From IMG/VR virus record IMGVR_UViG_3300012933_000371, positions 25,989 through 89,988 of that record: a stretch of 64,000 nt of DNA; one strand, written 5' to 3'. The position numbers and the translations under genes are program-made. The notes under the pieces were generated by a model that saw only the letters and a list, made by a program, of their open reading frames with translations, had not been told where the DNA came from and ran no database searches. Below, piece by piece: positions 1 to 64,000 of the stretch (position 1 is its first letter; every line of letters begins with the position of its first letter). This DNA comes from a virus (Duplodnaviria; Caudoviricetes).

Positions 1-360
1 ATCACGAGCTGCCTCATAGGCTTGTGCTTTAGCTAGTAACTCTCGCTTACCTTCGCCCGTTTTAGGGTCGCTTTCGTAGCGGTCTATTTTAGCAGTTAGC
101 TTTTCAGCTTTTGCTTTATCGCCACGAGCTAGATAGTCGTCACGCTGACCTTCAGCAATAGTTTGTTTAATAGACTTTGACTGGTAAAAAGCATACGTAT
201 CCGTTGCTTTTAACATACTTTTCATAGCTGCCCCTGAATGCATACCTGCAAAATACGTTGTAATTGCCATGAATAGAGCCATAATAACAATGACTAAGCC
301 TGCTTTGTCTTTTATAAGCGCTTCACGCTCACTTCTAGATAATTTCTTTTCTTCGGTCAT
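1..360 (-). CDS. DUF4337-like membrane protein, 3' end truncated by the window edge; holin-position candidate
   Basis: Not in the ORF track. ATG at 360 abuts the endolysin stop. Translation MTEEKKLSRSEREALIKDKAGLVIVIMALFMAITTYFAGMHSG...DTYAFYQSKSIKQ...KIDRYESDPKTGEGKRELLAKA has one TM helix and the YQxKSIKQ motif I recall from DUF4337. Confidence 0.6.
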   Translation of the reverse strand, partial: MTEEKKLSRSEREALIKDKAGLVIVIMALFMAITTYFAGMHSGAAMKSMLKATDTYAFYQSKSIKQTIAEGQRDDYLARGDKAKAEKLTAKIDRYESDPKTGEGKRELLAKAQAYEAARD

Positions 361-975
361 TTAAGCTCCAAATACGTGTAAGGCGTGTTCGTAGTGCTTT
401 TTACGATCTTCTAGACCGATTGTACCACCGTTGATGCGCTTTGTTAGAGTTAAGATATCGCCACGATCAGCCCACTGATTTAGGTTGTTTGTTTCCCAGA
501 ACCAGCAAGCTGACTGTGCAGCACCTTCAAACGTTTCCATATATTCACTAGCCTCTTCAGGAGAGATCTCCAAGCTAGCTGCATACCAAAAATAATTGTC
601 TTTTCCAGTAAGTTGAATTAATCCTCGCCCGCAATAACGATAACCATCGCCGGATGCTTCATCGCCATTACCCATACGATTCGCATAAACACGATTAGCA
701 ATCGCCTGCGGCTTTTGTGCATATTGTGCGGCTAATTCGTCTGTGGGGAAATATTTTGCAAAAGTTTTGCGTAGTGACGGTGCTCGGTAATTTAAGTTTT
801 CTTTAATGGCGGAGAATCCGCCTGACTCGTGGGCGCATTGAGCTAAAAATGCTGCCATACGTTCAGGGGTATCAATTTGATACTCTGGTAGTAGTTGTTC
901 TAGAGCATGATGCCAATATTTGACATATGGATTCTTAGGGATGATCTGTTTTAGTTGATCTAATTGTAGTTCCAC
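361..975 (-). CDS. Endolysin, glycoside hydrolase family 19
   Basis: AAFLAQCAHESGGF, ENLNY, GRGLIQLTGKDNY and TKRINGGTIGLEDR motifs; directly downstream of the spanin pair. Confidence 0.92.
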   Translation of the reverse strand: MELQLDQLKQIIPKNPYVKYWHHALEQLLPEYQIDTPERMAAFLAQCAHESGGFSAIKENLNYRAPSLRKTFAKYFPTDELAAQYAQKPQAIANRVYANRMGNGDEASGDGYRYCGRGLIQLTGKDNYFWYAASLEISPEEASEYMETFEGAAQSACWFWETNNLNQWADRGDILTLTKRINGGTIGLEDRKKHYEHALHVFGA

Positions 976-1229
976 TAATTTAGCTCCTCAAATAGTTTCT
1001 TTTGTTTGTTATACCATGATTGCCACTGTGACACTTTGTTTTCACAAAGATGGTACTCAGTGTAGTTATCAACAACAATTTTGGTTAAATCACTTAAATG
1101 CACCGAACTAGGAAGTTCTTTGAGCTGCGTACAGCCTTCTAGTAACTCTTTTGGTGCTTCTGGAAATTTCTGTGCTACTGGTACTGTAGTACATCCAGTT
1201 AAGAGTAGAAGCAGTAATATGTATTTCAT
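975..1229 (-). CDS. o-spanin (Rz1-like lipoprotein)
   Basis: Lipobox LLLLLTGC, Pro-rich segment, second Cys; follows the i-spanin. Confidence 0.8.
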   Translation of the reverse strand: MKYILLLLLLTGCTTVPVAQKFPEAPKELLEGCTQLKELPSSVHLSDLTKIVVDNYTEYHLCENKVSQWQSWYNKQKKLFEELN

Positions 1230-1633
1230 TTTGCTGCCTTATTGAGAGTTTCGACCACCTCTTTAGGTATTTTGCAGGCTTCGTCGTATTTAATAACTTC
1301 TCTGTCGATGTATTGAATTAGTTGTTGCTTGGTTTCAATACGTTGTTCTTTGTTAGATGCTATGTTCCTGACAACATCAGTATTTACCTTAGCTGATTGA
1401 GCTTCTAACACTAGAACTTGTTTTTCTAATTCTGTTACACGCTTTAACCAAGCATCGTTGTCAGAAATAGCTCCTGACATATATGTACCGAAAAAAACTA
1501 ATCCAATACTTGTATACTGGATTAGTTTTGCTTGAGGTAAAATTTTAACAGTCTTAGTTACCAGATACCCCACGATGCCTAAGAAAAACATTACGGAGAA
1601 TATCCAGCTTGGTAAGAACTTTAGGATCCACAT
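1226..1633 (-). CDS. i-spanin (Rz-like)
   Basis: N-terminal TM segments, coiled coil, C-terminal Cys (ACKIP); overlaps the o-spanin start. Confidence 0.75.
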   Translation of the reverse strand: MWILKFLPSWIFSVMFFLGIVGYLVTKTVKILPQAKLIQYTSIGLVFFGTYMSGAISDNDAWLKRVTELEKQVLVLEAQSAKVNTDVVRNIASNKEQRIETKQQLIQYIDREVIKYDEACKIPKEVVETLNKAAK

Positions 1634-1636
1634 AGG

Positions 1637-1984
1637 TTACTCTGGTTTCCAGCTAACTGTAGCTTCATCCCAGTAGTAGCTATTACCATCTAGCGGCATA
1701 CTTATTGGTGGGTTCCATAAACAAGTATTTTCGTCTAGTACCCAACTAGCATAAGTTTTAGGAGGTATAAACGCGTCTAGTAGTGGATTATATGTATAAT
1801 TAACACCAGCGTAATTTTTTCGCAAAGGTGTACCGCCTAAAGCATGTACGCCTCCACGAGTATTATAGCTTGTTTGAACAAATGTTGCAGGATCTCCAAA
1901 AAGACCTGTATCGATTGTTTCTTGCTCTATTACAATTACTCGTGTTACGATGTTATTTTCATCTAATTGTGCAAAATGACTCAT
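1637..1984 (-). CDS. Fibre-cluster hypothetical protein (possible fibre assembly chaperone)
   Basis: 115-aa ORF at the end of the fibre cluster with aromatic-rich C-terminus (YYWDEATVSW). Confidence 0.5.
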   Translation of the reverse strand: MSHFAQLDENNIVTRVIVIEQETIDTGLFGDPATFVQTSYNTRGGVHALGGTPLRKNYAGVNYTYNPLLDAFIPPKTYASWVLDENTCLWNPPISMPLDGNSYYWDEATVSWKPE

Positions 1985-1994
1985 ACTATTTCCA

Positions 1995-3056
1995 TTAAAA
2001 GGTTATACTACCGGATGCCGTAAAGATATACACCTTATAGCCAGATGGAGTTAAAAGTGTTGGACTACCTGTAGTTGAGGCTGGTGTAACAGTATCAACT
2101 ATTCGTAGTATTACAACTCCTGAACCGCCGTTACCTCCTGCACCAGTGCCTCTGTTTCCAGTGCCACCACCGCCACCACCGGAATTAGCGCCGCCTGCTC
2201 CGCCATTGCCACTATTAGTATTACTAAGAGTGCCTGACTGTCCGCCATTTGAGCCACCTGTACCAACTGGACCAGTTGTGGCGCTGCCATTACTGCTGCC
2301 ACCGCCGCCGCCTGCACCGCCATTACCGGCTTTTCCAGCAGTGGTTGTCCAAAATCCACCGCCGCCACCGCCGCCATAATAAACTGAGCTTCCTGTTATA
2401 TCATATGCTAAACCAGCACCACCGTTGCCACCGTAAGCCCCGTTTGTTACTACGTTTGCTCCTCTACCATCGGCACCAACGGCGCCGGCTCCGCCACCGC
2501 CACCCATGCCTGGATAGGTTGTGTTTGTTATGCATAGGCCAGCTCCACCACCAGCAAATCCAAATCCAGGAAGAGCTACTCCTCCTGGGTATGCAATTGT
2601 GGTATTGTTGGCAGCAACAGCACCGCCGCCACTTGCTCCGGCACCTGGATGACCAGGAAAATTATACCCAGTTTGTCCGCCTCCTCCTCCTGGAGCTATT
2701 GTTAGTGTTGTACTATTCACTGATATTGATGTAGCATTTCCTGGAACAGGGCTACCGGTTGGGGCTGCTTGATACACTATACCAACTCCTCCGGCACCAA
2801 TTGTTATTGTATATGCTACACCTTTAGCAAGAAGTACTCCACTTGAATAAACTACTCCACCGCCACCGCCGCCAGGCCCACAACCAGCTCCACCGCCGCC
2901 AACTACTAATGTATCGGCTGATATAGTACTAGATGCTGCGGCAGCAGGAGGCCAGATACCGGATTGTTTTCCTTGTGCTTGGTCAACAGTAGTGTATATA
3001 CCAGAACCTACAATAGGCTTACCAGAAATAAGCCCGCCTTTGTATCTTTTAGTCAT
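1995..3056 (-). CDS. Glycine-rich tail fibre / receptor-binding-type protein
   Basis: Repeated GGGGG/GGAG tracts, LVVGGGG start motif and GGSGVVILR...Y.FT.SG.ITF end typical of phage glycine-rich domains. Confidence 0.7.
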   Translation of the reverse strand: MTKRYKGGLISGKPIVGSGIYTTVDQAQGKQSGIWPPAAAASSTISADTLVVGGGGAGCGPGGGGGGVVYSSGVLLAKGVAYTITIGAGGVGIVYQAAPTGSPVPGNATSISVNSTTLTIAPGGGGGQTGYNFPGHPGAGASGGGAVAANNTTIAYPGGVALPGFGFAGGGAGLCITNTTYPGMGGGGGAGAVGADGRGANVVTNGAYGGNGGAGLAYDITGSSVYYGGGGGGGFWTTTAGKAGNGGAGGGGGSSNGSATTGPVGTGGSNGGQSGTLSNTNSGNGGAGGANSGGGGGGTGNRGTGAGGNGGSGVVILRIVDTVTPASTTGSPTLLTPSGYKVYIFTASGSITF

Positions 3057-3427
3057 TAGCTAATATCCTCATAACTATAAGTAACTGATAGTACTCCTGA
3101 AGTACCCGCTGTAGCTCCAATACTAGAATTTTCTTCTAAATAGTATTGACTGGATTTATCAATAACGGTTAGTGTACTGTACGGAGGAATAGGTGCAGTT
3201 CCTAGGATTACAAAAGCTGTACCACCAATAGCAGCAGCATTATAGTAACTTACTGTTACGTTTGCCGCAGTACCGCTGTTATTGGCAATGTTTAAAGTAT
3301 TAACTTTAAGGCATTTATCTGAACTTGCTGCATTACTAAGTACACTAGTAGCGCTAGTAGTACTTAAATTAACTCCGCCTGTTTTGCCGTTAATTGTTGT
3401 TGCTGCAATTAAATTTGGTGCTGCCAT
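3056..3427 (-). CDS. Small tail-fibre-associated protein
   Basis: 123-aa beta-rich ORF, similar in style to 11400-11729. Confidence 0.5.
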   Translation of the reverse strand: MAAPNLIAATTINGKTGGVNLSTTSATSVLSNAASSDKCLKVNTLNIANNSGTAANVTVSYYNAAAIGGTAFVILGTAPIPPYSTLTVIDKSSQYYLEENSSIGATAGTSGVLSVTYSYEDIS

Positions 3428-3428
3428 A

Positions 3429-4025
3429 TTATGCTCCGAAGACTAAACTATAGCCAACTGCTGCGGCCATAGTGGGTTTGTTTGTTAAGTCAGTATAACT
3501 TCCCGTTGAAGCTACTGTGGCCAATGTAGGCGTATTTGTTAAATCCACATAGCTTCCACTAAATAGTGTAGGCTTGTTAGTTAAGTCGGTATAACTTCCA
3601 CTAAATAATGTAGGCTTGCTTGTTAAGTCTGTGTAGCTTCCACTAAATAGTGTGGGCTTGTTTAACAAGTCTGTATAACTACCTGTAGTGGCCACAGCGG
3701 CTAGACTGCTGGTATTAGCTTTAGTACCTAGTGTGGTTACAATAGCTGCTGTTGCGGTCTCGTCTGTTGCTAGCTGATCTGCGATTTCTTTAAGTGTATC
3801 TAAAGTACCAGGAGCTCCGTTAACTAAATTACTTATCGCGGTAGCAACATAAGTTTCAGAAGCCAAACCAGTAATACTAGGAATACTAGGTTTATCCAGT
3901 AGATCCGTATAGCTTCCACTAATAGCTACATCGGCTATATCGATAATTTCGGCGGCTTGAACTTGACCGCCTTCTAGCACCCCTCCGGCGCTTACTGCCC
4001 TAGCTAGATTTACTGCTTTTGACAT
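3429..4025 (-). CDS. Tail fibre protein with 13-aa repeats
   Basis: GAPGTLDTLKEIADQL motif and tandem LFSGSYTDLTNKPT repeats. Confidence 0.65.
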   Translation of the reverse strand: MSKAVNLARAVSAGGVLEGGQVQAAEIIDIADVAISGSYTDLLDKPSIPSITGLASETYVATAISNLVNGAPGTLDTLKEIADQLATDETATAAIVTTLGTKANTSSLAAVATTGSYTDLLNKPTLFSGSYTDLTSKPTLFSGSYTDLTNKPTLFSGSYVDLTNTPTLATVASTGSYTDLTNKPTMAAAVGYSLVFGA

Positions 4026-4082
4026 ATTTATTCCTTATTAAAAACAAACCCAATTTCTTGGGCTTGTTTTAGGTTACTGTAC

Positions 4083-4487
4083 TTATAGCTTATTAAGACT
4101 ATCTAGTAGCTTTACTTTTTCCCAGTAGTTATCTGGGCAAGCTTTGCCCGATTTAGGGTCGTGCTGCTCGCCGTAAATATCTTCTATAGGCTCTCCATCT
4201 AAATCTCTGAGTGCAAAAACACAGTAATATACAACATCATCTTCTAATGCTATAATTCTATGTTTTGCTTCTTTTCTGATTACAATGAAAGTAGGGGCGA
4301 TGAACTCTTTGGGCTCTTCTTGTTCTACTTGGACCAGTACTTTGCCTTTAACAAGCATAGTAACGTGGTCAAAGTAATGTCGATGGCCTGATTGTGCATC
4401 TCCGGCTTTATCTAATGCGTTTTGCCTGACCCAAAGGTTTCCAAAGAAACCTAGGTCAGTATGCTTGTTATTATCTACTATTTCCAT
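4083..4487 (-). CDS. Cupin-fold protein
   Basis: GHRHYFDHVTMLVKGKV and KHRIIALED cupin motifs. Start reassigned to MEIVD (4487), next to the upstream stop. Confidence 0.7.
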   Translation of the reverse strand: MEIVDNNKHTDLGFFGNLWVRQNALDKAGDAQSGHRHYFDHVTMLVKGKVLVQVEQEEPKEFIAPTFIVIRKEAKHRIIALEDDVVYYCVFALRDLDGEPIEDIYGEQHDPKSGKACPDNYWEKVKLLDSLNKL

Positions 4488-4488
4488 T

Positions 4489-7400
4489 TTACTTTGTTTG
4501 TACTGGTGATGTTGGTGGAGTAAACGCTGCGTTATATCGTGCAACACCTTTAGTGATTCTTAGATCCTGAAGGTATCCGTTGAAATCTTGACTACCTGTA
4601 TTTGGATTAGAGCCGATATATGTACTTGTTACTGCATTAAAGTTATATGTACTTGTTGCAGTTGCCACACTAACTCCATTGATATATGCAGTCATATTGC
4701 CGGCACCTGTTCCATTTCTTACTATTGCAAAATGTTGCCATTGACCAAGTTTAAATGAACCTGACGGGAATGACAATCTAGCAGTAGTTGCTTCACAGAA
4801 ATCAGCAGAACCTGCAGCATAAATGATGAGTAAGTGTTCGCCTGTAGTAGGTGTTCCTTGTGATAACACACGAGCATTACTAGGTAAAGAGCTGTGATAG
4901 ATCCAGCCTTCGATAGTAAAATCACCTGATCCCAGTGAATTTGACGGTCCTGGCTTAGTTAATACCACATCACCGGCGCCGTCAAAATACATACTCATTC
5001 CAGAATTTTTCTGAAATGGGTTGAATGATTTAACTGCTACTGTGTTATATGCTGTCAATGTAGCCGCATTAGTACTATTGTCTTTAAATCTATTAGATTG
5101 ACATGTTAGCAACTGTGTACCAGATACCGCAGTTAGTGGGCTTGTACTTGGCGTAAATGTCGTTGTATACAAACAAGTATTAGCAACTCTATGATTACTA
5201 ATATAACCGTGTGTAGCATTGACATTACCAGGACTAAATATTGCCCATGCACCTTGTGTATAAGTAGTTGCTGTTGTAGTAGATCCAACAGAAACTCCGT
5301 TAACCCACATTGTCATAAGATTACTACTATCTCTAGTAATTGCTATATGATACCACTGCCCTAATACAATAGATGATACCAAGAATGTTGAGTTAAATAT
5401 ATTACTTGAGCCATATAAGTTAGGTGATATTCTAGTACCGTCGTTATATAAAGCGAATCCACCATTAGATTGTACACCCATCAATGAACCTGCTTGCGGT
5501 GTAACCGCCCAATTTGCCCAGAATTCAACAGTAAAGGTTCCTGACAATGTAGTCCACGATGCCGAAGGCACAGTTAGATAATCGCCGTTACCATCTGAAA
5601 AATTACTATAATAATTACCAGCATAAGGATCTTGAGGCCATAACTTAGTATCGCCAACGGTTTCTAAGTCAATAGTTCCGTGTGCATCAATAATACCTCC
5701 ACTAGTACCTGTTAAGTACAAACTAGATGGATATGTAGTTGTATTTACAGTAGCTATTGCTGTTACTGGTGCTGCAGGCGGAGCAAAGTTAGAAGTATAT
5801 AACGTAGCCCCCTTGGTAATGCGAACATCACTCAAGTACCCGTTTGTAAATTCTGCAGGTCCTGAGGTATAGTACCCTCCTACCCATTGAATAGCCGTAG
5901 TCAAGTTATATGTAGTTGATGTGCCAGCATTAACCCCGTTAATGTATAGTACTTGAGTAGATCCAGATGTTCCTACCCATGCAATATGATTCCACGCATT
6001 TAGCACCGGCAGTGTGTTAGAACTAACCCAATTACCTCCAGCATCTCCAGCTAATAAACTTCCATTATTGAATCTAATACAGAATGTTCCTGCCGAGAAA
6101 CCTCCTGTTGTTGCTGTTACGATACGCTGATATCCACTGACACTTGTAGGATAAATCCAGAATTCTACTGTTGCTGAATTTTGTCCTATAATTAACTCCG
6201 AACTACTTGGCATACTTAAGTAATCACCATTACCATCAAAGTACATTGATCCGCCGGTAATTTCTGGCGAACATACTACGTTTTCGGTTATGGTTACTCC
6301 AGAACTACCAAACGGGTTAGTTGTTCTAGGGTATACGTTGCCAGTAGTTACTTGGTTAATTCTATTAACACTAATATCCTTAGCATCAGCAGACTGGAAT
6401 CCAAGATACGAAGTATTGTAGCCAAATGGGCTCCATGATTTTGCTATAGTTGCTGAACCACTTTTTGTGATTTGATAACCATTTGTACTATTATCTTTAA
6501 GATCTGCAGATTGACAAGTTAATAGAACAGTATTCGCTACCGCTGTTAGCGGAGCAGTACTTGGCGTAAAGTTTGTAGTATATAAGCCGGTTCCTTTGAT
6601 AATTCTGAAGTTACTTATATACATATTTGTATATGTAGGGTCGTCAGTTATACCAATTTTTGCAGTAGGATTTGAACAATTTTGTGTAAATGAATTGTTG
6701 GTATAATCCAATACACCATTTAAGTACCACTTAAGTACACCAGAAACTCTAACAACAGCTAAATGATTCCATTGATTACTTACAACAGTTGCTGTGCCGC
6801 CACCGTATGATGTGTTGGTATTCCAATATATTTGATTTGTTGATGAAACTTTTATACCAAAACCGCCAGCAGCGTCAGGCGATCTGCCGGCAGTATAAAT
6901 ACCATCATCACGGCCAGTTTGTATTCTATAGAACCAACATTCTATTGTGAAATCACCTGTACCTAGTGCAAGGTTTGAACCTGTTGCAGTTAAATAGTCT
7001 GAAGTTGAGTTGTTAAAGTAAACACTATTACCGTTAGTTGGGATTGTACCAACTGCAGCAATGTTAGTTCCTGAGCTTTGTGATACTTGTAGTGGCGAAG
7101 CAGGTACTGTGAAAGCGCCTGTATAAACACCAACACCTCTAACTACACGTAAGTTACTGATTGAACCAAGTAGTTCTGTAGAAGAATATCCTGGACTATC
7201 ACCTACAGTGCCAACTGTTAAGGTACTTGTTGAGCCAAAATCTTCAGAGCCTGTGTATGTGCCGCGAGCAACGCCGTCAACATATAATGTAGTGACTCCA
7301 GCTATTCTAACTACCGCTAAATGATACCAAGTATATTGGGCAAGACTTATAGTATATAAAATCTTAGTAGTACTGCCTATATTAAATGTTACTTGGTTAT

Positions 7401-10400
7401 ATGTTCCGTTGTAAAGCAAATTAGGTACTGCAGGGTTTGTTCCGCTTGGTCTAAAGTCCCAGATACCTACGTTTGAGTCATTGTCTAGTCTTAACCAAGT
7501 TTCAACAGTATAATCTGACTTTCCTAAACCAAATACAGGCGAAACGTTTGCGCTTCCTGCAGCAGGAGAAATAACATAGCCATTACCATCCATATAAGCA
7601 CTATATGCTGTAGGTGTTACAGTTTTTCCACCAAAAGGTGAGTATGCTTGAACTGACGGAGTTCCAGATACAGTCGCTGCAAAAGTATTAGGGCTATTGT
7701 CAATTAAACGATTACTTTGACACGTTAGTAATTGAGTGTTAGTAATTGCGGTTAATGGTACTGTGCTTGGCGTAAATACTTGAGTTCCTACAGTAGTACT
7801 TGCAGTTGTGTATAGTGCAGTACCTTTTAAGATTCTAAAGTTAGAAATATTACCTGTTATATAGTCGTTGCCACCACCACTACCAACTGATACTGTTGCA
7901 GAAGTACCGTAGTTACCAGTATCTGTACTAACATAGGCCAATGTACCGTTAACGTACATTTTAAATCCGTTTGCTGAAGTGTTTTCTCGCACTACTGCAA
8001 AATGAGTCCAGGTATCAGTTGCAATTAAGTATGATGCTCCAGTTACGTGAGTAGTAGATGCAGGGCCAGAATAGTAACGCAAACAACCTACAGTTGATCC
8101 ACTATAACCACCTGTACCTAATAAAAATTGACTGCCTTGAACAGTAATTTGTTTATTATTAGTTCCCTTAGGTAACTTTACCCACCCTTCAAATGTAAAG
8201 GCACCAGTACCAAACGCATATTGAGTGCTAGATGGGAAAGTTAATTGAGACCCACCGTCAAAGTATGTACTCCAGCCGTTTTGGCTAAATGGACTAAACG
8301 TACCTTGTGTGGGATTACCTGATCTAGTTACAATATTGTTAGCGCTGCTTTGGTCAACAAAGTTATTATTTGTTGAGTTACCATTATACTGTAGGGTTAG
8401 TAATTTTGTATTTGTTACAGCAGTTAGGGGTGTTTGCGGAGGCAAGAAGTTTGAGGTATATACTGCTGAGCCTATAACAAGCCTAAAATCAGATATATAT
8501 GCATTAAATGAACCTGCAGATCCGTATCCTGCACGTGCCGCTATTGATGGCTGTTTAATATAATCGCCATAATAGTCAATTGCTTGAGTACCAATATTAT
8601 AAGTAGTAGCATCTGCGATACCATTAACATATAAGGTAAAAGTACCATTGTTACGAACCAGTGCCACATGGTTCCACATATTTAATTTAACTTGTTGTGA
8701 AGTACCTGTAAACGATACACCACCATTACCATTTTGATCCCAAGTATAGTTTAAGTATCCACTAGACTGTAATGTAAAAATACTTTGTCCACCAATGCCA
8801 TACCATTGGTTAAACAAAGCACCTTCATTACCACCAGGGTAGTTTATGGGATATATCCAACATTCGTATGTGAAGTTTTTGTCAGTTAATGCAAATAGGG
8901 CTGAAGTACTACGAGTTTCATCAGCAATCTTTAAAAAGTCGCCAGAGCCATCAAAATAAGCGGAACCAATACTAGTTAGTGTATTTGTACTGGTAGTCTG
9001 TGTGAAGGGGCTAAATGCAGTTGGTTGTGCATCACCATAACTTGTGACAACAAACGCATTAGTTGAGTTATCTTTTAGGGTTGAGTTTTGGCAAGTTAAT
9101 AAGCTTGTACCTGACACTGCGGTTAATGGAGCTGTACTAGGTGTAAAAGTTGTTGTATATAGTGCCGTACCTGTAACTACTCTAAAATTACTAATATAAC
9201 CTCGATAATAAATTGCAGAGGAGCCATTTCTACCAAGATACAGTGTGCTACCAGTATAATTAGTTGTGTCACTTGTAAAGGTACTACCTGCTTGAGTACC
9301 GTTTAAGAATAATTTAGTATTCCCGCCCTGTCTTGTTATTGCAATATGCGTCCATTTATTGCCGTAATTAGCAGATGTAAACCCGGATACGGTTATTTTA
9401 TTTGTTCCGCTTGCGTCAGTATAAAAAGATAAATTGTTATCTGAATAACGATATAGCAAAAATCCAGAAATATTAGCAAACAAATCATAGCGTGTGCCAT
9501 CTACGCCGGTAAAATAGAACCAACCTTCAACAGTAAAATCACCTGTACCAATTGTTATACCAGTAGAGGGAACTGTTAAGTAATCACCAGTACCATCAAA
9601 GTACGTACTATACTGCGTGTTATAAGCAATAGATGTTGGTCTTGCAAAAGGAACAGACGACGTTACTGGTACTGACGATACTGGCGTTATTTTGCAATTA
9701 TATGGGCTAGTATCTATTAAACGACTAGAGTTTGCGCATAGTAATGTAGTGCCGGCGATAGCTGTTAAAGCCTGCGTAGAAGGGGTAAAATTAGCCGTGT
9801 ATACTGCAGTACCCTTAACGATTCTAAAATTACTTAAAGAGAATTTATTTTTATATCCTGTTGAGTAATACCCACCTAATGCAAGATATGTTGCAGTATA
9901 GTTTGTTGTGTCAGCACCAGTTTGGCAAGCTACTCCATCAATATATAAAGTGAATACGCTATTATTTTTAACTAATGCAAAATGTGTCCAAGCAAACATC
10001 TTTGGCACAGGTGTATTTGGTTGTGCAAAGTTTGAACCACCACTATATGTATGCCATAAGCTATTATAAGTTGCAAACGCAACTCCTGATCCGTTACTTG
10101 GTAAATATCCATTATCACTTAGATGGAATATACCTCCGTTCCAGTCTATTCCACCTTCTAGTCTTACCCAACCTTCAATAGTCCAATTACCTGCTCCAAG
10201 TGGAGTAACTGGAATAGTTGCATAGCTGCTATTATCAAAATAATTGCTGTAATAACCTTCTTGATACGGATTAAAGCTATTTGGCTTTGTATCACCAATT
10301 ACGGTCACTTGATTATTAACTGAACTAGCATCACTTACAAAGGATGGAGTTGGAGTTGTGCCGTTTAATAGTAAAGTAGTATCTTTCCAGTAAGTATCGC

Positions 10401-11400
10401 CAAGAGTTACTATCCAACTAATTGTTCTAGTAGCCGTACGGTTAGTGGTTGCGGCTGTAGCAGTTAATGTTGTAGTAGTTGTACCTGCTATAGTAGCTGT
10501 TCCACTTAGTGTGCCACCACTTAAAGTTACGCCTGTTGGTAAAGTATTAGCTGTATAGCTTACAGTTTTACCGGCCGCGCTGGTTGCTGCTAAGGCTATT
10601 GGAGTCATTGCTGAACCTCCAACTAATGTAGCTGAAGTATCTGCAGGAGGATTTGTCCAAGTTACCGTATCAGTATTAATAGTTAAACTGAAAGAACGGA
10701 AAGAATCTTGATTTTGTGCGTCTGTTGCTTTTACAATAAAAGTATATGTAGTACTAGAATTATCTACTGGCGATGTACCTGATAAGGTGCCGTTAGAAGC
10801 AAGTGTAGCTCCAGTTGGTAAAGTACCTGAGTATAGCGAGTAAGTAATTGGTGCATCGCCTGTTGCAGAAATAGACGTACTAATTGGGTTAGTCTCATAA
10901 AGACTTCCAAGGCTTCCAGCAGCAGTAATAAATGATGGCAAGTTAGAAACGTTTAGTCCTAAGTAAATGCCGCCTGCTCCGTCTGGATTAAATACCATTA
11001 AGGAGTAAGAACCGGTTGCAGACGCGGGAACAACTACGTTTAACTGTGTTGAACTAACAAATGTAGTTGTAAGTGAAACTCCGTTAATATACGCAGCAAT
11101 ACCAGATTTAAAATTACTACCCACGATTCTAGCGTAACCGCCTGCTGGGTCAAAGGCAGTATCATCAGTAATATTATAGCTGCTATCAGCTATATATAGG
11201 TTACTAATTACAGGAGCGCTAGACATAGGAGTAATAGTACTTACTTCTCCAGATGTGACTACGCCCAGCCCAATATTGGTGCCGGGCTGAATTTTGTTAC
11301 CAGTAACTGCTAGACCAGAACTACTATTAATAATAGTAGCCTCGCCAGCTTGAACGCTGGCGGCTGTAGATCTTTTTGTACTTGCTGATTTAACTGACAT
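4489..11400 (-). CDS. Large adhesin/fibre with nine LamG (ConA-like) domains and N-terminal Ig-like domains
   Basis: Nine (G/x)xFTxExW-type motifs, each with WxHxAxVR...LYxNG and FTPSTAPLTAV repeats; N-terminal TIG/He_PIG-like segments (LPTGATLASNGTLSGT). Confidence 0.8.
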   Translation of the reverse strand: MSVKSASTKRSTAASVQAGEATIINSSSGLAVTGNKIQPGTNIGLGVVTSGEVSTITPMSSAPVISNLYIADSSYNITDDTAFDPAGGYARIVGSNFKSGIAAYINGVSLTTTFVSSTQLNVVVPASATGSYSLMVFNPDGAGGIYLGLNVSNLPSFITAAGSLGSLYETNPISTSISATGDAPITYSLYSGTLPTGATLASNGTLSGTSPVDNSSTTYTFIVKATDAQNQDSFRSFSLTINTDTVTWTNPPADTSATLVGGSAMTPIALAATSAAGKTVSYTANTLPTGVTLSGGTLSGTATIAGTTTTTLTATAATTNRTATRTISWIVTLGDTYWKDTTLLLNGTTPTPSFVSDASSVNNQVTVIGDTKPNSFNPYQEGYYSNYFDNSSYATIPVTPLGAGNWTIEGWVRLEGGIDWNGGIFHLSDNGYLPSNGSGVAFATYNSLWHTYSGGSNFAQPNTPVPKMFAWTHFALVKNNSVFTLYIDGVACQTGADTTNYTATYLALGGYYSTGYKNKFSLSNFRIVKGTAVYTANFTPSTQALTAIAGTTLLCANSSRLIDTSPYNCKITPVSSVPVTSSVPFARPTSIAYNTQYSTYFDGTGDYLTVPSTGITIGTGDFTVEGWFYFTGVDGTRYDLFANISGFLLYRYSDNNLSFYTDASGTNKITVSGFTSANYGNKWTHIAITRQGGNTKLFLNGTQAGSTFTSDTTNYTGSTLYLGRNGSSAIYYRGYISNFRVVTGTALYTTTFTPSTAPLTAVSGTSLLTCQNSTLKDNSTNAFVVTSYGDAQPTAFSPFTQTTSTNTLTSIGSAYFDGSGDFLKIADETRSTSALFALTDKNFTYECWIYPINYPGGNEGALFNQWYGIGGQSIFTLQSSGYLNYTWDQNGNGGVSFTGTSQQVKLNMWNHVALVRNNGTFTLYVNGIADATTYNIGTQAIDYYGDYIKQPSIAARAGYGSAGSFNAYISDFRLVIGSAVYTSNFLPPQTPLTAVTNTKLLTLQYNGNSTNNNFVDQSSANNIVTRSGNPTQGTFSPFSQNGWSTYFDGGSQLTFPSSTQYAFGTGAFTFEGWVKLPKGTNNKQITVQGSQFLLGTGGYSGSTVGCLRYYSGPASTTHVTGASYLIATDTWTHFAVVRENTSANGFKMYVNGTLAYVSTDTGNYGTSATVSVGSGGGNDYITGNISNFRILKGTALYTTASTTVGTQVFTPSTVPLTAITNTQLLTCQSNRLIDNSPNTFAATVSGTPSVQAYSPFGGKTVTPTAYSAYMDGNGYVISPAAGSANVSPVFGLGKSDYTVETWLRLDNDSNVGIWDFRPSGTNPAVPNLLYNGTYNQVTFNIGSTTKILYTISLAQYTWYHLAVVRIAGVTTLYVDGVARGTYTGSEDFGSTSTLTVGTVGDSPGYSSTELLGSISNLRVVRGVGVYTGAFTVPASPLQVSQSSGTNIAAVGTIPTNGNSVYFNNSTSDYLTATGSNLALGTGDFTIECWFYRIQTGRDDGIYTAGRSPDAAGGFGIKVSSTNQIYWNTNTSYGGGTATVVSNQWNHLAVVRVSGVLKWYLNGVLDYTNNSFTQNCSNPTAKIGITDDPTYTNMYISNFRIIKGTGLYTTNFTPSTAPLTAVANTVLLTCQSADLKDNSTNGYQITKSGSATIAKSWSPFGYNTSYLGFQSADAKDISVNRINQVTTGNVYPRTTNPFGSSGVTITENVVCSPEITGGSMYFDGNGDYLSMPSSSELIIGQNSATVEFWIYPTSVSGYQRIVTATTGGFSAGTFCIRFNNGSLLAGDAGGNWVSSNTLPVLNAWNHIAWVGTSGSTQVLYINGVNAGTSTTYNLTTAIQWVGGYYTSGPAEFTNGYLSDVRITKGATLYTSNFAPPAAPVTAIATVNTTTYPSSLYLTGTSGGIIDAHGTIDLETVGDTKLWPQDPYAGNYYSNFSDGNGDYLTVPSASWTTLSGTFTVEFWANWAVTPQAGSLMGVQSNGGFALYNDGTRISPNLYGSSNIFNSTFLVSSIVLGQWYHIAITRDSSNLMTMWVNGVSVGSTTTATTYTQGAWAIFSPGNVNATHGYISNHRVANTCLYTTTFTPSTSPLTAVSGTQLLTCQSNRFKDNSTNAATLTAYNTVAVKSFNPFQKNSGMSMYFDGAGDVVLTKPGPSNSLGSGDFTIEGWIYHSSLPSNARVLSQGTPTTGEHLLIIYAAGSADFCEATTARLSFPSGSFKLGQWQHFAIVRNGTGAGNMTAYINGVSVATATSTYNFNAVTSTYIGSNPNTGSQDFNGYLQDLRITKGVARYNAAFTPPTSPVQTK

Positions 11401-11729
11401 TAGCTAACCTCGCTTCCGAATGCGCTGAAACTTAGGGTTGTAGTACCTGAGTAGATTGAAATTACATCCGTAGCTGCTAGAGTCATACCGATTGTTAGTG
11501 TGATCGTATCATTTCCTGCAACTGGTGTGTCGTAGTTTATGTAATGTTTAGGGTCTAGTGCCGCACCTGCTGGTCGGACCGCTAGTCTAAATGAGGCGGC
11601 TGTTGCGCTCATATTACAAATTGCAACTGTACTAATTACAGTTGACGTAGCTGAGGGAACTGTGTATAATGTTGTCAAAGTAGTTGCGGCAGGATTTGAT
11701 TGCCCTAGTACTTTATATGTTGATGCCAT
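11400..11729 (-). CDS. Small tail-fibre-associated protein
   Basis: 109-aa beta-rich ORF (TLYTVPSATSTVISTVAICN) between fibre genes. Confidence 0.55.
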   Translation of the reverse strand: MASTYKVLGQSNPAATTLTTLYTVPSATSTVISTVAICNMSATAASFRLAVRPAGAALDPKHYINYDTPVAGNDTITLTIGMTLAATDVISIYSGTTTLSFSAFGSEVS

Positions 11730-11730
11730 A

Positions 11731-12705
11731 TTATGCTCCCATTAATAGGAATGATTGTTCGAAACCGGCCGCAGCTGGCTTATTAGTTAGGTCTGTATAA
11801 CTACCAGAAAATAAGGCAGGCTTACTTGTAAGATCTGCGTAACTACCGCTAAATAAAGCAGGCTTATTTGTTAAATCTGTGTAGCTTCCGCTAAATAATG
11901 TTGGTTTATTTGCTAGGTCAGTATAGCTACCACTTGTAGCTACTGCAGCCAAACTACTAGTATTTGCTTTAGTACCTAAGGTGGTAATGATGCTAGCTAC
12001 TGCACTTTCGTCACTAGCTAATTGATCGGAAATTTCTTTTAATGTATCTAGTGTTGTTGGAGCACCAGCAATAAGATTAGAAATTTGTGTGTTAACATAT
12101 GTTTCAGATGCTAAACCCGTTATACTTGGAATTGTTGGTTTATTTGTTAGATCCGTATAACTGCCGCTGAATAAAGTAGGCTTATTTAATAAGTCATTGT
12201 AGCTACCTGAAGTTGCTACTGTTGCAAGGCTTGTTACATTAGCCTTACTTGTATTAAGTTGCGATATTAAATCATCAACTTGTATAGATGTGTATACGTT
12301 AGGTAACGTAAGTATGTCGTAAATAGTGAACTTGATCGTATCACCAACTACTGCTGCCTGAGTTAAAGTGACAGTAGAGCCATCAGTAGCAGAATAATCT
12401 GTACTGAATAGCTCACTACCATTTATTGTTACATCCACTAACCCAGCACCATACCCATCGGGTATGGTAAAGGAAGTCTCTCCACCAGTGGCCGTTACTT
12501 CGTGTATTCTTCTAAGCATCGAAGTAGGGCCAGAACTAGTTCCGCCGCTGCCTGTACTAGCACTAATAGTACCAATAGTGTTATTAGACTTTTTAAAGTA
12601 TATTACACCATCCGCATAATTTAATGCTAATTCTCCAAATTGTAAATCGCTGGTTGTTGGAATCTTTCCACTAACCGAGCTCTTTTTTAGTTTAATTGCT
12701 GACAT
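11731..12705 (-). CDS. Tail fibre protein with 13-aa repeats
   Basis: N-terminal IKLKKSSVSGKIPT..L.FGELALNYADG motif; same TLDTLKEI module and LFSGSYxDLTxKP repeats as 3429-4025. Confidence 0.7.
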   Translation of the reverse strand: MSAIKLKKSSVSGKIPTTSDLQFGELALNYADGVIYFKKSNNTIGTISASTGSGGTSSGPTSMLRRIHEVTATGGETSFTIPDGYGAGLVDVTINGSELFSTDYSATDGSTVTLTQAAVVGDTIKFTIYDILTLPNVYTSIQVDDLISQLNTSKANVTSLATVATSGSYNDLLNKPTLFSGSYTDLTNKPTIPSITGLASETYVNTQISNLIAGAPTTLDTLKEISDQLASDESAVASIITTLGTKANTSSLAAVATSGSYTDLANKPTLFSGSYTDLTNKPALFSGSYADLTSKPALFSGSYTDLTNKPAAAGFEQSFLLMGA

Positions 12706-12753
12706 TCTAGTTCCTAAAAAGGTAGAGCAACTTATAGAAGTTGCTTATTAAAA

Positions 12754-14088
12754 TTAATAAGTTCCGCCGTCAATTTCTGCAATAGAAACTGAACCGCTTG
12801 TAACTGTAAACTGTGTGCTATCAAAAGTAGCAAGACCTTTTACAGAAGTTGTAGCTGTTGGGATAGCTGTTTGAGATACTGCTGTTACCAAGCCTTTAGC
12901 ATTAACAGTAACTGTTGGTACAGTTAAAGAATCACCAAAAGAACCAGTATTAGAGTTAACAGTAGCTAAAGTAACTGCTGCACTAACTGCTGCACTGCCG
13001 TCTACGTTTGATAGTGTAGCTGTTGCATCACCAGTCAAGCTTAGGTTACGTGCTGTAGCCCACTTTGTAGCTGTATCTGCATTACCAACTAAGTCGCCAT
13101 ATACAGTAGATACTGTTAGAGCTTTGTTTAAGTTCCAACGATCATCAGCAGATGTGTAAGTTAAAGTAGCAGGGGTTGTTGGTCCAATAACCGTTAAACC
13201 AGCGCCATTAGCTTGAGCTGCTGTAGTAGCGTCTTTTGATAAGGTAATGTTAGTGTCGCCGATAGCAACAGTAGTAGAGTTAACAGTAGTAGTTGTACCT
13301 AATACAGTTAAGTTACCAGAGATTGTAGCATTACCAGATACAGCTAGTTCAGTTGCTGTAATGTCATCACTGTTCAATGTACCGTTAACGGTTACTGTAT
13401 TGAAAGTAACGTCATCAGTAGTTCCAACTGCTTGACCTAAACTGATTGTTACGTTGCCGCTGCCGTCTAGTGCGGTAGTAACGCCGGTTCCGCCCAAGAT
13501 AGAGATTGTATCATTATCTAACGATAGAGTATCTGTACCAGTATCGCCAGCTAAATTAATAGTACCAGCTGCGATTGTAGCACTGCTAACACTAGTAATT
13601 AAACCCTTAGCATTAACAGTAATAATAGGTACTGAAGTAGTTCCACCGTATGTACCAACGTTGCTGTTAACAGTTGCTAGAGTAAGTGCTGCACTAACGT
13701 TAGCACTACCATCTACGCTTGATAGGGTAGCTGTACCGTCGCCAGTTAAGCTTAAGTTACGTCCAATTGACCACTTGTCAGCAAAATCAGCAGTACCAGT
13801 AATATCACCAACGATATTAGCAGAGATAGCACCTGATGTATCACGTCTAACTAGTGTGTTTGCTACGTTTGATGACGTAGCAGAATTGATCATGTCGGTA
13901 AAGTATTTACCACCAATTACAACGTGATTAACAGCGTTGCCGTTGGTTTCAGTACCCATACCAACGTATAGTCTGTCGCCGCCGTTCGAGCCGTTATCGG
14001 CTAATGCAGAATAAGCTAATTCACCAGCACCTAACGATGCAGGGTTACCACTAACTTCACTGCGCTTTATTCTAAAAATAGAAGCCAT
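12754..14088 (-). CDS. Tail fibre protein
   Basis: N-terminal IFRIKRS...L.AGELAY motif; duplicated ADKW..RNLSLTGD.TATLS.VDGSA module. Confidence 0.7.
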   Translation of the reverse strand: MASIFRIKRSEVSGNPASLGAGELAYSALADNGSNGGDRLYVGMGTETNGNAVNHVVIGGKYFTDMINSATSSNVANTLVRRDTSGAISANIVGDITGTADFADKWSIGRNLSLTGDGTATLSSVDGSANVSAALTLATVNSNVGTYGGTTSVPIITVNAKGLITSVSSATIAAGTINLAGDTGTDTLSLDNDTISILGGTGVTTALDGSGNVTISLGQAVGTTDDVTFNTVTVNGTLNSDDITATELAVSGNATISGNLTVLGTTTTVNSTTVAIGDTNITLSKDATTAAQANGAGLTVIGPTTPATLTYTSADDRWNLNKALTVSTVYGDLVGNADTATKWATARNLSLTGDATATLSNVDGSAAVSAAVTLATVNSNTGSFGDSLTVPTVTVNAKGLVTAVSQTAIPTATTSVKGLATFDSTQFTVTSGSVSIAEIDGGTY

Positions 14089-14097
14089 ATGTTTCCT

Positions 14098-14427
14098 TTA
14101 ATATTGACCAGATTCAATTATTTGTTGATCCAGTAAAGTTTTCGCAGTCCATTTCTGCGTTGTGGGATTATAAACTAATATACTCCCGTTAATTAAACTA
14201 GTAGTATCTACGTCTTGTAATGCATCTAAGCGGGTTGCACCGCCGTCAATACCATCGCGTCCGTCAATACCATCACGTCCATCTATACCGTCTATACCAT
14301 TTGTACCATTTGTACCGTTTGTTCCAGGTAAGCCTCTAGGGCCTAATAATCCTGTAGCAACAACTTGTGGAACTTTAGTATCGATAACAACAGTATTATG
14401 TGCCTGTGTTACGATTACATCTGTCAT
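14098..14427 (-). CDS. Collagen-like (G-X-Y) virion protein
   Basis: GPRGLPGTNGTNGTNGIDGIDGRDGIDGRDGIDG followed by L..L.DVD. Confidence 0.75.
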   Translation of the reverse strand: MTDVIVTQAHNTVVIDTKVPQVVATGLLGPRGLPGTNGTNGTNGIDGIDGRDGIDGRDGIDGGATRLDALQDVDTTSLINGSILVYNPTTQKWTAKTLLDQQIIESGQY

Positions 14428-15020
14428 CTTATAATCTCCGGTACTAAGGTTAGGTTACCGGTTAAGAAAGGTATTACTCTTCCAGTATCGTCGTATAATT
14501 CTACTGAATATACGGCTGATAAGAATGAGAAACCAGCAGTAACATCGGCAGGGATTGTTATATTAATAGTACTATTGCTAGTATCTATTGAGATAGCTCC
14601 ACCAGCTGCTGAAGTACTGTCGTACAATACTTCTGTGCTAGCCACTGTTTTACGTATTTGTAATCTTGCCGAGTACCCTGTTAAAGGAACTGGGTGATTG
14701 TATTCTAATATGCCGCCTGTTGTATAAGCTGCATATCCTGCACTGTTTACTTGATTTACCGTAACAGTATCTGTTGTAGTTTCAGAAGCGATATAATAAC
14801 CGTCTGTAGTACTATTAATATCTTTCATTCCAGCTGCACCTACTACGCGGAATCTCCAGCCAGTAGGTAGCTCATGTGGAATGGTTGTTGTAATTACGCA
14901 AGGTGCAGTATTAGAAATACTATCGATCGGTACATAAACTTTTGTTTCTGTTTCCCAACGATAGGTTTCTTCAAATGTAGTACCTTGATAAATTTTGTAG
15001 CTTAATTTTGCTGGTTGCAT
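14424..15020 (-). CDS. Putative tail/baseplate accessory protein
   Basis: IYQGTTF...YSARLQIR...YSVEL motifs seen in fibre-anchoring proteins; late-cluster position. Confidence 0.45.
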   Translation of the reverse strand: MQPAKLSYKIYQGTTFEETYRWETETKVYVPIDSISNTAPCVITTTIPHELPTGWRFRVVGAAGMKDINSTTDGYYIASETTTDTVTVNQVNSAGYAAYTTGGILEYNHPVPLTGYSARLQIRKTVASTEVLYDSTSAAGGAISIDTSNSTINITIPADVTAGFSFLSAVYSVELYDDTGRVIPFLTGNLTLVPEIIR

Positions 15021-15361
15021 TAAGCACCTCCATTATTATTTGTTGCACGTTTGAACTTAGCCATTTGTTCAGTAAGTGCACAAATTTCAGTGTGTAAACG
15101 CTGATTTTCAATAGTTAGTTTTTGTAACTGTTGATTAAGATTAATTACTTCAGTATGCAACCTACCAAGCTCGTTACTAAGAGCCGTATTCTGAGTGCTC
15201 ATACGTTCTAGTTCTGAGTGCATTAAAGTAATTATACTTGTTTCGGCGTCAGTACTTCGCCAATCTTTTAATAATTTCTTGATCCCCACGAAAACGGCAA
15301 TGATAGCCAGTGATATTGCGGTCAATACTTGAATTATTTCCTCTGAATTTGTTCCTAACAT
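15020..15361 (-). CDS. Membrane-anchored coiled-coil protein (possible holin)
   Basis: One N-terminal TM helix then a long coiled coil; first gene after a strong promoter. Confidence 0.45.
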   Translation of the reverse strand: MLGTNSEEIIQVLTAISLAIIAVFVGIKKLLKDWRSTDAETSIITLMHSELERMSTQNTALSNELGRLHTEVINLNQQLQKLTIENQRLHTEICALTEQMAKFKRATNNNGGA

Positions 15362-15487
15362 AAGTTAGTTCTCCCCGTTGTGGATTGCTTATTTCAAGTA
15401 CGCTGATAAGATCATACTTTTTGATGGTTAGTTATAGTTAATTGATGGTCAAGAAAAAATTTCGACACCTATAGGACAATTTGTACT

Positions 15488-15516
15488 ATTATATCACAAA
15501 GGGTCGATATTGTCAA
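15488..15516 (-). promoter_or_regulatory. Consensus sigma70 late promoter
   Basis: Minus strand TTGACA-17-TATAAT, with TG at the extended -10 position. Confidence 0.9.
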
Positions 15517-15519
15517 TGC

Positions 15520-15553
15520 AAAAAAATACCCTGCCCATTTATTGGACAGGGTA
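15520..15553 (-). terminator. Intrinsic terminator
   Basis: Minus strand TACCCTGTCCA-ATAAA-TGGGCAGGGTA followed by a run of T. Confidence 0.8.
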
Positions 15554-15594
15554 CGGTAATATGCTGTATTAATCCTAGGAACTTAAAATTGGTT

Positions 15595-16431
15595 TTAAAT
15601 TTCTTCTATCTGTACGGATGTGGCGTAGATAGTATACATTGGGTGATTAATATTTGACATAGTAGTTAACTTACCATAGATCTGATAGTCTTGTTCTTTT
15701 TGTATATCCTCGTCATCTGGGAATAACGAAATAAATATAGGTTTGCGTAACCCATTGGCACGTAAAATGCCTAACATCTCAGTACGTTCTGTGGTAGTTA
15801 ACCACGATAGGTCAAAAGTCAAAGACTTGTGTACAGTACCGTTACTAGTCATTAAGTTACCTGCTTCGGTACGCTGTTGTTGACTAGTATCAGTATATCC
15901 TGTAGTTATTCCATAGTTGGTGTTGTACGCTGGAGACCAGTAATCGCCAACAACTAATCGACTTAGTTCAATGTATCCAGCTGTATTATCCACATCACTA
16001 ATGATTACTTCTAGCTTTTTACAACTGGTTTTTGCAAACCAAGTTCTAGCTATAGAACCTCCACCATAACTATAGCTGTTTGCTCCTAGTTGTTGAACGC
16101 CCCAGTCCCATAAACCTTGTGGATCACTAGCACCTGCTGACTTAACTCCAGTATCTAGTACTGCAACAGTGTCGGCGGCGTTGGTATATAGTTTTACTCG
16201 GATAGTTGCTGTACTGGTTAAATTACAAAATGGTAAGATAACTGCAGCTACTTCTTGACTTGCAGTCCAAGTAGCTGTAATGGTACCACTTGTAGTAGTA
16301 GATCTCCATACTAAACCTTTTTGCTCCTTCAACAAGTTAGCAGCCGTTAGGCTGCCAGCTGTTGCAGTTGAGGATACAGTGGCATAATCTGCCACGTTTC
16401 CGTATATTACTCTTAAATTGTTTGATGACAT
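15595..16431 (-). CDS. Putative distal tail (Dit-like) protein with N-terminal carbohydrate-binding-like domain
   Basis: C-terminal YGITTGYTD...RTEAG...SLTFDLSWLT..E...PIFISLFP pattern resembles siphophage Dit; N-terminal WRS...ITATW is discoidin-like. Confidence 0.45.
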   Translation of the reverse strand: MSSNNLRVIYGNVADYATVSSTATAGSLTAANLLKEQKGLVWRSTTTSGTITATWTASQEVAAVILPFCNLTSTATIRVKLYTNAADTVAVLDTGVKSAGASDPQGLWDWGVQQLGANSYSYGGGSIARTWFAKTSCKKLEVIISDVDNTAGYIELSRLVVGDYWSPAYNTNYGITTGYTDTSQQQRTEAGNLMTSNGTVHKSLTFDLSWLTTTERTEMLGILRANGLRKPIFISLFPDDEDIQKEQDYQIYGKLTTMSNINHPMYTIYATSVQIEEI

Positions 16432-16460
16432 AAGTTTATTGTCCTGATGAACTGTAAAGG

Positions 16461-19400
16461 TTAAGGCACTGGGCCTACATTTAAGGTATATGTTGCACTA
16501 CCTCCAGCTCCTGTAGCTGTAAAAACAATACTGAAGCTTGCGCCTCTGAAACCGTTATTAGTAGTATTAAAGGTCTGGCTACCATTTAGTGCCATTGGCT
16601 GAGTAATATATTGACTTGCTGTTACACTAGTAGCTCTTGAAGAACTCCAGTTAACTACAATTTGATTACTAGTAACAGTCGGTGCACTAGCAGTAATAGT
16701 TGGTGGAGCTATGTATCCGCAACCAGCATTATTAGGACTACTTACGCTATAAGTTCCACCAGAACCATCGTTGTATACTGTAACTAAAGTTGTTCCGCTG
16801 CAATAACTACTATTAAACGTTCCATATGCTGGGTAGTTTATAGAAGTATCGCTAATATTCCAGCTTACTGAGTTACCTACTTGAGAGGTAAAGTCGCTAA
16901 ATTTATACCATGTTGCAGTAAGTGTTTCTGTACCTTCAGTTAAATGGTCTGCAGTTACATTAAAGGTACTAGTACCTGTTGCTGTTGTAAATGTAGTTGA
17001 CCCAGATAATCCTGGAATATCAGTATCACCAGTAGTAATACCACTACCTGTTATCTTATAGTACAAAGTTTTTTGTACAAAGTTAGCTATACTCCAACTT
17101 ACTGTAAAACTGCCGCCTTCGCTTACAGTGGCTGGTGCTGAGGTAAACGTAAACGTAGGGAAAGTAGAGGTATCGTTGATAGTGGCAGTAGCAGAAGTAG
17201 CTACAACTGGACCACTAGTAGAGCCTGTTCTAATGCTTACATTAAATGTTTCCGAACCTTCTGTAGTTAAATCTGCCGTTGTAGTAATATCAAATATTCC
17301 GTTATAAAACTGACCGCTAACAGTAGTAAAGGAACCGCTAGTTGCTGAGAAGTCAGAATTTGAAGTACTAATATTATTTATTGTCCAGTACAATGTAGTA
17401 CCTACGGGTACGCCGGTAGTATACACGAAACAAGAGCCAGTACCCCCTTCGTTAATAGAAGAGAATGCAGCTACTGTGTAAGTAGGCTTAGACGTATCAT
17501 TAATAGTCCATGTTAGCGAGTTGCCTGCTTGTGTAGTTCTTGCCGAAGTAGTATATAGTGTTAAAGTTGCAGTTTCTGCACCTTCTAGTAACATATCTTC
17601 TACCATTCGTACGGGTAGACTACCAGTAGGCCCATCGAAGTTAAATGTACGTTGTAAATCGTAGTGTACACCATTGCTGGCATCTTGTACATCATCACCA
17701 GTAATACCAGTACCAGTTAAAGTATAATAAAGAAGTAACGGAAAACTAGGTATATTAGTAAGATCCCAACCAATTGTAAGAGTACTACCTTCATCAATAT
17801 TACCAGTAGTTGGAGTTCTAGTAAATGAATATGTAGGTACTGGAGTTATACTAGTATCGTTAATAGTCCAACTTACTGAATTACCTATAGGCTGTGTATA
17901 GTTGGCATCGTAGTATACCTGCATAGTAGCAGTTTCCTGCCCTTCAGTTGTTGAATCGCCTGATATACCTATAAGGTGGTTCTGAGTGCTAGACGTAAGA
18001 TATACTGAATACCTACTAACGCCATTATAAAAATCGCTGCCTGTAATTCCTACTCCGCTTACTTCAACATATAAAGTTCTTGGTACGCTTAGTTCTGTGG
18101 TTATACTATAAAATAAAACTTCACCTTCATTTATAGATGACGTGCTAGGATATGCTGATATTTTAGTTATATAAGTAACTGGATCTGCAATAGTCCATAT
18201 TACAGTATTTCCTATTCTTATACTACGACCGGCATCTGAGTAAAATGTTAGTGTAAGGGTTTCACCATCCTCTGATATAAAATCTGCAACTGCTCCAATA
18301 GTTATTGTAGAAGTACCTGCTTGTGTCAAAGTAAAAGCTACGTCAGTACTATTACTAGTAAAGTCGCTTGCTGTAATACCTGTACCGGTCATTCTACCGT
18401 AAATAGTGGCGGGATATGCTAAACCGTAACTCTCCATAGTTACTGTAATAGTATTTCCTTCTTTTAGATAATAAGAAGAAGCATAGGCATGTAGTGCGTC
18501 ATGTATAGTCCACGAAACAGCGTTGGTTAATGGAGTACTGTAACCAGAGTCTGCAAATATCTGTAGGGTAACTGTTTCATCCGATTCGTATATGTAATCA
18601 TCTGGAATTGGTATACTAATGTCAAAAGAATTACTAGTTATTGACATAGTACCTGTTAGAGATACTGTACCGCTATAGATATCGCCTGAGGTCACGCCTA
18701 TGCCTGAAAACTGGTAATAGGCTGCTTTAGGATAAGAAGGTATTCCACTTGAGGTTACTCTAGCTAAAAAGGTTGTACCTTCTTTTACATCTGTGGTATT
18801 AGGATCACCTGATATTTTAGATAAGGTCCATACTTCTGGTGTTAATGAAGTATCATTAATATAAATTGAACCAGTTAATGTTGCTAGTCTAGTAGCTGTG
18901 CTATCGTCTCTGTCTAAAGCTAAGGTAAAGTATTCTTGACCTTCTGTTACTAGATCTGCTTTAATTTTAATAGTAAATGATCCGGCCCCATTTGTGGTTG
19001 AAACATAGTACCTGTCCCCAACTACTAAAGTAGTTCCTGATATTTGATCTATATCATATAAGTCGGCTGTGGCAGGTGTTACTAATCGTATTTCAGCTCT
19101 AGTACCTGTTGGTGCATTAGTAGTAACACTATAAGTATACGTACTACCTTCGTTTACAGAAGTTGCTCCAGTTAATGCCCAAGTATACTCTAGAGAAGTA
19201 TCTCGCACTATGATATCATGACTAGTATTAGTACCCGTATAGTCATCTAAGGTTATTCTTAGAGTTTTATCACCATCTGTTCTATGGTCTTCTGCTGCGG
19301 TAAATGTACGTTCTGCAGTAAGTTGTCCTGCCGGAATAGTAAATCTATTGGTAGTAATGGAGGCTCCGCTACCAAGGGCAACAGTACCTGTCCAATCATT

Positions 19401-20756
19401 GGCATCAAAAGCTGCACCATTTGGCTGTGATAGCGTATAATTTACAACTTGAGGTGACGCACTAGTTTTAGTAGAAGTACATACTACTGCAAAAGCGTCA
19501 CCTTCATTTATCTCGCTGGCAGTTCTGGTTATAGTATAGTATGTAGCACTTTCTAGTATACTAAAACTATTAGAGCTACCTGTGATAAACCCGCCACCAA
19601 CTCTGGTAACGGTGCAGGTTACTACTTCCGTATTTTCTAACACAGAGTCATTATTAATAAGAGCTATAAAAGTGCCAGTTCCATTCGACCCTACGGTAAA
19701 CGTACCTTCTAAACTATTTGAAGAAAAGTCGCTTGCAGTTATTCCTGTTCCAGAGAGTACGTATCTTAATGTAGTTCCGCTAGCTATATTAGTAGTAGAA
19801 ACTGTACCTAAAATACCCGCTCCGAAAGCACCTTCGTTTACATTAGTTTCTCCGCTACCATATGCTCTTGATAAAGTTACACTATATGAAGCACTAGGCC
19901 AATTAACTGTACTTGTGTATGGGTCGTATGTAGTTTGGTTTATTGCTAAAGGTACAGCATAACATGCTGTAGGTAAGATTTGAACAATAAGATCGTATTG
20001 ATTTTTATTGTTAAAGAGCTTACTTCCTGTAAAGCTTAAAGTACCAGATCTTATTTCAGATTGTACTAGGGGTTGCCAAATGTATGTATTCTGGCTATTT
20101 CTGCCATAAAAGCCCATGTACTTATTTCTAGTAAAGGTTCCGTCGCCATTATTTACTAGTTCGTCAGATTCGATTTTTGGCAATAAAAATGCAGGGAGTT
20201 CAATAGCTCCTGCATAGCCTGATTTACTATTAGTGCTGCCAGGTGTTGACCAAAATTTATTATTATAAGTTTCTGATGGGTTGGCTGTGTTTATAATAGC
20301 CGAGTCTGAGGCTGTATCTATTTTTAAGTGTCTGTGATTAGTATCAAAAATACAACTACCAGAAGCATTGTTTATTCTAGCACCATATCCTGAAGTTAAT
20401 TGTGATAAGTACTCAGTATTAAAACAAAATATCTGAGGTATATCTGCACTAACAGGGCTGTACCCATTGCTTACTGCAGCATACACTACAATATTTTGGC
20501 CTGGAGTATAAGCAATTCCTTCTAAGCAATACGCTACTGATGTTATTGCGTTTGGAGGTAGATCCATGTATACAACGCCAGTACCAGACGGTGCAGTATA
20601 AGTTAGCTTGTATATAGTAAAATCTGTGATAGCATAGTCTGAAGACACCGTTACTGAGGCTAAGGTTGCATGGCCTTGAAACCACGGCTTTGTATACTCA
20701 TCATCAATAACTAGTTCATTACTGTTGTTATAGAATTTAAATCCATATGTGCTCAT
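16461..20756 (-). CDS. Large tail protein with about nine Calx-beta/Ig-like repeats
   Basis: Repeating ~95-100-aa units with (I/V)NEG, D.xTEG.ET and WTINDTS motifs. Confidence 0.7.
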   Translation of the reverse strand: MSTYGFKFYNNSNELVIDDEYTKPWFQGHATLASVTVSSDYAITDFTIYKLTYTAPSGTGVVYMDLPPNAITSVAYCLEGIAYTPGQNIVVYAAVSNGYSPVSADIPQIFCFNTEYLSQLTSGYGARINNASGSCIFDTNHRHLKIDTASDSAIINTANPSETYNNKFWSTPGSTNSKSGYAGAIELPAFLLPKIESDELVNNGDGTFTRNKYMGFYGRNSQNTYIWQPLVQSEIRSGTLSFTGSKLFNNKNQYDLIVQILPTACYAVPLAINQTTYDPYTSTVNWPSASYSVTLSRAYGSGETNVNEGAFGAGILGTVSTTNIASGTTLRYVLSGTGITASDFSSNSLEGTFTVGSNGTGTFIALINNDSVLENTEVVTCTVTRVGGGFITGSSNSFSILESATYYTITRTASEINEGDAFAVVCTSTKTSASPQVVNYTLSQPNGAAFDANDWTGTVALGSGASITTNRFTIPAGQLTAERTFTAAEDHRTDGDKTLRITLDDYTGTNTSHDIIVRDTSLEYTWALTGATSVNEGSTYTYSVTTNAPTGTRAEIRLVTPATADLYDIDQISGTTLVVGDRYYVSTTNGAGSFTIKIKADLVTEGQEYFTLALDRDDSTATRLATLTGSIYINDTSLTPEVWTLSKISGDPNTTDVKEGTTFLARVTSSGIPSYPKAAYYQFSGIGVTSGDIYSGTVSLTGTMSITSNSFDISIPIPDDYIYESDETVTLQIFADSGYSTPLTNAVSWTIHDALHAYASSYYLKEGNTITVTMESYGLAYPATIYGRMTGTGITASDFTSNSTDVAFTLTQAGTSTITIGAVADFISEDGETLTLTFYSDAGRSIRIGNTVIWTIADPVTYITKISAYPSTSSINEGEVLFYSITTELSVPRTLYVEVSGVGITGSDFYNGVSRYSVYLTSSTQNHLIGISGDSTTEGQETATMQVYYDANYTQPIGNSVSWTINDTSITPVPTYSFTRTPTTGNIDEGSTLTIGWDLTNIPSFPLLLYYTLTGTGITGDDVQDASNGVHYDLQRTFNFDGPTGSLPVRMVEDMLLEGAETATLTLYTTSARTTQAGNSLTWTINDTSKPTYTVAAFSSINEGGTGSCFVYTTGVPVGTTLYWTINNISTSNSDFSATSGSFTTVSGQFYNGIFDITTTADLTTEGSETFNVSIRTGSTSGPVVATSATATINDTSTFPTFTFTSAPATVSEGGSFTVSWSIANFVQKTLYYKITGSGITTGDTDIPGLSGSTTFTTATGTSTFNVTADHLTEGTETLTATWYKFSDFTSQVGNSVSWNISDTSINYPAYGTFNSSYCSGTTLVTVYNDGSGGTYSVSSPNNAGCGYIAPPTITASAPTVTSNQIVVNWSSSRATSVTASQYITQPMALNGSQTFNTTNNGFRGASFSIVFTATGAGGSATYTLNVGPVP

Positions 20757-21136
20757 GTTAATAGTACCGTTATAGGTGTATCCCGTCTTACAAACCCATG
20801 GGTTGCTAAAGAAGGTGTAAAGTCAGACGTACTAAAATAAGCGATACGCGCATAATTTACAGTACTAAAGCCTGAGTAAGATATGTTAGGTTGTAAAACC
20901 TTGTAATAGGTATCTCCAGAAGTAAGCGGTATTACTTTTATATTTCTATTAGGATAATCGCTATAATTAATTATATCGGGTGCAGTAATAGAAGCATTTG
21001 AATTTAAAGATATACCTGTGCCAGTTATATAGCTTCCATCGGCTTTTTTATGTTTATTTATAACTACTCCGCCAAAGGAGTCAGAATCAAATTCTGTACC
21101 TCCATCGGCGTTTAATACTTTCATTCCATATGCCAT
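20753..21136 (-). CDS. Tail tip small protein
   Basis: MAYGMKVLNADGGTEFDS N-terminus typical of tail-tip collar proteins; similar N-terminus in 16461-20756. Confidence 0.5.
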   Translation of the reverse strand: MAYGMKVLNADGGTEFDSDSFGGVVINKHKKADGSYITGTGISLNSNASITAPDIINYSDYPNRNIKVIPLTSGDTYYKVLQPNISYSGFSTVNYARIAYFSTSDFTPSLATHGFVRRDTPITVLLT

Positions 21137-21145
21137 TTAATATCC

Positions 21146-23230
21146 TTATGGTAACACACCTATAATAACTCTAGGAGTTGTACCGCTGTATACTTTGATA
21201 CCGTTGCTATCTATTCGGGTTCCATTTGAGGAAACTCCAGAAGCTACTAAAGCTTCTGCTGCTAAGGTTCCGTTAACTACTGCTGAGCCGTCAACATAAA
21301 GTGTTACATAGCTCCATACGTTACCGCTGAATAAGTAAGTATTAGAATAACCTGAGCCATATAATATTACTCTGTCGCCATTTCTAGGAACCTGATCTGC
21401 TGCAAGACTATAAGCTGAATTTATAGCGTTTTGACATTGCGTATAAACATTGCTGCCAAAGGCATAGTTAGTACTTTTAGCAGAACTAACATCAGCACCT
21501 GAACTGTATGATAACACTACTGAACCTCGTGGACCGTTTGTGCCGTTAACATAGTCTGTACCGTATTGTGGGGTATATCCTGCAATAGACTTAGAGAAGT
21601 TTTGGTACTTAGTGAAGCTTTGTGATGTTCCGTCTAGAGATCTTACTTCTATAACATAAGCAACTTGGGATACTGCTGCTGACTCTGACATTGCAGTGTG
21701 AGCACCAAATACAACAGTGGTAGTGCCTGCACCAGTAGGCGTACTTGGAGTAATGTTAGTACCTACAGCGGTTACTCTAAAAGTACCATTTGAAGCTAAG
21801 CTACCGTTTTGAGTTAAGTAAGTTATGCCTTCTATTACTCGGATACTAGTACCAGTATTACTATAAGAAGTTACTACACCATTATTACTGGCAGTTACTG
21901 ACTGTGAAGGATTATTAAGCTCTACATTTATAGTATTGGTTCCGGCTTTGTAGCCTCCAATGGCTATAGAGTCCTCAGCAACTATGGTGCCTGTGGAGCT
22001 TTGTTCGCGTACTTTTACAGTTACGGAATCAGGCATATTAGCATAGCTGGCTGTTGGGGTATAAGTAAAAGTATTTGATGTAGTGTTTTGTGTAGTAGCA
22101 CTATTTTTTACTGTAAACTCGTAGTATAGCGTACCGGTTGTATTATATGCTGTTGCTATAATACTTGCTGTAGCTGAGGGGCCTAATAAGGTATCATCCC
22201 CTTTATAAGTAAAACCAGGAACATCTGTTGACAGTGAAACTGTTCTGCCTGATACTCCAACACTTCCAGACTTAGCTTTAGTTATACTATATGTAGTAGT
22301 ATAGGTAACAGTATTATAGACTGCAGTTAAACTAAACTCTTCGCTATCTGTGTTCCAAGAATCGCCTGTTAGTGTTATAGCACCTGTAGAAGTATTTACA
22401 GCTAGTGTAAGCCCGTTTTTAGTTGTAGTAGCTGGTCCATATACTACATTAGATGCTAGGATTGCTGAGCCTTTGTATAATCTAACATTATTACCTGTTG
22501 GTAAGCTATAAGTTGTTCCGGCTTGATTAGAGGCTATAACATTAACTGGACTAATTAAGCTTATAACTAAGGGGGCGGCAGCTGCTTTTAGTTTATTTAT
22601 AGATAGAGTTTTAGTCTGTGTAGGGTAACCAGATTTATTAGCAGATATTGTAATTGTAGCACTATCAGTAGTTAAACTATCAATAACTATAGAACTACCC
22701 GTTCCTGAAACGGTAGCTGTACCGCTTGTTACATTTTTTGTAAAAATCCAATTTGAGGTATCGTCATTGTTACCAACGGATACTGATATCGTAGCATTTG
22801 CATTAGTGTAGACCGCGTTTAAGCCGTCTTCATCAGTAGGTATATTTAGGGTATCTGAAGAAAGTCCGAGTACTACCACATCATTAATTTTTGTAATTGT
22901 GGATTTCGCAGTATAAGTTGCACCTAGATAATCCATGGTAGCCGTAACTACAATGCTATCTGTGGTCATATTAGCGGGGGTTAGCGTACAAGCATTATCA
23001 GTTATATTTGTTAGGGTAGCTGTGCCACTAGTAACTGTAAAAGTTACTGCACCTGCTAAATATCCAGCAGTATTGGCAGTAATTGTATAAGATGCAGGAG
23101 TTACTCCAGTATTTGTAGTCTTGAATATACCGCTTGCTGGAGTTAAATAAATATAATTACTGCCAACTGGCTCTAAACGAACACTAGCTGCTTGTAATAT
23201 GATATCTCTGTCGTTGATAATTGTTGCCAT
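21146..23230 (-). CDS. Central tail fibre / tail tip protein
   Basis: Ser/Thr-rich Ig-like repeats and C-terminal VDGSAVVNGTLAAEAL...RVIIG trimerisation-type motif; follows the hub gene. Confidence 0.6.
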   Translation of the reverse strand: MATIINDRDIILQAASVRLEPVGSNYIYLTPASGIFKTTNTGVTPASYTITANTAGYLAGAVTFTVTSGTATLTNITDNACTLTPANMTTDSIVVTATMDYLGATYTAKSTITKINDVVVLGLSSDTLNIPTDEDGLNAVYTNANATISVSVGNNDDTSNWIFTKNVTSGTATVSGTGSSIVIDSLTTDSATITISANKSGYPTQTKTLSINKLKAAAAPLVISLISPVNVIASNQAGTTYSLPTGNNVRLYKGSAILASNVVYGPATTTKNGLTLAVNTSTGAITLTGDSWNTDSEEFSLTAVYNTVTYTTTYSITKAKSGSVGVSGRTVSLSTDVPGFTYKGDDTLLGPSATASIIATAYNTTGTLYYEFTVKNSATTQNTTSNTFTYTPTASYANMPDSVTVKVREQSSTGTIVAEDSIAIGGYKAGTNTINVELNNPSQSVTASNNGVVTSYSNTGTSIRVIEGITYLTQNGSLASNGTFRVTAVGTNITPSTPTGAGTTTVVFGAHTAMSESAAVSQVAYVIEVRSLDGTSQSFTKYQNFSKSIAGYTPQYGTDYVNGTNGPRGSVVLSYSSGADVSSAKSTNYAFGSNVYTQCQNAINSAYSLAADQVPRNGDRVILYGSGYSNTYLFSGNVWSYVTLYVDGSAVVNGTLAAEALVASGVSSNGTRIDSNGIKVYSGTTPRVIIGVLP

Positions 23231-24756
23231 TATACTAATACCTCCATATCAACATAACCAGTATCCCAGTTTGATGAGATAGATACTATCTGAGCGGCTG
23301 CCCCATTCGATAAGCCAAAACGTCTATGTGTTAATGTTATCATATCGCCTAATTTTAGTCCCATGAATTTACTGGTACAAGTAAATTTATATATGTACCT
23401 AGGTACTTTTCGTAAGTTAACTAATCTGGTAGCTTCTGCGGTAATGTCGCCAGTTGCATCGCTAAGCATAAGAGTGTCTTTTTGATCTGGAGTTGCAGTA
23501 TGCTTGTACAAAGTCTGTGTGGCTGTGTCGGTAACAGTTTTTGATAGCCATTCTAATGCAAATAGCTCTTTGTGAGCGCTAGGAATTCCTGTTAGTAGTT
23601 TATCTTCTACAGTATAATTTTTACAGTAGCCCAACTTTACGCTACTTAGTACTTCAGGCTTAGATACAATACTTAAGCTATACTGAACGATGTATTCGTC
23701 AGTTATATTTTGTGAACCAGTAGTAGGGATATCAATCTTTAATAAACGTAACAAACCTTCTTTGGTAGTAGTTAGTTGTGCGCCAATACCTGAAGCTAGC
23801 TGTGCACATACATCTAGTACGTTTTGCTTAGTATTAACATAAATACCTACTTTTTGCTGATTAGCAGTATCAAAATCTGAGAAGTTTGTTAAGTCGAAAT
23901 CGTCGTCAGTAAATGTACCAGTTAACGAAGGCTTGCCAAAATCTTTTACAATACGTTTAATTATGGTAGCTACAGTATTATTATAAGTTGTATCTTTATC
24001 ACCTTGTACACTACAAGTAATAGTTCCTGCAGGATTCTTTATTAAAGTAAAAGTTCCTGCGGCGAGATCTACTGTGTAACCTGTTACAGGTTGTAGCGGT
24101 ACACCGTTATCTCGTACTTCAATAATTGCTTCTATTGGGCCATTATTAACCATGTACTTAGGACCAAATAAAGTAGCTGAGTCCATTAACAGTGGCTGAA
24201 TGTTAAATACTTCACCAAACACCAAAGGCAATATTTGTTCTTTGTTTGGATTATCCGATCCTGCATTGCCATATGGTCCTAGTACTGTATCAGTAATAGG
24301 TATATTCAATCTTTGTAATTTATCACGTAACTGTAAGTTAATAGAGTCCTTATCACTAGAAGCTACTTCGGCTACGATGCCGCTGAATATCTTTGTAAAA
24401 TTATCGCGCGTGTATTTTACGTCACCTATCCATATATCAATAGTACGACCTACCCATACATACTGTAAAGCTTCGTCATATTCACCATTGTAGTTGTTTA
24501 ACGAAATATCTCCATAATTAAGAGCAGCAGTACCTTCTAGGTTTAAACTTTCTGTGAAACTTACTGCTGTTTTTAATATTGGTAAATACGCAGTATTTGC
24601 AGGAGTATCTGTAGGCCCTGTTACGTAAGGGCGATTACTAAAGTATAAAGTCGTATCTGTGCCGTTAATGTTAGCTACAACCTCTACTAACATACAGCGG
24701 ATCGCTGACGGATTTTCTAACCAATCTTGGAATTCTTGTGCGCTTAGTGCCATCAT
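23230..24756 (-). CDS. Baseplate hub (Tal-like) protein
   Basis: Directly after the tape measure; PLVFGEVFNIQP and LKLGDMITLTHRRFGL motifs. Confidence 0.65.
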   Translation of the reverse strand: MMALSAQEFQDWLENPSAIRCMLVEVVANINGTDTTLYFSNRPYVTGPTDTPANTAYLPILKTAVSFTESLNLEGTAALNYGDISLNNYNGEYDEALQYVWVGRTIDIWIGDVKYTRDNFTKIFSGIVAEVASSDKDSINLQLRDKLQRLNIPITDTVLGPYGNAGSDNPNKEQILPLVFGEVFNIQPLLMDSATLFGPKYMVNNGPIEAIIEVRDNGVPLQPVTGYTVDLAAGTFTLIKNPAGTITCSVQGDKDTTYNNTVATIIKRIVKDFGKPSLTGTFTDDDFDLTNFSDFDTANQQKVGIYVNTKQNVLDVCAQLASGIGAQLTTTKEGLLRLLKIDIPTTGSQNITDEYIVQYSLSIVSKPEVLSSVKLGYCKNYTVEDKLLTGIPSAHKELFALEWLSKTVTDTATQTLYKHTATPDQKDTLMLSDATGDITAEATRLVNLRKVPRYIYKFTCTSKFMGLKLGDMITLTHRRFGLSNGAAAQIVSISSNWDTGYVDMEVLV

Positions 24757-24796
24757 TTATCCTTTTCACTATTTTTTAATGGACTATGTAATCCAT

Positions 24797-24830
24797 TAAA
24801 AAATAGTACCCGCTTGCGCGGGGACTATCT
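24797..24830 (-). terminator. Intrinsic terminator after the tape measure gene
   Basis: ATAGTACCCGC-TTGC-GCGGGACTAT hairpin with an adjacent A/T run. Confidence 0.65.
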
Positions 24831-24831
24831 C

Positions 24832-27800
24832 TTAGTTCAACTTAACGTTTTGGCGTACTGTGTTGGACCAATTTTGTTTAGTAACAAATTCTGCTACTGT
24901 ATTAGCCATCTCGGTAGCAGCTTGATTACTAGAATCATAAGTTGCCATAACAAGTTGACCTGTTTCATTACTTTGCTGCTTACGAAGCTCTTGAACTTCT
25001 TGACGCAATTGACGTAACTCACTTACCATTGCACCCATTTGGTTTGTACCATTAAACATACCGTTGGTTTGTTCTGCGGTATAAACTCTGCCTGGGTTAC
25101 TAAAGTCAATAAGCTCTGGGCCTTTTTCGCCTACTAGTGACATACCAGAAGCATAACCACCTTTAGCGTACATTGGAACTGTTAGACCAGATCTAGCTAA
25201 AAACTCAGTTACTGTTTCAATAGGTATCTGAAGAGCTGTTGCAATATCAGTTTGAGATACTTGAGAACTAATAGCTGCTGCAGCTATTGTCTTCATCTTA
25301 TCATCAACAGATACGTCAGGCTGATCAGTTACACCTTTAGAGTATGTTTTAATATCAGCATAGAATTGTGCAGGAGTCTTACCAGCTGCAGCATATCTCT
25401 TAAATCCGCCAGATTGAGTTAAGTCGTCTAGCGGACTAGTATTAAGACTGTTAGTAGCAGGTATTTTTGCAGCATTAGCTGTAGCTGTTGCTGTGGCTAG
25501 TGCAGTAATTGCATCTGCGACACTTGTAATACCTGTATTAATTCCGCTTAATAAGTCAATCTGAGTATTTGCTGCAACTAATGTTAGCTCGGCCGTACTT
25601 ATCTGACTAGACAGCGTACTTGCTGTAGAAGTTAAAGCACTCTGAATATAGTTGAAGTCGCTGGTATACTGTGCACTACTTGCATTGTAGACTTTACTTG
25701 CGTCCAAGAAGGCTGTAGAAGATGACTCTAATTGACTTAGTGCCGTTTCTTTTGCTTTTTGCTCTTCTGGTGTAGCTGCTACACCGGTAGCTGTTGCAAA
25801 TATCGCATCAAACTGTTTCTTACTCTCAGCGTACTTTTCAGCAGCAGTTAATGGAGAAAGTTGTCCAACTAATAACGAATCCTTAAACTTAGTAATGCTA
25901 GTTAAGTAACCTTTCATAGCAGTAATACTAGATTCTAATGTGTTCTTTTCAGTTTGGCGTAATTTTAATAACACAGATTCTGCGTCTTTTACGTCTTCTA
26001 AAGCGAACACATATTTCTGTAAAGCTACTAGCCTAGGATCAGTCTCCGCTAAGGTTGCACCTCTTTGTATAGTCTTTAAAGTACCTGTTTGACCAGTTAA
26101 CTCTAAAGTTTTATTTACTAAGGCGTCTCTATTGGAAGCGAAATCTTCTAGTCCAGTATAGAAAGCATCTAGTGAATCTACAATAGAAATAATTGCTGCT
26201 GCACTCTTAGGGGCTGTTGTTGTTAGAGCAGTTACTAAAGTATACACAGCATCTCTGGTTTTAGGTATTTGGATACCAAGAGTACTAAATGTTTCTCTTA
26301 CTTTATCTGCACTTATTGCTGATTTGGCTGCTTGCGTACCAAAGTTTTCAAGGAAACTAGCTATTGAGTTAGTAAATCTATCTAAGCCTCCGGCCGCTGT
26401 TACGGTAGCTGCTGATAAGAAATCTGCTGAAATACCCATTGCTACAAGAGTATCTCGCACAGTATCAAGAGCCGTATAAGCGTCCAGAATATCTCTAGCA
26501 GAGCCGTCGAAATTATCTATTACTTGCTTTATTAGGCTTTGAGTTTCTGAAGCAGAAATAGTTTGTCTAACAATTTCTGCAGCTACATCACCTTGCTTAT
26601 TAAGAATATCTGTATATTTAATAGCTGTTTTATTGATAGTTACTAATACTGCATTAGCTTCTTCAACTCCTGCAGCTACTCGGAATAAAGCTTCTGAGTA
26701 CCCACTACCAACTTTAACAAAGGCATCTAATCCAGGTATAACAGATTCTGCTACTTTATCAGTTACAGCACTAAATACGTTATTTAGTCTTTCTAGTACT
26801 TCAGTTTGACTTAAGCCAGATAAGTTAATCTTTCCAATATTTACTACATATTTTTCGATTGCAGAGGCTACTGCTACGCTATCGGCCCCTAAGGCTGTAG
26901 TGGCACTTTTAACCGCTCCAGAAATTCCTTCAAAAACTCGAGTAAGCTGTAAGGCAGCTTCTTTTTCAAGTGGAGTAACTTTAGTTGAGCTAGAACTGCT
27001 ATATGTTATTCCAAGGGCGCTCGATTTAGAACTAACGTCTGCATAGTATCCAGCACTAATACCGCCTTCAGTAATGGCTTTTAGTGATTGGGGATTAATT
27101 AAAATACCTTGACCAGTAACGCTAGAACTGCTGCCGAATCCGAATACTTTACCTACCTTGTTAACTAAGTTTCCAACTAATGGTATTGAACCTACAAAGC
27201 TAGTGATTACTTTATCTAAGCTACTGATTCCGGTATAGTTAATCCAGTTTTGATTAGTTGCACCTAATTTGCTTTCTGCAATATTATCTGCTACACCTAC
27301 TACTCTAAACAATGAAGTACCAAGAGCACCAATATTACTATCAATGCTGCGTAAATATTTAACCATATTTCCGCTGTGTTGCATAGTTATTACATCAACA
27401 TCTTTTAAAGCACTAATACTTTTAGCAATAGATTCGCTTTTAGCGTTTGGATCTCCTAGTATAGTGCCCTTACCTTCTGATAATGCCGAAGGTACAGTGG
27501 CTCCGCCACCTTTTCCAAAACCAGTTAAATTAGTAGCAATATATGCTCCAGCTGCGGCCGCCATCCAAGGACCCATTGCACCCCAGCTAGCGTAAATTTC
27601 TGCAATATACGCAGGCATACGAGCAGCTACACCAGCAAAAGTTATTCCAGTACTAGAGGCTTCTGCGCCTGCTTTTACTGTAACACCCATAATAGCATTA
27701 CCAATTTTAAATGCTAATTCTTTAGCATCCATCGCTAGTCTATATATGTGAGCAGCTTTTTCTACTTTGTCTAGTGTTTTATACGCAAGAGTCTTTTCAT

Positions 27801-30800
27801 TAAATAATTTCTTTGTAGAACCAGCAATTTTCGCTGTAGATTGAAGTTCGAAATTAGTGCGTTCACGAGCATTTTTATCTGCTTGCTCAGTATACTTTTC
27901 GGAACCTATCTCTAGTCCCTTCATATTATCTTTATGAGCAGACGTCATAGCTTTAGAGCTAATGGCGTATTCTGTTATAGAACCTACTGCATTGCCTATG
28001 CTTGTACCTAGTGTGCCAAAAACTGCGGTTAAGCTTTCTGTCATTGTTTTAACACCAGCAAGAGCATTTTTCTGCTCATTGATAGCGGCATTAAGTTCTT
28101 GCTGTTTAGTTTTTTGTGCTTCTAGGCCCGCAACTGCTGACTCAGAGTCTGCCTTTATTTTCTCAGCACCAGATGTATCACCTTTTGCTGCGTATTCGGC
28201 TGCTTTAGTTGTGGCTAAAGATCTAACTTCTGCAATTGCTTGTGCTGTGCGTAATTCTTCTTTGGTGTTTTCTGTTTTTAACAGAGAGTTATTATATTCT
28301 CGTTCGGAGATACCGCCCAAAGTAAGATAAGTATCTAATAAGCGCTTTTCAGTTGTAGACTTAGCAGTAAATGCATCTAAATCTTGTTTAGCTTGTAAAC
28401 GTCCTAATTTTAAAACATTAGAAGTTTTTAATGTATCTAAATCAGTTTCAGCTTTCTTCTTAGCTTCAACTGCAGCTAAGTACTGTTGGTTACTAGATAG
28501 TTGAGCTTCTGAGTTATTCTTTTGTGACGCAGTAATTAGTTCATTAGCTATTAGTACTTTAGAATTAATAGCTGCGTATTCAGCTAAATATGTATTTAGT
28601 TGGTTTGCAATCTCTAATTCATTTTTTCTCTTATACAACATTTCGTCATACATTGAGGATAAAGTAATAGTACTGTTAATAGAATCTAATTCTATATTAT
28701 TTCTAGCAGTTGCTTGATCTAAGGAACGCTTAGTAGTTTGTGCAGATTCATTAATAGTAGCTGCCATTGTTTGTAAACTATTAGCAGTTTGAGCACCTAC
28801 TAGTTTAGCTAGTTGGCCTTCCATTGTAAACATCTGAGCTATTACTGGACCTAGATTCTTTAAGGCTTCTCTTGTAATCTCGGACATTGAACCAGATTTG
28901 GAAGCTTCTTCGGACATAGCACCTTTAATGCCTTTTGTACCTGCTCCTGTTAATCTGCGCTCTTCGTTAATTACATCTAATCTACGTTGTGCATCAGCAG
29001 CTTGTGTTAAATACTTATCTATAACTACTGGGCCTGTAGCAGTTTTAAGTGATTCGGCTGCGTCTCTTAAATCGTCTTTTGCTGTTTTTTCTGCTAAAGC
29101 ACGAGTATTTTCTTGTATAGCAGTAATGTGCGAATACGTTGCTTTAACGTTTTCCATCTGTATACTAATTTCTCTGGCACGTAACTTGCCTTCTTCTGCA
29201 GCAGTTTCTCCGCCTATGCCTTTTAATACCGATAGGTATCCTTTTGCAGCAGCTATTCCACCTTCTTCAAAAGCACCCTTTAAACTAACTGTTAGTTTAT
29301 CGATACCGGCTTTGAATACTACTTTATCCAGTTCTGCAAAATTAGCTGTGGCTTTTTCTGCTGACTCTGTAAGATTTTTTCTAGTAGCTTCTAGTGCAAC
29401 TAAGGTTCCTTCTACTAAAGCAGCTTCTTCGGTTAGTACCTCTTCTGCTAAGTTTCTGTACCCTTCTAGGGCAGATCCTGCTACTTTTGTTTTATAAGTA
29501 CCTTTTGCCTTTAAGGCCTCTATCGATTTTTCTGCTTCTAATCTTGCTTTTTCTGTTCCGCCAAGCTGCTCATTAATTGACTGTAGTTCTTTTTTAGCCG
29601 CTTGTAGTTGTACTACAGTATCTTTTGGTAATAAAGATAATACTTCATTGTTCTTAATGATTTCATTTAAAGTATTAAGCGCTTCAATAGGTCCCGCCTT
29701 TAACGCATCGCTAATAGCTACGCTATTAGATACCAAGCTAGCACCTGTTTTGCCGAAAACATCTTTTGGGGATAGTTCTGCTATTGCAGTTTGTACTGTC
29801 TTTGAAGTTTCTGCAAAAGACGTTTTTAATCCTGTTAATACGCTGGCAGTATTGTTGGCTTCTCTAGAAATATCTGATAAGGCGCTAGCTATTAGCTTAC
29901 CTTTTTCTGCTATCTCTGCGTCTGTTAAATTACGTAGAGATTTTTCAATAGACTTGAAATTTTCAATATCTACTGAATCGCCAATAATATTTTCTAGCTT
30001 TTTCTGCGCTGCTTTCTTTGCAGGGCCTTCTTGCATAAGATTAATACTGCTAGTAACGGCTTTGGCTAAGTTTGTAGATAGTACATCTGCTGTGCCTTTA
30101 CCAAAAACATCAAAGAATACGTCTTTTAGTTTATCCCATCCACTAGTAGCCTTAGTTAGTTCTACGAAACTAGTAACAGTGCTAGTAGCTGCGGTAGTTA
30201 ACTCATTAAAGGCATTAGCTCTGGCTTGTATAGAGTCTATGCTTAGTACATCAAATGGCGACTTAGATGCGATAACATCCATAGTTCTTGAAACATTGTC
30301 AAAAGACGCTGAAAGTGTATCTATATTTTTATTGTACTTTTCTACTTGCTTAGCGTTATTAGATAGTAACGAATCAAGTATTGCAAAAGCAGCAGTTGCA
30401 ATCGCTACGTACATTCCGTATACATTTAGTAAATTACTAAGATATGTGGTGGCAATACTTGCCGCACCTTGTACGTATGTAAGAGTTTTTGCTAGTGGGC
30501 CAACGTTCATTTTTGATACGTCTGTACCTAGTTGTCCAAAAGCAATTTTAGGGCCATATATGGCAGCATTATCTGCGGCCATAGATAGTACGTGAGCTTT
30601 GGATTCTGCACGTTCCATAGCTTGTTGCTTTTTGCGCATCAAGGTTTGATGTGCGTACCATTTTTCATCGCTGGCTTCGTGTATTTCTTGAGCGGCTGCC
30701 CCTGCTTCTTTTGCTTCTGCACGAATAGCACTTATTCTTAGTTCACGCTTTGAAAGCTTATCATGTTGTAGCTTTTCGTCAGCAGTAGCTGAGCCTGCAT

Positions 30801-32118
30801 TAATTTTAGCAGCTAAATCTTCATGCTTTTTAGTTATTTCTGCAGATTCTTGTTCTGTTAGGTCAAAAGGACTCTTAGTCAGTAAGCCTCTTACTCTAGA
30901 ACCTAGTACTTGCTTATTAAATCTAGATTCTTGGATTTCTTCTAGTTTCTTAGAAGTCATCTTACTAGTTAAATATTCTTTTTCTGCATTTGCTTCGATA
31001 ATAGCATCTGAGCGAATAGCATATGCTTGTTGCTCTTTTAACTGAGCTTTAAGTCTTTCGTGCGTTTCCGCAGCCATTTGTCTAGCATTTTCTCTAAACA
31101 TACCAATGGCTGGAATAGCTTGTTTTAATAGTATAGCTCCGATTGAGGCCATAGCAGCACCTAGGGCTGTAGGACTTTCAGATAATACACTTAAAATAGG
31201 CGTAAATACTTTATTAACTAATTCTAATCCTGTTTGTGCAAGATTCTGCATAGAAGCAAGAATCTTGTTGTAAGGGTTAGCATCCAGCTTAATTGAAGCA
31301 AACTTTCTTTCGCCTTCGTCTAAAACGGCATTAGCAAATGCTTGGCGTCTTTCAAAGTCTGTTAGCGAAGTAGCTGTTTTACCAATTTGACGAGCATAAC
31401 TAGAAGTTGCTTCATCGATTTTTACAAAAATACCTAATTCGTCAAGTAATTCTGGCTCAATTTTAGTAACACCACGACTTAAGCGAGATAAGGCGTCGCC
31501 CATATCAATACCTAAAGCCTGACTAGCTGTTTTAGCTACTAAGGTTAAGCGCTCTAGGTTTTTACTAGACATACCTGCGGCAGTCGCCTGTGCAGTAGCT
31601 GTCATAGCTTCGCGCAAGTTAATTGCACCGTCGCTTAATTCGCTTATTCTTTGAGCTAGAGTACCTAGGTTGCGTCCACTGGAAGCACCTAGTTGATCCA
31701 AACCTTTGACCATACTTGTAGTATCTGCAGCATTCTTTAATGCTGTAAATGCTGCACTAACAGCAAACAAGTTAGCCGCAAATGTAGCGTATACGTGTAC
31801 AAGACCGCCAAGACCTTGAGCTTGCTTAGCAAAATCTCGTCCAGCAGCACCAGTACCAACGCTAGCTCTAGCTTGGTCGTATTCTAAGCGCTCAGAGGTA
31901 GACATAGAAGCACCTGAAATACCCGCTAGGGTTTTAGAGGGTGCTTGATAGCTAGCCGCCATCTTTTTACCGGTACTAGCAGCAGTATTACCTAACTCAT
32001 TTACTTTTTTATTTAAGGCTTCAACATTTTTAATGTTCTTACTAACACTTTCGCCTTTGTCTTCTAATTCAAAACCTAATTTGATTGAGTTGTCTGACAT
32101 AGTTTCTCCTATTGTCAT
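24832..32118 (-). CDS. Tail tape measure protein (2428 aa)
   Basis: Ala/Leu/Thr-rich helical ORF after the chaperone genes; T5 pb2-like N-terminus (SRGVTKIEPELLDELGI); C-terminal YAKGG...LVGEKGPEL. Confidence 0.92.
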   Translation of the reverse strand: MTIGETMSDNSIKLGFELEDKGESVSKNIKNVEALNKKVNELGNTAASTGKKMAASYQAPSKTLAGISGASMSTSERLEYDQARASVGTGAAGRDFAKQAQGLGGLVHVYATFAANLFAVSAAFTALKNAADTTSMVKGLDQLGASSGRNLGTLAQRISELSDGAINLREAMTATAQATAAGMSSKNLERLTLVAKTASQALGIDMGDALSRLSRGVTKIEPELLDELGIFVKIDEATSSYARQIGKTATSLTDFERRQAFANAVLDEGERKFASIKLDANPYNKILASMQNLAQTGLELVNKVFTPILSVLSESPTALGAAMASIGAILLKQAIPAIGMFRENARQMAAETHERLKAQLKEQQAYAIRSDAIIEANAEKEYLTSKMTSKKLEEIQESRFNKQVLGSRVRGLLTKSPFDLTEQESAEITKKHEDLAAKINAGSATADEKLQHDKLSKRELRISAIRAEAKEAGAAAQEIHEASDEKWYAHQTLMRKKQQAMERAESKAHVLSMAADNAAIYGPKIAFGQLGTDVSKMNVGPLAKTLTYVQGAASIATTYLSNLLNVYGMYVAIATAAFAILDSLLSNNAKQVEKYNKNIDTLSASFDNVSRTMDVIASKSPFDVLSIDSIQARANAFNELTTAATSTVTSFVELTKATSGWDKLKDVFFDVFGKGTADVLSTNLAKAVTSSINLMQEGPAKKAAQKKLENIIGDSVDIENFKSIEKSLRNLTDAEIAEKGKLIASALSDISREANNTASVLTGLKTSFAETSKTVQTAIAELSPKDVFGKTGASLVSNSVAISDALKAGPIEALNTLNEIIKNNEVLSLLPKDTVVQLQAAKKELQSINEQLGGTEKARLEAEKSIEALKAKGTYKTKVAGSALEGYRNLAEEVLTEEAALVEGTLVALEATRKNLTESAEKATANFAELDKVVFKAGIDKLTVSLKGAFEEGGIAAAKGYLSVLKGIGGETAAEEGKLRAREISIQMENVKATYSHITAIQENTRALAEKTAKDDLRDAAESLKTATGPVVIDKYLTQAADAQRRLDVINEERRLTGAGTKGIKGAMSEEASKSGSMSEITREALKNLGPVIAQMFTMEGQLAKLVGAQTANSLQTMAATINESAQTTKRSLDQATARNNIELDSINSTITLSSMYDEMLYKRKNELEIANQLNTYLAEYAAINSKVLIANELITASQKNNSEAQLSSNQQYLAAVEAKKKAETDLDTLKTSNVLKLGRLQAKQDLDAFTAKSTTEKRLLDTYLTLGGISEREYNNSLLKTENTKEELRTAQAIAEVRSLATTKAAEYAAKGDTSGAEKIKADSESAVAGLEAQKTKQQELNAAINEQKNALAGVKTMTESLTAVFGTLGTSIGNAVGSITEYAISSKAMTSAHKDNMKGLEIGSEKYTEQADKNARERTNFELQSTAKIAGSTKKLFNEKTLAYKTLDKVEKAAHIYRLAMDAKELAFKIGNAIMGVTVKAGAEASSTGITFAGVAARMPAYIAEIYASWGAMGPWMAAAAGAYIATNLTGFGKGGGATVPSALSEGKGTILGDPNAKSESIAKSISALKDVDVITMQHSGNMVKYLRSIDSNIGALGTSLFRVVGVADNIAESKLGATNQNWINYTGISSLDKVITSFVGSIPLVGNLVNKVGKVFGFGSSSSVTGQGILINPQSLKAITEGGISAGYYADVSSKSSALGITYSSSSSTKVTPLEKEAALQLTRVFEGISGAVKSATTALGADSVAVASAIEKYVVNIGKINLSGLSQTEVLERLNNVFSAVTDKVAESVIPGLDAFVKVGSGYSEALFRVAAGVEEANAVLVTINKTAIKYTDILNKQGDVAAEIVRQTISASETQSLIKQVIDNFDGSARDILDAYTALDTVRDTLVAMGISADFLSAATVTAAGGLDRFTNSIASFLENFGTQAAKSAISADKVRETFSTLGIQIPKTRDAVYTLVTALTTTAPKSAAAIISIVDSLDAFYTGLEDFASNRDALVNKTLELTGQTGTLKTIQRGATLAETDPRLVALQKYVFALEDVKDAESVLLKLRQTEKNTLESSITAMKGYLTSITKFKDSLLVGQLSPLTAAEKYAESKKQFDAIFATATGVAATPEEQKAKETALSQLESSSTAFLDASKVYNASSAQYTSDFNYIQSALTSTASTLSSQISTAELTLVAANTQIDLLSGINTGITSVADAITALATATATANAAKIPATNSLNTSPLDDLTQSGGFKRYAAAGKTPAQFYADIKTYSKGVTDQPDVSVDDKMKTIAAAAISSQVSQTDIATALQIPIETVTEFLARSGLTVPMYAKGGYASGMSLVGEKGPELIDFSNPGRVYTAEQTNGMFNGTNQMGAMVSELRQLRQEVQELRKQQSNETGQLVMATYDSSNQAATEMANTVAEFVTKQNWSNTVRQNVKLN

Positions 32119-32174
32119 TAATTTAAGGAGTATTAGCCTTCTTAGGACGTAAATATACTCTCAATATTCACCTT

Positions 32175-32203
32175 ATTATATCATAAGAGCGCATATTTGT
32201 CAA
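32175..32203 (-). promoter_or_regulatory. Consensus sigma70 late promoter
   Basis: Minus strand TTGACA-17-TATAAT upstream of the tape measure gene. Confidence 0.9.
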
Positions 32204-32229
32204 CGCATAAATTTTTTTAACCAAAAGAA

Positions 32230-32260
32230 AAACCCCGTAAGTATTTACCTTACGGGGTTA
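32230..32260 (-). terminator. Intrinsic terminator
   Basis: AACCCCGTAAG-TATTTAC-CTTACGGGGTT, T-rich tail on the minus strand. Confidence 0.8.
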
Positions 32261-32261
32261 T

Positions 32262-32612
32262 CTATTTTGAGTCTGATTTTGGTCTTGATGCTTTTAGCGA
32301 TTTAGATCTAACGGAATCCATAATCCCTATCCAGTCCAGAACGTATCTACGATCTGACTTTTCTACTTCCATAATATCTAGAATATCTGCTAAGCCAACG
32401 TAACTTTTGCCCATATATACGCCATTCATGGTATCCCACTCATCGCGCAGTCTATAGTAAATCATTATGGCTTCCTGAACTTCTTCAGGGAAATCGTCTA
32501 GCTCTACTGGAATTTCTTCATCTACTGGTTCGGAACCTAGGGCTTCACACATTTCAAAATACGCTTCTTTAGTCATACTTAAAGAAGAATTCTGAAAGTA
32601 TGACTCAAGCAT
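32262..32612 (-). CDS. Tail assembly chaperone, T part (likely reached by -1 frameshift)
   Basis: Acidic ORF between TAC and tape measure; its frame is open upstream to the slippery site. Confidence 0.75.
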   Translation of the reverse strand: MLESYFQNSSLSMTKEAYFEMCEALGSEPVDEEIPVELDDFPEEVQEAIMIYYRLRDEWDTMNGVYMGKSYVGLADILDIMEVEKSDRRYVLDWIGIMDSVRSKSLKASRPKSDSK

Positions 32613-32617
32613 TCGAT

Positions 32618-33040
32618 TTATTTCTTCTCGTTGCTGGTTTGAAAGTTTCCCAAATCAGTAACGCTTTCAGAAACAAACGCATCAAAATTTGTACTAGATT
32701 TCATCAAGAACAATGCGTTCTCTTCACTGAATTCCAATTCTGCTTCTGGGTCTTGTCCTGTTAGATCAACTGGAGCCAATTGTTCCAAGTATGATAACTT
32801 AAGTCCTGACCAGTCTTTAACTGATGCTTGAACGTATAGTTGTAAGAATAAGTCGTCATTAACTTCTTCTACAGGTTGACGATTTTTAAAAGTAGTCTTA
32901 GTAGCTTTTTTACGAATGTTTACGAGGCTTTCGCGTGAAAGGAAAGACACTTTAACTTTAAAGCCTGGAAATCCAGGGTAGTCGACTTCAATAGTTTTTG
33001 AAGGTACTAAGAGGGTTTTTAGTGATAGAGAGGTAGCCAT
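32618..33040 (-). CDS. Tail assembly chaperone (G)
   Basis: Follows the major tail gene; VKDWSGLK motif. Confidence 0.8.
   Translation of the reverse strand: MATSLSLKTLLVPSKTIEVDYPGFPGFKVKVSFLSRESLVNIRKKATKTTFKNRQPVEEVNDDLFLQLYVQASVKDWSGLKLSYLEQLAPVDLTGQDPEAELEFSEENALFLMKSSTNFDAFVSESVTDLGNFQTSNEKK
32645..32651 (-). other. Programmed -1 frameshift slippery heptamer G GGA AAC
   Basis: XXXYYYZ in frame near the end of G; the -1 frame reads GKLSNQQREEINRMLESYF with no stop. Confidence 0.8.
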
Positions 33041-33080
33041 TTGGATTTTATCCTATTATGATGAAATTGTAATACAAAAA

Positions 33081-33106
33081 GAAGGGTGGTGATCAAGCCA
33101 CCCCTT
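33081..33106 (-). terminator. Intrinsic terminator after the tail tube gene
   Basis: Minus strand GGGGTGG...CCACCCTT hairpin followed by CTTTTT. Confidence 0.65.
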
Positions 33107-33115
33107 TGAAACCGA

Positions 33116-34309
33116 TTAAACTGTTGGTGTTAAGTCAGGAGAGTAGTACTTAATAACAATATCGTTAGTTTGTGTTAAGTCGTATACTGTGCTGTTGCCA
33201 CTACCAGTAGAACCTTGGGCAGTGAAGTTAATCGCTGTGGAAATAACTTGCTGAACGTCAACTGTTGGAATTGTTAGAACTGCTGAAGGCATATCTAAAA
33301 CAACTTTAACTGTGTTTGCGCCACCACCTACAGAAATTGCCATTGCAAACATTGGTTCAACAGTTACCGAAGCAGCTGTCAACATGTTAGCCAATAGTTT
33401 ACCAGTACCAGTTTCTGCAGCACCTGTCTTCAAGTACGCATTGATTGTACCAGAGATAGCGCGTTGACCTGTGTAATATGTAACTGGTGCATTAACTGTA
33501 CCTAAGTTAGCTGGAGTAATGTAGTTAATGTTGTTGTTAATAGTGATAGAACCACCAGTTAACGCAACATTATATGAACTACCAGCGGCAGCAACTGTTG
33601 AGCCTGTCTCGTCTTTTAAGTCTTTTACAAGGCTCAAAGAAACTGTAGATAGTTTGTTAGTGATGTAGTTAGCAGTAGTGTTCTTAACTTTATAAGTACC
33701 TGCAAGGCCAGTACCACCGTATGTACCGTTAACAGCAGTAATACCATTACCTAGTTGACGTAGTGTAGTACCTTGACCGGTCCATGCACCTGTAGCGATA
33801 GCATCTAAACCGAAGTCAATAGATACTTGGTTTAAAGAACAATTATCAACTGCGTAAGCAACTTGGTCAACAATAAAGATCATACCAAACTGCTGTAGGC
33901 GGTGAGCGTTAGAGTTGTTGAAAGCTGCAGAGCTATAAGCGTCGTCTTCTGTCCAACCGGCACCTGCGGCACCAATAGCACCAGTACCTGCGATAGCGTT
34001 CCAAAGAACGTTTTCTTCACAATCAACTACGCTGTCTGCGTCGTTAAAGCTTGGGCGTAGGTAGCTAGAGAATGAGAAGTCAACTGGAGCTAAGCTAGTG
34101 TTAAAAGCGCGTTGGCCACGAACTGGAGCTGCTCCGCCTTCCATAATAGTAATTGTATCACTATTAGTGTTTTGTGAGAATGTAAAACCATCAAGAACTT
34201 GAATTTCTTGTGTGTTGGTAGCGTCAGCACCAGTTGCTAAAACTTTACCTAATGAGTCAACGTTTGTAGTAAAGAATACCTTACTATTACGTACTAAATT
34301 TAATGCCAT
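33116..34309 (-). CDS. Major tail tube protein (T5 pb6-like)
   Basis: EIQVLDGFTFSQ, RGQRAFNTSL.PV.FSFSSYLRP and NITYLTP-like motifs; position. Confidence 0.88.
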   Translation of the reverse strand: MALNLVRNSKVFFTTNVDSLGKVLATGADATNTQEIQVLDGFTFSQNTNSDTITIMEGGAAPVRGQRAFNTSLAPVDFSFSSYLRPSFNDADSVVDCEENVLWNAIAGTGAIGAAGAGWTEDDAYSSAAFNNSNAHRLQQFGMIFIVDQVAYAVDNCSLNQVSIDFGLDAIATGAWTGQGTTLRQLGNGITAVNGTYGGTGLAGTYKVKNTTANYITNKLSTVSLSLVKDLKDETGSTVAAAGSSYNVALTGGSITINNNINYITPANLGTVNAPVTYYTGQRAISGTINAYLKTGAAETGTGKLLANMLTAASVTVEPMFAMAISVGGGANTVKVVLDMPSAVLTIPTVDVQQVISTAINFTAQGSTGSGNSTVYDLTQTNDIVIKYYSPDLTPTV

Positions 34310-34390
34310 AATCTTTCCTTTATGATTTTGGTATAGCTAGGTACACTAACTAGATATTTATCTGTGTTGGTATCTTGCTATAACGGTTAC

Positions 34391-34828
34391 TTACATTAAC
34401 GCGTAGCGCACCTGTAAGGTAATTTCTCCGATTGAGTAAGGCAACAAAAGCCCTTCATCGGTAACGATGGAATTTATAAGTATTTCCGTAGTCTCGTAAT
34501 TGTTGTCAACATCGTATTTTAGCACACGATTGTCATGAATTACTTTTTCTACGTCTTCCAATAAATTTTCAAGCAACTGCTGGGAGTCTTCTCCTTTGCA
34601 GTAGATTTTCAAGGTAATGCCAAGGTATGCCCAAGTAAAATCACCTGGTAAATACTCTCTGGCTTCAGAGCCTGCTACAACGTATATGCTGGGGAAATCG
34701 TTGGTTTCATCCCAGAATTTTAAATAGGCAAAGCTATTGTCAAATATATTTGATTTGTAAGTACCCGTGCCGTCAATGACTTTTAGCTTTTCAGACAGGG
34801 CTTTTACAATACTAGTTCTTCTACTCAT
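34391..34828 (-). CDS. Tail terminator
   Basis: SRRTSIVKAL...YLKFWDETNDFPSIYV...E.REY pattern; directly upstream of the tube gene. Confidence 0.75.
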   Translation of the reverse strand: MSRRTSIVKALSEKLKVIDGTGTYKSNIFDNSFAYLKFWDETNDFPSIYVVAGSEAREYLPGDFTWAYLGITLKIYCKGEDSQQLLENLLEDVEKVIHDNRVLKYDVDNNYETTEILINSIVTDEGLLLPYSIGEITLQVRYALM

Positions 34829-36273
34829 GCTAATACTGCTCTCATTCTGTTGGCTATTTCTGCCGAGGCTAATTCTCTGATTGACTTAGATATTAGCAGT
34901 TTAGGGTCACGTGATGTTGGCTGACTTTGGCGTCCGCCAGCAGAAAAAGTTGCGTAGGGGTTCTTCATGTACGAATAAAACGCAGTTATCATACCTTCTC
35001 GGCTTTCAGTTAGTCTTTCTACTACCGCAGAATTAGCAAGTCTGCCTGTTCTGTAGTTTAGTACATTACGACTATTGCCGGTACCCATATTTTTCTTTAT
35101 TTGTGCAGCTAAGTTTTGATTAATTAAAACCTGTATAGAAGCTAAGGAAGTAAATCTTCCCGCTAAGTTACGTATAGGCTTTGGCTTGTTAGCTTTTATC
35201 TCTGAACGTATCTTCTTAGCTTGCTGTATAAGTGCTTTATTATTAGACTTTTTAATTGCTACGGGTATCTTTTTGCTAATATTACTGGTTACTTTACCAG
35301 AATAAACTTGCTTAGATTTTTTACCAGTACTAAGCATACTGGCTAAATCTTTAGCTAACATGTCTATAAAAGTAGGAGAACTTTTACTAGTAAGTAACAT
35401 TTTACCTGTACTACTATTGTTGAAAGCTTTCTCAATCTCTGTAGAGTTTGGGGTAAATACTTTTCTAAGTTCTTCGACTACTGCTTTGGAAGCTCTTCCA
35501 GAGGATCTATTAGTTATACTATACTGCATTTCTACTAGATATTTATCTGTAGACTTTGTGTAGTTAACATTGCTGATGTTTTGGTAAACTTCTGTAGGCA
35601 TATTAGCTGAGCGAAGATCGTCTTCCTCTAGCTGTTTAATATATACGTCTAATGCGTGTACTAGGTTTTGTTTTACTTTATCTGATAAAGCGTTTGATCC
35701 CTGTACTTCGTCTTGGAATGCTTTTGTTAGATTAGCAGCAACGGAGATTACGTGCCCTTTATCAAAGAACGTGCCTATTGTAAAGTTAGGCATGGCATCA
35801 ATTTTTTGCCACTCTCTGTTATACTGCGCTTTAGTTAGCGTAGGATCTTGTGCTAATTCTTCTTTTAATCTATCCTTATGTCGCTCTGTTTGCTCGTATA
35901 AGTAGTGATCAATTTCGTCGCTTTTAAAGGCTCTGTTAAGTACTTCTGTAATAGTATCGAAGCCAATACCTTTATAAAGTACCGCATTCTGTCCGTTTAC
36001 TTTTTCAAACGAGCCTTTTATGCCGTCAACTCCAGAATTATCTGCTAGCTTTTGCAGCATTGACATTACGTCAGTTGCGTGTGCGTCTCCTGTAATAGAC
36101 TTAAAAATGTTTGAAACATCTTTAGCAGTAATCAGGAAGTCAGTTTTAGCGGCTCGCTGTTGACTAGATCGTAGTTTATCAACCGTACTACTTACTATAT
36201 TCTTTTCTAGTTTTTGAAACCAGCTTTTGTAAGCTTCTGATTGCAGTGCTTGGCTAAATTCTGCTACACTCAT
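34825..36273 (-). CDS. Tail completion / neck protein
   Basis: C-terminal LNYRTGRLANS...YSYMKNPYATF...RDPKLLISKSIRE motif; T5 p143 position. Confidence 0.65.
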   Translation of the reverse strand: MSVAEFSQALQSEAYKSWFQKLEKNIVSSTVDKLRSSQQRAAKTDFLITAKDVSNIFKSITGDAHATDVMSMLQKLADNSGVDGIKGSFEKVNGQNAVLYKGIGFDTITEVLNRAFKSDEIDHYLYEQTERHKDRLKEELAQDPTLTKAQYNREWQKIDAMPNFTIGTFFDKGHVISVAANLTKAFQDEVQGSNALSDKVKQNLVHALDVYIKQLEEDDLRSANMPTEVYQNISNVNYTKSTDKYLVEMQYSITNRSSGRASKAVVEELRKVFTPNSTEIEKAFNNSSTGKMLLTSKSSPTFIDMLAKDLASMLSTGKKSKQVYSGKVTSNISKKIPVAIKKSNNKALIQQAKKIRSEIKANKPKPIRNLAGRFTSLASIQVLINQNLAAQIKKNMGTGNSRNVLNYRTGRLANSAVVERLTESREGMITAFYSYMKNPYATFSAGGRQSQPTSRDPKLLISKSIRELASAEIANRMRAVLA

Positions 36274-36276
36274 AAG

Positions 36277-36858
36277 TTATCCGTAATAAGCAGTATACTG
36301 GTCTAGTACACGTTTAATATGAGCAGGTAAATTGGTATTAGTAATATATTCGATCTGAATAGTATTAGCGCCAATTGATTTTTGTGAGTGAACTGCAGCA
36401 TCGTTACGTATATAGTACTGTATTAAATCTGCAATAGCTAATTTTAAATCAGCAGGGACTGCGTCGTAGCCTGCAGTATATGTAACACGAAATGCGTTTG
36501 TTTTAAAGTAGTCGAAATACTGTGCTGCAATTAATTCAACTGCGTCACTACTTTGGTCAACTACATAATCTGTAAATTCTTCTAACGCTGTATAAGTATT
36601 TCCATAATTATCGGAAAACTCTACTGTGCTTACTTGCATAACCGGAGTTTCTTGTAAAAGCAATCTATTCCCGTGAGCACCACCTCTAAAGGTTTCTACT
36701 TTAAACTCATCTACGTAGTCTAAAAAGGTTCTGCGGCAAAGATTCTTTACTAAGGCACTTACTTGCGGGATTAGCTGATTAATAACAGCATCCTGATTTG
36801 TGCTTGAAATTCCAACATATGTTTTGTATTCTGCGAGCGTAATTAAGTTTAATGCCAT
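36277..36858 (-). CDS. Head-tail connector (gp6-like)
   Basis: LITLAEYKTY N-terminus; RVTYTAGY..VPADLKLA motif. Confidence 0.8.
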   Translation of the reverse strand: MALNLITLAEYKTYVGISSTNQDAVINQLIPQVSALVKNLCRRTFLDYVDEFKVETFRGGAHGNRLLLQETPVMQVSTVEFSDNYGNTYTALEEFTDYVVDQSSDAVELIAAQYFDYFKTNAFRVTYTAGYDAVPADLKLAIADLIQYYIRNDAAVHSQKSIGANTIQIEYITNTNLPAHIKRVLDQYTAYYG

Positions 36859-36906
36859 AGAATATCCTTTATGTCTTTTATAAGAACACTAAATGCTCTT
36901 ATAAAA

Positions 36907-36930
36907 GACAAGGAACCTAAGTTCCTTGTC
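36907..36930 (-). terminator. Intrinsic terminator after the capsid gene
   Basis: Perfect GACAAGGAAC-CTAA-GTTCCTTGTC hairpin followed by TTTT on the minus strand. Confidence 0.8.
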
Positions 36931-36954
36931 AGTTAGTTTAAATCAAACTATAAA

Positions 36955-38919
36955 TTAAGCTGCCCAACGTAATGTTGAAACTGCTGGACCTAAGTTAGTT
37001 GTAACTTGTGTCAAGCCAGTACGCATAGAAGCAACTAGAACACGACGTTGTGTCTCAACTAATTCTTGTGTGTCAAAGCGTAGACCGCGTTGATTACCAG
37101 CCAAGAAGTTACCAGGAGCAAAACACATAGCACCAATGTTAGTAGATGCAGTAGCAGCGCCAGAAGCCTTAGTTGGGAACTCGCCAGATACTAGAACTGG
37201 AGTGTTACCGATTTGACCTACTTGACCTGTTAGCAATGTAGCTTGTGGACCAACTTGGTTCATTGTTTGGAATGTAGTGTCATCTAGCAAGTCGTAGTAG
37301 ACTTCTGTAGAAACAACATAAACCAATTCAGCTGGATCTAGACCCCAAGCGCCTAGGTCCTTACGCATAGCGCGTAGGTTAGCGATTGTAGCAGCAGTAC
37401 CAACAGCTGGAGTTACAGTTGAAGATGCGTCATATAGAGCGATACCTTTAACTGGATCAGAACCAGAACCACCACCGATTAGGTAAGCGCGGTCAACTGA
37501 ACGAGCAAGACGACGGATCATAGCATCGCGAACGATAGGCATGATAACCAATAGGCTGTCTTCTTCTTCTTCATAGTTTAGATATTCGTTAGTAGCAACT
37601 TTATATGCATTTAAAGTGATTTCTTTTAGTGCGTGTGGGCTACCTGAACCAACTGTTTGACCTGTAGTAGCTGTAGTACCGCCAGCAGATTGGCTTGCAC
37701 CGAACTGAGCGTTAGTTACCCAAGATGCTAAACCAGCTTCTGGGTTAACAGGCATAGTCATAACGTTAGTCTTCATTTGTACTGCGCGAACTAGTGGAGC
37801 AACCACTAAACGACGACGTACTTCAGCTTCCATGTTTGTAGAAACTTCTAGTTCCCATGTAGCGCTTGGTAAGTGTTGACCAGTTTTCTGGATCATTTCG
37901 TTACCGAATTTTGTGTCAGCAATAGACTTACCGCTAATCTTAGACAACATAACAGCCTTTTCACGCTCAGCGTAAGAAGTACCACCTTGTTGTTGATTGT
38001 CAGCAAAAGTCATTTTGCTTGCTTGAATCTTAGCGATTTCAGCTGCTTTTTCTTTTAGTGTAGCTTCTAGACCTTCTAGAGCAGATTTTTGTTGCTCAGC
38101 TTGGTCTTCAAAACGCTTAGTAACTTCCGCTAATAGACGTTCTGCACCACTTTGACCAACTTGGATCTCAACGGCGGCTTTAACTTTAGCGTCTAACTCA
38201 GCTTGAGCCTTAGCTGCGGCTTCTTGAGCAGCTTTTTCAGCAGCTTGAGTGGCCAATAGTTTTGTTGTAGCTGCTTCGGCAGCATCGGTCAACATTTTTT
38301 GCATTTCTTCTGGAGTCATTTCCAATTCCTTTGTTGTTGTGCTCTTTGCTTCCGTTGTGGATTCTAGCCCTTTAGCTGAGTCGCCTTTGGGTGCAAATTG
38401 CTGTTTAAACTGTTTATAGTCCGCATCATTTTCAAATGCTTTGGACAGGTCAAATAGAGTATTTTGATTGCAAGGTACAGAAACTACCGAAATCTCGACA
38501 AGTTCAAGTTCCTTAATAACAAATACCTCTGCAGCACTGTTGTACTCTGCATCTAAGATACGGAATCCAATACTAAACGCTGTTAAAATTTTGTCTTTAA
38601 TTAGACCAAATACTTCTTCAGCTGCTGAAGAAATACGGGCTTTTACCCACAAACCCTTATCATCCACTTTATAGTCAGTCATGCGTCCGATAGGATCATC
38701 GTAATCATGCTGTGCTAAAATAATTGGATTTTTAAGGTAATTTTGAATACCTGCTTCCCAAACGGATTTTGGGACAACATCACCGCTTCTGTCGATATCG
38801 ATGGTACTTGCGTAACCTTCAATAAAAATAGACTCGATACTGCTGTCGCCGTTTGTTGGCAAGGCTTTTTCATTCACGGCAAAAGCACTATTTAATCGTA
38901 GTACTTTGTTTTTATCCAT
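36955..38919 (-). CDS. HK97-type prohead protease fused in frame to the major capsid protein (internal start at 38319)
   Basis: N-terminal IEGYAST...DRSGDVV...LAQHD...FSIGF...EISVVSVPCN protease motifs; coiled-coil delta domain; capsid fold. Internal AAGGA-N7-ATG gives a 454-aa capsid protein. Confidence 0.88.
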   Translation of the reverse strand: MDKNKVLRLNSAFAVNEKALPTNGDSSIESIFIEGYASTIDIDRSGDVVPKSVWEAGIQNYLKNPIILAQHDYDDPIGRMTDYKVDDKGLWVKARISSAAEEVFGLIKDKILTAFSIGFRILDAEYNSAAEVFVIKELELVEISVVSVPCNQNTLFDLSKAFENDADYKQFKQQFAPKGDSAKGLESTTEAKSTTTKELEMTPEEMQKMLTDAAEAATTKLLATQAAEKAAQEAAAKAQAELDAKVKAAVEIQVGQSGAERLLAEVTKRFEDQAEQQKSALEGLEATLKEKAAEIAKIQASKMTFADNQQQGGTSYAEREKAVMLSKISGKSIADTKFGNEMIQKTGQHLPSATWELEVSTNMEAEVRRRLVVAPLVRAVQMKTNVMTMPVNPEAGLASWVTNAQFGASQSAGGTTATTGQTVGSGSPHALKEITLNAYKVATNEYLNYEEEEDSLLVIMPIVRDAMIRRLARSVDRAYLIGGGSGSDPVKGIALYDASSTVTPAVGTAATIANLRAMRKDLGAWGLDPAELVYVVSTEVYYDLLDDTTFQTMNQVGPQATLLTGQVGQIGNTPVLVSGEFPTKASGAATASTNIGAMCFAPGNFLAGNQRGLRFDTQELVETQRRVLVASMRTGLTQVTTNLGPAVSTLRWAA

Positions 38920-38927
38920 GTAGTTCC

Positions 38928-40151
38928 TTACTTACTTTCTAACGCGCTCTTGCCGCCGGTAGGTTCCTTAGGCTTAGGAGGCGCTCCTCCTTGACTTGGA
39001 TTCGCCGCCGAACCAGCAATATTAGCTGGAATTCGTAAGTCGTCGTTTCCTGGTTTTGGTTCATAACGCAACTCTTGTCGAGCTTCGTTGGCTGAGATAA
39101 TTCCAGCGTTTACCAAAGTAGAATGGTAAGCTGCAACATCTTTCATTTCTGGCTGTAATGCGGATACTGAAGTAGTAATCGGTTCAATGTCGTAACCAAA
39201 GAATCTTTCTACTGCTGACGAGAATTTCGTCAAAACTGGAACAACTGTTTCCAAGTAGAATAAACGTAGGTTAGGGTTAATGTTTGCATTATTGCCACCA
39301 TCTAGTAAGATTGGCGGTACGCCCAATGACTTAAGAATCTTAGCGTCATGAGTTTTTATTGATTGGTCAAAATCCATCTCTTGGAACGTATCTGCTAAGT
39401 TAGTATGTGGCTTTAATCCACTATCTAAGATCATTGGTCTACGAGCACCATTCTTTGGCGAGTATTTTGACATCCAGTTAGCGATTGTACGATCTTTAGC
39501 AACTTGGCTAAGTGTATTATCACTGGTTAGGATTAAACCTGCAATTGCACCGTTCTCAAAGAATTGCTCTTGAAACGTTTGCATTTTGTACAAGATTTTG
39601 ATATTGCGATCAGCAGACATAAGTCTTGAACTACCGCGGTAGATGCTGGTTGACGCTAAATCTTTTACATGAATAATTTCGTCTGGCTTGAAAGCGATTG
39701 TTGTGTTGTAGCGATATGCAGCCACAAACGTTTTAGGGTCAGTTTCAATTTGTACGCGACTAGCCGGAAGGTGATATAAATGAACACCATCATAATAAAT
39801 GAAGATGTTGCCTTCTAGGATAAAGTCTGTGAAGATGTTCGTTCTGAACTCTTGCGCACTTTGATATGGGTTGGGTGCGTAGTTAAGTAGTGTAGCAATC
39901 GTCTTTTGACGCACACCGCTTACTCTTCCGTCCATCTTTTTGTCTTTTACATCGTAGTCTAAGCTGCTACAGCCAGACACGATCATATTTACGCCACGGT
40001 TTACAGTATCTAGCTTTTCAAATGCCTGATTATATGTAATTGCTGAGTCAGTGTTAATGAAAACACCTTGCTCGCGACTAATCAGTTGTTGCGCTGGATT
40101 AAGTTTTTCTCTTAGTTCTGTAGCCCATGAACCTGGATTATACCATGCCAT
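38928..40151 (-). CDS. Portal protein
   Basis: LLNYAPNPYQSAQEF, FFENGA and LGVPPILL HK97-type portal motifs; 407 aa. Confidence 0.92.
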   Translation of the reverse strand: MAWYNPGSWATELREKLNPAQQLISREQGVFINTDSAITYNQAFEKLDTVNRGVNMIVSGCSSLDYDVKDKKMDGRVSGVRQKTIATLLNYAPNPYQSAQEFRTNIFTDFILEGNIFIYYDGVHLYHLPASRVQIETDPKTFVAAYRYNTTIAFKPDEIIHVKDLASTSIYRGSSRLMSADRNIKILYKMQTFQEQFFENGAIAGLILTSDNTLSQVAKDRTIANWMSKYSPKNGARRPMILDSGLKPHTNLADTFQEMDFDQSIKTHDAKILKSLGVPPILLDGGNNANINPNLRLFYLETVVPVLTKFSSAVERFFGYDIEPITTSVSALQPEMKDVAAYHSTLVNAGIISANEARQELRYEPKPGNDDLRIPANIAGSAANPSQGGAPPKPKEPTGGKSALESK

Positions 40152-40160
40152 GAATTTCCT

Positions 40161-40583
40161 TTACAAGAATTTACCAAATAGCGACATAGAGTTCGTTTCA
40201 GGAACTTTACCCTCTGCTTTGGCTTTTTGTTTCTCAATCCAATTCTTTTGTCGTTCTTCGCTGCCTAGGGCTGGTGCTTTACCGTAAACGGAGTGCAAGG
40301 ATACATGGTGCTTGTTACACAAAGTATAAACAAGGTCATATAACTCAACTCGATGTTCTTCAATAAACTCATCTCTAACAGCTAGGATTCCGTCGTCCGT
40401 AGAAATATCATAATTCTTGCGGTCTGCCCAACGGTTTAACAATACAGTAATTGAATGGAGGTGATGCAGCTCTAGATCTTCAGTTTTGTTACAGATATAA
40501 CAAAAACCTGTTTTCTCGTATGCTGCCTTGGCTTTATCCCGGACCCACTTAACGGGGATGCGGTTATTTGTATTCTTAGCCAT
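40161..40583 (-). CDS. HNH endonuclease (packaging/nicking associated)
   Basis: CYIC...LELHHLH...LCNKHH..LH; position between terminase and portal as in T5. Confidence 0.82.
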   Translation of the reverse strand: MAKNTNNRIPVKWVRDKAKAAYEKTGFCYICNKTEDLELHHLHSITVLLNRWADRKNYDISTDDGILAVRDEFIEEHRVELYDLVYTLCNKHHVSLHSVYGKAPALGSEERQKNWIEKQKAKAEGKVPETNSMSLFGKFL

Positions 40584-40613
40584 TTTATGTGTTACTATAA
40601 TTTCAATTTTCCT

Positions 40614-40642
40614 ATTATATCATTGGAGCAACGAAATGTCAA
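40614..40642 (-). promoter_or_regulatory. Consensus sigma70 late promoter
   Basis: Minus strand TTGACA-17-TATAAT upstream of HNH/portal. Confidence 0.9.
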
Positions 40643-40676
40643 CTACGAATTTTTTTATCTGGTAAAAAATATAATG

Positions 40677-40705
40677 TTGAACTAGCCAGGCTAATATGAT
40701 AAAAT
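40677..40705 (+). promoter_or_regulatory. sigma70 promoter of the GIY-YIG gene
   Basis: TTGAAC-17-TAAAAT, divergent from the late promoter. Confidence 0.7.
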
Positions 40706-40727
40706 AGTGTTTTTATTAAAGGATAAT

Positions 40728-41330
40728 ATGCCGTCTGGAATATATAGACTAACATTCGAATCTGGTAAATACTACGTAGGTAAATCCCTAGATATTGATA
40801 CTCGATGGAAGCAACACTTTAACAAGTTCGCGCTTGGCAAAGCAGCACGCCCTATGCAGCTTGAGTACGATAGCTGCGGGCTGCCCCAAACTGAAATAGT
40901 TTTTGAGTGTCATCGTGACCATATTGACATTCTTGAGGAATGGATAATTGATCAACTTAAGGGTCCGGATATGCTTAATACTACATATCCAGACTTAGTT
41001 CGTACTAAGGAAGTACGTGATTTAATTGAGAATAACAGAGACTTACTAAAACTTAGTACTTGGGATCACCTAAAACTTATATACAATCATACTCAAGCTA
41101 CGAACTCAGATAAACAAAAAGCTCAAAAAGCCTTGGAGCTAGTTAAAGCGTATCGATCTCGTGGCAGAATCATTGACGAAGATTATATAGAACTAGTTAA
41201 AACTACCCAACATTGCTATAATAAACTAGAAGAATCGCTTGAACTACTAGAGTTCAGAGAATACGAGCTTTTTAGACTAAGCAAAATGTCCTTATGGGAT
41301 CGAATATTCAATTATAAGGTATACGTATAA
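40728..41330 (+). CDS. Free-standing GIY-YIG endonuclease (homing-type)
   Basis: SGIYRLTF...YYVGKS.DI..RWKQH. Start reassigned to ATG 40728 after AAGGA. Antisense insertion in the late module. Confidence 0.8.
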   Translation: MPSGIYRLTFESGKYYVGKSLDIDTRWKQHFNKFALGKAARPMQLEYDSCGLPQTEIVFECHRDHIDILEEWIIDQLKGPDMLNTTYPDLVRTKEVRDLIENNRDLLKLSTWDHLKLIYNHTQATNSDKQKAQKALELVKAYRSRGRIIDEDYIELVKTTQHCYNKLEESLELLEFREYELFRLSKMSLWDRIFNYKVYV

Positions 41331-42598
41331 AGTGCGTAGCGTAGTGCATCGGCCATGTGCGAATATTCATCGTGCAGAGGCTTCTCGGATTTTAGATTTT
41401 CCCGTGTATCCCAGCGATACTGATCGAGCATAGCCAAGGTATGAACACAGTGTGGTGACACAGTTAGTCGCCCTGTTTCGATTAATGTTTGTACGTAAGC
41501 GATTCCAGGCAATACATCTTTCTTTGCCTTTATCGTAGCAATATCGTAAAGATAAGCTAAGTCCGAGGCAAACTGTGGCGCTGCGGAATCTATGAAGATA
41601 GGATCGATTGCCCATTTTTGTATTAACTCCTGAAATGCTGCTGCGTGTAAATCGGTGGTTGCTTCGGCTTTTAGGTACTCGTCAGCAACATGAAACTTGT
41701 CTAGTGACGGCTCGTAGACCACAACTACAAAAGCAGTAGGGTCACGATAACCAGGGTCACAGCCAGCTAAGGCTTCGTCGCCGTCCTTGATAACATACTC
41801 AACAATGCGATCGGTTTCAAGTTTGTAGATTTGACCCTCAAACATAGTGAAACTAGCCATGTACTCTTGTTCAAATTCTGCTCTGCTCATAGACTTGCGA
41901 GCTTCGGCTACGTCCGACTCTGCCATACGAGCGTTCTCGGTATAGTCAGCGGTTATACTACACCACTCTGGATAATCGTCACTAAACCCACGTTCAAAGA
42001 ACTTTGAAAACCAGTTGTTTTTACCACGAGGCGTTGAAATAAAGATTGCTTTTGAATTCGGCTTATCCAAAGTAGGACGTAAGGCAACGTTAAACGCTGC
42101 TTCACCATCAGCTCCTAAAGCAGCCTCATCAAAAATAATTAAGTCGTATGACCTACCAACGCAACTATCCACTGTGGATAACGAACCCATGCGAATAGTA
42201 GAGCCATTCGATAGCTCAATGATTCTGTCCTTTAAGTTATCACGTGAAATCTCCAAGTCAAAGTGACGGATCAGCTTACGTTGTAGCTCAAAAGAAATTG
42301 TTGATAAGTTGTAGTTAGGCGATATGATTAGTACATTAGCTCCGGGAACTAAGGTAACTAATTGACCAATGACATTTGCAATATAAGTCTTGCCCAAACG
42401 TCGGGCTAAAGCAGCACATACAAAACGATACTTTGGATCGTTAACAGCGTTAATTAAAGCAATCTGAGGCTCGTTGATGGTTTCGTAGATTCCTAATAAC
42501 TTTAAATAGTTAGTGATAGGAAGCTTAATAAATCGACGGGTAGCTTCAAAGTCAACAACGTAACTACGCTCAACATCAGGTCTAGAGATGGTTAGCAT
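41312..42598 (-). CDS. terL: Terminase large subunit
   Basis: Walker A (ARRLGKT), Walker B (IIFDEAA), ISTPRG, GCDPGYRDPTA and HMADALRY. Confidence 0.95.
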   Translation of the reverse strand: MLTISRPDVERSYVVDFEATRRFIKLPITNYLKLLGIYETINEPQIALINAVNDPKYRFVCAALARRLGKTYIANVIGQLVTLVPGANVLIISPNYNLSTISFELQRKLIRHFDLEISRDNLKDRIIELSNGSTIRMGSLSTVDSCVGRSYDLIIFDEAALGADGEAAFNVALRPTLDKPNSKAIFISTPRGKNNWFSKFFERGFSDDYPEWCSITADYTENARMAESDVAEARKSMSRAEFEQEYMASFTMFEGQIYKLETDRIVEYVIKDGDEALAGCDPGYRDPTAFVVVVYEPSLDKFHVADEYLKAEATTDLHAAAFQELIQKWAIDPIFIDSAAPQFASDLAYLYDIATIKAKKDVLPGIAYVQTLIETGRLTVSPHCVHTLAMLDQYRWDTRENLKSEKPLHDEYSHMADALRYALYTYTL

Positions 42599-43095
42599 TA
42601 AGTGGGCTCTCCGTTAATTAACTTGGAGATAAGGGCTCCGTACTTGGTGCCGTCGCCGATACCGTCATTGATTTGTACGTTGACTTGATTTTTGACTGCA
42701 GCGGTGGCATTACCTTGTCGCAGTTTCTCTAGTTGAATTTCCTTGTCCAACATTTCCATTGACATTTTATGTGATAAGGCGATCAAGTCGGTAATGTCTT
42801 TGTTTGAGCCAGTTTCGGACTCTTCCATATCCGATAGTTTCTTTTTAATTAAGGTATCCATTAAATCGCGCATACGAAAACGGTTGTTGAAGCCGACTTC
42901 GTAGAATACTTGGTTAACATAGGCTTTGATTTCGCCTTTCGCCAAGATGCGAGTTACGAAGTCAAGGGGCACGTCGAGCGCGTCTGCGACCTTTTGCGAA
43001 TCTTGTAGTTCCAAAAAACAGTTGGCGATTTCGAGATTTTCGGGGCTTATGGCAAGAGCCTCCGCAGGTGATTGAGTTGAAGGTAAATTTGACAT
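42598..43095 (-). CDS. terS: Terminase small subunit
   Basis: N-terminal HTH-like segment, KDITDLIALSHKM, NQVNVQIN tail; directly upstream of terL. Confidence 0.75.
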   Translation of the reverse strand: MSNLPSTQSPAEALAISPENLEIANCFLELQDSQKVADALDVPLDFVTRILAKGEIKAYVNQVFYEVGFNNRFRMRDLMDTLIKKKLSDMEESETGSNKDITDLIALSHKMSMEMLDKEIQLEKLRQGNATAAVKNQVNVQINDGIGDGTKYGALISKLINGEPT

Positions 43096-43114
43096 TGAGG
43101 TATCCTTTTGGGCA

Positions 43115-43144
43115 AGTATATCATACTACCACAATTGTTGGCAA
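43115..43144 (-). promoter_or_regulatory. sigma70 promoter for the terminase operon
   Basis: Minus strand TTGCCA-18-TATACT with extended -10 TG. Confidence 0.6.
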
Positions 43145-43334
43145 GTAAAAAATTTTTGAGCACATTGTTGCTGTGTTGTGTAAATTTGGTAGAATTAGGT
43201 ACAATAGGTACAATTGTGTGCGGGTTGTGTTAAATGGCACCCTTAGTGTTTTGGATTTGGTATCATATAGTTTACGTGGCGGGGTGCCCAGTAGCGTATA
43301 AGAAAAAGGTAGTCAAATAACCGCCCCCCGTGTG

Positions 43335-43370
43335 TACTTTTGTTTCTAAACACTTCTGCAAACAAAAGGA
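43335..43370. repeat. Inverted pair of the ACTTTTGTTT motif
   Basis: TACTTTTGTTT-N14-AAACAAAAGGA, homologous to 47738-47777. Confidence 0.7.
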
Positions 43371-43454
43371 TTACATAAGTAACCTTTCTTCTACTAGGGT
43401 AAACACCTAGAAAATAATTGTTTACATCTGCTAAATATCCCTTATAATAAACAC

Positions 43455-43565
43455 ATGACAACGAAAGACACTATGACTAAAAAAGAATTTATTGATGCTC
43501 TTGGCTTTGTGGCTTGTATTGCCCTGCCTTTTGTGCTATACTTCTATTTTGTGATGAAACCATAA
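43455..43565 (+). CDS. 36-aa membrane miniprotein, probably leaderless
   Basis: MTTKDTMTKKEFIDALGFVACIALPFVLYFYFVMKP; ATG lies 7 nt after TATAAT (43443-43448). Confidence 0.6.
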   Translation: MTTKDTMTKKEFIDALGFVACIALPFVLYFYFVMKP

Positions 43566-43587
43566 TTGATTTTTTAAGGGGAATGAA

Positions 43588-43911
43588 ATGACTGCAAAGA
43601 CTGTAAACTATACGGCAGACCAAGCCGCAAAAATGGTAGCTGACTATTTGGCTGGCGTGACTGTTGAAGCTATCGCGGCTGAGATGGGTAAATCTGCTCG
43701 CTCTGTTGTTGCTAAACTTTCACGCGAGAAGGTTTATAAGGCTAAGACTTATCAGACTAAGACAGGTGAAGCCGTGATTAAAAAAGATGCACACGCTGAT
43801 TTTATCGGCGAAGCATTGGGCTTAACTGAGGCTGATACCGATTCGCTGACTAAGGCCAACAAGGTAGCATTGGCAAAGATTGCCGATTTTATCAAGGCTG
43901 AAAAGAGCTAA
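43588..43911 (+). CDS. T5 A2-like DNA-binding protein, paralogue 1
   Basis: MTAKTVNYT...Y..G...IA..MGKSARSVVAKLSRE.VY pattern resembles my recollection of T5 A2; HTH-like. Confidence 0.6.
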   Translation: MTAKTVNYTADQAAKMVADYLAGVTVEAIAAEMGKSARSVVAKLSREKVYKAKTYQTKTGEAVIKKDAHADFIGEALGLTEADTDSLTKANKVALAKIADFIKAEKS

Positions 43912-43940
43912 GATTTTGGCAAGGGTGCAAGCCCTTGCTA

Positions 43941-43977
43941 ATTGATTTTGCCTATTGGCTTGATAGGCAAAATCAAT
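43941..43977. promoter_or_regulatory. OxyR-like four-tetramer box within a perfect 18-bp inverted repeat (43938-43980)
   Basis: ATTG-N7-CTAT-N7-ATAG-N7-CAAT versus OxyR consensus ATAG-N7-CTAT-N7-ATAG-N7-CTAT. Confidence 0.6.
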
Positions 43978-44011
43978 TAGACAAACCCAAGATTTGCGAT
44001 ATAATAAACAC

Positions 44012-44188
44012 ATGAAAACAAAAAACATCCCCCAAATTGTGCTTGATGCGGTAGCTAAAGATTTTAAATCTTTTCACACCGTGACTGCAACTGTTGCAAA
44101 TACGTTTATGGCTTCTGCTGGCAATCTCAGCATTTACTACATTGTAAATGCTGACTGTTCAGAAATTATTGATATTCAGGTAGATTGA
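44012..44188 (+). CDS. 58-aa hypothetical protein, probably leaderless
   Basis: TATAAT(44000-44005)-AAACAC-ATG. Confidence 0.65.
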   Translation: MKTKNIPQIVLDAVAKDFKSFHTVTATVANTFMASAGNLSIYYIVNADCSEIIDIQVD

Positions 44189-44189
44189 T

Positions 44190-44273
44190 ATGACAGACGG
44201 AATGCTCTTCATGCTTTTTATGCTTGGCGGCTTTGCCATTAGCTTTGTACTTCTTTTGTGGATTACAAAATGA
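44190..44273 (+). CDS. 27-aa membrane miniprotein
   Basis: MTDGMLFMLFMLGGFAISFVLLLWITK; ATGA-coupled to the next gene. Confidence 0.55.
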   Translation: MTDGMLFMLFMLGGFAISFVLLLWITK

Positions 44274-44629
44274 TTAAATCAGATACAATGCGACTCTTTG
44301 AATTAATCTTGCAAGATGAATTCAAATTAAAATCTAGAATCAATTTATCCAAAACGAAGGTTTTGCGATTTGATGGAGATTCGTGCATGGGTATGTATGA
44401 GGGTTACAAAATCTCTGCTAAGAAATTTAATCACAGAATCAGAATTGCAACTTCTGAGGTTAAAAACGACTATGACTTATTCACTACCCTAGCGCATGAA
44501 TATGTCCACGCATGGCAAATGGAGCAAAACCGCGACCTAGACCACGACACCGATTCAGGTTTTACCGCTTGGCGTAATTACTTTAAAACGTGTTATAATG
44601 TTGATATTGTATCTTTTGGAGCAAATTAA
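44270..44629 (+). CDS. HEXXH zinc metallopeptidase-like protein
   Basis: TTLAHEYVHAWQ...HD motif. Confidence 0.65.
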   Translation: MIKSDTMRLFELILQDEFKLKSRINLSKTKVLRFDGDSCMGMYEGYKISAKKFNHRIRIATSEVKNDYDLFTTLAHEYVHAWQMEQNRDLDHDTDSGFTAWRNYFKTCYNVDIVSFGAN

Positions 44630-44953
44630 ATGGCAACTATCGTAATGGATTCTCAAAAGGTTATCAACGCGGCTCAAATCGTAATTGATAAAATTATGGC
44701 TCACCGCGATGCGCGGGATGAAAAAGCAATCGCAAATGAAATGGCGACCCGTTCGCTGGGCTGGCGCGGGTTTTATTGGCCTACGCGAGAGCAAGCCATT
44801 GACGCGCTTGATCGTTCGGATTCTTGGGGCTGGCGTTCAATATACGCATGGGGCGATTATGCTCACGCTAAAAAGTTGCTTTTGTTGGCACAACACGGCG
44901 ACCCCGTTACACTAAACGAAGAAGATATTATTGTCTTGGCTAAGGGGCTTTAA
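44630..44953 (+). CDS. Hypothetical protein
   Basis: 107-aa ORF with GGAG SD, in a tight operon. Confidence 0.7.
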   Translation: MATIVMDSQKVINAAQIVIDKIMAHRDARDEKAIANEMATRSLGWRGFYWPTREQAIDALDRSDSWGWRSIYAWGDYAHAKKLLLLAQHGDPVTLNEEDIIVLAKGL

Positions 44954-44954
44954 A

Positions 44955-45092
44955 ATGTATATCGAAATGACTACTTTTGCTGTTCCTGCCTTTTTGGTAG
45001 CTGGGCTTAAATTCTTGGCTTTGGTTTCGCTTGGCTGGCTGGCTGTTGGTTTTGTGGGCGTGACTATTTATCAACTTTGGGGCACAAAATGA
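44955..45092 (+). CDS. 45-aa membrane miniprotein
   Basis: MYIEMTTFAVPAFLVAGLKFLALVSLGWLAVGFVGVTIYQLWGTK; ATGA-coupled. Confidence 0.6.
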   Translation: MYIEMTTFAVPAFLVAGLKFLALVSLGWLAVGFVGVTIYQLWGTK

Positions 45093-45382
45093 AAACTGTT
45101 TTCACTAAAAAATTCTGGCAAATTAAACGCGCAAATTGGCAAATTGTAAAATTCAAATACTTTTATTCTTGGCAAAACACGCTAAAATTAATTGTTGCAC
45201 TTGGCGTTATTTTGCCCGTTTGCATTATATTTGTAATGATACCTAGCTGGTTTTTTAATTTGCTAGAAGAATTTGTGCGGGAAAATATGCCATTTAAAGT
45301 TGACGAAAACCCAGAATGGATTAAAATGCAAATGAACGGACAAACCCGTGATTTTATGATGCAATTTAAAACATGGGAATAA
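45089..45382 (+). CDS. Single-TM membrane protein
   Basis: MKTVF start overlaps the upstream stop; central hydrophobic segment. Confidence 0.6.
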   Translation: MKTVFTKKFWQIKRANWQIVKFKYFYSWQNTLKLIVALGVILPVCIIFVMIPSWFFNLLEEFVRENMPFKVDENPEWIKMQMNGQTRDFMMQFKTWE

Positions 45383-45392
45383 GGGGCACAAA

Positions 45393-45554
45393 ATGAAAAT
45401 CAAAAAAGTTATTCGCACAATTACCGATGATTTTGGCAAAGCTGGGCGCGTTGAATATCATATTCTTCGTGATGACGGCTCACTGGTAGACGTTGAGCTA
45501 GATTATGGCACCGCATGGGTTCGAATGCTGGTTTACGAAAACTTGGATAAATGA
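45393..45554 (+). CDS. 53-aa hypothetical protein
   Basis: AAGGGG SD; MKIKKVIRTITDDFGKAGRVEYHILRDDG... Confidence 0.6.
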   Translation: MKIKKVIRTITDDFGKAGRVEYHILRDDGSLVDVELDYGTAWVRMLVYENLDK

Positions 45555-45690
45555 ATACTTTTGTTTCCAACTCAAAATGAGAACTTTTGTTTCTCATTTT
45601 GAGGCGCCAAAATTATACCACATAATTTTGGGGCTTGTCAAGGCTTTTCTGATTAATTTTCGCTATCGGGGCGATAGATTTTTACAATCG
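45554..45690 (-). repeat. Pre-early cassette 1: palindrome + GGCGCC + leftward TTGACA-18-TATAAT + OxyR-like box
   Basis: 13-bp inverted repeat 45571-45603; -10 at 45612-45617; -35 at 45636-45641; ATTA-N7-CTAT-N7-ATAG-N7-CAAT at 45652-45688. Confidence 0.85.
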
Positions 45691-45731
45691 TGATTTTGGC
45701 TTTTGGCCGTTTTTTGCGCTATAATAAACAC

Positions 45732-45857
45732 ATGAAAACAATTTACACACCAAACCAAAAAGCGCGATTCAATCGTTTTTGTGATCGTCACGGCCTTGCA
45801 TTTGCTACAATTACAGAGTATAATGCGGCTATCGAACAATTTTTCTCAGGGGAATAA
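45732..45857 (+). CDS. 41-aa hypothetical protein, probably leaderless
   Basis: TATAAT(45720-45725)-AAACAC-ATG; MKTIYTPNQKARFNRFCDRHGL... Confidence 0.65.
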   Translation: MKTIYTPNQKARFNRFCDRHGLAFATITEYNAAIEQFFSGE

Positions 45858-45859
45858 AA

Positions 45860-46336
45860 ATGGCTAAAATTAACCGCGTTGCAATTTACGACATGGACGG
45901 CACGATTGTAGATTCAAGCCACCGCTATCGCACAATTACTGATGAAAATGGCGAGCGTATAGATTTGGATTTTTGGCGAGAAAATGAATATCGCGCAATG
46001 GATGACGGATTGTTGCCCATGTTTTCACAATATGAAAAAGATTTGGCTGACGAAAATTGTTATACAATTATTGCAACTGCGCGGGTAATGAACGAACCAG
46101 ATTGGCAATTCGTAAACGAAATTTTAGGCGCTCCAGATTATTTTATTTCTCGCCCTGCGGGTTCTGATATTTCAGGCAAAACGCTAAAAATTAATGGCCT
46201 TGCAAAATTCTTTAATCTGGTAACTTTCAAAGATGCTGATTTTGTTTTTTACGAAGATAATATTAGCTATCTAAAAGCCGTTTGCGATAGGTTTAATATT
46301 CGCGGGGTTTATATCCCAAGCGTTCAAGGCCATTAA
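45860..46336 (+). CDS. HAD-superfamily phosphatase (PNK 3'-phosphatase / nucleotidase-like)
   Basis: YDMDGT, IATAR, K and YEDN: HAD motifs I-IV. Confidence 0.8.
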   Translation: MAKINRVAIYDMDGTIVDSSHRYRTITDENGERIDLDFWRENEYRAMDDGLLPMFSQYEKDLADENCYTIIATARVMNEPDWQFVNEILGAPDYFISRPAGSDISGKTLKINGLAKFFNLVTFKDADFVFYEDNISYLKAVCDRFNIRGVYIPSVQGH

Positions 46337-46470
46337 TACTTTGGTTTGCAATTCAAAATGAGAAACAAAAGTTCTCATTTTGAGGCGCCAAAATTATAAC
46401 ATATAATTTTGGGGCTTGTCAAGCATTTTGCGATTAATTTTTTCTATCGGGGCGATAGATTTTATTTATT
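46335..46470 (-). repeat. Pre-early cassette 2
   Basis: 12-bp inverted repeat 46353-46383; -10 at 46393-46398; -35 at 46417-46422; ATTA-N7-CTAT-N7-ATAG-N7-TTAT at 46433-46469. Confidence 0.85.
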
Positions 46471-46568
46471 GCATTTTTCGATTTTCAGGCGTTTTTGTTG
46501 TATAATCTTTTCATTGGTTCAATAGAATCAATCAGCGAATTCCGACTGTATCGGTAATTGGAAACAAA

Positions 46569-47267
46569 ATGGCTAAAAAACAATTCTTTGCGATTCTCGA
46601 CACTGAAACAACTATTGCCGATACTGTGGCCGATTTTGCCATTGTGATTTGTGATCGTGATGGCAAAATTTATAATCAATGCGCGGTATTGGTAAAAGAT
46701 CAATTTGACGCGCACGAATTATTTTATGATAAAAATGCCAAGGGTCTTTGGTCTTTGCAATATGCAAAGGACAAACGCGCAAAATACAACGATATGCTTA
46801 ATTCTGGTTCTAGAATGTTAGCTTCTGTTTCTGCAATCAATAACTGGATTAATCAAGCCATTGGCAAGTATAACCCAACTTTGACCGCTTACAATTTGGC
46901 TTTTGATAAATCAAAATGTGCAAACACAGGTATTACATTGGACGGCTTTTCTGATAACTTTTGTTTGTGGCAAGCGGCTGTTGGCAATATCTGCAACACT
47001 AAAAAATTCAAGCAATTTTGCCTAGAAAATCATGCGTTCAATGCCCCTACTGAATTTGGCAATATGACTTTTAAAACAAACGCCGAGATTGTTTGCGGGT
47101 TTATTAATGGCGGGTTTGTTGAAGAACCGCATACCGCGCTCGAAGATGCGCGCGATTTTGAATTGCCGATTTTGCGCGAGATTATCAAAAAACGCGATTG
47201 GAAACAAAAGGTAACACCTTATAACTGGCGCGAATTTCAAACCCGTGACCATTTCCAAGCCAAGTAA
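46569..47267 (+). CDS. DEDDh (DnaQ-like) 3'-5' exonuclease
   Basis: LDTETT (ExoI), AYNLAFD (ExoII), HTALED (ExoIII). Confidence 0.85.
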   Translation: MAKKQFFAILDTETTIADTVADFAIVICDRDGKIYNQCAVLVKDQFDAHELFYDKNAKGLWSLQYAKDKRAKYNDMLNSGSRMLASVSAINNWINQAIGKYNPTLTAYNLAFDKSKCANTGITLDGFSDNFCLWQAAVGNICNTKKFKQFCLENHAFNAPTEFGNMTFKTNAEIVCGFINGGFVEEPHTALEDARDFELPILREIIKKRDWKQKVTPYNWREFQTRDHFQAK

Positions 47268-47429
47268 TCTAGGAATGTAGGCCGAAAGGCCTACATTTAA
47301 TAAAATGAGATATTTGTGGGTTTTTGCTCTTTTGTTGCATTTATACAACGACAAAAAATTAAATGATGAATTTATTTTTGAATCGTGTTATAATACAATA
47401 ACGGTAGACGAAATTTATAGGGGTTAAAA

Positions 47430-47687
47430 ATGGAAACAATCGGCTGGCTGGGTTCACTACTTTTTGCGTTTTGCGGGTTGCCCCAAGCCGTGGAAAGTTA
47501 CCGCGCAAAAAATTCTGACGGGCTAACGTGGGGATTTTTGATGATGTGGTTTTGGGGTGAGGTGTTTACTTTTGTTTACGTTTTGCCTACCATGTTGTGG
47601 CCTTTGGTTTTCAACTATACCGCGAATTTTATATTTTTAGCAGTTATTTTGTATTACAAAATAAAACCCACAAGAAACAAAAGTTAA
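47430..47687 (+). CDS. PQ-loop / SemiSWEET-like membrane protein
   Basis: GWLGS...LPQA...S.GL motif, three TM helices, P...N in TM3. Confidence 0.8.
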   Translation: METIGWLGSLLFAFCGLPQAVESYRAKNSDGLTWGFLMMWFWGEVFTFVYVLPTMLWPLVFNYTANFIFLAVILYYKIKPTRNKS

Positions 47688-47695
47688 CACTTTTT

Positions 47696-47717
47696 AAAAA
47701 GCCCCGAAGGGCTTTTT
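47696..47717. terminator. Bidirectional intrinsic terminator
   Basis: AAAAAGCCCCGAAGGGCTTTTT; the minus strand forms GCCC-UUCG-GGGC-UUUUU. Confidence 0.85.
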
Positions 47718-47730
47718 ATTTTGCCAAAAA

Positions 47731-47826
47731 TAAAATGAATACTTTTGTTTGCAGAAATTCTTGGAAACAAAAGTATTACATTTTGGGGCGCCAAAATTAT
47801 AGCATATACTTTTGGCCCGTGTCAAG
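47731..47826 (-). repeat. Pre-early cassette 3
   Basis: 13-bp inverted repeat 47738-47777; GGCGCC; -10 at 47796-47801; -35 at 47820-47825. Confidence 0.85.
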
Positions 47827-47892
47827 CAAAATAAATTAACTTATTTTTTGTAGGGGTATTATTTTTGGGGATTTTTATTGTATAATCTTCAC

Positions 47893-48270
47893 ATGGACAA
47901 AACGATTTTAACCCGCTTACTAAAACGCGAATCGGCTATGATTTGGGATTCGCTTTGCGAGATATATCCCGCACTTGTTTTTCACGACTGCCCGAAAATT
48001 AGCCTTAATGGTAGATTATGGCGCGTGGCGGGTTTAAACGATCAAGCCGAAAATTCTATTGAATTGGGCTATAAATTCTTTGCACATAGCAAAAAATATG
48101 CCAACTATATGATTGATGTTATTTTGCCACATGAGATTATACATCAAGCCGATTATAATTTATTTGGCGAAAGCGAAAAAATTTGTGGGCATGGCGTAAA
48201 ATGGCGTGAAATTATGGTAAACTATGGTTTAGACGCTGACCCGTTTCATACAATGGATATTAAACGATGA
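47893..48270 (+). CDS. SprT-like zinc metalloprotease, probably leaderless
   Basis: LNGRL...AG, ILPHEIIH, HG..WREIM; TATAAT(47881-47886)-CTTCAC-ATG. Confidence 0.8.
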   Translation: MDKTILTRLLKRESAMIWDSLCEIYPALVFHDCPKISLNGRLWRVAGLNDQAENSIELGYKFFAHSKKYANYMIDVILPHEIIHQADYNLFGESEKICGHGVKWREIMVNYGLDADPFHTMDIKR

Positions 48271-48380
48271 TAGAAAAAATTTTATGGGGTATTTTGTGGG
48301 GGGTTGTGATAATGGCCCCGCATATATGGTATAATTGGCACATAGCAAAACAAAACAAACGAGCAAAACAAAATGACTAA
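48267..48380 (+). CDS. 37-aa membrane miniprotein
   Basis: MIEKILWGILWGVVIMAPHIWYNWHIAKQNKRAKQND; overlaps both neighbours. Confidence 0.5.
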   Translation: MIEKILWGILWGVVIMAPHIWYNWHIAKQNKRAKQND

Positions 48381-48585
48381 ATTTTTTGAAACCTTTGGTA
48401 CTATTGCTGGAATTATTGGTGCTTTTCTTGTAGCACTTACGTTTGCAGGAATTGGATACTATTTTTTCTTTTGTAGTTCTTTTTGCCTAATGATATCGGC
48501 GATTCGTCAGAAACAAAAGAATTACATTGCGCTACAAACTACATTCTTTTTGGCTAACGTGATCGGATTGTTAAATTATGCGTAA
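48373..48585 (+). CDS. Small multi-TM membrane protein
   Basis: Three hydrophobic segments in 70 aa. Confidence 0.65.
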   Translation: MTKFFETFGTIAGIIGAFLVALTFAGIGYYFFFCSSFCLMISAIRQKQKNYIALQTTFFLANVIGLLNYA

Positions 48586-48651
48586 ATAATTTAAAAAATC
48601 TTGAAAATCTGAAAAAACTGTGATATAATGAATTTTTAAAGGGGATTTGAA

Positions 48652-48978
48652 ATGACTGCAAAAACTGTAAACTACACCGCCGAGCAAACTGCTAAGATTG
48701 TGGCCGATTATTTGGCTGGCGTGACTGTCGAAGCCTTGGCCGCTGAATTGGGAAAATCAGCCCGTTCGGTTGTTGCGAAATTGTCACGCGAAGGCGTATA
48801 TAAGGCAAAAGTATACAAAACCAAAACTGGCGCGGCTGTGGTCAAAAAAGATGCTCACGCCGATGCAATCGGCGCTATTTTGCAATTGAGCGAAAATGAA
48901 ATCGAAAGTTTGACAAAAGCAAATAAAACTGCGCTGGAAAAGATTTTTTCAGCACTTGCAAATTCTAAGCCAGTTTAA
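48652..48978 (+). CDS. T5 A2-like protein, paralogue 2
   Basis: Highly similar to 43588-43911; own promoter TTGAAA-17-TATAAT. Confidence 0.6.
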   Translation: MTAKTVNYTAEQTAKIVADYLAGVTVEALAAELGKSARSVVAKLSREGVYKAKVYKTKTGAAVVKKDAHADAIGAILQLSENEIESLTKANKTALEKIFSALANSKPV

Positions 48979-48992
48979 GCCGAAAGGCTTAC

Positions 48993-49022
48993 AAAGCCCC
49001 TCAATTTCGAGGGGCTTTTTTT
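48993..49022 (+). terminator. Intrinsic terminator
   Basis: AAGCCCCTC-AATTTC-GAGGGGCTT followed by a T run. Confidence 0.85.
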
Positions 49023-49040
49023 CGTGCAAACGCAAATGCA

Positions 49041-49059
49041 AATGAGAATCATTCGCATT
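49041..49059. promoter_or_regulatory. Fur box-like 9-1-9 palindrome
   Basis: AATGAGAAT-C-ATTCGCATT, one mismatch from perfect dyad; extra AAATGC hexamer upstream. Confidence 0.65.
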
Positions 49060-49060
49060 T

Positions 49061-49103
49061 GGCGGCGCCAAAATTATACCACATAATTTTGGGCTGTGTC
49101 AAG
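49061..49103 (-). promoter_or_regulatory. Pre-early cassette 4: leftward TTGACA-18-TATAAT + GGCGCC
   Basis: -10 at 49073-49078; -35 at 49097-49102. Confidence 0.85.
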
Positions 49104-49131
49104 GATTTTTTAATACCCGAGTAATTTACTC

Positions 49132-49190
49132 TGGCATGGTTCTTGCGCCGCGGGCAGGCATGGTTCTTGCTATTAGCAAAATACGTGCCA
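49132..49190. promoter_or_regulatory. Three sigma54 -24/-12 boxes
   Basis: + strand TGGCATG-GTTC-TTGC (49132-49146) and AGGCATG-GTTC-TTGCT (49156-49171); - strand TGGCACG-TATT-TTGCT (49175-49190). All are GG-N10-GC. Confidence 0.75.
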
Positions 49191-49315
49191 CCACTCAATA
49201 ATGCATAATTATTAATTATCGTGGCATAATTATAAATTACCAGAAATTTTCACGTTATGAAAACCTATGCCACCATGTAAAATTGAGTACCTTTGACTTA
49301 CAACACCAAGCGCGC

Positions 49316-49447
49316 TGCGCCAGTGGCAAAGCAACAAGTGCAAATTCAACGACGTGCCGTGCGCCAGTGGCTGGTCAAGTGCAAATTCTAGTATGTATAG
49401 GCCGCAGAGCCTGGCAAGTGCAAAAATTTACTGTTGAGTGCAAATTC
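49316..49447 (+). repeat. Four AGTGCAAA direct repeats plus two GCGCCAGTGG
   Basis: Cores at 49337, 49378, 49417 and 49437. Confidence 0.75.
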
Positions 49448-49491
49448 AAAAAGTTTTATAATTGTTTTACAAAAGCAGCAAAGGAACTGAA

Positions 49492-49626
49492 ATGACAGAA
49501 CATGAATTTTATCAACAAATTCAGTTGGAGTGGTTCTGTGAATTTGTGAGTGCAGAACTATCCAAAAATCCTCAAGATGTCAACACTCACCGCGAATTTT
49601 TTGAATTTGACGACGTTCCCTTCTAA
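49492..49626 (+). CDS. 44-aa acidic miniprotein ending FDDVPF (SSB C-terminal tip-like)
   Basis: Promoter TTGAGT-17-TATAAT (49434-49462), SD AAGGA, MTEHEFYQQIQLEWFCEFVSAELSKNPQDVNTHREFFEFDDVPF. Confidence 0.7.
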   Translation: MTEHEFYQQIQLEWFCEFVSAELSKNPQDVNTHREFFEFDDVPF

Positions 49627-49671
49627 TGTTACAATAGAATCTTAAACAGCGCAGAAACCAACAAAGGACAT

Positions 49672-49989
49672 ATGATGACTAAAGAAACCAAAACAGTAAA
49701 CTACACTCCAGAACAAACTAAGGCAATTGTGGAGGCATACCAGGCAGGTGCTAGCGTGGAAACTATTGCCAAGGAAATGCAAAAATCCACTCGAAGCATT
49801 GTTGCTAAGCTGGCTCGTGAAGGTGTGTACCAAGCCAAATCTAAAGCCAAGGGCACTCAAGCTCCACGCAAATCCGAGTTGATTACTCAAATTGCTCACA
49901 GCATCGGCACTAACGAAGAGTTGATCGAGTCGCTTGAGAAAGCTACCCGCGAAGCTTTGGAGCTGATTGCAAAGGCTGTTAAACAGTAA
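49672..49989 (+). CDS. T5 A2-like protein, paralogue 3
   Basis: VNYTPEQT...Y.AG..VE.IA...KS.RSIVAKL.REGVY; promoter TTGACG-17-TACAAT (49607-49635). Confidence 0.6.
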   Translation: MMTKETKTVNYTPEQTKAIVEAYQAGASVETIAKEMQKSTRSIVAKLAREGVYQAKSKAKGTQAPRKSELITQIAHSIGTNEELIESLEKATREALELIAKAVKQ

Positions 49990-50014
49990 CAGTTTAGGGT
50001 CAGAAAAAATAAAC

Positions 50015-50043
50015 TTGCTCTGACCCTCTTTTTGCGATATAAT
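50015..50043 (+). promoter_or_regulatory. sigma70 promoter of the long ncRNA
   Basis: TTGCTC-17-TATAAT, -35 embedded in the AGGGTCAGA/TCTGACCCT hairpin. Confidence 0.75.
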
Positions 50044-50270
50044 TATTACTTAGAAAACGAAATAACAACACTGGGACAGCCTGCCACGCTAACTAATTTA
50101 ATCTTGAATACGCAAGCTGTCCCATGTTATAATAATATATCTACTCAGCAAACAGATTACTCAACGAGTCTGTTTGGTAAGTAGTCTGTTTTTGGTGTTA
50201 TGAGCCCAGCCATATATAGCTGGATAACAACTTAATGGTGACCGAAATCTCTAGTCACCGCCTCCCCTAC

Positions 50271-50369
50271 TCCTCTGATGAGCTTATGAAATTTAAGCGA
50301 AACCCAAGCCTTCGTGGCAAGTGTGCGAGCGTCTCCCACCGTTCCACTTGCTACACCTTAGGGTCAGGA
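50271..50369 (+). ncRNA. Type I hammerhead ribozyme
   Basis: CUGAUGA 50275-50281; stem II GCUUA/UAAGC; GAAA 50299-50302; stem III CCC-AAG/CUU-A-GGG extended by GUGGCAAGUG/CACUUGCUAC; GUC ending at 50365; stem I UCCU/AGGA. Confidence 0.8.
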
Positions 50370-50700
50370 CGAAATCCCTAGCGCGTACCACTTGCTGGTG
50401 TTAGGTAAAGAGTAACTCCTAGGTAGCCTACCCTATACCTAAGGCCCCGCTCCGCTATGATCGGGTCACGACTAAACTAGAAATGACCCTAAACTGTGGA
50501 GGGTGCAATAATATATCCAGTCGACTCAGGTTTGCAAAGTCGTTAAGTGTGAGCGCATTCAAGATCCTCCTACTCAGCTAAATCCTTTTATTAACCAAAA
50601 CCAAAGGTAACGCAGTTTAGGATCAGGCAATAAGAGTCCAAGTTGGTTACTTGGCAGTAAGGCTCCTGATTTGGAATAAAAACTTAGTGACGACTAGTTC

Positions 50701-50740
50701 AAAAGCCCCTTCATCCGCAAGATGTTGGGGCTTTTGTTTT
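50701..50740. terminator. Bidirectional intrinsic terminator
   Basis: AAAAGCCCC...CATC-CGCAA-GATG...GGGGCTTTT GTTTT. Confidence 0.8.
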
Positions 50741-50758
50741 GCCTATACGCTCTGCGCC

Positions 50759-50787
50759 ATTTTACCATAGTGCGACAGCAATGTCAA
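50759..50787 (-). promoter_or_regulatory. Leftward sigma70 promoter followed by GGCGC
   Basis: Minus strand TTGACA-17-TAAAAT-GGCGC, firing into the 50701 terminator. Confidence 0.7.
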
Positions 50788-50899
50788 GTGAGTTTTCTAC
50801 GACTTCTGACCCTAAACCGCATAAACTTGGAGAACCTCAAGCACCCACACGCGCTTGACCCTAAACTTGGCCAGTTGACGCCAGAGGCGTCCAATTTGC

Positions 50900-50934
50900 C
50901 CCCACAAAGTACCCACGTAAAAAAGCCCGAATAT
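50900..50934 (-). terminator. Intrinsic terminator
   Basis: AAAAAAGCCCGA...TCGGGCTTTT downstream of A2-like paralogue 4 (coordinates approximate). Confidence 0.55.
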
Positions 50935-50980
50935 CCTGCGATATCGGGCTTTTTGTCGAATTAACTCAAATTATGTCGAA

Positions 50981-51301
50981 TTAATTCAATTTAGGGTCAG
51001 ATTTGGACTCCAAATTCTGTTCGATCATTAACAAGACCTGTTTATTGACCTTTTCTAGGCTTTCGAGTAGCTCTAGGTTGCATTGTAGCAATTCTGCAAT
51101 CCGTTCAATGTGTTCTGACTTTTTTGTTGGCACCTCACCGCGTTTGTTGAGGTACTGCTTTTTTTGGTAGACACCCAGTGAGCTGAGCTTGGCAATAATG
51201 CTGCGTTCTGGCACCTGGAACTGTTGAGCTAGTGCTTGGACGGTCACACCGGCTTGATAGTCTGCGATCAACTGTTTGGTAGATTCATTTGTGTATTTCA
51301 T
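50981..51301 (-). CDS. T5 A2-like protein, paralogue 4
   Basis: MKYTNEST...ADYQAGVTV.ALA.....ERSIIAKLSSLGVY...RGE...KK.EH.E.IA..L......LESLEK. Confidence 0.6.
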   Translation of the reverse strand: MKYTNESTKQLIADYQAGVTVQALAQQFQVPERSIIAKLSSLGVYQKKQYLNKRGEVPTKKSEHIERIAELLQCNLELLESLEKVNKQVLLMIEQNLESKSDPKLN

Positions 51302-51303
51302 GA

Positions 51304-52278
51304 TTAAATCTCCCAAGGTAAGTCTGAACCATCGCTTTTTGATACATACTTATTTTGAGCAGTTTGGGGTCTAAACAAATCTGTAACAATTAGAGGTGCT
51401 GGCATAGAATCCCAACTCTCAGGATCTAAAACCATATACGGAGTACGATTACTTGGGTGTGCACACCAAATTTGGGAATACATTACTTGAGCTAAGTGTG
51501 GTACTGCTTGTAAACATCCGCCTTTTGTAGACCATAATTTAAAACTACTTTGTGGATTACGGCTTTCACCCCTTTTAGGGCCACTTTGATAAATTAACCC
51601 TAATTCACGAGCTTTTAAAATATCTTCTCGTGTATAGTTGCCTTCATGAAGCATTGCTTCACATAAACTATCGTTGACTACCCACTTTAGGGTCTTTCGA
51701 TCCCAACGTGAATATGGAATTTTGTGGTGCAGTTTATAAGCATAAGGAATTAGTGGAACTAAAGCACAAAACTGAGCCCCCTCGCCTTTGTACTGGCTAG
51801 AGAGATATGCACTGCGTGAGTCCAGCATTAAAAACATGTATAGTCCACGTTCCCATTCGCTGTCAAAATCAAAAGCGTGCTTTAAAATCTTGCTGCCATC
51901 AATCTGACCCTCAGCTGTTGAAACTTCCGATAATCGAAATGGTCTATTGGCAATATGTGCCATGATTTGGGGCAGTACTGAAATTAAGAGTGTACTAAGC
52001 TTATATCGTGGAATCCAAATATCTATGGCAGCTTTTTGCCCAGCTTTCTTTCGGACTTCTGCTTTGCTGTACTGTTGAAGCTCTACTTGGTCGCCAAAGC
52101 TGACTTCGCTAGAGGCTTCATGAGTAGCTGCATACCTTTGTTCTAGTGCAGCTACTTCGTTTTCGTATTTGTCTCGTACATGCTGTTCCATACCCTCAAC
52201 TGCAGCGTCTGCAGCGTCTGTATAGATTTCATATAGTTTGTCAAACGGGATTGTTTTAAGTTGTCGGTTAATTATCAT
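51304..52278 (-). CDS. 324-aa protein of unknown function
   Basis: Long ORF, no motif recognised, co-directional with paralogue 4. Confidence 0.8.
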   Translation of the reverse strand: MIINRQLKTIPFDKLYEIYTDAADAAVEGMEQHVRDKYENEVAALEQRYAATHEASSEVSFGDQVELQQYSKAEVRKKAGQKAAIDIWIPRYKLSTLLISVLPQIMAHIANRPFRLSEVSTAEGQIDGSKILKHAFDFDSEWERGLYMFLMLDSRSAYLSSQYKGEGAQFCALVPLIPYAYKLHHKIPYSRWDRKTLKWVVNDSLCEAMLHEGNYTREDILKARELGLIYQSGPKRGESRNPQSSFKLWSTKGGCLQAVPHLAQVMYSQIWCAHPSNRTPYMVLDPESWDSMPAPLIVTDLFRPQTAQNKYVSKSDGSDLPWEI

Positions 52279-52702
52279 AATATTCGCTAAAAAGCAAAGA
52301 CCCTAAATTGATCTCTAGCTAGGGTCGAGTCGCTAGAGTGGTGGTGTGTGCAAAGTGGGACGGCTTTATTAAGTTGTGCAAAACACAAAATACCATACCT
52401 TTTTACAGTACAGTACTTAAATAATTAAAAACAAACAAAAATAAAACAGTGACCCTCAATTGAACATTTGTTATAAACTTGGTAGGTTTTGGCAATAAAA
52501 TCAATCTGGGAAGTCTGTGGTCGTTCGTTTGAGAGTAATAAAATTATCTCAATCTTACTGCAGACCCAGGTTTTATTCAAAACCTAAATTGATTCTTTTA
52601 AGAGAATTTATACATATATTATAACACACTTTTTAGAAAAAGCAAGACCTATTTTTAGTTTTGCTCCTTGCAGCATAGTAAAAATGTTTCTTAGAATCGG
52701 CT

Positions 52703-52960
52703 TTAGTTTTTATAAATGGCTTTGATCTTGGTTAAGATGTTGTCTTGTGATTTGTTTAGATCGAAAAGTTGCTCGCCTTCCAAGCACGCTAACAAGGCCA
52801 AGATATCTTCAATTTCACCAACAAATTCTTGGAGATTTGTAGTTTGGCGATCTGGGTGTCGGTTATCAGGGCCAAATCGGCGAATCTTGGATACAGCTTG
52901 AATAACTTCAGCAGCTTCCTCCTGCAGTTTATCTAGGTAATATTGAGTTTTGTTGTTCAT
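52703..52960 (-). CDS. MazG-like / all-alpha NTP pyrophosphatase-like small protein
   Basis: KLQEEAAEVIQA...EIEDILA ExxE...ExxD pattern. Confidence 0.6.
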   Translation of the reverse strand: MNNKTQYYLDKLQEEAAEVIQAVSKIRRFGPDNRHPDRQTTNLQEFVGEIEDILALLACLEGEQLFDLNKSQDNILTKIKAIYKN

Positions 52961-55845
52961 GTTTGATCTTTTTATATGTGTTAAGGAATACTTGGTCTGG
53001 ATTAGGCCAGTTTAGGGTCAAGGTAGTGTAAATGTGGTAAGCGAGAATTGCTAAGGCTATTAGGAGCGTTATGGCTTGTAGTGTTAGGGCAAACATCATA
53101 AGTGCTTTAACACAATGTTTTGACCACATTCAAAAGCATAGATATTTTTAGTTACCTTACCCATGTACTTGCAGCCCATGTAGTGTGATTCTATTTCAGC
53201 ATTGCGGTGTTCTTCAAAGTGCAAGATCATAGCACCGATAAGTGCTAGTACAGATACAGTAGCTAAGAGGTATAGCACTACTTCACTTGTTTCGAGTTCT
53301 CGGGGCATTGGTGTCCTTTGTTGTAAAAATAGTTATCGCACTTAGTGCAAAGCCAGACTCGGCTTTCAGTGACCTTTAAGGCGGGTTCTTGACTGCCATA
53401 AGGTCCTAGCTTTGTGCGAATAGCAGAGTGAAAGGTTCTGATAAGTTTAAGCATTGGTGTTAAAAGCATGAACCACAAAGTAGCCGCCTCCGGCGCTAAC
53501 TTGGTGTGAGGTGATATAAGTGTAAAAGACAGGAACCTCTTCACCCGTTAGTGCTAGGTAAATAAACAGACTAGGTTGTGGATCTTTGGCGTAGCTTTCT
53601 TCAAACCAACCTACGACTTTGCCGTCTTGGTCGTTTAAGTACACTAAGCGCAAGGCAATGTTGTCACCAGGGATTACTTCATTTAAACCTGTTTGTAAGT
53701 GGAATCTAATTACTCTCATAAGTCTACAATCTCCAAGAATTTATAAAGCGTAATGTCTGGTGCGGAGTATTCTTGACCAGCACAAACAAAGTTGCCTTGC
53801 TTTTCGCCAAAGTCAGTTTCATAAATCCACCACTCTAGCCAGTCCCATAAGTGTTCGCCAATGGATTCTTTTACTAATTCAGCATATGCTTTGCGTAGTG
53901 GATCGCTTACTGAGAATACTTGATTGTCTGACCCTAAAGTGTTGAAAGCTCGTTGAATCCACGCTTCTCCTGCATTTTGTGTTAATAGGGCTTGGACATA
54001 ATCATAAGCAATTTTGTGTGTTTGTTTCATGTTCTGTTTTTCATTAAAAGTAATCGTGCAGCTTCCCACTGTTCGGCTTTGGGTTCGTCTCGGCCTGCAT
54101 ACGGATTATCAGACTTCCACGAGTACACAGTTGGTGGGCTATAGGCATCGTCTGTGTGTTCAAAAGCCTCAACCAATCTTGTATAAAGTTCTTGTAGGTG
54201 TGGAGGTGCTTGAAACACAACAAAGTCTCGGATTTCTTTATTAAGTAATTCCAAGGCAAAGTTGGTGTAAACTTCTCGAATTTTGTCGTGATTCATGATA
54301 AGAGGGGTCGTGTTTGATCTAAGTATTGCTTGCCAACGGCGTGCGCGTGTGATAAGTGATGGCCTCGTGATTCAAGGTACTTGACCATTTCTTCAACAAC
54401 GCAAAATGCCTCCTTGGTTATTTGTAACGCATCATCACATCTTTTTCCCGCTGATCCACTTCCTTGAGGTGAGCATCCAGCTTGGCTTTGTCTTGTGGTT
54501 GACCCGTCTTTTTCCAAGTCGTCCATAAGTTGTAAGCTTCTGATGATGTTGCTAGATTGTGATGCTTGTACTGTACGGTTTTCATAAGGTCTATCGTTAA
54601 AAAAGTCCCACTGTTTAGTGGCGATTAAGTATTCTTTAGTTGCCATCATTTACCTCGTACCAATAAGAGTAAGAGTCAGGCTCGTCGTTAAAGTCCGATT
54701 GTTGTTTTGCATGTTCACTACAATATGGGTGGTCTCCAGCAAACTGTGTAGACCTAACCCAAGTAGCTAGTTCGTTACATTCCAAGCACGTCATTGGTTG
54801 TATCCCTGTTGATCGTAGCCAGGCCCAAAGCCTAGTGTAAAAGCAAAGCATAGTACCTGAACGGTAAATGTGTGCTGAAAAGGCCAGCGATGGTATTGAA
54901 CTCCAAAAGCAATGCCTGGCATTGTGCTCCAGTCAAATCTGTTTCCGCTTCCCATAATTTATCCTTGGTTAATGTTTTCAAGCACTCGTGTTGAGTGGGT
55001 GTCGATCTCGCTATCACTGGGGTTGTCTAGTGGAAATAGCGCACGTTCAGCTGCTGAACATAAGCTCATGCTGCCGTCGAGGTCAGGCAGTCGTGGACTA
55101 ATAGCCCAACAAGGGATGCCCATAACGTCAAACTGTTCTAAAGCAATTACAATGCTGCCGTTAAGGTAGCTGTACTCGCAGTTTGTTTTAACTAAACAAG
55201 GTGTGTTAGGTTTAATATTTTTCATTCTTTGAAATCCCAATAATTGCGTACACTATCAATAACTGCTGATAAAACACCATCAACAAAATCTTTGTCATAA
55301 GTAGTTTTAGTAAACTGGCTACAATCAGCAGTAATAATAGCCATAACTGTTTCGCCGACAATCTCTTTGGCAAACTGCTCGTAGTCAACTTGGCGTTGAT
55401 GTTGTAGTGAGTTACCAATGGGCACTAGCTTTTCTTTGCTGCAATCGCGCAAGATTTCTTTTAGTTTTTCGTTAGTCACAGAACTTCCCCACTAAATAAT
55501 CTGCAAAGTCTCCGCTCCAAGTACCTAGTTGCCAACAGCCCATGGCTGTCATAATGTTGCGATACATTTCACGACCTACTACATCTTGTGCAAATAGCAG
55601 TATTAAGACTAGTGCTGCTAACACTCCAATTCTGATAATTAGTTGCTTGCTCATTTTAGTTCAATAACCTCTGCGTTAATACATTTCCAGCCGTTTGTGT
55701 ATGTTTGTACATAAACACCGCCTACTTTACCACATACTTGCTCGCGTGCGGTATGTACTCCAGTTGCGTACATAATATACAAAAATGCTGCAACAAACAC
55801 AATACCAATTATCCAAGTAAAGTATTCGCTAATTTTATTAATCAT
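52929..55845 (-). other. Run of tightly coupled small early hypothetical genes (ORFs ending 52929, 53096, 53278, 53447, 53716, 54027, 54293, 54636, 54959, 55222, 55472, 55651)
   Basis: Consecutive overlapping minus-strand ORFs of 60-120 aa under one promoter at ~55870; several with TM helices or Cys/His motifs; none recognised. Confidence 0.7.
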
Positions 55846-55867
55846 AGTTTTCCTTATTTAAAAGAAT

Positions 55868-55918
55868 ATTATAACACAAACGACAAAAACCCCTCAAGTG
55901 CAGAAACACTGAGGGGTT
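55868..55918 (-). promoter_or_regulatory. Early promoter with -35 inside the upstream terminator hairpin
   Basis: TTGAGG-18-TATAAT; CCCCTCA/TGAGGGG stem. Confidence 0.7.
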
Positions 55919-55943
55919 AGAATTTGTTGCATAAAAACAACAC

Positions 55944-56087
55944 TTATGGTCGGTTACTAGTGGGAAAGGGCCAGTGAGGATCAATGTCCACTTTGGCTTC
56001 TTGTTTATAGTCGTGGTCTTGTGTTGCTTGGTAAGCCACCCAAATAGCCCATGCTGCGATAATTAAAACAAATGCTACTGCGTACAT
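55944..56087 (-). CDS. 47-aa single-TM miniprotein
   Basis: MYAVAFVLIIAAWAIWVAYQATQDHDYKQEAKVDIDPHWPFPTSNRP. Confidence 0.55.
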   Translation of the reverse strand: MYAVAFVLIIAAWAIWVAYQATQDHDYKQEAKVDIDPHWPFPTSNRP

Positions 56088-56089
56088 AA

Positions 56090-56701
56090 TTAATCCCAAA
56101 GAGTTTGATAATATTTGCCAAACATCATAAACGCGTGCTGTTTACGTGCTTCGTGTGCTTTTAGGCCTGCATTGTCAACCTTTAGCAGTTTAATAGATTC
56201 CATGAGATCTTCACACTTATTAGACTCGGTGTGGTCATAAAACTCTGACTTTTCATCGTCACGCTTGTGCTGAGAGAAAGCCCAGATAAGTTCGTTTAAA
56301 AACCATTCATAACGAGCTTCTGCTAGTGAGTCCCAGTCCCAGTCATTGGCTTTAGTGCCGTTGGTGCTTTGCAAGTATTCAGGAACATCTTGATCATCAA
56401 TCATGCCGTAGCCCTGCTTGTGTTGTTTAAGCTGAACTAAAAGTGGGGCAATGATAACTGCTAGGGTATGGTCAACATTCCAGTGGTCGTAGTAGTCAAG
56501 TGCAACATACTCTTGGCGAGTTTTCTTGCTTTGAATCCAGTTGCAAAAGTCATTGACCCAAGTTTCAGCAAGCCAGTCACCAAACTTCTGAGCACGACTA
56601 GCCCAAGGGCCTTCGTCGTAGCGATCAACCCAAAAGAATAGTTTGTCAGCAATCTGATAAGGGCCAATCCAGTTGGTGTACGGTCCGAGTTTAACCTTCA
56701 T
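56090..56701 (-). CDS. Conserved phage hypothetical protein
   Basis: WNVDHTLAVIIAPLLVQLK...W...LNELIWAF...FGKYYQTLWD. Confidence 0.7.
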   Translation of the reverse strand: MKVKLGPYTNWIGPYQIADKLFFWVDRYDEGPWASRAQKFGDWLAETWVNDFCNWIQSKKTRQEYVALDYYDHWNVDHTLAVIIAPLLVQLKQHKQGYGMIDDQDVPEYLQSTNGTKANDWDWDSLAEARYEWFLNELIWAFSQHKRDDEKSEFYDHTESNKCEDLMESIKLLKVDNAGLKAHEARKQHAFMMFGKYYQTLWD

Positions 56702-56960
56702 TTGGTGTACCTTTTGGGTTATTCAAGTTCTTAAAATCAAAGTCAAATTTAGCTAAGCTGTTAAATTCCATAGTTGCTGGAAGATTAACAGGCCACTTAG
56801 TGGGCAAAGTACCAGTAGTAAAACTGGGACCCTCAACTGTAACAGTTTGAGAACCTTCTAGTTTAAGAACACGCTCACGCATAAATTTTAGTTCATTTTC
56901 TAGGTATGCAACTTTCTTTTCTAAGAAATCAAACATATCTAACATTTCTTTGTAGTTCAT
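56691..56960 (-). CDS. Coiled-coil hypothetical protein
   Basis: ORF track; coupled to neighbours. Confidence 0.65.
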   Translation of the reverse strand: MNYKEMLDMFDFLEKKVAYLENELKFMRERVLKLEGSQTVTVEGPSFTTGTLPTKWPVNLPATMEFNSLAKFDFDFKNLNNPKGTPNEG

Positions 56961-57283
56961 TCAAATAACCTCAGTTGTTCGTTTACATAGTAGTGAAGAC
57001 TTTCACGAGCACGATCAAATACTTCACATGGCTCAAGCATTTCAGGCTCTAGACCCTCAACTGTACAGGCATAGTGAGCTAGAGTATAGTCAATGTCTTT
57101 CCACATTGCCTTGGCACCTTGCTTAAAGGCTTCACGCATCCAGTAATCTTTCCAACTAACAGCAGTTGGGATAGGCTGTGGGGTGTCCATTACAGTACTA
57201 CGATTGCTACCCACATCAGGATATGCTTCTTCGTAGAACCATTTGATAAATTCTCGGTCAAAGTTAATTAAGTCTTTTTTCAT
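56957..57283 (-). CDS. Hypothetical protein
   Basis: ORF track; coupled to neighbours. Confidence 0.65.
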   Translation of the reverse strand: MKKDLINFDREFIKWFYEEAYPDVGSNRSTVMDTPQPIPTAVSWKDYWMREAFKQGAKAMWKDIDYTLAHYACTVEGLEPEMLEPCEVFDRARESLHYYVNEQLRLFE

Positions 57284-57284
57284 A

Positions 57285-57455
57285 TTAGTTTATTAAGTAG
57301 TTATCAGCTTTAAGAGTTTTTTCTAAGCGCTGTGCTAACAGCTCTGCATGGCTTTTGTGGTCAGCTTGAACCTCAAAAGTCATAGTTGCTTGGTAATCAG
57401 TATACAAACTATTATCTAAGTTTCCAAAAAATAACGTAATTTTATATATTTTCAT
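57285..57455 (-). CDS. 56-aa hypothetical protein
   Basis: MKIYKITLFFGNLDNSLY...; fills the gap with overlapping start/stop. Confidence 0.55.
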   Translation of the reverse strand: MKIYKITLFFGNLDNSLYTDYQATMTFEVQADHKSHAELLAQRLEKTLKADNYLIN

Positions 57456-57649
57456 ACTCGGGCATACTTATTAAGTTGTTTAAGGGTTGCGAGGTCGGTG
57501 ATTGGTTGGTAGTTAGACTTAGCCATTGGCACAATACAGTGCTTGAACGCACGTGCTTGTTTCTCGCCGCACTGCAAACAGGTATGATAACCAATCCGCC
57601 AGCGTGCAATGGCAACAACGTCACTACAAGTTACACAATAGTTTTGCAT
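57452..57649 (-). CDS. C4 zinc-finger protein
   Basis: CxxC-x15-CxxC; start MQNY after GAGAG SD and promoter TTGAAG-17-TATAAT. Confidence 0.65.
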   Translation of the reverse strand: MQNYCVTCSDVVAIARWRIGYHTCLQCGEKQARAFKHCIVPMAKSNYQPITDLATLKQLNKYARV

Positions 57650-57702
57650 AATTCTCTCTGTAAAAGAATTATTATAAGACAAAACACCGCTAACTTCAAG
57701 TC

Positions 57703-58047
57703 TCAATCTTCAGCCCTGAATTTCTTTAGTTTATCAGTCAAAATCTTTAAGGTACGTTGGTATGCTTTAACAACAGTGTTTTGACCAACTAACCAACTAG
57801 GTTTAAGTAACATAGTTAGTTCTTCGTCTTTGGTTATTAACACAGGCTTTAAGCTTCCGTCTTCCCAAACAATCTTCTTGCACTCTACTCGTACCAAAGA
57901 GTTCTCTGTATCGGACTTCTTTAGTACTAGCATGATTCCGCCATTTCTTTCGGCAGATTCAAGTATATCTATGGGCAAATCAACAACAGTTATAGGCTCA
58001 AAGTCGTTAGAATAAATTATAGTGTTCATGTGGTTTATACATCTCAA
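57703..58047 (-). CDS. Hypothetical protein
   Basis: GGAG SD; promoter TTGTCG-17-TAGAAT at 58063-58091. Confidence 0.65.
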   Translation of the reverse strand: MRCINHMNTIIYSNDFEPITVVDLPIDILESAERNGGIMLVLKKSDTENSLVRVECKKIVWEDGSLKPVLITKDEELTMLLKPSWLVGQNTVVKAYQRTLKILTDKLKKFRAED

Positions 58048-58122
58048 TTCTCCAGTTCACTTATTCTAGCACATACAGAAAAGCCCGACAAGTCAAATTA
58101 TTGTGACCTATCGGGCTTGGTG

Positions 58123-58371
58123 TTAATTTCCTCTACATTCGTAGAAGCCTGGGTGTGTGCATTTACCTACTTCACACTCACAGTATGGAGAACGGCAAGG
58201 CTTTAATGTTCCTTGCCCCGCATTAAAAGCAGCTCTAAGCCACTCGACTACAATAGGATCTCTACCCTCAATTGCATCAAGCTGCTCAAAGAAACGCTCA
58301 GCACGGATATTTTTAGATTCTAGTTCATAGAACCAACTATCAAAATCTTTGTAATAAGGAGCGCTTACCAT
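58123..58371 (-). CDS. Hypothetical protein with Cys-rich tail
   Basis: EWLRAAFNAG motif, then CRSPYCECEVGKC. Confidence 0.6.
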   Translation of the reverse strand: MVSAPYYKDFDSWFYELESKNIRAERFFEQLDAIEGRDPIVVEWLRAAFNAGQGTLKPCRSPYCECEVGKCTHPGFYECRGN

Positions 58372-59270
58372 TTTGCTTCATTTGGAATAAGTTTACGGAA
58401 TTGTGTCCAGCCACGAAGGTTGCCAGACCATGCTTGTTCGTTTCGGTCAACGTGAGTTGTGCCTTCATCTGCAAAGCTATGTGGGCGCTTCATTGGAGTA
58501 GCTTGATGCTCAACTGGTGAAGCATGAGCAGGCTCTGACTCAATTAACTGCTTGTAAATCTTGTGTGCTTTTTCTAGGCTGTCATCTTGCTTGCGATAGC
58601 TAACTTGCGCACAGCATGAAGCAGACACAACCTTAGCATCTTCTAAAGAGATCTGATCGAACTCACCGTGAAAATACTGTAGTTCACCAGTTGGCACATA
58701 ACGAGCAGTACCTACGTACGGCAAGTGCCACTCGCCTGGCTGCAATTCATTAGGCGTACTAGCGTCATAAGCATTAAACATCTTGCTGGCCAGCTCATGA
58801 ATCTCAGGCTGTGCGTCATGGTGGTCACGCAACCAAAAGAAGTTACGCCACTCTGTTCCCGAAATCACAGTTTTCATAATCATAAACGGTTCTGTGATGC
58901 GGTTAGTGATCTGCTTGTGTGACCCTAAATCGTTGAGTTGTCTGGCTACATCAAGTGCAGCATCACGGGCTTGTGTCCATAAGTAAGCTGCCCACGATTT
59001 ATCTGAGCCTTGCAGTTCCTCCTTGGCTTTCATGCCTGGTTGATTCTTGCCCCAGTATACAGGAGCAGCAGTATTCTCACGAATGTGGTCATGCATTGCA
59101 GCCACAGGAATAGCTCGTGACGATGCTGAATTCTTTGACAACATTCGGTGAGTGTTAAGTTCTGCTAAAATAAAGCGTGGATACTCAATTTCCATAGTAG
59201 TCATGCGAATACCGTCTGATGAGATGCTATCGGCAATAATCTTAGCTGTAATCAAATCTTTGGGGTTCAT
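58365..59270 (-). CDS. thyX: Flavin-dependent thymidylate synthase (ThyX-like)
   Basis: YPRFILAELNTHRMLSKNSASSRAIP, NRITEPF, H.SP.EHQA. Confidence 0.8.
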   Translation of the reverse strand: MNPKDLITAKIIADSISSDGIRMTTMEIEYPRFILAELNTHRMLSKNSASSRAIPVAAMHDHIRENTAAPVYWGKNQPGMKAKEELQGSDKSWAAYLWTQARDAALDVARQLNDLGSHKQITNRITEPFMIMKTVISGTEWRNFFWLRDHHDAQPEIHELASKMFNAYDASTPNELQPGEWHLPYVGTARYVPTGELQYFHGEFDQISLEDAKVVSASCCAQVSYRKQDDSLEKAHKIYKQLIESEPAHASPVEHQATPMKRPHSFADEGTTHVDRNEQAWSGNLRGWTQFRKLIPNEAKW

Positions 59271-59466
59271 TTATTAGTACTTGTGTAATAGTTGTTGGAA
59301 GGTGGCTGGTGATCGTAGGCGAGAACAAGGCTCGGTATTCGTATAGGTCGTCTTGGTAAATTTCAATCCATAAGGCATACTTAGCAGCAAGTTTGTAAAC
59401 ATAGTCAATTAACTTGCTGGTCTCACGGATTTCGTAGTAACTTTTATTCACGGTAGTCCAATTCAA
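59242..59466 (-). CDS. Hypothetical protein
   Basis: ORF track; overlaps both neighbours. Confidence 0.5.
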   Translation of the reverse strand: MNWTTVNKSYYEIRETSKLIDYVYKLAAKYALWIEIYQDDLYEYRALFSPTITSHLPTTITQVLINEPQRFDYS

Positions 59467-59821
59467 ACATAAACAACTCTTGCATCCATGCAGGGACGTG
59501 ATCTTGAGTCGCTAAAATAGCCGTAATATGCTCAGAGTCTAAATCCTTTAGTGGCTTAAACTCAACAGGTTGGTTACCTTCTTTGCCACGAGTGCCCCAA
59601 CAAAATGCTTCACGACGAACGTCATGTGGGTCGTCTAAGTACACACTCATATCTGTGGCAGGAACTTTGTTTAAGATGCTGCGCTGGTAGTCAATACCAC
59701 CATCAAGCATATAAGTTTCGCCGGTAACCGCGTCAACGTGGGTCTTGTAATCATGTCTGTGAAAGCTTTGTAAGATCGTACCATCTGGAGTACGAACACG
59801 ACTTGCAATTAGTTGTAACAT
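59444..59821 (-). CDS. Conserved phage hypothetical protein
   Basis: TPDGTILQSFHRHDY...YMLDGG..Y.R...WGTRG; promoter TTGCTG-17-TATAAT at 59844-59872. Confidence 0.7.
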   Translation of the reverse strand: MLQLIASRVRTPDGTILQSFHRHDYKTHVDAVTGETYMLDGGIDYQRSILNKVPATDMSVYLDDPHDVRREAFCWGTRGKEGNQPVEFKPLKDLDSEHITAILATQDHVPAWMQELFMFELDYRE

Positions 59822-59899
59822 AAAATTCCCTTTTCAAGCCTATATTATAACAAAAAACAAAAAGCCCAGCAAGCACAAAATTGGCAAGCTGGGCTTCGG

Positions 59900-60355
59900 T
59901 TAAGCATAAAACACATGAGAACCTATTGTGGCAATAATTTGCTTGTTGCGGTTCCAGCGCGGATTAACCGCGTGAGTGTGATAATAAAGAGCATTGAAAT
60001 TAGGTATATGATGGTACCCGTCTAATACTGAGCGTGCTAAGGCTTGTACTTGTCGCCACTTAGCATAGTCTCGTATCTTTTTATGTTTGTCTAGTGTCCA
60101 TGAGAATTGTGCTTTTTCGTAGACAACACCACAAATACTAGATTTAAATTGCGTAAAGTGATTGGCGCGATTGATAGTTACCTGAGCAACTGCAATCTGA
60201 CCCTTAACTGATTCACCTCGGGCTTCGTGGTAAATGTTTTCAGCTAAGCAAGCCACATCACGTTCGGTTGCGTTAAACGGCACCGCTCGGGGAATCAGTC
60301 CCTGTTGTAGCATCATTGGCATCACTAGTAGTATTGCTGCTAGTTTTAGTTTCAT
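59900..60355 (-). CDS. SleB-like cell wall hydrolase (Hydrolase_2)
   Basis: CLAENIYHEARGES..GQIAVA.VT.NR, VVY...QFSW, ALYYH, IGSHVFY. Confidence 0.88.
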   Translation of the reverse strand: MKLKLAAILLVMPMMLQQGLIPRAVPFNATERDVACLAENIYHEARGESVKGQIAVAQVTINRANHFTQFKSSICGVVYEKAQFSWTLDKHKKIRDYAKWRQVQALARSVLDGYHHIPNFNALYYHTHAVNPRWNRNKQIIATIGSHVFYA

Positions 60356-60599
60356 GATATTCCTTTAGTTTCTGCCTGAGCTCCGCGTTTTCATTATGTA
60401 GTAGCTGCATTTCTTGTGCAATTCTACTAATAGTGTTTTGATCCATTTCAACACGCTGTGCTAGTTGTTGAAGGGCGCGAGCGGCATGTAAAGCCGTCCG
60501 TGTTGGTGGGCGGATTTCATCATAAGAGTTTTCCCCGTTTGTAACACGGTGGCGTTCCCCATTATTTAGGGCTTGTATGAGAATGTTTACGTCAGACAT
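60352..60599 (-). CDS. Coiled-coil hypothetical protein
   Basis: ORF-track protein 60273-60599 overlaps the SleB gene at its 3' end; promoter TTGAAA-17-TATAAT at ~60626-60654. The true 3' end is 60273. Confidence 0.5.
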
Positions 60600-60734
60600 A
60601 TTGATTAAAATTTAAATGAGTTGTTATTATATCACTTAGGCAAAGACATTTCAAGCCAAAATTTAAGGGACAAAAATTTTAAGTTGAAAACGCCAAGCAT
60701 TAGTGATATAATTTGAAAAACCTGAGGTCACCAT

Positions 60735-60923
60735 ATGTCAAACTCCAATTCTTATGTTGTAGAGCTAGAGCAGTTAATAGCCAACAAGCTACTGCCTATC
60801 TACGAAGCATATTGCAAGCAGAATAACCTACCAGACAACTTCTTATTACTAGACCCTAAACTTATCCAACAGGTCAAACACAAGAAAAAGGTAGCGGCGT
60901 TGCTAAGACCACCAGAAAAATAA
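60735..60923 (+). CDS. 62-aa hypothetical protein
   Basis: GAGG SD, divergent promoter upstream. Confidence 0.6.
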   Translation: MSNSNSYVVELEQLIANKLLPIYEAYCKQNNLPDNFLLLDPKLIQQVKHKKKVAALLRPPEK

Positions 60924-60960
60924 AATTGCGTTGGCGTGCCTTTTATACTATAATATAAGA

Positions 60961-61135
60961 TTCTCGGGGTGTTGCCGTTGACCCCGAACAGGCGAGTGCT
61001 AAGAAACAACTCAATCCGCAAAATCCAGTATCGAAACTTGGCTCGGCATGGCTAGGTAGGACAACTTGGATGTGAGATGTAAACCCTGTTGCCGCAGGAT
61101 TTCTCAGGGTTGCGTCCCTCGCGGGCGCAATTTCT
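60961..61135 (+). ncRNA. Candidate ~175-nt structured sRNA or leader
   Basis: Promoter TTGCGT-17-TATAAT (60926-60954); stems TCGGGG/CCCCGA, AACCCTG/CAGGGTT and TTGCGTCC/GGGCGCAA followed by TTTCTT. Confidence 0.55.
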
Positions 61136-61163
61136 TAAGTGTATAACGTGCATTTAATAAATT

Positions 61164-61745
61164 ATGAAAACTCCAACTAAACCAGGGTTATTACAATTAA
61201 CCCGACTAAATAAAATTATGCCAAAACAAGACGACTTATTTGAAGACACAGGTTCTATAATGGAACAAATGCCAGAACTAGTAAAAGCAGTAAATGCCGT
61301 GGAGCGCGAAGAAGCTCAACTTAATGCAGCATTTGCTGACTATAACAAAAGCGTGTTTTTAGAAGCAAGCAAAGAGTTTCCTCAAGCTGCTGATCGAGCT
61401 GCCCTCAAAGGCACGGCTATTAAATTTGACACTGATAAATTACCACTAAACTTGCTTTCAACAGAAGCAATGAATCAAACAGCGGCAGTATTAAAGTTCG
61501 GTGCTATCAAGTACGCAGAACATAACTGGCGTAACGGCTTCCAATGGAGCCGACCCTTAGCTGCAGCAATGCGTCATCTTACCGCTTTCAACGACGGTGA
61601 AGATCGAGACCCTGAGTCAGGATTATCACATCTAGCTCACGCCGCTTGTTGCATTATGTTTTTACTAGAGTTTGAAAAGACTCACAAAGAATTAGATGAC
61701 CGATACAAGCCCAATGTACCGCAGGTTAGCAAAGCACCTGAATAA
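61164..61745 (+). CDS. dATP/dGTP diphosphohydrolase N-terminal-domain protein (DUF5664-like)
   Basis: KFDTDKL...FGAIKYAEHNWRNG...AAAMRHL...GEDRDPESGLSHLAHAACCIMFL. Confidence 0.85.
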   Translation: MKTPTKPGLLQLTRLNKIMPKQDDLFEDTGSIMEQMPELVKAVNAVEREEAQLNAAFADYNKSVFLEASKEFPQAADRAALKGTAIKFDTDKLPLNLLSTEAMNQTAAVLKFGAIKYAEHNWRNGFQWSRPLAAAMRHLTAFNDGEDRDPESGLSHLAHAACCIMFLLEFEKTHKELDDRYKPNVPQVSKAPE

Positions 61746-61929
61746 GACACGAAAAACTCTTACGCAAGTCTGCGTTGAATTAAACATTGATATTGATGAC
61801 GTAGAAGACGAGTATCTTCAACAAGCAATCGACCAGTGTTCTCATTGCAATATATGGTCTACTGACTTAAAAGATGACGACTACGGAAACTTAGTGTGTC
61901 ATCTATGTTTTCGCTTAGTAGGCCAATAA
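61696..61929 (+). CDS. Zinc-ribbon protein
   Basis: Two CxxC motifs. Confidence 0.55.
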   Translation: MTDTSPMYRRLAKHLNKTRKTLTQVCVELNIDIDDVEDEYLQQAIDQCSHCNIWSTDLKDDDYGNLVCHLCFRLVGQ

Positions 61930-61986
61930 ATATAATCTTGAATTAAACAATTAAAAAGTGTATAATTAACGCTTCAAAGGATAATT

Positions 61987-62997
61987 ATGCATAGCTTCGA
62001 TCAAAATATTAAACGCATTGGCTTTGCCTGTAAGATTCAAGAATCTGAAGGCAAGGCTGACCCTAAGCTGAATATCAAAGGTACTACAATCACTTGGCTT
62101 AATAGCCAAACCAAAGACAAAGCGGTTGCTAGACTCTGGGATTTGATGCGTACTAATATTCAAGCCTTGCATCAACAAGTTTTGTGGGTGGGCCGTCAAC
62201 GTCTAAACCAACGTATGTTTCGTATCTCTAGCGACGTTCTGACGGCCTATACACATGATGACTGGATGTGGTTCTACTTCCAGCCTGATGTTGTCCAGTA
62301 TCTTGAAACTCATTTACTACAAATCGGTAATGCTGCACGTAGCTTAGATGTTCGCTTGTCATTTCACCCAGGCCAGTTCTGTGTATTAGCTAGCGAAAAT
62401 CCTGATGTTGTCGAGCGTAGCATTATGGAGTTCGAGTACCACTGCGACCTTATTCGTTACATGGGCTACGGCAAAACATTCCAAGACTTTAAGTGCAACG
62501 TACACGTCGGCGGCAAGCTAGGCCCTAATGGTATCAAAGCCGCTATGCGTCGTTTGTCACCAGTTGCTCGTAATTGTTTGACCATCGAAAATGCCGAGTT
62601 TACATGGGGTCTCGATGCATCACTAGAATTAGTTGATACCTGTGCTTTAGTCTTAGACATTCATCACCACTGGATTAACTGCGGCGAGTACATTACTCCT
62701 GACGATGACCGTTTTAAGCGCGTTGTTGATTCATGGCGCGGTGTTCGTCCTGTAATTCACTACTCTGTGTCTCGTGAAGATGTGATAGTCGACCTTGACC
62801 CTAGTATCAAGCCTGACTTGCCATTGTTGCTAGACTGCAACTTTACTAAAGCTAAACTGCGCGCTCACAGTGACTACTACTGGAATCAAGCATCAAATGA
62901 CTGGGCCTTGACATTCTTAGATTATGCAGATATAATGTGTGAATCAAAAGAAAAAAATCTTGCCTCAACCGAACTTACTAACTACTACTTATCATGA
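61987..62997 (+). CDS. uvsE: UV damage endonuclease
   Basis: RIGFAC, MFRISSD, RLSFHPGQF.VLAS, LTIEN, LDIHHH, HYS, RAHSDY. Confidence 0.92.
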   Translation: MHSFDQNIKRIGFACKIQESEGKADPKLNIKGTTITWLNSQTKDKAVARLWDLMRTNIQALHQQVLWVGRQRLNQRMFRISSDVLTAYTHDDWMWFYFQPDVVQYLETHLLQIGNAARSLDVRLSFHPGQFCVLASENPDVVERSIMEFEYHCDLIRYMGYGKTFQDFKCNVHVGGKLGPNGIKAAMRRLSPVARNCLTIENAEFTWGLDASLELVDTCALVLDIHHHWINCGEYITPDDDRFKRVVDSWRGVRPVIHYSVSREDVIVDLDPSIKPDLPLLLDCNFTKAKLRAHSDYYWNQASNDWALTFLDYADIMCESKEKNLASTELTNYYLS

Positions 62998-63308
62998 ACT
63001 TAAGCATTGACTTCGACGACACTTATACACGAGACCCTGAGTTCTGGGATGCGTTTATTCGTCTAGCTCGTAGTCGTGGTCATCATGTTTACTGCGTTAC
63101 TGCACGTAGCGATGATTTTGCAGATGAAGTCACTGAAGTTTTAGAAACCATTGGTCAGTTAATTGGCTACACTAATTGTATCTTTACAGGCGGCAAAGCA
63201 AAAAGGCCGTTTTGTTTAGCAATGAACATTAACATCCAAGTATGGATTGATGATATGCCTGAGGCTATTCCACAAGGCATGAAACATTTGTTTCATGACC
63301 CAGACTAA
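62994..63308 (+). CDS. HAD-like hydrolase
   Basis: IDFDDT, VTAR, K and WIDD motifs. Confidence 0.7.
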   Translation: MNLSIDFDDTYTRDPEFWDAFIRLARSRGHHVYCVTARSDDFADEVTEVLETIGQLIGYTNCIFTGGKAKRPFCLAMNINIQVWIDDMPEAIPQGMKHLFHDPD

Positions 63309-63313
63309 TACAT

Positions 63314-63388
63314 ACGCTGTTCGTATAATGGATAATACAACTGACTTCTATCCAGTGAATGTGGGTTCGATTCCTGCACGGCGTACCA
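63314..63388 (+). tRNA. trnR: tRNA-Arg (anticodon UCU)
   Basis: Acceptor ACGCTGT/ACGGCGT, D arm GTAT/ATAC, loop CT-TCT-AT, GGTTCGATTCC T arm, encoded CCA. Confidence 0.9.
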
Positions 63389-63446
63389 AAATTTAAACTT
63401 GATATGATTGCCTGAATAAGCTATAATTATGGCTTATTTGGAGAAT

Positions 63447-63641
63447 TATATGGCTGGATATACAAAACAGTTTTTAATCGACGCGTTCATGTCTCGTTAT
63501 CTTCAGGCTTTGGCTATTGAGAAACTAGAGAATCTAGAAAAGATGGCTACAGACTTGTATGATCGTGTAGGCCGCGACAAGTTCAGAGACTATGCTGGAC
63601 TTTCAGCAGACGCTATCAGGGTCTATAAAAATAAGTGTTGA
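63447..63641 (+). CDS. Hypothetical protein
   Basis: GGAG SD before MAGY; promoter TTGATA-17-TATAAT. Confidence 0.6.
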   Translation, partial: YMAGYTKQFLIDAFMSRYLQALAIEKLENLEKMATDLYDRVGRDKFRDYAGLSADAIRVYKNKC

Positions 63642-63672
63642 CTCTTTTGCCCAACTTTGATATAATAATCAT

Positions 63673-64000
63673 TCTTTAAAAATAATAAGTCCCGCTAATG
63701 CTTATCGACGTCATTCCCTAGATGTTGATAGCACACTTCTAGCGAGGCGGGTGTAAGCCCCGTCATTAAAATGAACCCTCACCGCTGTAGAGAGTGTGTT
63801 CGGATATCTAAGATACAGTGAGGACTGTCGTCCAAGATCAGCAAGACTATGTGTTGACCCTTTAGGGAGGGTCTCCATATATTAGTATAATTGACGGTAT
63901 TTGCTACGCAATACATAAGCGCGGGGTTCTTATCGGTGGTTTTGACGGACTGCGAAAAGCCTAGCGTCAACTAGGTAATATTAATTGTACTAATATATGG
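63673..64000 (+). ncRNA. Candidate large structured ncRNA (probably continues beyond the window)
   Basis: Promoter TTGACT-17-TATAAT (63638-63666); no plausible + strand ORF; nested stems including CCATATATTAGTA/TACTAATATATGG. Confidence 0.6.

Follow-up and report, generated by a model that had tools for sequence, protein, structure and literature searches.

The question raised by this locus is what, if not protein, occupies the gap of about 1 kb between two converging HTH genes, located at 49672-49989 (+) and 50981-51316 (-), in the genome of a freshwater tailed phage that carries genes for a portal protein, a terminase, a major tail protein and a major head protein fused to a protease. The window, i.e., the whole 64,000-nt stretch of DNA that was analyzed, comes from a 90-kb IMG/VR virus record, of which it forms the right-hand 64 kb. 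The sequence-only reading of the locus had proposed one large structured RNA of about 690 nt, delimited by a promoter and a terminator, which could not be assigned to a known class and might be new. According to the analysis presented here, the + strand quite probably encodes a non-coding RNA (ncRNA) cassette made up of a tRNA-like element (TLE), a hammerhead ribozyme predicted to cut after C50365, and a downstream RNA; the transcript would give two products and serve as a tRNA/ncRNA maturation unit.

The lack of long reading frames was confirmed. The longest ORFs inside 50050-50740 encode 50 and 48 aa, and the longest in the whole gap (80 aa, 50722-50964) lies mostly past the terminator that ends the ncRNA. 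The chance that the region consists of small or decayed protein-coding genes is close to negligible. Two gene calls in relative L003 (112 aa, and 120 aa across the homologous stretch) and the 48-50 aa ORFs of the window could be cited in favor of such genes; however, no ORF of the region reaches 60 aa in the window, the relatives differ by short indels (1-4 nt) and, at one position, by insertions of 67-175 nt, and the substitutions are paired across helices and not arranged by codon position. The many stems described earlier do exist, and the + strand folds at -204.5 kcal/mol, with z = -4.0 against shuffled sequences. The - strand folds better (z = -7.0) and therefore folding energy alone cannot assign the strand.

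Related loci were collected through the neighboring 324-aa anchor protein, which has 226 homologues in public metagenomes. The search for related loci with one protein as the query gave no match, whereas an alignment query succeeded; the anchor homologues and a profile search together yielded 66 syntenic loci, two of the closest contigs not being among them. The relatives are phages of about 100 kb from freshwater and other environmental samples, and in their gene order the anchor is followed by an HTH gene (110 aa), then by 1.1-1.8 kb poor in genes, and last by a gene whose product matches Phage_T5_A2. No match to cultured phages was obtained by blastn of the region or tblastn of the anchor protein. 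Among public sequencing runs, none of RNA was listed for the stretch, and only seven of DNA, all of them from freshwater or river samples, contained small shares of its words. When the gap was compared with the loci by BLAST, 50173-50427 showed 70-80% nucleotide identity in loci where the anchor protein is 30-35% identical, and in L027 the identity was 78% over 197 nt despite an anchor protein about 35% identical. Nucleotide identity that is kept while the anchor protein has diverged is a pattern typical of functional RNA. The most conserved part of the region, 50192-50369 (+), comprises the TLE and the hammerhead. The TLE has the following parts:

50192-50264 (+): tRNA-like element without a D arm, supported by covariation
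50192-50196 with 50260-50264 (+): TLE stem P1, acceptor-like and short
50197-50199 with 50229-50231 (+): TLE stem P2
50206-50209 with 50220-50223 (+): TLE hairpin P3; a 5-nt linker stands after P2 and before P4
50237-50242 with 50254-50259 (+): TLE stem P4, T-arm-like, 6 bp, with loop CGAAAUCUCUA

One copy of the TLE per locus was found by nhmmer in 37 sources, the window included. Across the relatives the acceptor-like stem has 3-5 bp and continues for another 3 bp, beyond which lie an internal loop and a hairpin that varies. In an alignment of 33 sequences (A4), 90% of the cells were paired and covariation was 0.566 as compared with 0.167 in shuffles (0/500). All six pairs of P4 covary and 99% of its cells pair, and stem P1 contains a U-G pair in 29 of the 33 sequences. 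Two registers were tried for the second helix, of which GUU/AAC was favored. In about one quarter of the relatives the TLE ends in GCCC-A-CCA, exactly 5 nt before the ribozyme core. Neither ARAGORN nor Rfam reported a tRNA at 50192-50264, and the covariation model departs from the cloverleaf, since both the D arm and the anticodon loop are missing and the acceptor-like stem has 3-5 bp instead of 7; the element is therefore regarded as tRNA-like only. The related loop (CGAAATCTCTAG / CGAAATCCCTAG) that had been reported to occur twice was indeed located at 50243-50254 and 50370-50381; the former forms the T-arm loop of the TLE and the latter lies 4 nt past the predicted cleavage site of the element that follows:

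50271-50369 (+): type I hammerhead, 6 nt downstream of the TLE
50271-50274 with 50366-50369 (+): hammerhead stem I, UCCU/AGGA
50275-50281 (+): hammerhead core CUGAUGA
50282-50286 with 50294-50298 (+): hammerhead stem II
50299-50301 (+): hammerhead GAA
50302-50309 with 50357-50364 (+): hammerhead stem III
50314-50323 with 50345-50354, and 50327-50331 with 50340-50344 (+): helices inserted in stem III
50365 / 50366 (+): predicted self-cleavage in GGGUC+AGGA, at the GGGUC / AGGA boundary, C17 being 50365

The layout is UCCU-CUGAUGA-(stem II)-CGAAAC-(stem III 5' strand)-(45-nt two-helix insertion)-(stem III 3' strand)-GUC / AGGA. The RNA ends exit via stem I, and the hammerhead is thus of type I. 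The cut position was taken from the hammerhead numbering, with A15.1-U16.1 as a pair and C as H17. In an alignment of 27 rows (A2), U4, G5, A6, G8, A9, G12, A13 and A14 were invariant and C3 was kept in at least 90%, while N7, a position at which hammerheads tolerate variation, was U or C. The cleavage triplet was GUC or GUA in the relatives matched by a regular expression, a pattern that itself admitted only C, A and U at H17; in the MAFFT alignment the H17 column was C in at least 90% of the A2 rows. The A15.1-U16.1 pair was kept in 27/27 and 52/52 sequences.

The helices are likewise supported by compensatory changes. In the MAFFT alignment of 27 sequences, 84% of the cells of the hammerhead structure were paired as compared with 70% in shuffles, 23 of the 33 pairs had double changes, and covariation was 0.404 against 0.177 in shuffles (0/500) and 0.07-0.12 in slid controls. 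The corresponding values for 52 sequences were 0.545 and 0.183, in an alignment that was fitted to the model and leans towards it. In the MAFFT alignment covariation was seen for stems II and III, and stem I is represented there by three almost invariant pairs; in the model-fitted alignment of 52 sequences all five pairs of stem I have double changes, and such changes were also seen by eye in five relatives (L009, L010, L016, L043, and L048). One pair of stem III is U-G in 17 of 27 sequences. The frequent U-G pairs in the hammerhead and the TLE would be A-C on the opposite strand, and the + strand is therefore taken to be the RNA strand. With the core, the cleavage triplet and three covarying helices present, the center of the RNA, for which no known class could be offered before, is judged from its sequence to be a hammerhead ribozyme, and it should cut after C50365. 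A stem I of just 3-4 bp in most members, the window among them, and an A-A mismatch or bulge in stem III of the window count against this reading, as do the low Rfam score described next and the more stable folding of the - strand.

The Rfam comparison suggested earlier was carried out, and no family was found at gathering score in the region or in 16 relatives. The sole hint was a match of Hammerhead_3 to 50249-50308 with 18.9 bits, far below its gathering score of 48.5. This low score is due to the stem III insertion, which the Rfam models do not allow, and the failure to reach threshold thus lies with the models rather than with how the ribozyme is defined. A hammerhead at gathering score was likewise not found in the 16 relatives, and for L030 no hammerhead match of any score was reported with E up to 10. 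At the same limit, no Rfam match to twister, pistol, hatchet, HDV-like, T-box, tmRNA, GOLLD or ROOL was obtained in the window region or L030. A covariance model (R1) was built from the 27-row hammerhead alignment, with the window's own sequence among the seed rows; it scores the window copy, one of those 27 rows, at 107 bits. When 77 related sources were searched with R1, 55 matches (E <= 0.01) were obtained, in nearly every case a single one per locus and at the same syntenic place, so that the hammerhead is present in more than 50 related phage loci at one position. Two tandem copies were found in L045, and L016 has two hammerheads in tandem. This genome has exactly one match. A second hammerhead at the sense motif 50613-50626 was considered and rejected, no CUGAUGA/GAAA core being present upstream and R1 finding one copy in the genome. 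A pattern scan of genome contigs returned 31 stretches, which is about the chance expectation, of which R1 confirmed two; both lie on tiny contigs binned into MAGs and hence no host can be inferred from them.

There is precedent for hammerheads that cut phage transcripts, namely the type I hammerheads of bacteria and phages (Perreault et al. 2011, PMC3088659; Rfam clan CL00010). The present element shares with them an identical core, a GUC/GUA triplet, three helices and ends that leave via stem I, as well as an intergenic position in phage and occasional tandem copies flanking a short unit. It differs from the known type I hammerheads in the conserved 45-nt two-helix insertion of stem III and the 3-5 bp of stem I, in scoring below every Rfam hammerhead threshold, in its fixed position directly after a TLE or tRNA-Glu, and in a substrate strand that matches a genome-wide motif.

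The place directly upstream of the ribozyme links the cassette to tRNA-Glu. Relatives carry insertions of up to 175 nt at one point between the TLE and the ribozyme, and in many of them the insertion is a genuine tRNA whose encoded CCA adjoins the ribozyme ('..ACCA-ACCCU-CUGAUGA'). When 20 loci were examined with ARAGORN, 12 tRNAs were found in 11 loci, all 12 being tRNA-Glu(UUC) and none of another isotype; eight of the 12 abut the hammerhead, and L045 has two tRNA-Glu plus hammerhead units in tandem. The cassette of the window is without tRNA-Glu, unlike those of many relatives, the sole canonical tRNA of the window being tRNA-Arg(UCU) at 63314-63388 (+). As the module adjoining the ribozyme is often a real tRNA-Glu(UUC) in relatives, the cassette would be a unit for the maturation of tRNA and ncRNA. 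Among the papers covered by the literature search, none on a hammerhead leading into phage tRNA-Glu was found.

A parallel to this link is provided by theta ribozymes, i.e., minimal HDV-like ribozymes, which sit next to phage tRNAs and have been proposed to act in RNA maturation independently of host nucleases (Kienbeck et al. 2024, PMC10879173). In both cases a small ribozyme, self-cleaving or predicted to be so, is only a few nucleotides away from the 3' end of a phage tRNA, and a similar role in maturation is proposed. However, theta has the HDV-like double pseudoknot whereas the fold here is that of a hammerhead, the tRNA partner here is tRNA-Glu only, and the phages here are from freshwater while those of theta are gut phages. 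No HDV-like fold was found with Rfam, and the core is a hammerhead that would cut at its 3' edge. Cleavage by theta ribozymes takes place at the 5' edge of the ribozyme, whereby the 3' end of the tRNA is released. The cut of the cassette hammerhead would fall about 100 nt beyond that point, at the 3' edge of the ribozyme, and would thus set the 5' end of the next RNA; for the same reason the 3' end of the upstream tRNA or TLE would not be freed, which weighs against the maturation reading.

The signals that would delimit the transcript are as follows:

49996-50034 (+): terminator of the upstream HTH gene, hairpin AGGGTCAGA/TCTGACCCT (49996-50027) and a U-run
50015-50043 (+): promoter P1, TTGCTC (50015-50020), 17-nt spacer, TATAAT (50038-50043)
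50104-50133 (+): promoter P2, TTGAAT-18-TATAAT with TG, extended -10 TGTTATAAT, 10/12; predicted start about 50140
50141-50191 (+): leader hairpin, arms 50141-50156 / 50169-50184, with a U-rich tail
50700-50740 (+): intrinsic terminator ending the ncRNA, readable on both strands, hairpin 50700-50736, U-run to 50740
50759-50787 (-): promoter TTGACA-17-TAAAAT with TG, facing the terminator, 11/12

The promoter of the sequence-only reading, TTGCTC-17-TATAAT, is present as P1, with a better-scoring P2 nearby. The -35 of P1, which falls within the loop of the hairpin that terminates the upstream gene, is weak; it matches the consensus at 3/6 positions only, and P1 is for this reason absent from the promoter scan list. 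The -10 region of P1 (GATATAAT) is kept in L004. The extended -10 of P2 is common to four relatives (L004, L007, L039, and L061) and better conserved than P1. The hairpin at 49996-50027, which contains a sense copy of the TTTAGGGTCAG motif discussed below, is kept with changed letters in L004. Elements resembling the leader hairpin precede the TLE or tRNA-Glu in L029, L035 and L045; the leader also contains a direct repeat, AGTCTGTTT, in two copies 16 nt apart (50167-50175 and 50183-50191), and repeats of this type stand ahead of the cassette, or of its promoter, in three relatives (L007, L029, and L035). The terminator placed earlier at 50701-50740 proved to be real and is present in the computed fold; it is conserved in L004. 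The -35 and -10 of the minus-strand promoter are also kept in L004, and more than 20 loci have a match to the sequence around it (50725-50826). This promoter would yield an RNA of about 55 nt or, via read-through, an antisense transcript of the cassette.

From these signals, transcription of the + strand would begin at the sigma-70-type P2 (50104-50133), possibly also at P1 (50015-50043), and would stop at 50700-50740. A hammerhead cut leaves a 2',3'-cyclic phosphate on the 5' product and a 5'-OH on the 3' product. The intact catalytic core suggests that the cassette ribozyme cuts after C50365, in which case the 5' product would be about 226-316 nt long, contain the TLE and the ribozyme and end in a 2',3'-cyclic phosphate, while the 3' product of about 375 nt would start with a 5'-OH and AGGAYGAAA and contain conserved hairpins. 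The hammerhead could thus be a built-in processing device that splits the tRNA or TLE from the downstream ncRNA and sets the 5' end of the latter. As a separate observation, a 158-aa protein encoded at 45860-46336 (+) gave a match to PHROG 415 'polynucleotide kinase' (E 2.7e-9) and, in Pfam, a weak one to HAD-hydrolase. End-healing enzymes such as polynucleotide kinase act on RNA ends with 5'-OH and 2',3'-cyclic phosphate, as left by hammerheads.

The predicted 3' product has its own conserved features:

50366-50470 (+): conserved start of the 3' product, AGGACGAAAU
50377-50382 with 50400-50405 (+): hairpin P5, recognized by eye, followed by UAAAGAGUAAC
50420-50423 with 50432-50435 (+): hairpin P6 (CUAGGG..CCCUAU)
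50446-50449 with 50462-50465 (+): hairpin P7

It starts with the conserved AGGAYGAAA; P5 then encloses a variable insert and is followed by the single strand WAAUGAGUAR, which is also conserved. The conserved blocks of this product recur in many relatives, and the stretch of about 75 nt at 50409-50485 is 100% identical to L004, the highest identity in the region. Consensus folding of the long-form subfamily recovered three hairpins with compensatory changes, namely P6, P7 and one more, whereas that of alignment A5 recovered P6 alone. For P5, a test of matched versus mismatched helices was weakly discriminating (mean 4.75 vs 4.03 bp). The P7 loop CUUAUCUGGUACCGGCG is conserved in long-form relatives (e.g., L022 and L033) and the P7 loop of the window is without it. 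We take this loop to resemble the T-box sequence that pairs with the NCCA end of tRNA, in which UGGU could pair with ACCA; the Rfam T-box model gave no match.

Whole modules have been gained and lost independently between the relatives. An RNA-like module, GGGUGACAGC..ACGUCUUAAUUGUGG..CCGAGCCACAGCCC, stands upstream of the TLE in L039, L061, L004, L058 and others and is absent from the window. Another, GAAAGAAC..UAAAAUACAGCUAUCAUCUAA, lies downstream of the ribozyme in many relatives and has been lost from the window by deletion.

These data bear on the possibility that the locus makes a single large ornate RNA that acts as one unit in the manner of ROOL or GOLLD, with a hammerhead-like core that is structural or kept inactive. 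GOLLD and ROOL are large phage-associated RNAs from tRNA-linked loci (Weinberg et al. 2017, PMC5737381), and the present locus resembles them as a long, ORF-free structured phage RNA that lies next to or contains tRNA genes. Several conserved domains follow one another from promoter to terminator, a long-range inverted repeat has covarying flanks, and no Rfam family fits, which would all suit one RNA at a tRNA-associated phage locus of this type (PMC5737381). However, unlike GOLLD and ROOL, with which there was no Rfam model match with E up to 10, the locus is modular and not one multi-junction fold, and it holds a predicted self-cleaving ribozyme. The catalytic nucleotides and the GUC/GUA triplet, kept in more than 50 relatives according to the model, would be difficult to explain if there were no cleavage, and the independent gain and loss of domains fits modules. 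No covarying helix linking the two halves across the cut was found besides stem I of 3-5 bp. The missing link between the halves, together with the gain and loss of modules, argues for a modular cassette rather than one large fold, and a single-unit RNA is accordingly considered improbable. The 'Drum' RNA motif had also been considered as a ribozyme-associated RNA and was dropped, as this was not borne out by PMC5737381.

The alignments demonstrate that the TLE and a complete predicted hammerhead are conserved, strand-specific folds within a cassette bounded by putative promoters and a terminator. Of the earlier proposal of a large structured ncRNA, what stands is an RNA that is conserved, strand-specific and covarying in more than 50 relatives, the covariation among homologues that had been called for having been found in both the TLE and the hammerhead; the single 690-nt fold gives way to a modular cassette. 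Its possible novelty is similarly divided: the RNA is real, uncatalogued and without an Rfam family at gathering score, while its core belongs to a well-known class. The hammerhead is of a known kind, and what is new is the arrangement of TLE, hammerhead and downstream RNA.

The substrate strand of the ribozyme, CUUAGGGUC / AGG, is an instance of a motif of 11-13 nt, (C)AGTTTAGGGTCAG, that is over-represented across the genome and has 25 copies with at most one mismatch in the 64-kb window, where 4.65 are expected. The elements concerned are:

50483-50498 (+): antisense motif copy UGACCCUAAACUGUG, 5' arm of an inverted repeat and -35 part of 50483-50512
50483-50512 (+): promoter-like site within the 3' product
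50611-50626 (+): sense motif copy CGCAGUUUAGGAUCAG, 3' arm of the repeat, 116 nt from 50483-50498
48652-48978 (+), 49672-49989 (+) and 50981-51316 (-): genes on either side of the cassette for three small, paralogous HTH DNA-binding proteins (105-111 aa)

Motif inverted repeats downstream of the ribozyme have 14-20 bp with arms 100-310 nt apart, and their flanks differ between phages yet stay complementary (L070, L072, L086, L033, L098, and L024). These repeats could be RNA helices, operators for HTH proteins, or both. The flanking HTH proteins match PHROG 'D5-like regulator / DNA binding' and are candidate binders of the motif; with Pfam, the window's own small HTH proteins gave sub-threshold matches only. 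The 'T5 A2-like' label was taken from precomputed Pfam matches of orthologues in relatives, in which the orthologues of a neighbor gene match Phage_T5_A2, a pre-early gene family. That match is the sole hint that the RNA might be transcribed within the first minutes of infection, as the sequence-only reading had proposed.

The motif could also be taken to mean that the locus is mainly a DNA-level control region, in which TTTAGGGTCAG sites for the flanking HTH proteins, together with promoters and terminators, are under selection. A similar case would be the non-coding block, rich in repeats, in the pre-early region of T5. Seven of the 25 motif copies fall within 49993-50999, i.e., in 1 kb and in both orientations, as against 4.65 expected for the whole 64-kb window, and the same motif is enriched and clustered at this locus in five relatives. 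In the late-gene part (genome 1-67 kb), its reverse complement TGACCCTAAA is co-oriented with the ORFs except for two one-mismatch copies. Some copies supply the -35 of good promoters (e.g., TTGACC-17-TATAAT at genome position 19543), and the three paralogous HTH genes around the region and the conserved minus-strand promoter also speak for a control region. However, control at the DNA level leaves unexplained the strand-specific compensatory changes and G-U pairs of the TLE and hammerhead, as well as the invariant ribozyme core. It could overlap the RNA cassette as a second layer and does not suffice as the only function, and a locus that is mainly a DNA-level control region is considered improbable; the promoter-like site at 50483-50512 and the motif copies in both orientations suggest DNA-level functions that overlap the RNA.

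Within the reading of the locus as a self-cleaving RNA cassette, a further step can be envisaged, i.e., that the TLE and the RNA set free by the hammerhead form a new ncRNA class tied to tRNA-Glu and that the match of the substrate strand to the motif is deliberate, the cassette RNA, with its several motif copies in sense and antisense, pairing with phage mRNAs or titrating a motif-binding regulator. Nearly all the late-gene ORFs holding the motif carry it in antisense. This proposal is doubtful, though not far-fetched; if it were true, the timing of phage gene expression, or else a tRNA-level counter-defence, would be tied to ribozyme cleavage.

The results define a well-populated hammerhead family, with more than 50 public loci, for which the model R1 is ready and whose members stay under the Rfam thresholds both in the window and in the 16 relatives that were scanned. 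The predicted ribozyme has a place in a fixed cassette, together with a tRNA-like fold, tRNA-Glu and a downstream RNA that is uncatalogued. With its defined promoter, terminator, cut site and products, all as predicted, the cassette would be a handy test case for the role of hammerheads in bacteria and phages, and the pairing of hammerhead and tRNA-Glu and the identity of the cut site with a genome-wide motif lead to concrete testable hypotheses.

Beyond the cassette, a second antisense/sense motif pair (50805-50816 / 50990-51001) brackets a two-way terminator hairpin, AAAAAGCCCGA..TCGGGCTTTTT. This hairpin and the repeat adjoining it occupy 50920-50954 and 50951-50990, respectively; the latter is a 20-nt tandem repeat (TTTTGTCGAATTAACTCAAA / TTATGTCGAATTAATTCAAT) located just past the 3' end of the 111-aa HTH gene.

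Follow-up and report, generated by a model that had tools for sequence, protein, structure and literature searches.

A probable type I hammerhead ribozyme of unusual shape inside a non-coding RNA gene of uncultured T5-related phages

A non-coding transcription unit at the end of a gene block

The window, a stretch of 64,000 nucleotides of phage DNA that forms the final part of an 89,988-bp IMG/VR contig, has small + strand genes followed by a gene-free region of about 1 kb and then by minus-strand genes, those nearby including thymidylate synthase and endolysin. T5-like phages of Vibrio and Pectobacterium, several of which are classified in Demerecviridae, have large terminases that share 47.5–49.7% identity with the one encoded here. 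Past the last of the upstream + strand genes, which stops at 49989, comes a terminator-like hairpin of that gene block (49996–50033, + strand; AGGGTCAGA / TCTGACCCT, then a T-run), the 5′ arm of which is a copy of a repeated motif and which is kept, with changed arms, in two relatives (L002 and L003). From there to 50720 (49990–50720) the + strand holds no open reading frame longer than 50 codons.

This gene-free region carries a non-coding unit that extends from promoter to terminator at approximately 50140–50740 on the + strand. The best + strand promoter match at the locus, P2 (50104–50133, + strand; TTGAAT-18-TATAAT with TG, 10 of 12 matches), has a predicted start near 50140 and a sequence that is kept in relatives. 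A possible second promoter, P1, lies further upstream (50015–50043, + strand; TTGCTC-17-TATAAT, −10 box at 50038–50043); it falls below the scan threshold, and its −10 box is conserved in L002 and L003. The unit closes with an intrinsic terminator at 50700–50740 (+ strand), built from 16-nt arms, a 5-nt loop and a T-run. A conserved terminator is found 375–724 nt past the predicted cut described below in 30 of 30 relatives with enough sequence, out of 41 in all. The earlier note on this DNA had placed a hammerhead ribozyme inside a long non-coding transcript, and this promoter-to-terminator unit without a longer open reading frame bears that placement out. On the opposite strand, a promoter match at 50759–50787 (minus strand; TTGACA-17-TAAAAT, 11 of 12 matches), conserved in all relatives compared there, fires toward the terminator of the RNA gene, and would yield a short antisense RNA or transcription interference.

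In T5, the equivalent place in the gene order is taken by untranslated repeat region 3, or injection stop signal (NC_005859 9140–10936; bioRxiv 10.1101/866236), which sits at the inner end of the left terminal repeat. In T5 as in the window, small + strand genes, about 1–1.7 kb of gene-free DNA and minus-strand genes follow one another, and the gene-free region is rich in direct and inverted repeats. The T5 region has been described as a DNA signal and not as an RNA gene (bioRxiv 10.1101/866236), and no sequence similarity between it and the window was found. The name 'pre-early', which the earlier note gave to the RNA, is a positional analogy only, drawn from the T5-like layout.

Anatomy of the hammerhead motif

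A complete type I hammerhead motif is present at 50271–50369 on the + strand, with the predicted cut 3′ of C50365. Every element that the earlier note had listed across 50271–50380 lies at the coordinates it gave. Stem I consists of 4 bp, as noted there, formed by UCCU (50271–50274) with AGGA (50366–50369). The catalytic core, C3 to A9, is CUGAUGA at 50275–50281, and is followed by stem II (50282–50298), in which GCUUA (50282–50286) and UAAGC (50294–50298) form 5 bp under a 7-nt loop, the first pair being the G10.1–C11.1 pair (G50282–C50298). G12, A13, A14 and A15.1 form the stretch GAAA at 50299–50302. Stem III (50302–50364) is a three-tier hairpin: its closing helix starts with A50302–U50364 and continues with CCC/GGG; a 10-bp helix follows, pairing 50314–50323 with 50345–50354; and an inner hairpin at 50327–50344 ends in a C-rich loop. 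The 10-bp helix, already proposed as an extension of stem III, is recovered with P > 0.95 in all contexts folded. The scissile bond predicted by the hammerhead rule, a cut 3′ of H17, lies between C17 (50365) and A1.1 (50366).

All of these parts lie on the + strand, in the order stem I 5′ strand, core, stem II hairpin, GAAA, stem III hairpin, C17 and stem I 3′ strand, such that both ends exit through stem I and stems II and III are capped by loops. This is type I topology. The A15.1–U16.1 pair is present together with an H17 other than G (A50302–U50364, C50365), and strand order and hammerhead rule together agree with the earlier assignment of a type I fold that would be cut after C50365.

Both strands of the 64-kb window were searched with a descriptor that requires the core, GAAA and at least 4 bp in each of stems I, II and III, the last closing on U-H; its only match is the hammerhead at 50271–50369. 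The chance expectation is a mean of 0.003 matches per window, from 300 first-order Markov simulations. By itself this rate is too weak for a scan of many windows, and our verdict therefore rests on the comparison with relatives; the conservation and covariation seen in 41 distinct relatives are sufficient.

A covarying family in related phages

Relatives were gathered in three ways, through the flanking gene, a conserved upstream motif and a pattern of the invariant parts of the ribozyme. A covariance model, R1, was built from 12 of them and searched against IMG/VR phage contigs, giving 42 matches, 41 of them distinct, with scores of 78–134 bits and E-values of 1e-19 to 1e-35. The model also recovers members from outside its training set, among them L013 at 65 bits and the divergent L006 at 27 bits. 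An exact search of IMG/VR for the stem II sequence of the window gave no match. A pattern scan of 185,579 prokaryote genomes produced 27 matches, of which only two, on tiny MAG contigs, are true members; matches in Pseudomonas and Thermoplasmata are coincidental, lying inside coding sequence and lacking stem II.

The helices change across the 41 sequences in the way expected of a paired RNA. Paired cells amount to 86%, against 33–39% when the partners are slid by 1–3 columns, both-sided (compensatory) changes occur in 27 of the 33 base pairs, and none of 500 shuffles matches the observed value in any of five measures. RNAalifold, run on a plain MAFFT alignment that was not fitted to structure, returns the same three-way junction. 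Stems II and III covary strongly, with 4 of the 5 pairs of stem II covarying and 96.6% of its cells paired, whereas stem I is reduced to three constant pairs, one of which switches from U-A to A-U. G-U appositions in the helices outnumber A-C ones by 84 to 39, an excess that fits an RNA read from the + strand.

The unpaired bases behave in the opposite manner. C3, U4, G5, A6, G8, A9, G12, A13, A14, A15.1 and U16.1 are invariant in 41 of 41 sequences. The sole variable position of the core is N7 (U in 33, C in 8), the one at which hammerheads tolerate any base. H17 is C in 40 sequences, A in one and G in none, and the first pair of stem II, 10.1–11.1, is G-C in 40 of 41. Helices that change around unpaired bases that do not are the signature of selection for catalysis.

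Some members stand apart. In the divergent L006 copy (6404–6547; 27 bits), stem II is interrupted by a long insertion bearing a GACCCUAAAC motif, and the 10.1/11.1 pair is irregular; this copy may be a ribozyme in decay. Numerous related contigs terminate at or near the ribozyme locus, and one 100-kb contig, IMGVR_UViG_3300043436_004120, has the locus at both ends (L024 and L040). These two copies are near-identical through the hammerhead, with single-base differences, and diverge about 35 nt past the cut; the point of divergence may be the boundary of a terminal repeat, or a place where modules are exchanged frequently.

A minimal stem I and the question of a tertiary contact

Across the family, stem I has three constant pairs (C-G, C-G, and U-A or A-U), in which the CC:GG step is invariant. 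A fourth pair is present in 17 of 41 sequences, including the window, and a fifth in 10 of 41. Neither a distal stem I helix nor a covarying pseudoknot was found in the family, and fast cleavage at cellular Mg2+ must therefore rely on some tertiary contact between stems I and II. Two conserved features could supply it. The loop of stem II follows the consensus U-G-N-A-A-K-U, and a GAAA tail 3′ of stem I is conserved alongside it; loop II, which is GNRA-like, may dock onto either the A-rich tail or the invariant CC:GG step. We also considered whether loop II forms a pseudoknot with an AACUU in the 5′ flank or in the upstream module X (described below), and rejected this because only some members, and not the window, are compatible with it. 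Stem I and its tertiary contact are the weakest point of the catalytic reading.

Rfam does not cover the family

A covariance search with hammerhead models, which the earlier note had suggested as a check, did not return the motif: none of the Rfam hammerhead models reaches its gathering threshold in the window or in 12 relatives. The best, Hammerhead_3, scores 18.9 bits against a threshold of 48.5, with the right core and the wrong closing helix. The miss is likely due to the three-tier stem III of about 60 nt and the very short stem I; the sub-threshold scores reflect these two helices and not a missing core feature.

Other searches return little beyond tRNAs. At gathering thresholds the whole window has a single Rfam match, tRNA-Arg(UCU) at 63314–63388, which is also its only tRNA, and the 12 relatives have tRNAs plus, in L013, a permuted tmRNA. 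A relaxed search of the locus and seven relatives gives tRNAs and noise only. Models of the HDV family do not match at the locus (E up to 10), and the GOLLD and ROOL models match neither the region in the window (E up to 10) nor seven relatives (E up to 1). BLASTN of the locus from the window, or from a relative, against cultured phages finds no match, nor does the ribozyme model against the whole records of T5, My1, vB_ValS_X1 and D254. Our literature search turned up no description of a hammerhead from a T5-like phage.

A variable upstream part and a constant downstream RNA

Directly 5′ of the ribozyme, the window has a module of two hairpins that we call module X (50194–50262, + strand; hairpin 1 at 50206–50223, hairpin 2 at 50237–50259). 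Compensatory changes occur in 9 of its 18 pairs (RNAalifold, 15 relatives), the linkers are invariant, and no Rfam family matches it. With a regular expression for the ..CTTAAT linker segment as proxy, the module is found upstream of 36 of 41 hammerheads. It sits directly 5′ of the ribozyme or, in relatives, of a tRNA-Glu: in 9 of 41 sequences module X and a tRNA-Glu(UUC) both precede the ribozyme, and in 6 of the 9 the CCA end of the tRNA is 5–7 nt from the core, abutting stem I. In L013 (IMGVR_UViG_3300047287_000139, 672–802 and 7630–8007), the ribozyme is preceded only by a promoter, 27 nt away. The same contig has a tRNA array as well as a permuted tmRNA in two pieces, whose betaproteobacterial type hints at the host group.

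The RNA downstream of the cut has a recurrent order: AGGA-GAAA, a variable hairpin with covarying arms, a conserved A-rich stretch, hairpins bearing GACCCUAAAC, a conserved 3′ module and, last, the terminator. In the window, the first hairpin is at 50377–50405 (+ strand), with CCUA/UAGG arms (50377–50380/50402–50405) and an inner ACCA/UGGU helix; its probability is 0.8–0.94 when at most 280 nt of context are folded, but drops to 0.09 for the full-length RNA and to 0.0 for the 3′ product alone, and its arms change in step among relatives. A hairpin at 50486–50504 (+ strand) bears the repeated motif in the orientation GACCCUAAAC. The 3′ module at 50613–50672 (+ strand) contains a motif copy, a helix pairing 50622–50627 with 50665–50670 and an inner hairpin at 50638–50654; its layout is common to 28 relatives, with changed helices. 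Since the upstream part varies and the downstream RNA is constant, the downstream RNA is the constant partner of the ribozyme.

Proposed processing of the transcript

On the evidence of the alignments, the motif at 50271–50369 is probably a catalytically competent type I hammerhead, a member of a distinct, uncatalogued subfamily in uncultured T5-related phages, that sets the 5′ end of the downstream RNA. The hammerhead most likely cuts a non-coding transcript into two stable RNAs. Transcription would start at a sigma-70-type promoter, near 50140 or, from the weaker one, at approximately 50050, and would run to the terminator at 50700–50740. Stems II and III would fold during synthesis, after which the short stem I would close and the RNA would cut itself between C50365 and A50366.

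After a type I cut, the hammerhead stays with the upstream RNA, and the downstream RNA starts at a clean 5′-hydroxyl. As is established for RNA decay, RNase E enters poorly at a 5′-hydroxyl, and 3′ exonucleases are blocked by a 2′,3′-cyclic phosphate that follows a strong hairpin. The 5′ RNA would accordingly contain module X, the ribozyme and, in some relatives, the tRNA-Glu, and would end in a 2′,3′-cyclic phosphate behind the long stem III hairpin. The predicted 3′ product, 50366–50740 (+ strand), would be a structured non-coding RNA that, at 375 nt, is shorter than in any other family member, starts with a 5′-hydroxyl and stops at the terminator. As its 5′-hydroxyl is poor for RNase E and the 3′ end of the other piece is blocked, we infer that both products should be stable, the two new ends slowing attack by host exonucleases and RNase E. 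The main task of the ribozyme would be to give the downstream RNA an exact 5′ end with no need for a host nuclease.

The earlier note had foreseen pieces of about 315 and 375 nt. The length of the 3′ piece agrees with the terminator position, kept in 30 relatives. The 5′ piece is predicted instead to be about 226 nt (+ strand, start near 50140) from P2, the best-conserved promoter, and a length of about 315 nt would need the weaker P1, with a start near 50050.

A wider proposal can be put forward more tentatively, at somewhat under even chances. T5-related phages may possess an uncatalogued family of modular, highly structured RNAs of large size (0.6–1.4 kb), with the hammerhead as its processing module and, as the functional product, the 3′ RNA with its 5′-hydroxyl.

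Competing folds and other readings of the locus

The earlier note had also proposed that cleavage is regulated, with CCCUA elements on both sides (50265–50269 and 50376–50380) pairing with UAGGG (50359–50363) and holding stem III open. The three elements are where it had placed them, and on paper the pairings do compete in the window (P 0.4–0.6): the 5′ alternative, CCCUA 50265–50269 with UAGGG, reaches P 0.43–0.58 in short contexts, and the 3′ alternative, with the downstream CCCUA, approximately 0.4–0.47 in the full-length fold. A further element at 50484–50494 could pair with UAGGG/UUAGGGUCA to the same effect, with a perfect 9-nt complement to the cleavage-site strand at 50484–50492, and in most relatives an ACCCU directly 5′ of the core is able to pair with AGGGU. 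As a family-wide feature, however, the competition does not hold up. Stem III prevails in 36 of 41 relatives (median P 0.89), members differ in which alternative partner scores best, the downstream CCCUA forms one arm of a separate hairpin that covaries, and no ligand-binding or protein-binding element was identified. Because the GGG strand is invariant, covariation cannot support any alternative helix. A regulated ribozyme is unlikely; a conserved switch is without support, and kinetic competition may occur in the phage of the window.

Less likely again is a ribozyme that processes tRNA, freeing the upstream tRNA-Glu of relatives and left over in the window. Ribozymes adjoining tRNAs are known in phages, namely the theta ribozymes of gut phages, minimal HDV-like ribozymes beside phage tRNAs for which a role at the tRNA trailer has been proposed (PMC10879173). 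In about a quarter of the relatives of the window, a self-cleaving RNA would likewise directly follow a phage tRNA, the tRNA-Glu(UUC) present in 9 of 41 with its CCA end 5–7 nt from the core in 6. The theta ribozyme, however, has an HDV-like double-pseudoknot fold, abuts the tRNA and is cut at its own 5′ end, right where the tRNA stops, whereas here the fold is a hammerhead, the predicted cut is on the 3′ side of the ribozyme, about 100 nt past the tRNA end (~95–100 nt), so that the trailer would not be trimmed, and there is no tRNA at that place in the window and 31 other members. A trailer role of the theta kind therefore does not fit. Furthermore, in L013 the ribozyme directly follows a promoter, and the core is equally constrained in members without the tRNA.

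Still more improbable is a hammerhead-shaped three-way junction that serves only as a structural part of the large RNA, with no cleavage in vivo. Such a junction would be in keeping with a stem I of just 3–4 bp, with the failure to identify a tertiary contact and with Rfam scores that are all below threshold, but the unpaired catalytic nucleotides are all invariant in 41 sequences while the helices change freely, and N7 alone varies in the core with H17 never G, a choice of bases that pure structure would not need. The last reading, a chance motif or conservation at the level of DNA (a binding-site cluster or origin-like region built on TTTAGGGTCA repeats), can be dismissed as highly improbable: seven motif copies in 49990–50991, one of them overlapping the cleavage site, and a position where T5 has a repeat-rich untranslated region (bioRxiv 10.1101/866236) speak for it, and a role of the motif in DNA could coexist with the RNA, yet it cannot explain the RNA-level signals, which are compensatory changes in 27 of 33 pairs, G-U in excess of A-C and an asymmetric core.

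Comparison with known phage RNAs

Hammerheads that process long phage transcripts are established (PMC3088659), and the type I hammerheads of bacteria, prophages and phages (Rfam clan CL00010, RF00163; Perreault et al. 2011, PMC3088659) are the closest known relatives in form to the catalytic hammerhead proposed here. They have the same core, A15.1–U16.1 pair, NUH cleavage site and G10.1–C11.1 pair, an open stem I with capped stems II and III, and, likewise, a long phage transcript that needs cutting. The family of the window differs in its stem I of 3–4 pairs with an invariant CC:GG step, its three-tier stem III of about 60 nt, a conserved loop II of its own and the failure of all Rfam hammerhead models to detect it. 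It also differs in location, lying within a non-coding RNA and not between genes.

As a large structured phage non-coding RNA, here of 0.6–1.4 kb, the host transcript resembles GOLLD and ROOL (bioRxiv 10.1101/2024.12.08.627333; PMC5737381). Like GOLLD, it has a variable 5′ part, a better-conserved 3′ part and, sometimes, a tRNA in the linker. The sequences and helices of GOLLD and ROOL are different from those seen here and their Rfam models do not match. A built-in hammerhead is unreported in bioRxiv 10.1101/2024.12.08.627333, in which the word is absent, and in PMC5737381.

Hammerheads are common, and one further example is no news by itself; their presence in phage transcripts (PMC3088659) and that of large phage RNAs near tRNAs (bioRxiv 10.1101/2024.12.08.627333) are already known. 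What is new is a subfamily of unusual shape in an unusual role, the inferred release of a large structured non-coding RNA, one that matches no Rfam family, rather than of an mRNA. That a well-supported subfamily is overlooked by every Rfam hammerhead model exposes a detection gap, and its sequences should be useful for improving ribozyme detection. The combination of a 3–4 bp stem I with a 60-nt stem III bears on how small stem I can be in natural hammerheads. The downstream RNA joins GOLLD, ROOL and the stable T4 and T5 RNAs in an expanding group of large phage RNAs with no assigned function. The location is of interest as well: the role of the long untranslated region of T5-like phages is debated, and since the lineage of the window clearly has an RNA gene there, the question can be put to the test.

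A repeated motif and the neighbouring genes

An HAD-like phosphatase is encoded at 45860–46336, with a match to a polynucleotide kinase family (phrog_415, E 2.7e-9) and, in Pfam, only a sub-threshold match to HAD-like hydrolases. An enzyme acting on RNA ends would bear on the products of the ribozyme, and this match does not establish one.

The repeated motif, 10–14 nt long with core TTTAGGGTCA, has 22 copies in the window against 2.8 expected (for example at 34901, 53012, 53937, 58928 and 62066), and 7 of them are within 49990–50991, around the RNA gene. The strand at the cleavage site of the hammerhead, 50358–50367, is one such copy. The 3′ strand of stem III, UUAGGGUCAG, whose three G's never vary in 41 sequences, is thus also a copy of a motif repeated throughout the genome; to judge from this overlap, part of the conservation of stem III may have another cause, and the motif may explain the invariance of the three G's. 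Cleavage of other motif copies in trans was considered and rejected: the covalent closure of stem III keeps the product strand attached to the enzyme, and pairing of stem I or III with the other copies is poor.

Two copies, at 49994 and 50815, lie 12 and 19 nt upstream of −35 boxes. That the 3′ RNA carries copies of a motif that flanks promoters hints at a link between the RNA and the control of phage transcription. Four small paralogous helix-turn-helix proteins flank the RNA gene (43588–43911, 48652–48978 and 49672–49989 on the + strand, 50981–51316 on the minus strand), with weak matches to GcrA, sigma-70 region 4 and a 'D5-like regulator'. The motif could be an operator for these proteins, an RNA-level element or both, and the four paralogues are candidates to bind it.
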